32,000 bases of DNA from Geobacter metallireducens GS-15 (GCF_000012925.1 NC_007517.1:1200001-1232000); one strand, 5' to 3'; counted from the first letter of the stretch, positions 1 to 32,000 are shown. Numbers and translations are program-made. Notes: generated from the letters alone by a model not told the origin.

Positions 1-981
1 GTTGGCCTGCTGGGCGTTGTCGGCGTTCTGCTTCACGGTGGAGGTGAGCTCTTCCATGCTCGATGCGGTCTCCTCCAGGGCCGAGGCCTGCTCCTCGGTG
101 CGCTGGGAGAGGTCGGCGTTGCCGGCGGAGATCTGCTCGGTGGCGCTGGCGATGGAGTCGGCGCCGGTGCGGACTTCGGCCACGATGTGGGAGAGGCTGT
201 CGTTCATCTCCCGCAGCGACCGGAGCAGTTGGCCGGTCTCGTCCTCGCTGGAGGCCTCGATGGCGGCGGTCAGGTCACCGGCGGCGATATGCTCCGAGGC
301 GGTGATCGCTTCGCCCAGGGCCATCCTGATGCGGCGTGCCACGAAGTAGGCGAAGGTGAAGATCACCAGGGCGCAGATGAGGGTGGCGACGATGATCTGG
401 ATCTTCATGGTCATCACTTCCTTCTGCACGTCATCCACGTAGATGCCGCTTCCCACGACCCAGCCCCACTCCTTGACCAGCTGGACATGGGAGATCTTGG
501 GGCTCGGCGCCGTGGCGCCCGGCTTCGGCCACTGGTACTCCACCTCCCCTTTACCCTGCTCCCTGGCGACCTTTGCCATTTCCACAAAGAATGCCTTACC
601 CGTGGGATCCTTGAGGTCGTCGAGTTTTTTCCCTTCCAGTTCCGGCTTTATGGGATGCATCACCATGACCGGCTCCACGGTGTTGATCCAGAAATATTCA
701 TTTCCGTCATACCGGAGCTTGCGAATGTTGTCGATGGCCCGTTTCCTGGCCTCGGCTTCGGTCAGTTCCCCGCTTTTTACCTTCTCCTGGTACCCACCGA
801 TCAGGGTGACAACGGTATCGACGGTGCTCCCCACCATGTCCTTTTTTTCGGCCATGAGCTTCTTCTCCACCAGGGGAAGCACATAGAACATGATGCCCGA
901 AACGATGAGCACGATGGTTGCCACCGAGATGGCGAGGATTTTGGAGAGAATCTTCCAGTCTTTGAATGCTTTGATTTTCAT
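1..981 (-). CDS. Methyl-accepting chemotaxis protein, N-terminal 327 codons (3' end lies beyond the left window edge)
   Basis: Minus-strand frame is open from ATG at 981-979 (SD GGAAGGTG 5 nt upstream) to position 1. It is absent from the ORF track because it has no stop in the window. My translation MKIKAFKDWKILSKILAISVATIVLIV... shows an N-terminal TM, a Cache-like sensor (RYDGNEYFWINTVEPVMVMHP), a second TM (IQIIVATLICALVIFTFAYFV), HAMP, and the start of the MCP signalling domain (EQASALEETASSMEELTSTVKQNADNAQQAN). Confidence 0.9.
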   Translation of the reverse strand, partial: MKIKAFKDWKILSKILAISVATIVLIVSGIMFYVLPLVEKKLMAEKKDMVGSTVDTVVTLIGGYQEKVKSGELTEAEARKRAIDNIRKLRYDGNEYFWINTVEPVMVMHPIKPELEGKKLDDLKDPTGKAFFVEMAKVAREQGKGEVEYQWPKPGATAPSPKISHVQLVKEWGWVVGSGIYVDDVQKEVMTMKIQIIVATLICALVIFTFAYFVARRIRMALGEAITASEHIAAGDLTAAIEASSEDETGQLLRSLREMNDSLSHIVAEVRTGADSIASATEQISAGNADLSQRTEEQASALEETASSMEELTSTVKQNADNAQQAN

Positions 982-1009
982 AGGTTCACCTTCCTTTGAG
1001 GATTCTTGA

Positions 1010-1480
1010 TCAGGCTGCACTGTCCATGAGCTGCATCTCGCTGCTGCTCAGGAGCTTCTCGATGTCCATGAGGATGAGCATCTGGCCGTTCACGGTGCCG
1101 AGGCCGGTCAGGTAGCGGGTATCCAGGGCCGACCCCATCTCCGGGGCCGGCCTGATCTGCTCCGGCTCCAGGGCCACCACGTCGGAGACGCCGTCCACCA
1201 CCATGCCGATGACCCGGTTCAGCACGTTCATGATGATGACCACGGTGAATTCGTCGTAGGTGGGGGTGCCGAGGTTGAATCTGATCCGCATGTCGACGAT
1301 GGGGACGATAACCCCCCGCAGGTTGATGACCCCCTTGAGGAATTCGGGGGAGTTGGCGATGCGGGTTACGGCGTCATAGCCCCGGATCTCCTGCACCTTC
1401 AGGATATCGATGCCGTACTCCTCTGCTCCGAGGGTGAAGGTGAGGTATTCATGGGGGATGGTTCTTTCAGGCGTATCCAT
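1010..1480 (-). CDS. cheW: Chemotaxis coupling protein CheW
   Basis: 156-aa ORF with the typical CheW pattern: [25 protein letters not shown] ... [15 protein letters not shown]. Lies 26 nt downstream of cheA and 28 nt upstream of the MCP. Confidence 0.93.
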
Positions 1481-1506
1481 AGTTGTGTATATCCTCCTGA
1501 CTGTAT

Positions 1507-3555
1507 TTATCTCATCCGGAGCAGGGCATGGACGTCCAGGATCAGCGCCACCCGCCCGTCCCCGAGGATTGTCGCGCCCGCCGTTCCCTCAACCTTGCGG
1601 TAGTTGGCCTCAAGGCTCTTGATGACCACTTGGTGCTCGTCCAGGAGGGCGTCCACCAACAGCGCCGCCTTCTCTCCTTCCACATCCACCAGTACGGTGA
1701 TTCCCTCTTCGGGCCGCGTGACCGATGTCTCCAGGCTGAAGAGTTCGTGGAGCGGCAGAAGGGGGAGGTATTCCCCCCGCACGTGGACGACGGTCCTGCC
1801 GTTGACCGACTTGATCTCCTCCGGCTTCGGCTGGAGGGATTCGATGATGGCGTTCAGGGGGATGATGAACTTCTCGCCCCCCACCGCCACGGAGAGGCCA
1901 TCGAGGATCGCCAGGGTCAGGGGGAGGCTGATGGTGACGCGGGTTCCGGAGCCCGGCTCCGACGAGACCTGCACCCGTCCGCTCAGGGCCTGCACGTTCC
2001 GCAGCACCACGTCCATGCCGACCCCGCGGCCGGAGATGTCGGTCACGGTTTCGGCGGTGGAGAAGCCGGGGGCGAAGATCAGCTGCCAGACCTCCTCGTC
2101 GGTCATGGCGTCGCCGGTCGGGATGCCCCGTTCGGCCGCCTTGCGGAGAATCTTCTCCCGGCTGAGGCCGGCGCCGTCGTCCATGACATCGATGACGATC
2201 CGTCCCCCCACCTGGGAGGCCCGCAGCATTATGGCGCCGACGGGATCCTTCCCTGCGGCCATGCGCGCCTCGGGGGATTCGAGCCCGTGGTCGAGGCAGT
2301 TCCGCACCAGATGGGTGAGGGGATCGGCAATCTTCTCGATGAGCCCCTTGTCCAGTTCGGTGGTCTCCCCCACGGTGTGCAGCTCCACCTGCTTGCCGAG
2401 CTTGGCTGCCAGGTCGCGCACCAGGCGCGGGAAACGGCTGAAGACGATGCTGATGGGGACCAGCCGGATCGACATGACATTCTGCTGGAGATCGCGGGTG
2501 TTGCGCTCCAGTTGCAGGAGCCCCCGGTGAATGCTCTCGAAGAGGACCGGATCGAGCACTCCTGCCATCTGGGCCAGCATGGACTGGGTGATGACCAGTT
2601 CGCCCACCTGGTTGATGAGCTGGTCCACCTTGGTCACTCCCACACGGATTGACGACTCGATTTCGCCCCCCCGGCGGCCGAAGGCTCCGGGCGCCGTTTC
2701 ATCGCGGTCGTAGGCGCGGCGCCCCATGGGGACGATGGCTCCCTCTGCCGGCGCGCTGGCGGGGGCAGGGATGTCTTCTTCTACGGGTGATGGCGCGGCG
2801 GTTGCCTGCTCGTCCCTGGTGCTGATCGTCAGCTGCTCCCGTTCGGCCACGAACTCGAAGATGTCCCGGATCTCCTCATCGGCGACGACCGTGTCGAGGG
2901 TGAAAATCCACCGGGCGTGGCAGACCTCGGGATCGAATGCCTCAAAGGGGGGGGCATCAGGGATCTCTGCCTTCACCGAGAGGTCCCCCAGCTGCGCCAG
3001 TTCGTTGAAGAGGTTTTCGAGCCGCACGCCCCGCTGGAAGATATCGTTGTCGGGGGAAAAGACGATCTCCAACCGTCGGAAGCCGGTCATGGGTTCGGTG
3101 GGCAGGACCTGGGGCGAAGGGGACTTTTCGGCAACTGCAGCAGTTCCTTCGATCTGGCCGCGAAGTCTGCGGCAGATATCCTCGATAACCGCCTGGTCAA
3201 CAGGGCTGCCGTCCCCGTGCCCCGCCAGCTGCATGGCAATGGCGTCGCGGGCCTCCAGGAACAGGTCGATCATGGTGGCGGTCAGGCGGAGTTCGTTGCC
3301 GCGCACCTTGTCCAGGAGCGATTCAAGCTCGTGGGTTACCACGGTAAGGTCACTGAAGCCGAAAATGCCGGCCCCTCCCTTGATGGAGTGGGCCGCGCGG
3401 AACAGGGCGTTCAGTTCCTCACTGTCGGGGCTCTCCGGGTCGAGGGCCACGAGGATGTGCTCCATATCGGCCAGGTGCTCGGCGCATTCCTCGAAAAAGA
3501 CGGCGTTGAAGCGATCGAGGTCGATGGAGGTGTTGTGGTGATCCGGGGCGGTCAT
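1507..3555 (-). CDS. cheA: Chemotaxis histidine kinase CheA (Hpt, linker, dimerisation, HATPase, CheW-like P5; no fused receiver)
   Basis: 682 aa. Hpt motif [16 protein letters not shown], ATPase motifs [16 protein letters not shown] and GRGVGMDVV, and a C-terminal CheW-like domain. The ATG overlaps the stop of the upstream STAS gene (ATGA at 3555-3552). Confidence 0.95.
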
Positions 3556-3887
3556 GCGTGTCCTCTGGTGACGTCAAGCATCGTCTCGAATTCGTGGCCG
3601 AAGCCGAGGAGCTCGATGCTGCCGCGGAGTTCTGCCGGGATATTGGCCAGAACGGGAGAGAAGCCCAGGAGCCTCAGATGGCGCAGGAGTATCGTCAGGA
3701 GCTGGCAGCCGCAGGCATCGAACAGGGCGACCTCCGCCATGTCGATGACCGGCTGCACCTGCTGCGGATGCACTCCGGAAAGGGCGGCCAGGTGCTCCGT
3801 CAGGGGGAGGAGCTGCTGCGTGACGCCGGTCATGGACCAGTCGCCGGTCAGTCTTATGGTCAGCGTTCCCGGGGCGTTCTCTGGCAT
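3552..3887 (-). CDS. STAS-domain protein (anti-sigma-factor-antagonist fold), translationally coupled to cheA
   Basis: The ORF track gives 3552..3905. I prefer the second ATG at 3887 because AAGGAGG (3900-3894) sits 6 nt upstream. The layout TIRLTGDWSM...VIDMAEVALFDACGCQLL...LRLLGF...LANIP..L...ELLGF resembles SpoIIAA/RsbV-type STAS. The usually phosphorylated Ser position reads Ala (FDACG). Confidence 0.72.
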   Translation of the reverse strand: MPENAPGTLTIRLTGDWSMTGVTQQLLPLTEHLAALSGVHPQQVQPVIDMAEVALFDACGCQLLTILLRHLRLLGFSPVLANIPAELRGSIELLGFGHEFETMLDVTRGHA

Positions 3888-3947
3888 GGTGGGCCTCCTT
3901 GGCATTGTCGGCCGGCTGAAAAGAGTGCCGGTTTATACGATACGCAT

Positions 3948-3963
3948 TGCAGCCGGAATGCCA
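3948..3963 (-). promoter_or_regulatory. Candidate sigma54 (RpoN) promoter for the STAS-cheA-cheW-mcp operon
   Basis: The minus strand reads TGGCATTCCGGCTGCA, with GG-N10-GC spacing exact against the consensus TGGCAC-N5-TTGCA. It lies about 60 nt upstream of the STAS start, directly downstream of a sigma54-activator gene. An AT-rich tract (3973-3990) sits just upstream. Confidence 0.6.
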
Positions 3964-4096
3964 GAGCGTACGAGAATAAAATTGAGCAATTACACTGTGT
4001 TGGGAGATGTGTTGGGGGGAAGGGGTGCGACGGAAGTTGCAGCTGGCGGGGTGATTGTTGGGGAAATAGGCGGTTGGCGCGGGTTTCCGGGGGATA

Positions 4097-4130
4097 TGCG
4101 CCATTGGTTGCCGGTGCAACAAATGGCGCA
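4097..4130. other. Nested palindrome / stem-loop between the regulator stop and the sigma54 promoter (enhancer-binding site or terminator-like hairpin)
   Basis: TGCGCCATT-GGTTGC-CGGT-GCAAC-AA-AATGGCGCA. The outer 9-bp arms (4097-4105 / 4122-4130) are perfect and the inner 5-bp arms are GTTGC/GCAAC. No U-tract follows on either strand. It is centred about 150 bp upstream of the -24/-12 element. Confidence 0.5.
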
Positions 4131-4134
4131 GGGG

Positions 4135-5553
4135 TTATTCGTCGGCGGTTTTTCTGTTGAGGCGCTTGTTGAGGGCCTGGCGGGTTATCCCCAGATGGGC
4201 CGAGGCTATCCCCTGGTTGCCGTTGGCGATGCTCAGGGCATGGGCGATAAGGGCATCCTCCGCCTCCTTCAGGGTCGGCATGCGGCCGGCATTGCCGGAC
4301 TCTTCCCTCAGTCCTTCAATGAAGGGAAGGGGAGATGTTTCAGCCGGGGAGCGAGGATTGCCGATCACCTCTCTGAAGCCGGCCAGGGAAAGCACCCCTT
4401 TTTCATGGCGGGCCATGGCGTCGAAAACCATGGCCCGCAACTCTCGAATGTTGCCCGGAAACGCGTAGGTGCCGAGGTAACAGGCGAGTTCCGGAGGGAT
4501 CGTCGGTTTCTGCCGGGAGAGGGAGGCCGCGGCCTCATCGAAGAAGTGATCCACCAGGAGTGGGATATCCTCCCGCCGGTCGCGCAGGGGGGGGATCAGA
4601 ACCTGATGGGCGCTCAGGCGGTAGTAGAGGTCTTTCCGGAAGCTTCCGTCCGCCATTATCGCTTTCAGGTCCCGGTTCGTGGCGACGACAACCCGGGCGG
4701 CGGCGTGGACCGGCGTGTCCGCACCCAGGGGGTAGTATTCCTGCTCCTGGAGGAGTCTGAGCAGCTTCACCTGGGATGACGGCTGCAGGTCGCCGATCTC
4801 GTCGAGGAAGAGGGTGCCGCCCGCTGCCTTGGCTATGAGACCCTCCCGCTGCCGGTCGGCACCGGTGAATGCCCCCTTGAGGTGGCCGAACAGGGTGTCG
4901 GAGAAGACCATGTCGTCAAGGCCGGCGATGTTGACCGCCACGAAGGGACCCCTACAGCCGCTGATGTTGTGAACGGTACGGGCGATAAGCTCCTTGCCGA
5001 CCCCCGTCTCGCCGGTAATCAGAAGGGGCTGGTTACTGGGGGCAATCGCCTCCAGATACTGGAAGATGGAGTGCATCTTTCGACTGCGGGTGATGATCGG
5101 GGCGAAAGCTTCTTCGTTGTCGAGCCCGCCGGTGAGGATGTGGCTGCTCAGGGAATTCACCTGGGAGCGGAGCGAGTGCATCTCCAGCGCTCTCCTGACT
5201 GTTGCCAGGAGCCGCGGCGGTTCCATCGGCTTGACGAAATAGTCGAACGCACCTGCTTTCATGCACTCCACGGCCATTCCCACCTCGTTTGCGGCCGTGA
5301 CCACGATGACCGGGATCTCAGGATGGTTCGCGGTGATCTCCTTCAGGAGCTCGTATCCCGGCAGGTGCGGCATGTAGAGGTCCAGGAGAACGAGGGCCAC
5401 CTCCTGTCGGGCAAGGATTCCCATGACGTTGCGGCTGTCGCTTTCCGTCAGCACCGGGGGAAAGCCGGCGCTCCGCAACGTGATGCTGGTGGTGAAGAGG
5501 ATTTCCTCCTCATCGTCCACCACCAGGATGGGAAAAGTCTGTTGATCAGGCAT
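4135..5553 (-). CDS. Sigma54-dependent response regulator (REC + AAA+ sigma54-interaction + Fis-type HTH; NtrC family)
   Basis: 472 aa. Receiver ILVVDDEEEILF...LLDLYMP, Walker A GETGVGKE, the GAFTGA motif (HLKGAFTGAD), and a C-terminal HTH (GNQGIASAHLGITRQALNKRL). Its start overlaps the kinase stop by 8 nt. Confidence 0.94.
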   Translation of the reverse strand: MPDQQTFPILVVDDEEEILFTTSITLRSAGFPPVLTESDSRNVMGILARQEVALVLLDLYMPHLPGYELLKEITANHPEIPVIVVTAANEVGMAVECMKAGAFDYFVKPMEPPRLLATVRRALEMHSLRSQVNSLSSHILTGGLDNEEAFAPIITRSRKMHSIFQYLEAIAPSNQPLLITGETGVGKELIARTVHNISGCRGPFVAVNIAGLDDMVFSDTLFGHLKGAFTGADRQREGLIAKAAGGTLFLDEIGDLQPSSQVKLLRLLQEQEYYPLGADTPVHAAARVVVATNRDLKAIMADGSFRKDLYYRLSAHQVLIPPLRDRREDIPLLVDHFFDEAAASLSRQKPTIPPELACYLGTYAFPGNIRELRAMVFDAMARHEKGVLSLAGFREVIGNPRSPAETSPLPFIEGLREESGNAGRMPTLKEAEDALIAHALSIANGNQGIASAHLGITRQALNKRLNRKTADE

Positions 5554-8506
5554 GGTTTCGTTCTCCGGCGGGATAGGCGAGCGGCAGGGTTACCGTGGCG
5601 GTGGTTCCCTTGCCGGGAGTCGATTCGAATGTCAGCGTGCCGTCGTGTTCTCTGATGATGGCTGCGGAGATGGAGAGTCCGAGACCGGTCCCTCCCTGTT
5701 CAAGCTTGGTGGAGAAGAAGGGCTCGGTGATCCGCTCCAGAACCTCCCACTGCATCCCTTCTCCCTCATCGCGTACGCTGATGGTGACCACCGAGGCAAC
5801 GGGGTCGGCGGATGTGGAGACGGTGACCCCTGCGTCCTTGCCGGGAAGCGCCTGCAGGGCGTTCATGATCAGGTTGATGACCACCTGTTCTATCTGCTGA
5901 AATTTCCCCCGGGCCAGCGGGAGGCCTTCGGCCAGTTCCATGCGGAAATGGTCGGTGTAGCGGTGAATCTGGTAGCTGAGAATCATCTTTGCATTTTCAA
6001 CGATGTTGTTGACGGCGATCGGCACGAAAGCCTTCGCGGTATCCTCCCGGGCGAAGTCCTTGAGGTTGTTGACGATGGCGCTGATGCGGCGCGAACCCTC
6101 CTTTACCCCGTGGAGAAGGCGGGGGAAGATTCGCTCTACCTCCGCGACGGGGAGGCCGCCGAGGATGAAATCACCATTTTCGGTGCGATGGCGGTCGAGG
6201 ATCGGGACGGTGTCGCGCCAGAAACTTTCGATGAGCGATGCGTTCCCCTGGATGAAGGTGTTGGGGTTGTTTATCTCGTGGGCTATGCCGGAGACGAGGA
6301 CGCCGAGGGAGGCCATCTTGTTGGTGTGGATAAGGTGGGCATGGGTGATCTGTGCCTCTTCCTCCATGCGGATCCTCTGGGTGAGGTCGCGGATGGAGCA
6401 GTAGACCACCTCCGTGTCCCGCAGCCGGATGATTTTGCCCCAGATCGAAGAGATGAGACGGGTTCCGTCGGACCTGACAACGCCGATGCGGTTAAGGTGG
6501 AAGGGGGTCGTATCATCGACGGGGGGGATGGCCGCGATGAACGGGTTGTAGTCGTCGGGCACGATGAACGACCAGGGGCCGAGCCAGTTGAGTGACTCCT
6601 TGTCGCGGCCGATCAGTGTCTCCGCGGCCCTGTTGGCATCGATGATGTCCAGGGTTTCCCGAGCCATCAGGATGATGGCGTCCTCATTCTGTTCGAAGAT
6701 CTCCCGGAAGCGGGCTTCACTCTCACGCAGGGCCTCCTCGGCAAGGGTACTTACCGTAATGTCCTTGACGACCCCCTGCATCCGCACCGGAGCCCCTTCC
6801 GCATCGAACTCGACCTCTCCCTCTGCCCGGAGATGCCTGATCTCCCCGTCAGGGCAGATAATGCGATACGTTTTACCGTAGGGTGCCTGTTCGTGCAGAG
6901 TTGCATTGATGGTATCGTTTACGGCTTGCCGGTCGTCGGGATGGACCGCTTCCAGAAATGTTTCGTAGGTCATGTTGGGCTGGCCGGGGGGGATGCGGAA
7001 TATCCGGAGAAGTTCATCGGAAAATTGAACAGAGTTGTTGAGAATATCCCATTCCCAGTTCCCCACATGGGCAATCTGCTGGGCCCTTGCGAGCCGGGCC
7101 TCGTTCTCCCGTAGCTTCAGTTCCGCCTCCCGCCGCTCCGAAATGTCCCGGGCGATGCCCGTGGTGCCGATGACCGTTCCCGCCTCGTCATAAATGGGCA
7201 TCTTGATGGTTTCGATCCAGACTCCCTTTCCGTTGACGTCGGCGAGGGGCTCCTCGGTGCGGACCTGCTTGCCCGACGCTATGACCCGGGCGTCGTCCTC
7301 GCGATAGAGGGTGGCCAGGTCGCTGGGCCAGATGTCCAGGTCAGTCTTCCCCACCAGGTCGGCGGGGAGGGTGCCGCATGCCTGGGCAAACGCCGCGTTG
7401 ACGGTGATGAATCTGCTTTCGATGTCCTTGAGCCAGACCAGGTCGGGAATGTTGTCGAGTATGGCCTGCTGCTGTAGGCGGATCATCCGTAGCGATTCCT
7501 CGGCCTTTTCCCATTCGGTAACGTCTCGCACCACCGCCTGAAGAACCGTGCGTCCCTGGATGGTCAACGCCTTCAGGGAAACCTCGGTGTCGACCAAGGT
7601 GCCGTCCTGTCTCCGGTGCTGCCAGGGGAAGATCCCGGCTTCCCCACCCAGGGTAGTGTTAAGCATGTGTCGGGCTTTTTCGGCGGAGGGGGTGCCGTCG
7701 GACTGCAGTTCCGGAGAGAAGTGAACAGGAGATCTCCCGATGATTTCATTGCGGCTGCTGCCAAACAGTCGACACAGCTGTTCGTTGCAGTCAAAAATAA
7801 CGCCATCGAACAGGAGAATTCCCTCTGAGGAACTCTCGAAGAGGGTCCGGTACTTGGTTTCGTTGTCCTGAAGTGCCTCAAGGTGGCGTTTTCTGTCCCT
7901 GAGAACCACGAAGGCCAGAACCGTAAAGATAGTGGATATGACCGCTGCGCCGGCGATGACATTGACCTTATAGTGCTCGTACCGCGAATGGAATTCGTTC
8001 TTCCTGGCACCCACGTAGAGTACGCCGATGATTTCGCCCCGGCTGTTTCTGATGGGGTCGTAGGCGGTGAAATAGGGGATGCCGAAAATCAATGCCTCAC
8101 CGCGAAAGGGTTTGTTGTGCCTGAAGATGGCGTCGTAGGCGGGTCCGTTCAACTTGGTACCGACGGCACGGGTCCCGTCTTCCCTGCGGATGTTGGTGGC
8201 AACCCGCGTATCACCCATGAAGACCGTCGCGGTGCCGCCAAAGATCGACTGGATCATGTCAGGGAGTTCGAAATTGCCGTTCAGGACATAGTCCCCCGCC
8301 ATGAGCTTGCCGTCGACAATCCTGAAATCGGTCCCCTTGGCCCTGAGGAGCCTCCAGAAGGTCTGGATCCCCTGTTCCTGCTCCACCTTTGCCAGCCGTT
8401 CCGATTCATCGCGCATTGCCGCCAGGAAGAGGAACGTGGTGATCACGGTAGCGCCGATGACAAAGAGAATATTCAGCGCGATAACGTTTACTGTGATTTT
8501 TCGCAT
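5546..8506 (-). CDS. Sensor histidine kinase with a periplasmic Cache-like domain, about four PAS domains, HisKA and HATPase
   Basis: 986 aa. Two TM segments flank a roughly 170-aa sensor (GGTATVFMGDTRVATNI...GIPYFTAYDPI). Repeated PAS-like blocks follow, then the H-box GIAHEINNPN and the ATPase motifs NLIMNALQA, DEGEGM and GGTGLGL. Confidence 0.93.
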   Translation of the reverse strand: MRKITVNVIALNILFVIGATVITTFLFLAAMRDESERLAKVEQEQGIQTFWRLLRAKGTDFRIVDGKLMAGDYVLNGNFELPDMIQSIFGGTATVFMGDTRVATNIRREDGTRAVGTKLNGPAYDAIFRHNKPFRGEALIFGIPYFTAYDPIRNSRGEIIGVLYVGARKNEFHSRYEHYKVNVIAGAAVISTIFTVLAFVVLRDRKRHLEALQDNETKYRTLFESSSEGILLFDGVIFDCNEQLCRLFGSSRNEIIGRSPVHFSPELQSDGTPSAEKARHMLNTTLGGEAGIFPWQHRRQDGTLVDTEVSLKALTIQGRTVLQAVVRDVTEWEKAEESLRMIRLQQQAILDNIPDLVWLKDIESRFITVNAAFAQACGTLPADLVGKTDLDIWPSDLATLYREDDARVIASGKQVRTEEPLADVNGKGVWIETIKMPIYDEAGTVIGTTGIARDISERREAELKLRENEARLARAQQIAHVGNWEWDILNNSVQFSDELLRIFRIPPGQPNMTYETFLEAVHPDDRQAVNDTINATLHEQAPYGKTYRIICPDGEIRHLRAEGEVEFDAEGAPVRMQGVVKDITVSTLAEEALRESEARFREIFEQNEDAIILMARETLDIIDANRAAETLIGRDKESLNWLGPWSFIVPDDYNPFIAAIPPVDDTTPFHLNRIGVVRSDGTRLISSIWGKIIRLRDTEVVYCSIRDLTQRIRMEEEAQITHAHLIHTNKMASLGVLVSGIAHEINNPNTFIQGNASLIESFWRDTVPILDRHRTENGDFILGGLPVAEVERIFPRLLHGVKEGSRRISAIVNNLKDFAREDTAKAFVPIAVNNIVENAKMILSYQIHRYTDHFRMELAEGLPLARGKFQQIEQVVINLIMNALQALPGKDAGVTVSTSADPVASVVTISVRDEGEGMQWEVLERITEPFFSTKLEQGGTGLGLSISAAIIREHDGTLTFESTPGKGTTATVTLPLAYPAGERNHA

Positions 8507-8566
8507 AAAGCGTTTGTTACAGGAATGTCCTCGATAACAGAGAATGGATGAAAACTGTGAAATGAT

Positions 8567-8582
8567 TGCAAGAGGGATACCA
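8567..8582 (-). promoter_or_regulatory. Candidate sigma54 promoter for the kinase/regulator operon
   Basis: The minus strand reads TGGTATCCCTCTTGCA with exact GG-N10-GC spacing, about 60 nt upstream of the kinase ATG (8506). It shares the extended -12 TGCAAT with the promoter at 3948-3963. Confidence 0.55.
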
Positions 8583-8626
8583 AAGGAGAAGGGGCGATTC
8601 GGGGGGAGGGTACCCGCGTCGGCAGT

Positions 8627-9520
8627 TTAGCGGTACTGTTCCCTCATCAGGTCGGCAAAGGCGCGGGCCGCCGGGGAAAGCTCCCGCCCGTCCCGCTGCA
8701 CAAGGTAGAAAGTGCGGGAAATCTTCAGCCCGTCGACTGGAATCTCCACGAGTTCGCCGCGTCCCAGTTCCTTTCTCACCGAGATTTCCGACAGAAACGA
8801 TACTCCCAATCCGCTGGCCACGGCATGCTTGACCGCCTCGTTGCTCCCAAGGCTCGCCCGCACGGCAAGGGTGGCCGGCGCGACGCCGGCGCCGGCCAGG
8901 GCGTGCGCGATGGTCCGGGCCGTGCCGGAGCCCGGTTCGCGCATGATGAACTCCTGGCGGGCTAGGACGTCGATACCGACGGGTCCTCTGCCGGCCAGGG
9001 GGTGGGCGCTGCCGGCGATGAGCCTGATTTCGTCTCGCCCCAGGGGGGTGAAGGCGAACCCCTCGTCGTCGAAACGGCTCCCGATGATGCCGATCTCCAC
9101 CTCTTCCCGCGCCACCTTGTCCAGAATCTCCCGGCTGTCCCCCTGGAGAAGCGTCAGGCGGACACCGGGATGCCGCGCAAGGAAGAGGGGCAGGATCTCC
9201 GGGATCATGTGGTCGCCCGGAATGTTGCTTCCCCCCACGCGAAGTTCCGCCTCTTCCACCCCCCGGAAGCGCCGCATGGCCGGCTCGATCTCGCGGGCGC
9301 CCGCCACCACCCTGCGGGCGTGCTCCAGAAGGAGCTTTCCCCCCTCGGTCAGGAGCGCCCCACGCCCCGTGCGGTCCAGGAGTTTTACCCCCAGTTCATT
9401 TTCCAGGGCCGCGATATGCTGGCTCACCGTCGATTGGGTAATGAACGTGGCCTCGGCTCCCCGGGAGAAGCTGCCGCTTTCGGCCACGGCAAGGAAAACT
9501 TCCAGCTGCTTGAGGTTCAT
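8627..9520 (-). CDS. LysR-family transcriptional regulator
   Basis: 297 aa. The N-terminal wHTH MNLKQLEVFLAVAESGSFSRGAEATFITQSTVSQHIAALENELGVKLLDR is canonical for LTTRs, and a substrate-binding domain follows. Confidence 0.94.
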   Translation of the reverse strand: MNLKQLEVFLAVAESGSFSRGAEATFITQSTVSQHIAALENELGVKLLDRTGRGALLTEGGKLLLEHARRVVAGAREIEPAMRRFRGVEEAELRVGGSNIPGDHMIPEILPLFLARHPGVRLTLLQGDSREILDKVAREEVEIGIIGSRFDDEGFAFTPLGRDEIRLIAGSAHPLAGRGPVGIDVLARQEFIMREPGSGTARTIAHALAGAGVAPATLAVRASLGSNEAVKHAVASGLGVSFLSEISVRKELGRGELVEIPVDGLKISRTFYLVQRDGRELSPAARAFADLMREQYR

Positions 9521-9534
9521 GGGGGTTCTCCTGT

Positions 9535-9551
9535 TATCGGTATTTACGATA
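9535..9551. promoter_or_regulatory. Candidate LTTR box (T-N11-A dyad) in the lysR / yedF divergent region
   Basis: TATCG-GTATTTA-CGATA. This is a perfect 5-bp dyad containing T-N11-A, immediately upstream of the lysR SD. An adjacent direct repeat TTATCAA-AA-TTATCAA lies at 9565-9580. Confidence 0.35.
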
Positions 9552-9662
9552 TGAACTATTTAGTTTATCAAAATTATCAATTTGACCTTGTTCTGTCAAA
9601 TACGCAATACTTTACCAGAATTCGCTATGACGCCTGATGAACTTCGGATGAAGGGGTTTTGG

Positions 9663-10253
9663 ATGAAAATAATCGACTGCAGGAATATGGCCTGTCCCGC
9701 GCCGGTGGTTACCACCAAGCGGGCACTTGAGGAGGCGGGTGGCGAGACGGTGCAGGTCCTCGTGGACCCTGGAGCCCCCCGGGAGAACGTGATCCGCTTT
9801 GCCGAAAACCGCGGTTTTGCCGTCAGTGAAGTCGAGGCTGACAACGGTTTCGCCCTCACTATCACCTCGCCGGGGAGTGCCCCGGTCGAGCCGGTCCGGA
9901 CCGTGGCGGGGAAGGGGGGCAAGACCGTAATGCTCGTGGCCTCCGACCGGCTCGGGGACGGCCCCGAGGAGCTGGGGCGGCTCCTCATGAAGAACTTCAT
10001 CATCACCCTCCTTGACCTTGCGGAGCTTCCTGACCGGATGCTCTTCGTCAATACCGGGGTTCTTCTCACCACGGAAGGGTCCGAGGTGCTGGAGGCCCTG
10101 CAAAGCCTTGGTAATCGTGGGGTTGAGGTCCTCTCCTGCGGTGTCTGTCTCGACTTTTTCCACCGCAAGGAGAAGCTCGTGGCCGGATCGGTCACCAACA
10201 TGTTCACCATTGCCGAGAGCCTCTTGGGGGCAGGGTCGGTGGTCAGATTATAG
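9663..10253 (+). CDS. yedF: YedF-like protein: TusA/SirA-like domain fused to a DsrE-like domain (sulfur/selenium carrier family)
   Basis: MKIIDCRNMACPAPVVTTKRALEE carries the TusA CPxP motif. The C-terminal half (TVMLVASDRLG...FVNTGVLL...LSCGVCLDF) is DsrE/YedF-like. I chose the internal ATG at 9663 rather than the track start at 9582; the start is uncertain (9648 is also possible). Confidence 0.75.
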   Translation: MKIIDCRNMACPAPVVTTKRALEEAGGETVQVLVDPGAPRENVIRFAENRGFAVSEVEADNGFALTITSPGSAPVEPVRTVAGKGGKTVMLVASDRLGDGPEELGRLLMKNFIITLLDLAELPDRMLFVNTGVLLTTEGSEVLEALQSLGNRGVEVLSCGVCLDFFHRKEKLVAGSVTNMFTIAESLLGAGSVVRL

Positions 10254-10273
10254 TAGTTGCAAGGGAGTAAACT

Positions 10274-11290
10274 GTGTTGAAACGATATGTTATGTCTGTG
10301 GCAATCCTTATGTCCGTTGCCGTATCTACCGCTTTCGGCGCGGCGAGCCGGGCCGGGGTCGTGACCGTCGATGTGGACCTGTCGGCCCAGGAAAAGGGGA
10401 AAGAGGTGAAACTCTGGCTCCCCTATCCGGTCAGCGACGCCAATCAGTCAATCACCGGCATCAGCGTCACGGGAGACTACGCCGAGTCCGGCGTTTACAC
10501 CGACCGGGCCAACGGGACGCCCATCCTCTATACCCGGTGGAAGGACGACGCCACCAGCCGCAAGCTCTCCTTTACCTTTGCCGCCGAGCGGCAGGAGGTT
10601 GTCCGGCGTGCGTTCCCGAAGAAGGAGACGGCCTGGGATCCGGCCGACTACCGGCAGTACCTGGCCCCCACGAGCCTCGGCCCCACCAGCGGCGAGGTGA
10701 AGAAGCTGGCCGATTCCATAACCAAAGGGAAGCAGACGGTCTTGGAGAAAGCCCGGGCCATCTATGACTGGACCTGCGAGAACACCTATCGAGACCCCAA
10801 TACCAAGGGGTGCGGCAAGGGTGACGTCTGCGCCCTGCTCCAGAAGCCGGGCGGGAAGTGCACTGACATCTCCTCGGTCTTCGTCGCCCTCTCCCGCGCG
10901 GCCGGCGTGCCGGCCCGTGAGATCTTCGGCATCCGCCTCGGCAAGAAGGCCCAGGAGGATATCACCGGATGGCAGCACTGCTGGGTCGAGTTCTATCTCC
11001 CCGGCTACGGGTGGGTGCCGGTGGACCCGGCAGACGTCCGCAAGGCGATACTGGTGGAGAACCTGAAGCTGGACGATGCGACGACAAAGGAATGCCGGGA
11101 GTATTTCTGGGGGGGGATCGACCCCTACCGCATCGCGCTGGCCGTGGGGCGCGACCTGGTCCTCAATCCGCCCCAGGATGGGCCGCCTCTGAACACCTTC
11201 GGCTATCCCTATGCCGAGGTAGGGGGGAAGGCGGTCGATTTTTACGATCCGCAGGGTTTCCGCTACTCGATCAGGTACAGAGAAAAATAG
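10274..11290 (+). CDS. Secreted transglutaminase-like (Cys-His-Asp core) protein
   Basis: GTG start with SD AAGGGAG 6 nt upstream. Signal peptide MLKRYVMSVAILMSVAVSTAFGA. Transglutaminase-core pattern GKCTDISSVFVALSRAAGVPAR...WQHCWVEFYLPGYGWVPVDPAD. Confidence 0.85.
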   Translation: MLKRYVMSVAILMSVAVSTAFGAASRAGVVTVDVDLSAQEKGKEVKLWLPYPVSDANQSITGISVTGDYAESGVYTDRANGTPILYTRWKDDATSRKLSFTFAAERQEVVRRAFPKKETAWDPADYRQYLAPTSLGPTSGEVKKLADSITKGKQTVLEKARAIYDWTCENTYRDPNTKGCGKGDVCALLQKPGGKCTDISSVFVALSRAAGVPAREIFGIRLGKKAQEDITGWQHCWVEFYLPGYGWVPVDPADVRKAILVENLKLDDATTKECREYFWGGIDPYRIALAVGRDLVLNPPQDGPPLNTFGYPYAEVGGKAVDFYDPQGFRYSIRYREK

Positions 11291-11312
11291 GAGGCGGCTC
11301 CATGCCGCCTCC
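11288..11312 (-). terminator. Hairpin likely terminating the minus-strand cytochrome gene
   Basis: AGGAGGCGGC-tccat-GCCGCCTCCT forms a 10-bp stem. On the minus strand it is followed by ATTTTTC. Confidence 0.45.
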
Positions 11313-11333
11313 TCACCACATGAAGGATCTGCT

Positions 11334-11364
11334 GGGGGGCTCCCGTGAGGGGGCCCCCTTTTTT
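11334..11364 (+). terminator. Intrinsic terminator after the transglutaminase-like gene
   Basis: GGGGGCTCCC-gtga-GGGGGCCCCC forms a 10-bp stem with one G-U pair, followed by TTTTTTT. Confidence 0.75.
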
Positions 11365-11374
11365 TGCGCCAACG

Positions 11375-11821
11375 CTACTTCAGCGCGTCGGCGATGGAGT
11401 GGATTTCTTCCGGGGAGAGGGTGACGTGGAATCCCATGCCCCCTGCGTTACTGTCTATGGCGGACTGGATCATCTCCGCGGTGGCCCCCCTCAGGTTGGA
11501 CATGGTGCCGTGGCAACCGGCACAGTTGCTGGTGTAGTAGAGCGATGCGCCATCCACGGGCATGGACCGCTGGGCCACTGTTTTCTTCGCGGTCTTGCGG
11601 ACGGGCGACGGCTCGGGGAAATCGGCAGATCCCCTGAAGTCCTCGGTTGCGGCAGGGGTGCCGGCGGAAGATGTGTCGGAGAGTGTCTGGCCATGTCCCG
11701 TTGTGAGGCTGGCTCCGCCGGTACTTCCCGTGGCTGTTCCTGTTATGCAGATGACGCCATATGCCGCGAAGGCAATGGCCAGGGTCAGGATTTCCGTCAA
11801 TGTGAAAGTTCTGAATTTCAT
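11375..11821 (-). CDS. Monohaem c-type cytochrome with a pilin-like N-terminal segment
   Basis: 148 aa with SD GGAGGA. A single CXXCH (NCAGCHG) plus a distal Met region (GGMGF). A low-complexity Thr/Gly/Ser linker. The N-terminus MKFRT-FTLTEILTLAIAFAAYG resembles a class III (prepilin) signal with F+1 and E+5, but has Thr rather than Gly at -1. Confidence 0.85.
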   Translation of the reverse strand: MKFRTFTLTEILTLAIAFAAYGVICITGTATGSTGGASLTTGHGQTLSDTSSAGTPAATEDFRGSADFPEPSPVRKTAKKTVAQRSMPVDGASLYYTSNCAGCHGTMSNLRGATAEMIQSAIDSNAGGMGFHVTLSPEEIHSIADALK

Positions 11822-11932
11822 GATGTCCTCCGTTGTTTCCGTGAATTCAGTTAATGTTTGTCGTTAAGGGAGATAGCCATGAAGTTTGATCTCTGTGAGA
11901 TGTCATCACCTCCTTCCGCTGCCAGCCTGTCA

Positions 11933-12052
11933 AAATAAAAAGCCGGGTCGCCGCCTATCTGTGGTGTGATAGTTCGGCAACCCGGCTGTCTCGATGAGAC
12001 CCTGTAGGCTTTCCGCCCCATCCTCGCGGATGGTTTAGTAGTATCGCTATCG
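11933..12052 (-). promoter_or_regulatory. GEMM-I cyclic-dinucleotide riboswitch, copy A (aptamer plus intrinsic terminator)
   Basis: Minus-strand RNA: GAUAGCGAUACUACUAAACCAUCCGCGAGGAUGGGGCGGAAAGCCUACAGGGUCUCAUCGAGACAGCCGGGUUGCCGAACUAUC. It matches GEMM-I hallmarks: AAACC, a GNRA-capped hairpin (GCGA), GGNNNGNAAAGCC, a second hairpin and UUGCCGA, closed by P1 GAUAG/CUAUC. The terminator has 12-bp arms GCCGGGUUGCCG/CGGCGACCCGGC (11975-11986 / 11942-11953) followed by a U-rich tract. Confidence 0.85.
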
Positions 12053-12110
12053 CCTGAAGCTATTGCCGCGGCACAAGTCTGCGTCCACGGAAATTTTCAA
12101 GGCAATCCGG

Positions 12111-12232
12111 GAAAAACAAAAAAGCCGGGTCGCCGCCTATCTATTGTGATAGTTCGGCAACCCGGCTGTCTCGATGAGACCCTGTAGGCTTTCCGCCCCA
12201 TCCTCGCGGATGGTTTAGTAGTATCGCTATCT
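12111..12232 (-). promoter_or_regulatory. GEMM-I cyclic-dinucleotide riboswitch, copy B (aptamer plus intrinsic terminator)
   Basis: About 112 nt nearly identical to copy A at an offset of 180-182 nt. The only difference is a 2-nt indel plus a substitution in the terminator loop. Terminator arms are 12155-12166 / 12124-12135, followed by UUUUUUGUUUUU. Confidence 0.85.
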
Positions 12233-12262
12233 TCAGCCAGATTCGCTGATGAAAGTGTTGCT

Positions 12263-12293
12263 ATTGTGTAACCGATTTGTTTGTGTGTGTCAA
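12263..12293 (-). promoter_or_regulatory. Candidate sigma70 promoter driving the tandem riboswitch leader
   Basis: Minus strand: TTGACA (12293-12288), a 17-nt spacer, then TACACA (or CACAAT with a 19-nt spacer). It lies about 30 nt upstream of the riboswitch B P1 stem. Confidence 0.45.
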
Positions 12294-12321
12294 CTCTTAT
12301 GTGAAACTTGTCGTGAACTGG

Positions 12322-12753
12322 TTACCGTTTAAGGCCCAGGACATAGGCAACGAGGGTTTCCACCTCGATTTCCTGGAGGTTGCCGAAAGCGGGCATGCCG
12401 CCGGGGCGTCCCTTGGTGATGGTCTCCTTGATCGCCTCGGGAGTGCGACCGTACTTGAAGTCGGCCTTCTGGAGAGAGGGGGCGCTCATCCCTTTACCCT
12501 CTTCGCCGTGGCAACCGGCGCACTGTTTCTTGAAGATGGCTTTCCCCATGGCCTGCGTCTGCTGGTCACTCATGGGGCCTCCCATGGTTGTCTGAGGGAC
12601 CGCTCCCGTGGCCGGTTTTTCGGCCGGGGCCTGGACGGGCTTTTCCTGCTGCTTGCAGCCGGCGGCTGCCAGACAGCCGGCAAGGATAGCGACAACGATG
12701 ATGCTCCTGTGTCCCGAACCCTTCAGTTTCGTCACAATGGATCTGTCATGCAT
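12322..12753 (-). CDS. Monohaem class I c-type cytochrome, probable lipoprotein
   Basis: 143 aa with SD GGAGGGAG. Lipobox-like ILAGC / AAAGC, one CXXCH (QCAGCHGEEGKG), and a distal Met motif GGMPAF. Confidence 0.88.
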   Translation of the reverse strand: MHDRSIVTKLKGSGHRSIIVVAILAGCLAAAGCKQQEKPVQAPAEKPATGAVPQTTMGGPMSDQQTQAMGKAIFKKQCAGCHGEEGKGMSAPSLQKADFKYGRTPEAIKETITKGRPGGMPAFGNLQEIEVETLVAYVLGLKR

Positions 12754-12792
12754 GGTGCTCCCTCCGCTCTTTTGATGGGGATGTTTTAGGCG

Positions 12793-12820
12793 AGTATAAT
12801 GAAGCGATTCTGTATGTCAA
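12793..12820 (-). promoter_or_regulatory. Candidate sigma70 promoter for the cytochrome lipoprotein gene
   Basis: Minus strand: TTGACA (12820-12815), a 16-nt spacer, then TATACT (12798-12793), about 40 nt upstream of the ATG. Confidence 0.6.
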
Positions 12821-12838
12821 GGCACACGTCTCTCCAGC

Positions 12839-13987
12839 TCAGGGGATTCTCCGTACCTTCAGGATTCTGCCGAGCGCCACGGCCACCGGGAGTACTCCCC
12901 CCGAGAGGAGCGCCCCCATCTTGGCCGCACCCTCGATGTCGGGATCCACAAAGGCGACCCCCGCCACGAAGAGGGCTACGGTGAGCCCCATGCCGGCCAC
13001 CAGCCCCGTCAACGCCAGTTCCTTGAACCCAACCCTGTCCGGGAGGGGGAAGCCGAGGGCCTTTCCCAGTGAGCCCATGGTTAAGATGCCTGCCGTCTTG
13101 CCGACCAGGAGCGCTGTCAGCACGAGCCAGGTGGCCGTTCCCACTGAGGAGAAGCGGACTCCCGCGTTGGCGAGGCCGAAGAGGAAGAGGCCGAAGTCGA
13201 CGACGATCTTCCAGTCGTGCTCGAAACGGGCGAGGGGGGAGGTGTCGCGGGGATTTTCCTCGAACAGGTGCGCCGATTCCCGCGGAGGATGGGGGAGGAA
13301 GGGGATGATGAAGACGAGGGCCAGGGCCGGGTGGAGGTGGGCCTTGAACAGGCCGGTCCAGGAGAGCCCTCCCCCCACAAGTACATAGGGCCAGTAGCTC
13401 TTCGCCCTGGCGCCCCGCAGGATGTAGGCGGCCACGATGCCGGCCACCGTCAGGAAAAGCCACATCGGCTCGGTGGGGTGGACTGGATCGGGGTAGAAGA
13501 CGGCGATGATGGCAAGCCCGATGGCGTCGTCAGCCACGGCCAGGAGCAGGAGGAACGATACCGCCGGGTGGCCGGCGCCAAAGACCAGCCGCGCCACGAG
13601 CCAGGCCAGGGCAATGTCGGTTGCGGTGGGGATTCCCCACCCCTTGGTCAGGGTCGGGTCACCGATGACGGCATTGAGACTCAGGTAGACGAGCACTGGG
13701 CCGATGACGCCGCCGAGGGTCGCCAGCAGAGGGTTGACGGCCTTGCGGGGCGGGTTCAGGTCCCCGCCGGGAAGGCAGCTCTGGGTGATCTCGGCGGCTG
13801 CGATCCCGAAAAAGAGCACCATGAAGAGTTCATTGACCAGGAAATGGAGGCTGACCCCCCCGAAAGAAGGCTGATGGATAAGGGCATCATACCCCCGGGG
13901 ATCGAGGTTTGCCCAAGCGAGGGCTGTTATGACTCCGGCGATGAGGGGGACGGAGAACTCCCTCAGTAGATTGATCGGTTTTCTCAT
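12839..13987 (-). CDS. nhaA: Na+/H+ antiporter NhaA
   Basis: NhaA hallmarks: GWGIPTATDIA, LLAVADDAIGLAIIAVFY (the DD pair), and FGLANAGV. I chose the ATG at 13987 (MRKPINLL..., 382 aa) rather than the track start at 14143, which would overlap the upstream gene. Confidence 0.92.
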   Translation of the reverse strand: MRKPINLLREFSVPLIAGVITALAWANLDPRGYDALIHQPSFGGVSLHFLVNELFMVLFFGIAAAEITQSCLPGGDLNPPRKAVNPLLATLGGVIGPVLVYLSLNAVIGDPTLTKGWGIPTATDIALAWLVARLVFGAGHPAVSFLLLLAVADDAIGLAIIAVFYPDPVHPTEPMWLFLTVAGIVAAYILRGARAKSYWPYVLVGGGLSWTGLFKAHLHPALALVFIIPFLPHPPRESAHLFEENPRDTSPLARFEHDWKIVVDFGLFLFGLANAGVRFSSVGTATWLVLTALLVGKTAGILTMGSLGKALGFPLPDRVGFKELALTGLVAGMGLTVALFVAGVAFVDPDIEGAAKMGALLSGGVLPVAVALGRILKVRRIP

Positions 13988-14004
13988 GCAATCCTGTTCC
14001 TGAG

Positions 14005-14063
14005 AGCCGGCGGTGCCGGGAGGGTAGGGGAGGAGCCCTGTCTCCGCGGCGACACCGCCGGCT
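14005..14063. other. 11-bp perfect inverted repeat in the HAD / nhaA intergenic gap
   Basis: AGCCGGCGGTG (14005-14015) and CACCGCCGGCT (14053-14063) are separated by 37 nt that include a G-run tract GGGAGGGTAGGGGAGG. No U-tract follows. Confidence 0.4.
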
Positions 14064-14078
14064 GAGGTGCGACAAAAT

Positions 14079-14867
14079 TTATGCTGCCTTATTGTAACGC
14101 CGTTCGGGCCATCGTGCCGGGAGGGGGGGGCTTGTCCCCGCAAGGTCCCGGACTTGGCGCACCAGCGACCGCAAGTCTACTACGGCTGTCGAGCCGGACA
14201 CAAGGGGGCGTCTGCCGACGGAGAAGGCCGTTCCCCCCTGGCGCACCACCCAGCCGAGAGCCGTGGCATCGTTGGCGTCGCTGCCGGCGCATATGATTGC
14301 TCCCTCGTGCCTGAGAAGGTGGCAGAGGGCGCGCACGCCGAATTCCATGGTGATTTCGGGGAGAAAGAGGGCTTCCACCATGTCGGGGTACCGATAGAGG
14401 GCGCCGCGCCCGTCGCGGCAGGCTTCCTGGAGCCGGTCATCGAGGGTCCGCTTTGTCTTTGGTGCCGCGCCGGCGACATGGAAGACGGCAGACCAGCGGC
14501 GGTCCTCGAAGGTTACCCCCGGCAGTTCGGCAAGGTCCCGCAGCACCGGCAGGAGGATGTCCCGCTTTTCCATGAGGAGATCCTTGGGCCGGCCGGAAAG
14601 GGTCATGGAGTCCCCGCCGGGGATGTGCCATTCAGTCCCGCATCCCCCCCCGAGAAAAACTCCCGGTATGGCGACCCGGGAGACGAGGTCTTCAAGGGAG
14701 CGGCTGGAGAGGACCGCAACCCGTTCGCCGGGGGTGCCGGCGAGTTCCTCCAAAAGTTGGCGGGTGAGCCGGTGCAGGCGGGCCCTGGTCCGGTCGGTCC
14801 CCGCTGTCGTCAGTACACCATCAAAAGAAAATATCCAGAGTCTTTGTGACGAATCGTTCACCTTCAA
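14079..14867 (-). CDS. HAD-superfamily protein, trehalose-phosphatase-like, with degenerate catalytic motifs
   Basis: 262 aa. TTG start with SD GGGAGGTG 5 nt upstream. By eye it aligns to OtsB-type phosphatases: WIFSFDGVL vs WFFDLDGTL, LSSRS vs ISGRS, and GSDANDATA vs GDDLTDE. Confidence 0.7.
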   Translation of the reverse strand: MKVNDSSQRLWIFSFDGVLTTAGTDRTRARLHRLTRQLLEELAGTPGERVAVLSSRSLEDLVSRVAIPGVFLGGGCGTEWHIPGGDSMTLSGRPKDLLMEKRDILLPVLRDLAELPGVTFEDRRWSAVFHVAGAAPKTKRTLDDRLQEACRDGRGALYRYPDMVEALFLPEITMEFGVRALCHLLRHEGAIICAGSDANDATALGWVVRQGGTAFSVGRRPLVSGSTAVVDLRSLVRQVRDLAGTSPPLPARWPERRYNKAA

Positions 14868-15117
14868 GGTTACACCTCCCTGCGCGCCGTGGCGTCAGGC
14901 AACCGGGCGCGGCAGTTGCCCGGCTATCGCCATGGGATGGCGGCAGCCGGATCCGTGAGGGCCGTGGTCACGGCACAGTGGCACCGTGATTCCGGCCGGA
15001 TCACCGTTCAGGGTTCAGTGACAGCAGAGAGGAGGTGCGGCAGTGTTTGCGCCAAGCAGTCATGGACGTGACGAGATCGTCCGTCACCGGTCATTGCGCG
15101 CTGCACGCACCCCTTCA

Positions 15118-15471
15118 TCAGCAGTGGTTTTGAGGTGGGACGAAGAGATCGTAGAAGACCTGGGGCGGCGCCCGGAACGGCTCGAAAGGATGGAGATTCT
15201 CCACCGGCGGCGCATAGGCCGGCATGACAAGGGGGGCGATACAGGAAGGGTTGAAGTCGCCGTGGAACGCCTCGGATGCGGGGCCTCCCGACTCTCCCCC
15301 GTCGGAATCGGCGGTGATGCATCCGCAGTTCGCGTGTTTGGAGGGGGTCTGATCCTTCAGGTGAAGGGAGAGCGCAAGGCCGAAGCCGGACGTGGAGAGG
15401 AGCAGAAGGATCACAACCAGGGCCGCGGCGAGGACTCTATGGGAAAGGATAACGGTTTTCATGGCGTTCAT
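15118..15471 (-). CDS. Hypothetical membrane-anchored Cys/His/Pro-rich small protein
   Basis: 117 aa. N-terminal hydrophobic anchor VLAAALVVILLLLSTSGFGLAL, high GC3 consistent with coding, Cys/His clusters (HANCGC, SC, C-terminal NHC). No recognisable family and a weak SD. Confidence 0.55.
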   Translation of the reverse strand: MNAMKTVILSHRVLAAALVVILLLLSTSGFGLALSLHLKDQTPSKHANCGCITADSDGGESGGPASEAFHGDFNPSCIAPLVMPAYAPPVENLHPFEPFRAPPQVFYDLFVPPQNHC

Positions 15472-15572
15472 TGTGAGGCGCCGAGGCGCAGTAATTGTTC
15501 AAAAGATAGGAAGTTCGGGTACGGCTGTCAAGGTCTTTCGAGGAATATGCCCCTTTCCCGCCATGCCCTGTT

Positions 15573-16472
15573 TCACCCCTCAAGCATCGCCCGGGCCGCG
15601 GCCAACTCCTTCCGTTTCGCCTCGTCCACCTCGGGGTAGGCGAGTTGCAGCCCGTCGAGGGCCTCGATGATGCCTCCCGCCACCACCAGGCGGCTGAACC
15701 ACTTGTTGTCCGCCGGCACCACATACCAGGGGGCGTATTCAGTGGCGGTGTGACGGATCATATCCTCGTAGGCGTCCATGTATTTGTCCCAGTGCCGGCG
15801 CTCCTGGGCATCGGCCACCGAGAATTTCCAGTTCTTGTCCGGATTGTCGAGCCGCTCCAGGAAGCGCTTCTTCTGCTCCCCCCGCGACACGTTGAGAAAA
15901 AATTTGCGGATGGCGATGCCGTTGCGGGTCAGGTAGCGCTCGTAGGCGTTGATGTCCTCGTAACGCTCCTTCCAGATATCTTTCGTCACCAGTTGCGGCG
16001 GGAGCTTCTGCTTTTCGAGGAGTTCCCGGTGGACCCTGACGACCAGGACCTCTTCGTAGTAGGAACGGTTGAAAATGCCGATCCGCCCCCGCTCGGGGAG
16101 GCACTTGCCGCTCCGCCAGAGGAAGTCGTGATCCAGTTCCTCCGCTGAAGGGGCCTTGAAGTTGAAAACCTGGCATCCCTGGGGGTTGACACCGGACATG
16201 ACGTGCTTGATGGCGCCGTCTTTCCCGGCCGCATCCATGGCCTGGAAGATGAGGAGGAGTCCCCACCGGTCCTGGGCATAGAGCATCTCCTGCATCTCCG
16301 CAAGAATTTCGACCCCCTGCTGGAGGAACTCGGCGGACCGGTCCTTGATCCCCTCCTCGTGCTTGAGCCCGAGAGTCTCGTTGGGGTCGTGGTCCTTGAG
16401 CCTGAACTTCTTACCCTCTTCCACCCGAAAGCTCTTGGCAAAGGATTTGGCTTTTTTGATCGTCTCGCTCAT
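15573..16472 (-). CDS. ppk2: Polyphosphate kinase 2 family protein (single PPK2 domain)
   Basis: PPK2 motifs LLLIFQAMDAAGKDG, FNRSYYEE and WYVVPADNKW. I chose the ATG at 16472 (MSETIKK, SD GAGGAG) rather than the track start at 16562. Confidence 0.9.
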   Translation of the reverse strand: MSETIKKAKSFAKSFRVEEGKKFRLKDHDPNETLGLKHEEGIKDRSAEFLQQGVEILAEMQEMLYAQDRWGLLLIFQAMDAAGKDGAIKHVMSGVNPQGCQVFNFKAPSAEELDHDFLWRSGKCLPERGRIGIFNRSYYEEVLVVRVHRELLEKQKLPPQLVTKDIWKERYEDINAYERYLTRNGIAIRKFFLNVSRGEQKKRFLERLDNPDKNWKFSVADAQERRHWDKYMDAYEDMIRHTATEYAPWYVVPADNKWFSRLVVAGGIIEALDGLQLAYPEVDEAKRKELAAARAMLEG

Positions 16473-16640
16473 GGTTTGGCTCCTCGTTGGCCCCACTGGG
16501 GCGATTCCCGACCTATCCATACTACCACGGGCGCTCCCTGCTTCAACCTGCCCGGCTGCCATGAAACGCTGGACAGAGAGGCTGGGGGAGGGGTACTATC
16601 CCACGTTGTTGCGCATCACCTGAAGAAAGGAACCCCCCCC

Positions 16641-17600
16641 GTGAAAACCCCGCTGATCGCCTTGGCCTGCATGGCTTTGGTTCTTGTCTGTTCACCAACG
16701 TCGCGCGCCGACGACGAAGTGCTCCCCCAGCCGTCTCCTCCCCTCTGCGAAGAGACGCTCAAGCGCCAGGATGAGGCCCTTGCTGCCCTCAAGGCGGAAC
16801 AGTCCCGGCTGGAGCAGAAGATCCGGGATATGGAGTGCGCCCCGGTCGTTTCCAGCGATGAGCTCCTGGCGAGAAATCTCCACCATCTCCAGAGCCTGGC
16901 GGCCAATACTCGCGCCCAGCGCCAGACCATGACCGACTTCAGGACCTTCGTCACCTGGATGAGCTCAAGCCTTGCGGGATACGAGAAGTACATCCAGGCC
17001 GGCTCGGTGGTGGCCGGAGCCGCCAAGGTTCTCCCCATCCCCTACGCGGGGCAGGCGTCGATGCTGACCAAGTTCGTCTCCCAGGGGGTCCTCTCCCTCA
17101 ATGCCGCCTCGGGTTCCATTGCCACGTACCTGAAAATCTCCGACCAGTACCTGGCCCTGGCCGGCGGCATCGACCCGAAACGCCCCGATCCCGCCCGGGT
17201 CTCCGCCGCTGTCCGCTTTGCCGACGGGGAATTCCTGCGGTCCATGACCGATGTCCAGGCCAAGCTGCGGACCTCCGCCGACATCTCCGCCTCCACCCTG
17301 TCGTTCCTGAAGACCCTGGACAGCTATGTGGGAGGGAGTGACGAATACTGGGCCAGGACCAAGGCCTTCATCACCCGCAACGACGCCTACAAGAAAGACA
17401 AAAGCTATCTGGCCTCGAGCATCGAGGGGCTCACGAGCCAGGCCGGAGCGTTCAATAACAGGCTCACCCTCTTCGAGGAAACGGCACGCAAGGATCTGCC
17501 GATCATCAAGAACCTGGTGGCCTACGACGAACTGGCGCGGGAGATCGATGCCCGGGCGCGGCAGAAGCGCGAGGCCATGGCAGCGGCGGTGAAGCCGTAG
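16641..17600 (+). CDS. Hypothetical secreted protein with an N-terminal coiled coil
   Basis: In-frame GTG at 16641 preceded by GAAAGGAA and a C8 spacer. Signal peptide VKTPLIALACMALVLVCSPTSRA-DD. A coiled-coil-like region ETLKRQDEALAALKAEQSRLEQKIRDME. No recognisable domain. The track ORF start at 16203 is antisense to ppk2 and is rejected. Confidence 0.65.
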   Translation: MKTPLIALACMALVLVCSPTSRADDEVLPQPSPPLCEETLKRQDEALAALKAEQSRLEQKIRDMECAPVVSSDELLARNLHHLQSLAANTRAQRQTMTDFRTFVTWMSSSLAGYEKYIQAGSVVAGAAKVLPIPYAGQASMLTKFVSQGVLSLNAASGSIATYLKISDQYLALAGGIDPKRPDPARVSAAVRFADGEFLRSMTDVQAKLRTSADISASTLSFLKTLDSYVGGSDEYWARTKAFITRNDAYKKDKSYLASSIEGLTSQAGAFNNRLTLFEETARKDLPIIKNLVAYDELAREIDARARQKREAMAAAVKP

Positions 17601-17627
17601 CGGCTGTGCGGTGACGGCGCTGGTATC

Positions 17628-17666
17628 GGAAAGGGCGGGGGATAATCCCCGCCCTTTCCTGTTTTC
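17628..17666. terminator. Bidirectional intrinsic terminator between convergent genes
   Basis: GGAAAGGGCGGGG-gataat-CCCCGCCCTTTCC forms a 13-bp stem, followed by TGTTTTC on the plus strand. Confidence 0.8.
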
Positions 17667-17698
17667 ATGGGTCGAATGGGCTGTGCCATCGACGGGGT

Positions 17699-19108
17699 TT
17701 ACAGGGTCAGCATGAAGGCCAGGAGGTCCTTCTTCTCCTCGTCGGTGAGCTTGACGCCGGTAACCAGATTGAAGAACTCGATGGTGTCCGCAAGGGTCAG
17801 GAGCCTCCCGTCATGCAGGTACGGGGGGGATTCCTTGATGCCGCGGAGGGGGAATGTCTTGATGGGGCCGTCGGCGCTTGCCAGCCTGCCGTTCATGGTC
17901 TCCGGCCTGTAGAAGCGCTCTGTCCGCAGGTTGTGCATCAGGTTGTCGGTGTAGTAGGGGGCGGGGTGGCACTCGGCACAGCGGGCCTTGCCGAAGAATA
18001 TCTCCTGGCCCCGCAGTTCGGCCTCGCCGGCCTTTTCCGGGTCGAGCTTGCCGAAGACCGTCAGTTTGGGAGCCGGCGGGAAATCGAGGATATTCTGGAA
18101 TTCGGCCATGAAGTGGACCTGGCTGCCTCGCTCCAGGATGTTCACCCCCTTCTTGGTGGCGATCACCGGGTCGCCGTCGAAGTAGGCGGCCCGCTGTTCG
18201 AATTCGGTGAAGTCCTCGACGCTCTTCATCGCCCGCTGGGAGCCGAACAGCCGTTGGATATTGACTCCCCGCAGGGGGGGCGTGTCAAGACGGTGACGCA
18301 GTTCCTGGGGCCGGATGTCCCCCACCAGGTGGGTCGAGGCATTGGTGTGGCCGTTGGCGTGACAGTCGAAGCAGGCAACCCCCAGGCTCGGCTCGGCCGA
18401 GCGGCGGTCAGTGGTGGCGTTGAACTGCTGCTGGGGGAAGGGGGTGAGAAGCAGCCGCAGCCCCTCCAGTTGCTTCGGGTTGAGAATGCCGTTGAAGAGC
18501 TCGAAGAAGTTCTGGGTGGTCACCAGCTTCCCCTGGGAGACGTCCCCCAGGTCGGGGCGGGTGGTCAGGTAGATGGGAGCCGGAAATTCGGGAAGGAAGT
18601 GGTCGGGGATGTCGAAGTCGAGATCGAAGCGGGTCAGGTCTCTGGCGGTCTGTTTTTTGACTTCATCGATGTGAAACTTGGGGAAGACCATCCCCCCCTC
18701 GGGATGATTGGGGTGGGGGAGCGGCAAGAACCCCTTGGGGAACAGTCCCTTCTCCCTGATGGTTTCCGGGGACATGGCCGCAAGCTGCTGCCAGGTTGTC
18801 CCCGCGGGAAGCTTGACCCGCACCCCCTCCTGCACCCCCTTGCCCCGGGACATGGTAACCCCCTGCATCGCTTTGTCAGCCAGATCGTACCGCATCCCGA
18901 GGAGGTCCATCTGGCGCTTCATCACGGCAGTCTTCTGCTTCTCCATGGTTTCCTTGACGGTCGAAAATGCTTCGGTGCCTGCGACCGGCGCATAGCTCGT
19001 CTTGCCGACAATCCGTTCTTCAGCCAGGGTGACCGTGGCGCTTGCCAAGGCAACCGCTCCTGCCAACAGGACCATTCTCCGTGTGCTTGGTCGGTTCTTT
19101 CCATCCAT
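17699..19108 (-). CDS. Dihaem cytochrome c peroxidase / MauG-family protein with a long N-terminal extension
   Basis: 469 aa with SD AAGGAGAG. Two CXXCH motifs (CFDCH, CAECH). CCP/MauG-type patterns TPPLRGV and FPLRGIKESPPYLHDGRLLTL. The N-terminus STRRMVLLAGAVALASA looks Tat/Sec-like. Confidence 0.85.
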   Translation of the reverse strand: MDGKNRPSTRRMVLLAGAVALASATVTLAEERIVGKTSYAPVAGTEAFSTVKETMEKQKTAVMKRQMDLLGMRYDLADKAMQGVTMSRGKGVQEGVRVKLPAGTTWQQLAAMSPETIREKGLFPKGFLPLPHPNHPEGGMVFPKFHIDEVKKQTARDLTRFDLDFDIPDHFLPEFPAPIYLTTRPDLGDVSQGKLVTTQNFFELFNGILNPKQLEGLRLLLTPFPQQQFNATTDRRSAEPSLGVACFDCHANGHTNASTHLVGDIRPQELRHRLDTPPLRGVNIQRLFGSQRAMKSVEDFTEFEQRAAYFDGDPVIATKKGVNILERGSQVHFMAEFQNILDFPPAPKLTVFGKLDPEKAGEAELRGQEIFFGKARCAECHPAPYYTDNLMHNLRTERFYRPETMNGRLASADGPIKTFPLRGIKESPPYLHDGRLLTLADTIEFFNLVTGVKLTDEEKKDLLAFMLTL

Positions 19109-19339
19109 GGTGAACTCTCCTTTCGCTCTGAGGTGGCATCGGCGACGTTGCGCCGACTTTCGACACCGTCCTGTTTGATGTTTCCCGATCTTTCTGGAGG
19201 GGCCGAGACAAATGGGGGGGGGATTAGTGGGAAGTGAATGGAATGTGCATTGAATTACAGGTGCTTATAGATAAATACCCCATAAAGAGCCCTTGTCAAT
19301 TGCCGGAGGTGGGAGACGGTGTTCGTGGCCACAAAAGAT

Positions 19340-19355
19340 GGGAACCGGATTTGCA
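19340..19355 (+). promoter_or_regulatory. Candidate sigma54 promoter upstream of the ferritin-like gene
   Basis: GGGAACCGGATTTGCA has exact GG-N10-GC spacing and a good -12 TTTGCA, but an imperfect -24 (GGGAAC). It lies about 80 nt upstream of the ATG at 19435. Confidence 0.4.
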
Positions 19356-19434
19356 GATAGAATGCTGGGAATGAATAATTCGGCAGAGGCATCGACCGGT
19401 GCGGCTGTAGTCGTAGAGGATGGAGGGTGAAACC

Positions 19435-19917
19435 ATGGCAAGAATGTCAGTCGATATGATGACGGTGCTTCACAAGTGTGCCGAGATCGAGCTCAAGAGC
19501 ATGGAACTGTATGATCTCTATGCCGACTGTTTCACGCACGATCTGGATGTTGCCCGGATGTGGCGCCGGGCCGCCCGCGAGGAGGAGGACCACGCCAACC
19601 AGTTCCGGCTTGCTTTGAAGATGAGGGACGGAGTCATAAGGGAGGTAAACCTTGACCCCTGCCGGGTTGAATACATCCTTAAGGAACTCCAGTTTGCCAT
19701 CGACAGAGTGAAACTGAGTTGCCCCACGCTGGAGGAGGCCTTCCATTCGGCAATCAAGCTGGAGGAGGATCTGTCAGGGATGCATGTACAGTATGTGGTG
19801 GACTTCGAGGACGAGATGTGCAGAAAGTTTTTCAACGCCCTGATGATGGACGATAAGATCCATGTGAGCCGGCTCAGGGAGGCCTATGATCGACAAACAA
19901 AAACCCGCGACCGGTAA
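19435..19917 (+). CDS. Ferritin-like / rubrerythrin-like di-iron four-helix-bundle protein
   Basis: Glu and ExxH-type ligands (EIELKS, REEEDHANQF, KLEEDLSGMH, MDDKIH). I chose the ATG at 19435 (SD GGAGGG 7 nt upstream) rather than 19420. Confidence 0.75.
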   Translation: MARMSVDMMTVLHKCAEIELKSMELYDLYADCFTHDLDVARMWRRAAREEEDHANQFRLALKMRDGVIREVNLDPCRVEYILKELQFAIDRVKLSCPTLEEAFHSAIKLEEDLSGMHVQYVVDFEDEMCRKFFNALMMDDKIHVSRLREAYDRQTKTRDR

Positions 19918-19971
19918 GGTGCGGGTAAGGGATAGGCAGATCGACACATTCAGGGCATAACAACTGTCAAA

Positions 19972-20002
19972 GGCGGAACGGAAACGTTCCGCCTTTTGTT
20001 TT
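19972..20002. terminator. Intrinsic terminator (serves the plus gene; possibly bidirectional)
   Basis: GGCGGAACG-gaaa-CGTTCCGCC forms a 9-bp stem followed by TTTTGTTTT. Confidence 0.85.
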
Positions 20003-20009
20003 GGCAACG

Positions 20010-20390
20010 CTAGTTGCCGAATTCCCGGGCCTGTTCCACGGAAGCGGAGCGTGCCTGGAGCAGGCTCTCGGCCCGTTGGGCCAGAAGCGATTCGATGAAC
20101 ATGAAGGTGAGGGTCATCATGCCGTAGGCGGTCATTACACCGGCCAGTCTTTCGTAGGCGGCCATTCCCGGGGCGCAGGTGATGACGGCGACCATGCCGA
20201 TTGCTCCCGCGGCGCACATGCCGTGCCGCACGATCCATTGCCTTTGTTCGGCCACAAACCGGCGCAGCGCCTCCCCGTCGCTGTCCCGGAGGAACTCCCG
20301 GCACCGTTGCCAGTCGATCATCATGCGAGGTATGAGAATGGCTGCCACGGATACGGTTATGAATGCCATGACGGTATAGAGCGTTTCCAT
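20010..20390 (-). CDS. Hypothetical small integral membrane protein
   Basis: 126 aa with SD GGGAGGA. About three hydrophobic helices (YTVMAFITVSVAAILIP, GMCAAGAIGMVAVITCAPG, VMTAYGMMTLTFMFI). No family recognised. Confidence 0.65.
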   Translation of the reverse strand: METLYTVMAFITVSVAAILIPRMMIDWQRCREFLRDSDGEALRRFVAEQRQWIVRHGMCAAGAIGMVAVITCAPGMAAYERLAGVMTAYGMMTLTFMFIESLLAQRAESLLQARSASVEQAREFGN

Positions 20391-20439
20391 TGGGTCCTCC
20401 CTGAGAGTGGTCCGGAAGTTTTGTCTTTGTCAGGGAAAG

Positions 20440-20455
20440 AGCAAAAGCATTGCCG
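20440..20455 (-). promoter_or_regulatory. Candidate sigma54 promoter for the small membrane protein gene
   Basis: The minus strand reads CGGCAATGCTTTTGCT with exact GG-N10-GC spacing and -12 TTTGCT, about 50 nt upstream of the ATG at 20390. Confidence 0.5.
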
Positions 20456-20835
20456 TCAATTGACTTAAAGATTCAGACGTGATGTGGTTGGAGGTTTGAT
20501 GGCAACTTATTGAAAGTACGAGTATTTTATTATATTGAATTGTGAATTAATAATAATTTGAGTGTGTTATAAATGGTCTTTTGACGAAATTCGGTAGTGG
20601 CGGGGTGTGACTCACGACGGATGGGTGATTAATTAATCGAAAAAATAGATGGTTGCGACTGTTTTATCTCTTGGAGATAGTGACACGTTTTGGCGTGGTC
20701 GTGGCTGAAAAACGGTTATATGGCGAAGTGTCCGTTTTTTCCTTGGATGGCCGGGTGCGGCGGCAACAATTATTTTTCTCTTAGTCGGGGGAGCGGGAGA
20801 TATTTCAGGGCGATATTGGGGGAGCCATCACGTTC

Positions 20836-21627
20836 TTACAGGAGCCCTGAAAGGAGCTTTGTCCCCATGACGATGAGGAGCAGGGCGAAGATCTTCTTGA
20901 GGCCTGATACGGGAAGGTTGTGGGCAAGGCGTGCGCCGAAGGGGGCAGTAATGACGCTCGCCAGGGCGATGCCGGCCAGGGCCGGGAGGTACACAAAACC
21001 GACGGACCAGGGGGGAAGGGACGTGACCACGAGGCCGTTCGCCATGTAGCCGGCAGCTCCGGCCAGGGCTATGGGGAAGCCAATGGCGGCCGAGGTGCCG
21101 ATGGCATTGTGCATTGATATGTTGCACCAGACCATGAACGGGACCGACAGGCTCCCGCCGCCGATCCCCACGAGGCTGGAAACCGCTCCGATGACCCCCC
21201 CGACGCCGAGCATCCCTCCCGTGCCCGGCAGTTGGCGCGAGGGTTTGGGCCGGATGTTGAGGAGCATCTGGATTGCCACGTAGTAGAGGAAGACCACGAA
21301 GAAGACCTTGAGGGAGCGGGTCGACAGCTGTGCCGCCACCCAGCTCCCGGCCAGGGTGCCGGCGACGATGCCGGCGGAGATGCGGCGCACCACCCGCCAC
21401 TCTACGGCTCCCCGGCCATGGTGGGCTCGCAGGCTCGACACCGAGGTGAAGATGATGGTGGCGAGGGAGGTCCCCAGCGCCAGGTGGGCGATGTAGGGAG
21501 CGGGAAGCCCCTGGGCGGTGAAGAGGAAGGTGAGGGCCGGCACGATGACGATTCCTCCCCCCACGCCGAGAAGCCCCGCCAGGACGCCGGCAAAGGCGCC
21601 GAGGGCCAGGTAGGCCAGCAGGAACAT
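20836..21627 (-). CDS. TauE/SafE-family (DUF81) anion exporter membrane protein
   Basis: 263 aa and highly hydrophobic. The repeated motif GLLGVGGGIVIVP / SLVGIGGGSLSVP is typical of TauE/SafE. Confidence 0.88.
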   Translation of the reverse strand: MFLLAYLALGAFAGVLAGLLGVGGGIVIVPALTFLFTAQGLPAPYIAHLALGTSLATIIFTSVSSLRAHHGRGAVEWRVVRRISAGIVAGTLAGSWVAAQLSTRSLKVFFVVFLYYVAIQMLLNIRPKPSRQLPGTGGMLGVGGVIGAVSSLVGIGGGSLSVPFMVWCNISMHNAIGTSAAIGFPIALAGAAGYMANGLVVTSLPPWSVGFVYLPALAGIALASVITAPFGARLAHNLPVSGLKKIFALLLIVMGTKLLSGLL

Positions 21628-21629
21628 GG

Positions 21630-22244
21630 CTATCTTTCCCCCTTCTTGCCGTTTTTGCCGTTGTTCCGTTCAAATTCGGCTCTCAGTCGTTCCAGTCCCT
21701 TGCGGAAACTCTCGGCGTCGCCGTACTCGAAGAAGCGGCTGTAGCGGGTGTGGGGGGCCAGGATGCGCCGGGCGTGCTTGATGGGGCACCAGTACTGCTC
21801 CGTGCGGGCCGCCACCTCCCGCAGATAGGTGGCAAGGCCGTTAGCGTACGAGCAGTAAAAGCAGTTGAACTTTTCGATCACGTTCAGGTAGGGGAGGTCT
21901 TCTCGGTCGAAGACAAGGTAGTCGCGACGGCGCACCTTGGGGATGCCGTAGATGGGGAAGCAGATCGCCTGGTAAGTGGTGATGAAGAAGTCAAGGAGGA
22001 GAAACGGGATAAAGCCGGCGTAGATGATCGGTGCACTCAGGAGGGCCAGGGGTTGGGCTTCGGCGATGTAGCGGAGCGCCCCCGTCTTGAGCCGCCGCTG
22101 CTGTTCCACCACCTCCCGGGCAAAGCGGACCCGCTTCTCCTCGACGATGAGATGGAACTCCTCACGTTTTTTTTCGAATTCGGTTTCAAGTTCTTCTTCG
22201 AGAGCCTTGATCCGTTCGATGAGCTCGTTGATCCGGTAGTCCAT
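21630..22244 (-). CDS. Hypothetical membrane protein (N-terminal coiled coil, TM hairpin, Cys-rich C-terminal domain)
   Basis: I chose the ATG at 22244 (MDYRINELIERIKALEEELE, SD AAGGAG 5 nt upstream) rather than the track start at 22364. TM region LALLSAPIIYAGFIPFLLLDFFITTYQAICFPIYG. Cys motif FNCFYCSY...YWCPIKH. The stop lies 2 nt before the TauE start. Confidence 0.7.
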   Translation of the reverse strand: MDYRINELIERIKALEEELETEFEKKREEFHLIVEEKRVRFAREVVEQQRRLKTGALRYIAEAQPLALLSAPIIYAGFIPFLLLDFFITTYQAICFPIYGIPKVRRRDYLVFDREDLPYLNVIEKFNCFYCSYANGLATYLREVAARTEQYWCPIKHARRILAPHTRYSRFFEYGDAESFRKGLERLRAEFERNNGKNGKKGER

Positions 22245-22405
22245 GGGGGCTCCTTTGGGCTTGAAGGTGTTGTTATACCCGAAACCGCCCCGCTTGTCGC
22301 GAGGATTTGCCGAATCCGCGCGGTACCCCGGTGGACGACGATGCCCGGGCGGGTATACTTGCATCTAATGCATCAATCCTAATGCCATGCGCGGAGGGTA
22401 ACACC

Positions 22406-23503
22406 ATGATCGTCGGAGTGCCGCGGGAGATCAAGACCCACGAGTACCGGGTCGGCATGACGCCGGCCGGTATTGCAGAGTTGGCGCGGGGGGGACACAC
22501 GGTTCTCGTGGAAACCGGAGCCGGAGAGGGGAGCGGTTTTGCCGACGGGGAATACCTGCGGGTTGGAGCCCGGGTCTGCGGCAGGGAAGAGGTCTTCGGC
22601 CCGGCGGAGCTCCTCGTGAAGGTGAAGGAGCCGCTTCCGTCCGAGTACGGCCTGCTGAGACAAGGGCAGGCCCTTTTCACCTACCTGCACCTGGCCCCCA
22701 ACCGTCCCCTCGCGGAGCTGCTCCTGGAGAGGGGGGTCACGGGAATCGGTTACGAGACCTTCGAGAAGGGAGGGACGCTGCCGCTTCTGGCCCCCATGAG
22801 CGAGGTGGCGGGCCGCATGGCGCCGCTGGTGGGGGGATACCATCTCCAGCGGGTTCTCGGGGGGACGGGGGTCCTTCCCTCGGGGGTGCCGGGGGTGCCC
22901 GCCGCCCGCGCCCTCATCCTGGGGGCCGGCGTGGTGGGGAGCGGCGCTGCGAGGGTCTGCGCCGGCCTCGGCATGGAAACGGTGGTTATGAACCGGGGGA
23001 TCGATCGGCTTCAGCGGCTCGACGAAATTCTGGCCGGAAGGGCCCGGACCGTGGCCCTGAACCGGGAGTCCCTGGCGGAGGAACTTTCGCGGGCAGACTT
23101 GGTGGTCGGCGCAGTGCTCGTGCCGGGGGGGCGGACCCCTCTTCTCATCGACCGGTCGGCCCTCGGCACTATGAAGCGCGGGTCAGTCATTGTCGACGTC
23201 TCCATCGACCAGGGGGGCTGCGCCGAGACGAGCCGCCCCACCACTCACGACGACCCGGTCTACATTGTGGACGGCGTCATCCACTATACCGTGGCGAACA
23301 TGCCCGGCGCCTATCCTCGTACCTCGACCCTGGCCCTCACCAATGCAACGCTCCCCTGCGTGAAGGCCCTGGCCGACCGGGGAATCGAGGATGCGCTTCG
23401 GGCCGATCCGGCCCTGGCCGGCGCCCTCAATACCTGGCGCGGCGCCGTGGTCCACCGTGCCCTGGCCCAGGCGCTGGATCTGCCGTTTTCACTTTTTTCC
23501 TGA
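22406..23503 (+). CDS. ald: Alanine dehydrogenase
   Basis: MIVGVPREIKTHEYRVGMTPAG...GHTVLVETGAGEGSGF..., Rossmann motif ILGAGVVGSGAA, 365 aa. The ATG at 22406 has SD GGAGGG; the track start at 22307 is rejected. Confidence 0.93.
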   Translation: MIVGVPREIKTHEYRVGMTPAGIAELARGGHTVLVETGAGEGSGFADGEYLRVGARVCGREEVFGPAELLVKVKEPLPSEYGLLRQGQALFTYLHLAPNRPLAELLLERGVTGIGYETFEKGGTLPLLAPMSEVAGRMAPLVGGYHLQRVLGGTGVLPSGVPGVPAARALILGAGVVGSGAARVCAGLGMETVVMNRGIDRLQRLDEILAGRARTVALNRESLAEELSRADLVVGAVLVPGGRTPLLIDRSALGTMKRGSVIVDVSIDQGGCAETSRPTTHDDPVYIVDGVIHYTVANMPGAYPRTSTLALTNATLPCVKALADRGIEDALRADPALAGALNTWRGAVVHRALAQALDLPFSLFS

Positions 23504-23517
23504 CAAAGGGGGATCCC

Positions 23518-23751
23518 ATGGCGAGCGGTCGAATCGAGGTGATTGCCTATGCGGGCTATCGGGGCGAGGAGTGCCCGCGGGCCTTTGTGGTGGGCGGGGT
23601 GCAGGTGGATGTCATGAAGCTCCTCGACCTCTGGACGGAGGAAAACCATTTCTCGAAGCGGCGCCGGCGCTGCTTCCGGGTGAAGGGGAGCGACTGGCGA
23701 ACCTACGTCATCTGCCACGATGAGACGGGTGACGAGTGGTCGCTGGTGTGA
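23518..23751 (+). CDS. Hypothetical 77-aa protein
   Basis: SD AAGGGGG 5 nt upstream and high GC3. The sequence MASGRIEVIAYAGYRGEECPRAFVVGG... matches no family I recognise. It lies 14 nt after the ald stop. Confidence 0.55.
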   Translation: MASGRIEVIAYAGYRGEECPRAFVVGGVQVDVMKLLDLWTEENHFSKRRRRCFRVKGSDWRTYVICHDETGDEWSLV

Positions 23752-23809
23752 CGAGTTTGCGGGAAATCGGCTCTGTTGGTTCAGGCGTGGAACGCCAGGG
23801 AGGAAGAGA

Positions 23810-25336
23810 ATGGAAAAACGACCCGTTTCTCAATTGATGCTCAATGGTGCCTGGCTGGTGAAGGCTGCCAACGGTGAGTACCTCGATGTGGAGGTGGGGA
23901 AGGACGGTGCGCCGAAACGGTTCGTGACGGTTCCCGTCAGCCGCGTGCGGCATCTGTTCCGCTTCGCGGCGCCGGATGAATGGGCAAAGGGAAAGCAGTG
24001 CCCGATGCTTGCCGAACCCGTGCCCATGGAACATGCAGGCGCGGTTCGCGGAGTGAAGGGAGCGCCCCTCGCACCGGCGGTGCAGCTTCCGGTCGTGGTT
24101 GCCCATGACGGGTGCATGGGGTTTCGTCTTACCCTTCTGGCGGAAACCGCCCGCGCCATGAGATCACTTACCGTGTCACCCCTCCATGACGCCTCGCGGT
24201 CGGCCAGGGGGCGCGCAATGGCGGTCGAGCTCATGGAGAGCATCGAGGAGAAGCGGCGCTTCTTCGCGATCGACATGAACACGACGACGCTTCTGCAAAC
24301 GTCGAGCACCGTCGGTTTTCCCCAGTTCGAAGGAGAGGCGAAGCGCGCCTTCGACGTCATCGCCCAGCAACTCAGGTTCGATCCCCACGGCGACCGGCTC
24401 GACGAAGCGGCCCTCGATCGGCTGCACCGCCCCAATGATTTTTCCGAATCCGCCTGGCAGCAGGTTTGCGATCAGCTGCGGCTTGAGATTCACTACCGGT
24501 TCCTGTGCAAGTCGCATTTTGAAGCGCTGACGCACTTCGTGCAGAACGTGTTCATCGCCAACAGCGGCGTCGTGGAAACCGTCGGCGGCCTGGTGAAGCT
24601 CGACAAGAACCAGGGAGTCAACCTCCTCATCCAGGGGATGTTCAGCCTGGTGGCCAAGGGGGTGGGAGCGCTGCCGTTTCCCGGCTCCGGGGTCGTATCC
24701 GGTGCCCTCGGCGCCCTGTTCAGCTGGATGCTGCAGGACCAGGGGCCGAACGCTGCCACCCTGGCAGTGGCCCTCGTTAACGCCCGCGACGGTCTCGCTG
24801 ACCTCTTCAACAAACTCATCACCTCCATCCAGAAGATGCAGGGCGCCGTTTATTCCGACTGGGGCAAACTCTCGGAGATGGGAATGGCCCTTGAGCGGGA
24901 GGACGGCTCCCGCTGTTGGCCGGAGGAAGACGGCGACCTGAGACGGGAGGCAAGCCGGCTTATGGAAATTTCCGTCTGGAAGGATCTGGTGAAGATCAAG
25001 TGGCACCACATGACGTCATCGGATGATCCCGCCTTTCTCCCCCGCTATACCGAAGCGGACAAACAGGCCTATGAGAGTAAAAACCGCAACTACTGGGTTG
25101 AATACCGCGCCGGAACGGAGACCAACCTCTTTGGCAAGAAATCGAACGGATTTTACGTGACCTATCACTGGCTCGGATACGGGAACATGTGGGTATGGCA
25201 CCATGAGCCCGATAACGCCATGTGCGACAGGCTCTTCACAAAGCTGAAAGTCACCCGTCAGGAGGTGTTCACGGACACTTCGTGGAATCTTGGCAGGGAA
25301 ACTTTCCTTGTGCAGAATTACCCGGTTCCGATGTAA
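23810..25336 (+). CDS. Hypothetical 508-aa protein with a central glycine-zipper hydrophobic segment
   Basis: ATG at 23810 with SD GGGAGGAAG (the track start at 23720 overlaps the previous gene). No signal peptide. The central segment is LLIQGMFSLVAKGVGALPFPGSGVVSGALGALFSWML...AATLAVALV, and the C-terminal domain is Trp/Tyr-rich. No family recognised. Confidence 0.75.
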   Translation: MEKRPVSQLMLNGAWLVKAANGEYLDVEVGKDGAPKRFVTVPVSRVRHLFRFAAPDEWAKGKQCPMLAEPVPMEHAGAVRGVKGAPLAPAVQLPVVVAHDGCMGFRLTLLAETARAMRSLTVSPLHDASRSARGRAMAVELMESIEEKRRFFAIDMNTTTLLQTSSTVGFPQFEGEAKRAFDVIAQQLRFDPHGDRLDEAALDRLHRPNDFSESAWQQVCDQLRLEIHYRFLCKSHFEALTHFVQNVFIANSGVVETVGGLVKLDKNQGVNLLIQGMFSLVAKGVGALPFPGSGVVSGALGALFSWMLQDQGPNAATLAVALVNARDGLADLFNKLITSIQKMQGAVYSDWGKLSEMGMALEREDGSRCWPEEDGDLRREASRLMEISVWKDLVKIKWHHMTSSDDPAFLPRYTEADKQAYESKNRNYWVEYRAGTETNLFGKKSNGFYVTYHWLGYGNMWVWHHEPDNAMCDRLFTKLKVTRQEVFTDTSWNLGRETFLVQNYPVPM

Positions 25337-25381
25337 GCGGGAACGTTCTTCACATCACGGCTGAGAAAAGGCTTCACAAGC

Positions 25382-25410
25382 TTGACTTAACGCGCTATTT
25401 CGATTAGTTT
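25382..25410 (+). promoter_or_regulatory. Candidate sigma70 promoter for the S1-repeat / greB unit
   Basis: TTGACT (25382-25387), a 17-nt spacer, then TAGTTT (25405-25410), about 55 nt upstream of the ATG at 25466. Confidence 0.5.
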
Positions 25411-25465
25411 GTACTATTCGCAACTTTTTACCAACTGTTGCCATTTCACGACGGAGTCATAGAAC

Positions 25466-26671
25466 ATGGACATGGACGAGAAAGACGTAGTTGAAACCGA
25501 AGAGGAGAGCTTTGCCGAGCTTTTCGAGAAAAGCAATAGCGAGACCCAGCGTCTGCGCCCAGGCTCGAAGGTGGAGGGGAAGATCCTCAAGATAGGCGCC
25601 GAGTGGGTTTTCATCGATATCGGCAAGAAGGGCGAAGGGGTCATGGAGCGCAAGGAGCTCCAGGACGCCGAAGGGAACCTGACCGTTGCCGAGGGTGACA
25701 CCATCACCGCCTGGTTCACGGGGAGCGTGCGCAACGAGATGCGGTTCACCACCAAACTGGGGGCCGGCGCCGCGGCCAATGCCCAGCTTGAGGAAGCCCA
25801 TCGCTCCGGCATTCCCGTGGAAGGGTTCGTCGTCAAGGAGATCAAGGGCGGATTTGAAGTGAGGCTCAGCGGCACCACCCGCGCCTTCTGCCCCTTCTCC
25901 CAGATCTCGCTCCGCCGCGCCGAGAATCCGGCCGAGTTCGTGGGAAAGCACCTCCTCTTCAAGGTCACTGAGTATAGCGAGCGGGGCCGCAACATCGTCC
26001 TTTCCCACCGCCAGATCCTCGAGGAGGAGCAGCGGGTCAAGCGGGAAGCCCTCAAGGAGGTTCTCCTGGAGGGAATGACCGTCACCGGCACCGTGACTCG
26101 TCTTGCCGACTTCGGCGCCTTCGTGGACCTGGGCGGGGTCGATGGCCTCATCCCCGTTTCCGAGGTGGGGTGGACCCGCGTCAAGCACGTCCGCGACGTC
26201 CTTTCCGTGGGCGAGCAGGTGAGCGTGGTCATCAAGAAAATCGACTGGGAAGCCGGCAAGATCTCCCTCAGCCTCAAGGATACCCTGGCCGATCCCTGGA
26301 CCACCGTGGCCGAGCAGTTCCCCGAGGGGTCCTACCACACCGGCACCGTGGCGCGCCTTGCCGCCTTCGGCGCCTTCGTGACCCTCGCCCCTGGCATCGA
26401 CGGGCTGATCCACATCTCCAAGCTCGGCAAGGGGAAGCGGATCAACCACCCCAGCGACGTGCTGAAAGAGGGAGAGACCGTCGAAGTGAAGGTGGACGGT
26501 GTCGATCGTGAAGCCCGCCGCCTTTCCCTGGCCCTTGCCGAGGTGAGCCGTGCCGCCGAAGAGGAGGAGAAGAGCGTCGCCTCCTTCCGCCAGCAGGCCA
26601 CGTCTTCCTCGAAGGAATCCATGGGCTCTTTCGGCGACCTCCTCAAGGCCAAGATCGAAGAGAAGAGGTAA
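25466..26671 (+). CDS. S1 RNA-binding repeat protein (four S1 domains; RpsA-like but shorter than canonical S1)
   Basis: 401 aa with four repeats of the S1 OB-fold pattern, for example GTVTRLADFGAFVDLGGVDGLIPVSE and GTVARLAAFGAFVTLAPGIDGLIHISK. Confidence 0.88.
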   Translation: MDMDEKDVVETEEESFAELFEKSNSETQRLRPGSKVEGKILKIGAEWVFIDIGKKGEGVMERKELQDAEGNLTVAEGDTITAWFTGSVRNEMRFTTKLGAGAAANAQLEEAHRSGIPVEGFVVKEIKGGFEVRLSGTTRAFCPFSQISLRRAENPAEFVGKHLLFKVTEYSERGRNIVLSHRQILEEEQRVKREALKEVLLEGMTVTGTVTRLADFGAFVDLGGVDGLIPVSEVGWTRVKHVRDVLSVGEQVSVVIKKIDWEAGKISLSLKDTLADPWTTVAEQFPEGSYHTGTVARLAAFGAFVTLAPGIDGLIHISKLGKGKRINHPSDVLKEGETVEVKVDGVDREARRLSLALAEVSRAAEEEEKSVASFRQQATSSSKESMGSFGDLLKAKIEEKR

Positions 26672-27157
26672 GTGGCAAAGCAGTCCGACTACATCACCCC
26701 CGAGGGGGCGAAGAAACTCCGCGACGAGCTTGCCTGGCTCTGGAAGGAGGAACGCCCCCGTGTCACCCAGGGCGTTTCCGACGCCGCCGCCGAGGGGGAC
26801 CGTTCGGAAAACGCCGAGTATATCTACGGCAAGAAGCGGCTGCGGGAGATCGACCGCCGCATCCGCTTCCTCACCCAGCGCCTCGACCACCTCACCGTGG
26901 TCGAGGATCCCCCTCCCGCCACTGGCAAGGTCTTTTTCGGCGCCTGGATCAGGCTCGAAACCGAGGAGGGTGACGAGGTGATCTACCGCGTCGTCGGCCC
27001 CGACGAGACCGACGCCTCAAAAGGATTCATCAGCATCGACTCCCCCATGGGGAAAGCGCTTCTCGGCCGGAACGAGGGGGACGAGGTCCCTGTCCGCCGG
27101 CCGGCCGGGGAAGCGGTCTTTACGGTGCTCGAAGTCGCCTACCAGCCACTTTCTTGA
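26672..27157 (+). CDS. greB: Transcription elongation (cleavage) factor GreB
   Basis: GTG start directly after the S1 gene TAA. Near-colinear similarity to E. coli GreB: ITPEGAKKLRDELAWLWKEERP..., GDRSENAEYIYGKKRLREIDRRIRFL, KVFFGAW, ISIDSPMGKALLG. Confidence 0.92.
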   Translation: MAKQSDYITPEGAKKLRDELAWLWKEERPRVTQGVSDAAAEGDRSENAEYIYGKKRLREIDRRIRFLTQRLDHLTVVEDPPPATGKVFFGAWIRLETEEGDEVIYRVVGPDETDASKGFISIDSPMGKALLGRNEGDEVPVRRPAGEAVFTVLEVAYQPLS

Positions 27158-27240
27158 AGAATTCAGAAACCAGGAGTCAGAATTCAGAATGGGTAAACCG
27201 CCTGGCTTCTGAATCCTGAATTCTGACTCCTGACTCCTGG
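27157..27240. repeat. Inverted-repeat element built from GAATTCAGA / TCCTGAC subunits
   Basis: Perfect 16-bp arms CAGGAGTCAGAATTCA (27171-27186) and TGAATTCTGACTCCTG (27217-27232). Additional TTCAGAA/TTCTGAA pairing and a tandem TCCTGAC-TCCTGG. Three GAATTC sites. Located between the greB stop and the next gene's SD. Confidence 0.6.
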
Positions 27241-27266
27241 ATTCTTAAACTCAGGAGGTTCTCCCC

Positions 27267-28340
27267 ATGTACGTCGTCATCCTCGCCGGCGGCTCCGGCA
27301 CCCGTTTCTGGCCCCTGTCCCGCAAACTCCATCCCAAGCAACTCATGTCGGTCTTCGGCGGCAAGTCGATGCTCCAGCGAACCGCGGAACGGGTTCTCCC
27401 CCTTAACCCCAAGCGAATACTCGTGATCACCAACCACCTCCAGGCCGAGGAAACCCGGCGCCAGCTGGAGTATCTGCGGGGCGTCCGGATCGAGGTGATC
27501 GAGGAACCCCTGGGGCGCAACACGGCCCCCGCCATCTGCCTCGCCGCCACCCTCATTGCCCGCCACGACCCCGAAGCGGTGATGGCGGTGCTCCCCGCTG
27601 ACCATTTCATCCGTGACGAGGATGCATTCTGTGCCACCATCCAGAAGGGGAGGGAGGCGGCCCTGAACGGCTACCTGGTCACCCTGGGAATCACCCCTGA
27701 CCGCCCCGAGACCGGTTACGGCTACATCGAGGCCGAGACATCGCTGCGGGGTGACGGGCCCTACCCGGTAAAGAGGTTCGTGGAAAAGCCCGACCGCGAG
27801 AGGGCCCTGGAGTTCCTTGCCGCCGGCACCTTCTTCTGGAACAGCGGCATGTTCCTCTGGCGTGCCGACGTGATCCTTGGCCAGATGGCAGCCCATATGC
27901 CGGAACTGGCTCAGGCCTTTGCCGGCATCACCTTTTCCCCCGACATCTGGGAACCGGCCGACCTGGCCCCCCAGATCGAGGCGGTTTACGCCATGGTCAA
28001 AGGGGAGTCCATCGACTATGGCGTCATGGAGAAGGCCGATAGTGTGGCCATGATCCCGGCTTCCTTCGGGTGGAGCGACGTGGGGAGCTGGAGCGCGCTC
28101 CCCGAGGTGATGGAGCCCGACGCGGCCGGCAACGTGGTCATCGGCGCGCCGGAAACGGTCATTGCCGATGCCGCCGGCTGCATCCTCCGTGGCGAGAAGC
28201 TCATGGCACTGGTCGGGGTTCGGGATCTCGTGGTGGTCGATACCCCCGACGCCCTCCTGGTCTGCGCCAAGGACAGGGCCCAGGACGTGAAGAAAGTGGT
28301 GGAGGAGCTGGAGCGGCGCGGCCTGAGGCGCTGCCTCTGA
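27267..28340 (+). CDS. Mannose-1-phosphate guanylyltransferase (nucleotidyltransferase domain only)
   Basis: MYVVILAGGSGTRFWPLSR...PKQ, EEPLGRNTAPAI, GYGYIE, FVEKPD, FFWNSGMFLW. 357 aa with SD AGGAGG. Confidence 0.9.
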   Translation: MYVVILAGGSGTRFWPLSRKLHPKQLMSVFGGKSMLQRTAERVLPLNPKRILVITNHLQAEETRRQLEYLRGVRIEVIEEPLGRNTAPAICLAATLIARHDPEAVMAVLPADHFIRDEDAFCATIQKGREAALNGYLVTLGITPDRPETGYGYIEAETSLRGDGPYPVKRFVEKPDRERALEFLAAGTFFWNSGMFLWRADVILGQMAAHMPELAQAFAGITFSPDIWEPADLAPQIEAVYAMVKGESIDYGVMEKADSVAMIPASFGWSDVGSWSALPEVMEPDAAGNVVIGAPETVIADAAGCILRGEKLMALVGVRDLVVVDTPDALLVCAKDRAQDVKKVVEELERRGLRRCL

Positions 28341-30358
28341 TGAGTTACGAAGTCCTCAAAGATCTGGAGATCCTGTTCGGCCTGGCCGTGTTCACGGTGG
28401 TGCTCCTGCGCCGGTTCATGCTCCCCTCCATCATTGGCTTTCTCGCCACCGGCATCCTGGCCGGCCCCTACGCCCTCGGGCTCATCGAGGACACCCATCA
28501 GGTGGAGCAGATGGCCGAGATCGGGGTGGTGCTCCTTCTCTTCACCATCGGCATCGAGTTCTCCCTCAAGGAGCTGATGCGGATCAAGCATCTGGTCTTC
28601 TGGGGGGGCGGGATGCAGGTGGGGGTCACCATCCTCATCGTGGCCGCCCTGGCCGTCGCCTTCGGTTCGACGCTCCCCCAGGCCACCTTCTACGGCTTCC
28701 TGGTGGCCCTCTCCAGCACCGCCATTCTCATGAAGCTCCTCATGGACAGCGGGGAGATGGACACCCCCCACGGCAAGATGGCCCTGGGCATCTTGATCTT
28801 TCAGGACCTCTGCGTGGTGCCGCTCATGCTCTTCACCCCCTTCCTGGCTGGGGCCGGCAATGGCTGGACGGGAATTCTCCTCGTGTCGGCCAAGGCGGTG
28901 GCCGTGGTGGTGATCGCCCACTTCGGCTCCCGGTTCGCGGTCCCCTGGCTCTTCGAGCAGGTGGTCAAGAGCCGCAGCCGCGAACTTTTCATCCTGACCA
29001 TCATCTTCATCGGCTTCGGCACTGCCTGGCTTACGGCACAGGTGGGACTCTCCCTTGCCCTCGGGGCATTCATTGCCGGCCTCGCCATCTCCGAATCGGA
29101 GTACAGCCACCAGGCCTTGGGGGACATCATCCCGTTCCGCGACGCCTTCATGAGCCTCTTCTTCATCTCTGTCGGGATGCTCCTGGATCCCTCGGTCATC
29201 CTGAAGCAGCCGCTCCTGGTGGGCTCTCTCGTTGTAATCATCCTGGTGGTCAAGTTCCTGGTCACAGGTGGAGCTGCCGTGGCCCTGGGAGTTCCTGCCC
29301 GCGTCGGCATCGTTACGGGGCTTGCCCTGGCCCAGATCGGCGAATTCTCTTTTATCCTCTGCCAGACAGGTGTGCAGCACGGCCTGCTCTCCAAGGAGCA
29401 CTATCAGGTCTTTCTGGCTGCTTCAGTGGCCACCATGGCCCTCACCCCGCTCTGTCTGAAGATCGGCGCCCCGGTTGCCGCATGGCTGGTGCGGATTCTG
29501 CCGGCTCCACTGACGCGGGGAAGGGGAGTCCTGCGCGGGAAGGAGAAGAAGGTCACTCTTTCGGACCATGTGATCGTGGTCGGCTTCGGGGTCAACGGCA
29601 AGAACCTTTCCCGGGTGCTGAAGGCACAAAAAATTCGCCATGTTATCATCGAGACCAACCCCTTTACGGTATCCGCCGAGAAGAGCAAGGGGACTCGCAT
29701 CATGTTCGGCGACGCCTCGCGGCCCGAGGTCCTGACCCATGCCGCCGTGGAGCATGCCCGCATCATCGTCATCGCCATTTCCGACGCCGCCGCCAGCCGC
29801 CGGGTCGTGGCCCAGGCGCGGCAGATGAGCCCGACGATCCACATCATCGTTCGCACCCGTTATATCCTTGAAATGGAGCCCTTGTACAAAATAGGGGCCA
29901 ATGAGGTGATCCCCGAGGAGTTCGAAACCTCCATCGAGATTTTCTCGCGGGTCCTGCGCAATTTCCTCGTCCCCCACGACCAGATCGACCACTGCGTTGC
30001 CGAGATCCGGCGGGATTCCTACGACATGTTCCGCACCATGAGCCGTCGCCACAGCCACGCCGTCGGCATCGCCGGCTACCTGACCGGCGCCGAGATCGGG
30101 AGCTTCCGGGTCAAGAAGGGGGCGCCCCTGGAGGGTGAGAGCCTCCGCCAGGGCACGCTGCGGAGCCGCTCGGGAGCAACACTCCTGGTCATCAAGCGGG
30201 GTGACGAAGTGACTCCCAACCCCGATCCGGTCTGGGTGTTGCAGGAGGGTGACATCGTGCTGCTTCTCGGCACGCCGGAACAGTTGGCTGCCGCAGCGCG
30301 GCTCTTCGAGGCGCCGACGGTACCCTCGAAGGGGACAGCGGTTTTGGGCGCCCACTGA
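28340..30358 (+). CDS. Kef-type (CPA2) monovalent cation:proton antiporter with C-terminal RCK (TrkA-N / TrkA-C) domains
   Basis: The ATG overlaps the upstream TGA (TGATG at 28338-28342). 672 aa with about 12 TM segments, then a Rossmann-like VIVVGFGVNGKN and a TrkA-C-like tail. The track start at 28070 (an Arg/Gly-rich extension inside the previous gene) is rejected. Confidence 0.9.
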   Translation: MSYEVLKDLEILFGLAVFTVVLLRRFMLPSIIGFLATGILAGPYALGLIEDTHQVEQMAEIGVVLLLFTIGIEFSLKELMRIKHLVFWGGGMQVGVTILIVAALAVAFGSTLPQATFYGFLVALSSTAILMKLLMDSGEMDTPHGKMALGILIFQDLCVVPLMLFTPFLAGAGNGWTGILLVSAKAVAVVVIAHFGSRFAVPWLFEQVVKSRSRELFILTIIFIGFGTAWLTAQVGLSLALGAFIAGLAISESEYSHQALGDIIPFRDAFMSLFFISVGMLLDPSVILKQPLLVGSLVVIILVVKFLVTGGAAVALGVPARVGIVTGLALAQIGEFSFILCQTGVQHGLLSKEHYQVFLAASVATMALTPLCLKIGAPVAAWLVRILPAPLTRGRGVLRGKEKKVTLSDHVIVVGFGVNGKNLSRVLKAQKIRHVIIETNPFTVSAEKSKGTRIMFGDASRPEVLTHAAVEHARIIVIAISDAAASRRVVAQARQMSPTIHIIVRTRYILEMEPLYKIGANEVIPEEFETSIEIFSRVLRNFLVPHDQIDHCVAEIRRDSYDMFRTMSRRHSHAVGIAGYLTGAEIGSFRVKKGAPLEGESLRQGTLRSRSGATLLVIKRGDEVTPNPDPVWVLQEGDIVLLLGTPEQLAAAARLFEAPTVPSKGTAVLGAH

Positions 30359-30384
30359 CACACCACAATCAACAGGAGGAAACC

Positions 30385-30855
30385 ATGAAGAAAGTTCTCG
30401 TAACCTACTACTCCCGCAGCGGCAACACCGAGAAGATGGCGCGGATGATCGCCGACGGCCTCGCCACGAAGGATGTAGCCGTTGACCTCAGGAAGGTGGA
30501 AGAGGTGGAGCTCGACACGCTCCCCTCCTACGACGGCTTCATCGTCGGTTCCCCCAACTACTTCGGCACCATGGCGTGGCCGGTGAAGAAGTTCGTGGAC
30601 GAGAGCGTCAAGTACTTCAAGAAGCTCGACGGCAAGGCGGCGGCCGCCTTCACCTCCGAGGGGATGATCGGGGGGGGCGGCGACACGGTGGTCCTCGATA
30701 TCCTCAAGGCATTCCTGATCCACGGTTGCGTCGTCCAGGGGCTCACCTCGGCCGGCCACTACGGTCCCGTGGCCGTTGGGGCTCCCGACGGGCGGATCGC
30801 CGACGAGGTCGGTGTACTGGTGGACAAATTCGCGGCGCTCGTGAAAAGGATCTGA
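30385..30855 (+). CDS. Flavodoxin-like fold protein (WrbA / NAD(P)H-quinone oxidoreductase-like)
   Basis: MKKVLVTYYSRSGNTEKMA is the flavodoxin FMN-loop signature; also GFIVGSPNYFGTMAWPVKKF. 156 aa with SD AGGAGGA. Confidence 0.85.
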   Translation: MKKVLVTYYSRSGNTEKMARMIADGLATKDVAVDLRKVEEVELDTLPSYDGFIVGSPNYFGTMAWPVKKFVDESVKYFKKLDGKAAAAFTSEGMIGGGGDTVVLDILKAFLIHGCVVQGLTSAGHYGPVAVGAPDGRIADEVGVLVDKFAALVKRI

Positions 30856-31463
30856 TGACCGCCGGGGGGCTCCATAACGGCAGCGGGGGGATGGAATCCG
30901 CCCGTCACTGCCGGGAGCTGGTCGAGCGGTGGCTCGCTGACGGGAGCTTCGATGCGCGGCTCCCTGAAGTGGTCCGACTGCGCGGCGTTCTCCAGCCCGA
31001 GCAGTACCATGCCGAGGGGGACGCCTGGACCCACACCATGCTCGCCATGGAAGCCGTCCCTGACGACGCCGACCCCCGCGTCTTCTGGGGGGTGCTCCTC
31101 CACGATATCGGAAAGGCCGAAACCACCGCCTTCATCAAGGGACGGTGGCGCTCCTGGGGGCATGCGGAAGCCGGGGCCGGGGAGGTGTCTGCCATCATGA
31201 CGCGGCTCGGCTTCCCGCACCTTGCTGCCGACGTGACGTGGCTCGTCAAGCATCACACCTTCCACTTCTCTTGGAACCTGACCCCCGGCGCACGGCTTTC
31301 GCCCAAGCAGCGCCGGTTCATGGAGCACCCCCTCTTTCCGCTCCTTCTGGAGGTCTGCGACGCCGACGCCGCCGGCTCCCGGGGAGGGAGCGACAAGGGG
31401 GTGAAGATCGGGCAGCTGGCCGACATGTACGCCGACGTCACCAAAGGTTGGGCGGATTCGTGA
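30855..31463 (+). CDS. HD-domain phosphohydrolase-family protein
   Basis: The ATG overlaps the upstream TGA (30853-30857). HAEGDAWTHT...LLHDIGK...GHAEAGA...KHH is an HD-domain metal-ligand pattern similar to the C-terminal HD region of CCA-adding-type enzymes. 202 aa. Confidence 0.8.
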   Translation: MTAGGLHNGSGGMESARHCRELVERWLADGSFDARLPEVVRLRGVLQPEQYHAEGDAWTHTMLAMEAVPDDADPRVFWGVLLHDIGKAETTAFIKGRWRSWGHAEAGAGEVSAIMTRLGFPHLAADVTWLVKHHTFHFSWNLTPGARLSPKQRRFMEHPLFPLLLEVCDADAAGSRGGSDKGVKIGQLADMYADVTKGWADS

Positions 31464-31474
31464 GGGGGTAGTTC

Positions 31475-31813
31475 ATGAACGGGAAAACAGGGTTCATCGG
31501 CATCATCCTTTTGGCGCTGGTTCCGTGGAATGCTGGCGCCACCGAGACCGGCACCATGATCTGCAGAGGGGGGATCGTTTCCATCGGCGACGCCATCCCC
31601 GAGGTGCTGCAGAAGTGCGGCCCCCCCGCTTTCTCTTCCCAGCGGGAGCAGGTGGAAGTCGGCGGCAGCGTAAAGCCCGGCGTCAGCCGCACCTACACGA
31701 AAGTTTCGGTGGACGACTGGACCTATAACTTTGGACCCAACGAGTTCATGTACCGGGTTATCTTCGAGAATGGCAAAGTAGCGCAGATCGAGAGCCTGGA
31801 ATGGGGATACTGA
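31475..31813 (+). CDS. Small secreted protein, DUF2845-like
   Basis: 112 aa with signal peptide GFIGIILLALVPWNAGA and two Cys (C..GG.V.IGD...EVLQKCGPP), as I recall for DUF2845. The family assignment comes from memory only. Confidence 0.65.
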   Translation: MNGKTGFIGIILLALVPWNAGATETGTMICRGGIVSIGDAIPEVLQKCGPPAFSSQREQVEVGGSVKPGVSRTYTKVSVDDWTYNFGPNEFMYRVIFENGKVAQIESLEWGY

Positions 31814-31881
31814 CGAAGTAAAGTAAACAGAGTTGTTTTTGCCGGAGCCCGTGGTTTACTTCTGAAGAGGAGGTAAGACCC

Positions 31882-32000
31882 ATGGGACGCACCAGCCGCT
31901 TTACCCTCCAATCATCGGAAATCACCCCCGAGAGCATCTCTCAGACCCCCTCTACTCCTACAGAATTGACATCCGATCCCCGTTTCCAGGCGGTGGAACG
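31882..32000 (+). CDS. Hypothetical protein, first 39 codons only (continues past the window)
   Basis: ATG with a strong SD GAGGAGGT 7 nt upstream, open to the window end (MGRTSRFTLQSSEITPESISQTPSTPTELTSDPRFQAVE). Too short to assign. Confidence 0.45.
   Translation, partial: MGRTSRFTLQSSEITPESISQTPSTPTELTSDPRFQAVE

Follow-up and report, generated by a model that had tools for sequence, protein, structure and literature searches.

Hypr-GGDEF signalling controls extracellular electron transfer in Geobacter, and riboswitches that respond to cGAMP are its main known output. In the Vc2 aptamer of Vibrio cholerae the two bases of the ligand are read by G20 and C92. [quoted passage not shown] It forms part of an ON switch whose aptamer and terminator exclude each other; once the terminator strand is able to sequester the ligand-pairing C, the ligand is no longer bound (PMC9262584). 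At GSU2885 of G. sulfurreducens, RNA-seq revealed stepwise attenuation, and deletion of gacA, which encodes the cGAMP synthase, leads to loss of RNA by the second riboswitch (PMC6456294). For the c-di-GMP-I class, a catalogue of ‘pseudo-cooperative’ same-ligand arrangements lists 347 doublets and 12 triplets (Sherlock 2022, PMC9481103), and a more digital response is expected of same-ligand tandem riboswitches (PMC9481103). The riboswitch Gm1087, which controls Gmet1087, is listed as cGAMP-selective per Nelson 2015 and Kellenberger 2015 (as tabulated in PMC12285248, Table S2).

Here we describe the leader of this gene in a window of 32,000 nucleotides from Geobacter metallireducens GS-15 (NC_007517.1:1200001-1232000), in which positions are counted from the first letter. 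A first-pass annotation, made before any database search, had proposed a tandem of GEMM-I riboswitches at this site. We conclude that the Gmet_1087 leader very probably carries two complete transcription-terminating GEMM-Ib (3′,3′-cGAMP-sensing) ON riboswitches in series.

Two GEMM-I aptamers upstream of a cytochrome gene

The genes of the window (PAS histidine kinase, LysR, YedF-like, transglutaminase, cytochrome c, cytochrome c, NhaA, trehalose phosphatase and PPK2) follow the same order as Gmet_1083-1092 in the supplement of PMC12285248, where Gmet_1087 is WP_004513743.1. The gene that follows the tandem is:

11375..11821, minus strand: Gmet_1087, encoding a 148-aa monohaem c-type cytochrome (exact match to ABB31327.1 / WP_004513743.1)

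These two accessions stand for the protein of G. metallireducens GS-15 and RCH3. The protein has a CAGCH haem motif, an N-terminal hydrophobic segment and a weak match to PF13442. Expression of its gene differs several-fold between direct interspecies electron transfer co-culture conditions, and a c-type cytochrome gene of Geobacter extracellular electron transfer is a downstream context that fits GEMM-Ib. In the literature, Gmet_1087 and the upstream cytochrome gene Gmet_1088 (12322-12753) rise together in both engineered c-di-GMP strains. Adjoining the locus, at 8627-10253, lie a LysR regulator and a YedF/TusA-like gene, which are selenium-metabolism-associated according to the GS-15 record and unrelated to the riboswitches.

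The minus strand of 11932-12231 contains a direct repeat. A repeat search found 11965-12051 to be identical to 12145-12231 (87 nt, 100% identity, offset 180 nt), and 11932-11966 to match 12114-12148 at an offset of 182 nt (35 nt, 89% identity). The near-identity and the 180-182 nt offset had been recognized in the first-pass annotation; its statement that the units differ only in the terminator loop was too strict, as the loops do differ (ACAAUA versus ACACCACA) and so, slightly, do the U-tracts (UUUUUUGUUUUU in unit A, UUUUUAUUUU in unit B). An Rfam cmscan at gathering thresholds returned RF01051 (c-di-GMP-I/GEMM-I) at 12229-12153 and at 12049-11973, both on the minus strand, and found no other match in the 32-kb window. 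Each of the two matches scored 45.0 bits against a gathering score of 35 (E = 7e-6) and spans the whole model (positions 1-87 of 87), so that the covariance model bears out the proposed GEMM-I membership of both units:

12148..12231, minus strand: Aptamer A, the upstream GEMM-Ib aptamer (RF01051 12229-12153, 45.0 bits; 88% identical to pilM/Gm0970); P1 5′ strand GAUAG 12231-12227, P1 3′ strand CUAUC 12152-12148; selectivity A 12219, A47-equivalent 12192, C92-equivalent 12165
11968..12051, minus strand: Aptamer B, the downstream GEMM-Ib aptamer (RF01051 12049-11973, 45.0 bits; 100% identical to A over 87 nt); selectivity A 12039, A47-equivalent 12012, C92-equivalent 11985

Both units contain the two-arm GEMM-I fold, composed of P1 (GAUAG/CUAUC), a GNRA-capped hairpin (CCAUCC-GCGA-GGAUGG) and an AGCC...GGUU helix with a GUCUC/GAGAC hairpin. 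All of the helices that had been named earlier are thus present; the AUCG loop assigned to the GUCUC/GAGAC hairpin is actually the 3-nt loop AUC, one G having been counted twice. The two aptamers are of one class, lie on one strand in one leader with no intervening gene, and each has its own expression platform.

Assignment to RF03167 (c-di-GMP-I-GGC) was considered and rejected. In E-value mode on the 700 nt of 11700-12400 this was the top model of the clan (45.9 bits versus 45.0 for RF01051), but the score does not reach the gathering score of that model (59), and at the A47 position the units have A, not G. Rfam holds no separate model for the cGAMP subclass; annotation pipelines will therefore label such switches ‘c-di-GMP-I’.

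Ligand selectivity

In the covariance-model alignment, A12219 of unit A and A12039 of unit B stand opposite consensus G11. This consensus position is unpaired and directly precedes G-C/C-G pairs, and it therefore corresponds to Vc2 G20. The pairs flanking the selectivity A are C-G and U-G, and the equivalents of A47 and C92 are retained, which completes the ‘AAC’ triad of the cGAMP-selective GEMM-Ib subclass. The first-pass annotation had arrived at the same A and the same adjacent pairs by hand alignment, and the alignment column confirms the A in both units. Its suggestion of a cGAMP-type ligand agrees with PMC12285248 (Table S2), where Gm1087 is tabulated as cGAMP-selective under both of the 2015 studies. 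The literature table and the homologue Gm0970 thus support the view that the two units are cGAMP-selective GEMM-Ib riboswitches.

Terminators and predicted switch polarity

Minimum-free-energy (MFE) folding predicts a terminator hairpin downstream of each aptamer:

12112..12167, minus strand: Terminator A (MFE fold); 5′ arm AGCCGGGUUGCCG 12167-12155, CUAUC 12152-12148, loop 12147-12142, GAUAG 12141-12137, 3′ arm CGGCGACCCGGC(U) 12135-12123, U-tract to 12112
11932..11987, minus strand: Terminator B (MFE fold); 5′ arm 11987-11975, CUAUC 11972-11968, loop 11967-11960, GAUAG 11959-11955, 3′ arm 11953-11941, U-tract UUUUUAUUUU to 11932

Each predicted hairpin has a 13-bp stem with a 5-bp CUAUC/GAUAG extension and is followed by a run of U. 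The GC-rich terminator and U-tract that had been noted after each aptamer were thereby recovered, with 13 + 5 bp instead of the 12 bp given earlier. A consensus scanner with a loop limit of 8 nt called neither terminator because the loops are too long, and folding was used instead. The 336-nt leader as a whole folds at −149.8 kcal/mol (z = −10.3 against shuffles); the terminator helices alone are worth −33.8 kcal/mol, compared with −20.5 kcal/mol for the aptamer secondary structure.

The terminator and the aptamer compete for the same strands. The 5′ arm of the terminator (AGCCGGGUUGCCG) is the 3′ strand of the second arm of the aptamer and includes the C92 equivalent, and the 3′ strand of P1 doubles as the inner 5′ strand of the hairpin (CUAUC). 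Their downstream partners are GAUAG and CGGCGACCCGGCU, followed by UUUUUUGUUUUU in unit A or UUUUUAUUUU in unit B. Once folded, the terminator hairpin takes both the 3′ half of the aptamer and the 3′ strand of P1 and is mutually exclusive with the aptamer. The ON-switch logic that had been deduced from this overlap is upheld, since the same architecture is found in the biophysically characterised pilM/Gm0970 ON switch. The homologue and the literature table, from which we infer the response to the ligand, support a model where each unit is a cGAMP-dependent anti-termination (ON) switch.

In the mechanism that we propose, the aptamer, while it is being transcribed, would either capture cGAMP or lose its 3′ half to the stronger intrinsic terminator. 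The contested 3′ half (AGCCGGGUUGCCG...CUAUC) holds both the C that pairs with the G of the ligand and the 3′ strand of P1, and without ligand the terminator would win. Since the terminator fold far exceeds the aptamer fold in stability, the choice has to be made kinetically, during transcription. RNA polymerase would have to pass both checkpoints, such that the amount of full-length mRNA would approximate the product of two read-through probabilities. The anticipated outcome would be a very low basal level combined with a somewhat steeper response to cGAMP from Hypr-GGDEF cyclases.

Conservation of the tandem

The orthologous cytochrome is confined to Geobacter, and the tandem lies upstream of it in all six distinct loci that we examined. 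These are G. metallireducens (the window; the RCH3 locus, L001, is identical), G. hydrogenophilus (L009), G. pickeringii (L012), two MAGs (L010 and L011) and a JGI contig (L013). A scan of the genome collection with the cytochrome alignment gave only 3 loci and missed G. metallireducens and G. pickeringii, which were recovered by exact-protein look-ups. Each of the five further loci has, upstream of the gene, two RF01051 matches separated by 180-190 nt. Over the 12 units the aptamer hardly varies although the protein has diverged to ∼ 54% identity, and the selectivity position is A in every one of the 12 orthologous copies.

Across these 12 copies, 97.7% of cells are paired in the aptamer fold. 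No covariation was found within the 12 orthologous units, the counts being empty because the aptamer is almost invariant; covariation is thus uninformative here, and it is the Rfam model that supports the fold, not the ortholog set. For the terminator, 98.6% of cells are paired, compared with 31-47% in slid controls, and the variants of the 3′ arm (GA, AA, AG and GG) all still pair with an invariant UU.

We also scanned metagenomes with a 36-nt core in which the selectivity position was set to N. The 16 exact matches, in 14 contigs, have A at this position without exception (16/16). Many of the matches lie upstream of unrelated genes (L018-L031, JGI metagenome contigs), and the near-invariance therefore belongs to the Geobacter GEMM-Ib family and not only to the Gmet_1087 locus. 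The downstream genes in L018-L031 include those for small lysine/histidine-rich secreted proteins, for predicted exported proteins of ∼ 270-300 aa and for an outer-membrane-like protein. One of these contigs, L023, holds a further tandem with a diverged second copy, where P1a is CCGCCC/GGGUGG in place of CCAUCC/GGAUGG. Both strands have changed at one pair (U-A to C-G) and a single strand at another (A-U to G-U), with pairing preserved. In L031, a T-box leader (RF00230, 122.8 bits) at 5899-6117 lies ∼ 5 kb from a single GEMM-Ib switch, which is probably coincidental. Logan short-read contigs with Gmet_1087 or a close orthologue (L002-L008 and L014-L017) end 150-205 nt upstream of the ATG, inside aptamer B. 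Evidently the identical tandem repeat breaks short-read assemblies, and tandem riboswitches are therefore likely to be under-counted in metagenomes.

Within each clade, the flanks and the terminator loops mark the copies as A-type or B-type, and a CG/GC dinucleotide in the loop of the second arm is common to both copies. In G. metallireducens, A and B do not differ anywhere in the aptamer; its closest relatives, G. hydrogenophilus and the JGI relative, have 1-2 differences between A and B. A C-to-U change (GCCUAC versus GCCCAC elsewhere) is unique to G. metallireducens and occurs in both of its copies. From this pattern we infer gene conversion between the two G. metallireducens copies, which may have been recent, with a tract that matches the boundaries of the aptamer.

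The leader outside the switches

The remainder of the leader contains the following features:

12265..12293, minus strand: candidate sigma-70-type promoter (TTGACA 12293-12288, 17-nt spacer, TACACA 12270-12265)
12052..12111, minus strand: spacer between the switches, without a promoter-like site
11906..11915, minus strand: Shine-Dalgarno-like AAGGAGGUGA, 9 of 10 positions invariant in six orthologous leaders
11826..11831, minus strand: ribosome-binding site GGAGGA, 4 nt before the ATG (read from the sequence; conserved in the orthologous-leader alignment)

TTGAC and TACA are kept at 17-nt spacing in 6/6 orthologous leaders, including that of G. pickeringii, which has a different upstream gene. 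A consensus promoter scanner made no call at 12265-12293. The conserved motif pair probably constitutes the promoter upstream of unit A. The consensus terminator scan predicted no terminator between Gmet_1088 and Gmet_1087, and read-through from Gmet_1088 into the leader, or partial co-transcription with Gmet_1087, may thus occur. In the spacer between the switches, the promoter scan found no promoter-like site and the alignment no motif common to both Geobacter clades.

The element AAGGAGGUGA lies ∼ 15-25 nt past terminator B and ∼ 85 nt before the real start codon, and is presumably complementary to the 3′ end of 16S rRNA. No conserved start codon follows it among the six orthologous leaders. 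It could serve as a standby site for the ribosome, act as a pause signal or belong to a further structure. Two candidate reading frames were discarded: a 56-aa ORF at 11851-12021, the sole ORF in the leader, which starts inside aptamer B and was judged spurious, and a 19-codon uORF after AAGGAGGUGA, which lacks conservation in the G. pickeringii clade.

Operation of two switches in one leader

A toy model, which assumes 2% leak and a 90% maximum per unit, was used to compare a single switch with two in strict series. The dynamic range rose from 45-fold for the single unit to 2000-fold for the tandem, L90/L10 fell from 81 to 42, and the effective Hill coefficient changed from 1.0 to 1.18. The first-pass annotation had anticipated a steeper, more digital response. 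This matches the accepted view of tandems, but in the model the response steepens only modestly and the main effect is to square the dynamic range. On these assumptions, the calculation suggests that the main gain of the tandem would be a tight OFF state, with less leak, and not digitality.

Both the ligand and the series arrangement can be read differently. It is highly improbable that these GEMM-I switches answer physiologically to c-di-GMP, or to c-di-GMP and cGAMP together, and not selectively to cGAMP. The published G. metallireducens RNA-seq, in which Gmet_1087 is significantly up (log2FC 2.01) in a high-c-di-GMP/lower-cGAMP strain, points in that direction, as does Gm0749, another G. 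metallireducens GEMM-I switch, which was scored as binding both ligands (PMC12285248); moreover, a match to RF01051 taken alone indicates no more than ‘c-di-GMP-I’. The authors of the RNA-seq study themselves caution, however, that biofilm effects confound the transcriptome. The A that stands in place of G20 in the two copies and in each of the 12 orthologous copies, the score of ‘cGAMP’ for Gm1087 in two independent studies (as tabulated, PMC12285248) and the 88% identity to the ∼ 1600-fold cGAMP-selective Gm0970 all argue for selective recognition of cGAMP, which we retain. In the engineered higher-cGAMP strain Gmet_1087 is up non-significantly (log2FC 1.37); since it rises most in the high-c-di-GMP/lower-cGAMP strain, cGAMP cannot be the sole input in vivo. 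As to the arrangement, the units might not be two independent checkpoints in series: the second could have its own start, or could be a redundant duplication kept only by recurrent gene conversion. The identity of the G. metallireducens copies, together with the lineage-specific C-to-U change common to both, does speak for gene conversion rather than for independent selection on each copy, and the promoter upstream of unit A is itself a candidate. We nevertheless consider this reading very unlikely, because a tandem with separate terminators and U-tracts has been kept in 6/6 distinct loci despite the divergence of the protein, the spacer is without a promoter-like motif or one conserved between clades, and the tandem GEMM-Ib of G. 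sulfurreducens attenuates stepwise.

Identical units could also cross-talk by strand exchange, with the decision at A relayed to B. By this route, ligand-bound aptamer A would free the 3′ arm of terminator A, which would then pair with the 3′ half of aptamer B and pre-empt both aptamer B and terminator B. When aptamer A is constrained, the MFE structure of the nascent transcript indeed pairs the 3′ arm of A (GAUAGGCGGCGACCCGGC) with AGCCGGGUUGCCGAACUAUC of B until the 3′ arm of B itself has been transcribed. This pairing is only a thermodynamic prediction, spans a long range (∼ 150 nt) and competes with local co-transcriptional folding; in the full-length RNA, constrained folding has local terminator B win. 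Were B simply overridden by A, it would be hard to account for an aptamer B that is conserved almost perfectly, ligand contacts included, and covariation cannot test the exchange because the 5′ arms are invariant. Both the relay and the route by which it would run are, in our judgement, unlikely. The folding model also admits a distinctly improbable combined form, in which switches kept identical by gene conversion would not be independent and would be coupled by feed-forward strand exchange from A to B. If true, the response of the tandem would depart from the simple product of two independent switches. Our preferred reading is that of two cGAMP-responsive terminators acting in series.

Comparison with described systems

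The element described here is Gm1087 of G. metallireducens: the locus is the same as that of the window, with the same downstream protein, gene order and sequence (Nelson 2015; Kellenberger 2015, per PMC12285248 Table S2). The Gmet_1087 leader is thus a catalogued cGAMP switch and its rediscovery adds no new biology. A full-text literature search with the aptamer sequence string gave no match. Already known are the element (Gm1087), the ligand class (GEMM-Ib, cGAMP), the polarity (terminator-based ON) and, as a kind, the tandem arrangement. The case illustrates that ligand subclass and switch polarity can be called correctly from sequence alone. The analysis suggests some small additions, namely the apparent homogenisation of the copies, the lowering of leak in the toy model and a speculative cross-talk by strand exchange.

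The closest single switch is that of pilM/Gm0970, whose sequence we took from the supplement of PMC9262584. It is identical to the aptamer of the window at 74 of 84 positions (88%); both have A before CUAAACC and a GNRA-capped P1a hairpin, and one P1 pair has changed in a compensatory manner from U-A to G-C. The platform is the same, in that the 3′ half of the aptamer supplies the 5′ arm of the terminator, which sequesters the ligand-pairing C (PMC9262584). The two differ in that pilM has a single switch in front of the long pilMNOPQ operon, whereas Gmet_1087 has two switches in front of one small cytochrome gene. In addition, the Gmet_1087 terminator is extended by the CUAUC/GAUAG helix, which competes directly with P1. 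Compared with Vc2, the fold is the same and the equivalents of A47 and C92 are kept; in the window, however, A replaces G20, C-G and U-G replace G21-C46 and C22-G45, and the loop-closed arm is greatly shortened, its loop having only 3 nt.

Among tandems, the nearest relative is GSU2885 a/b of G. sulfurreducens, upstream of omcAHG, where two cGAMP switches likewise lie in series in a Geobacter leader in front of cytochrome genes (Hallberg 2019, PMC6456294); the species and the target gene are different. The c-di-GMP-I tandems share the repetition of one aptamer class with an own expression platform for each copy (PMC9481103), but the ligand of the Gmet_1087 tandem is cGAMP, not c-di-GMP. The present analysis documents the conservation of the doublet upstream of this cytochrome across at least six Geobacter lineages, together with its apparent homogenisation in G. 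metallireducens.
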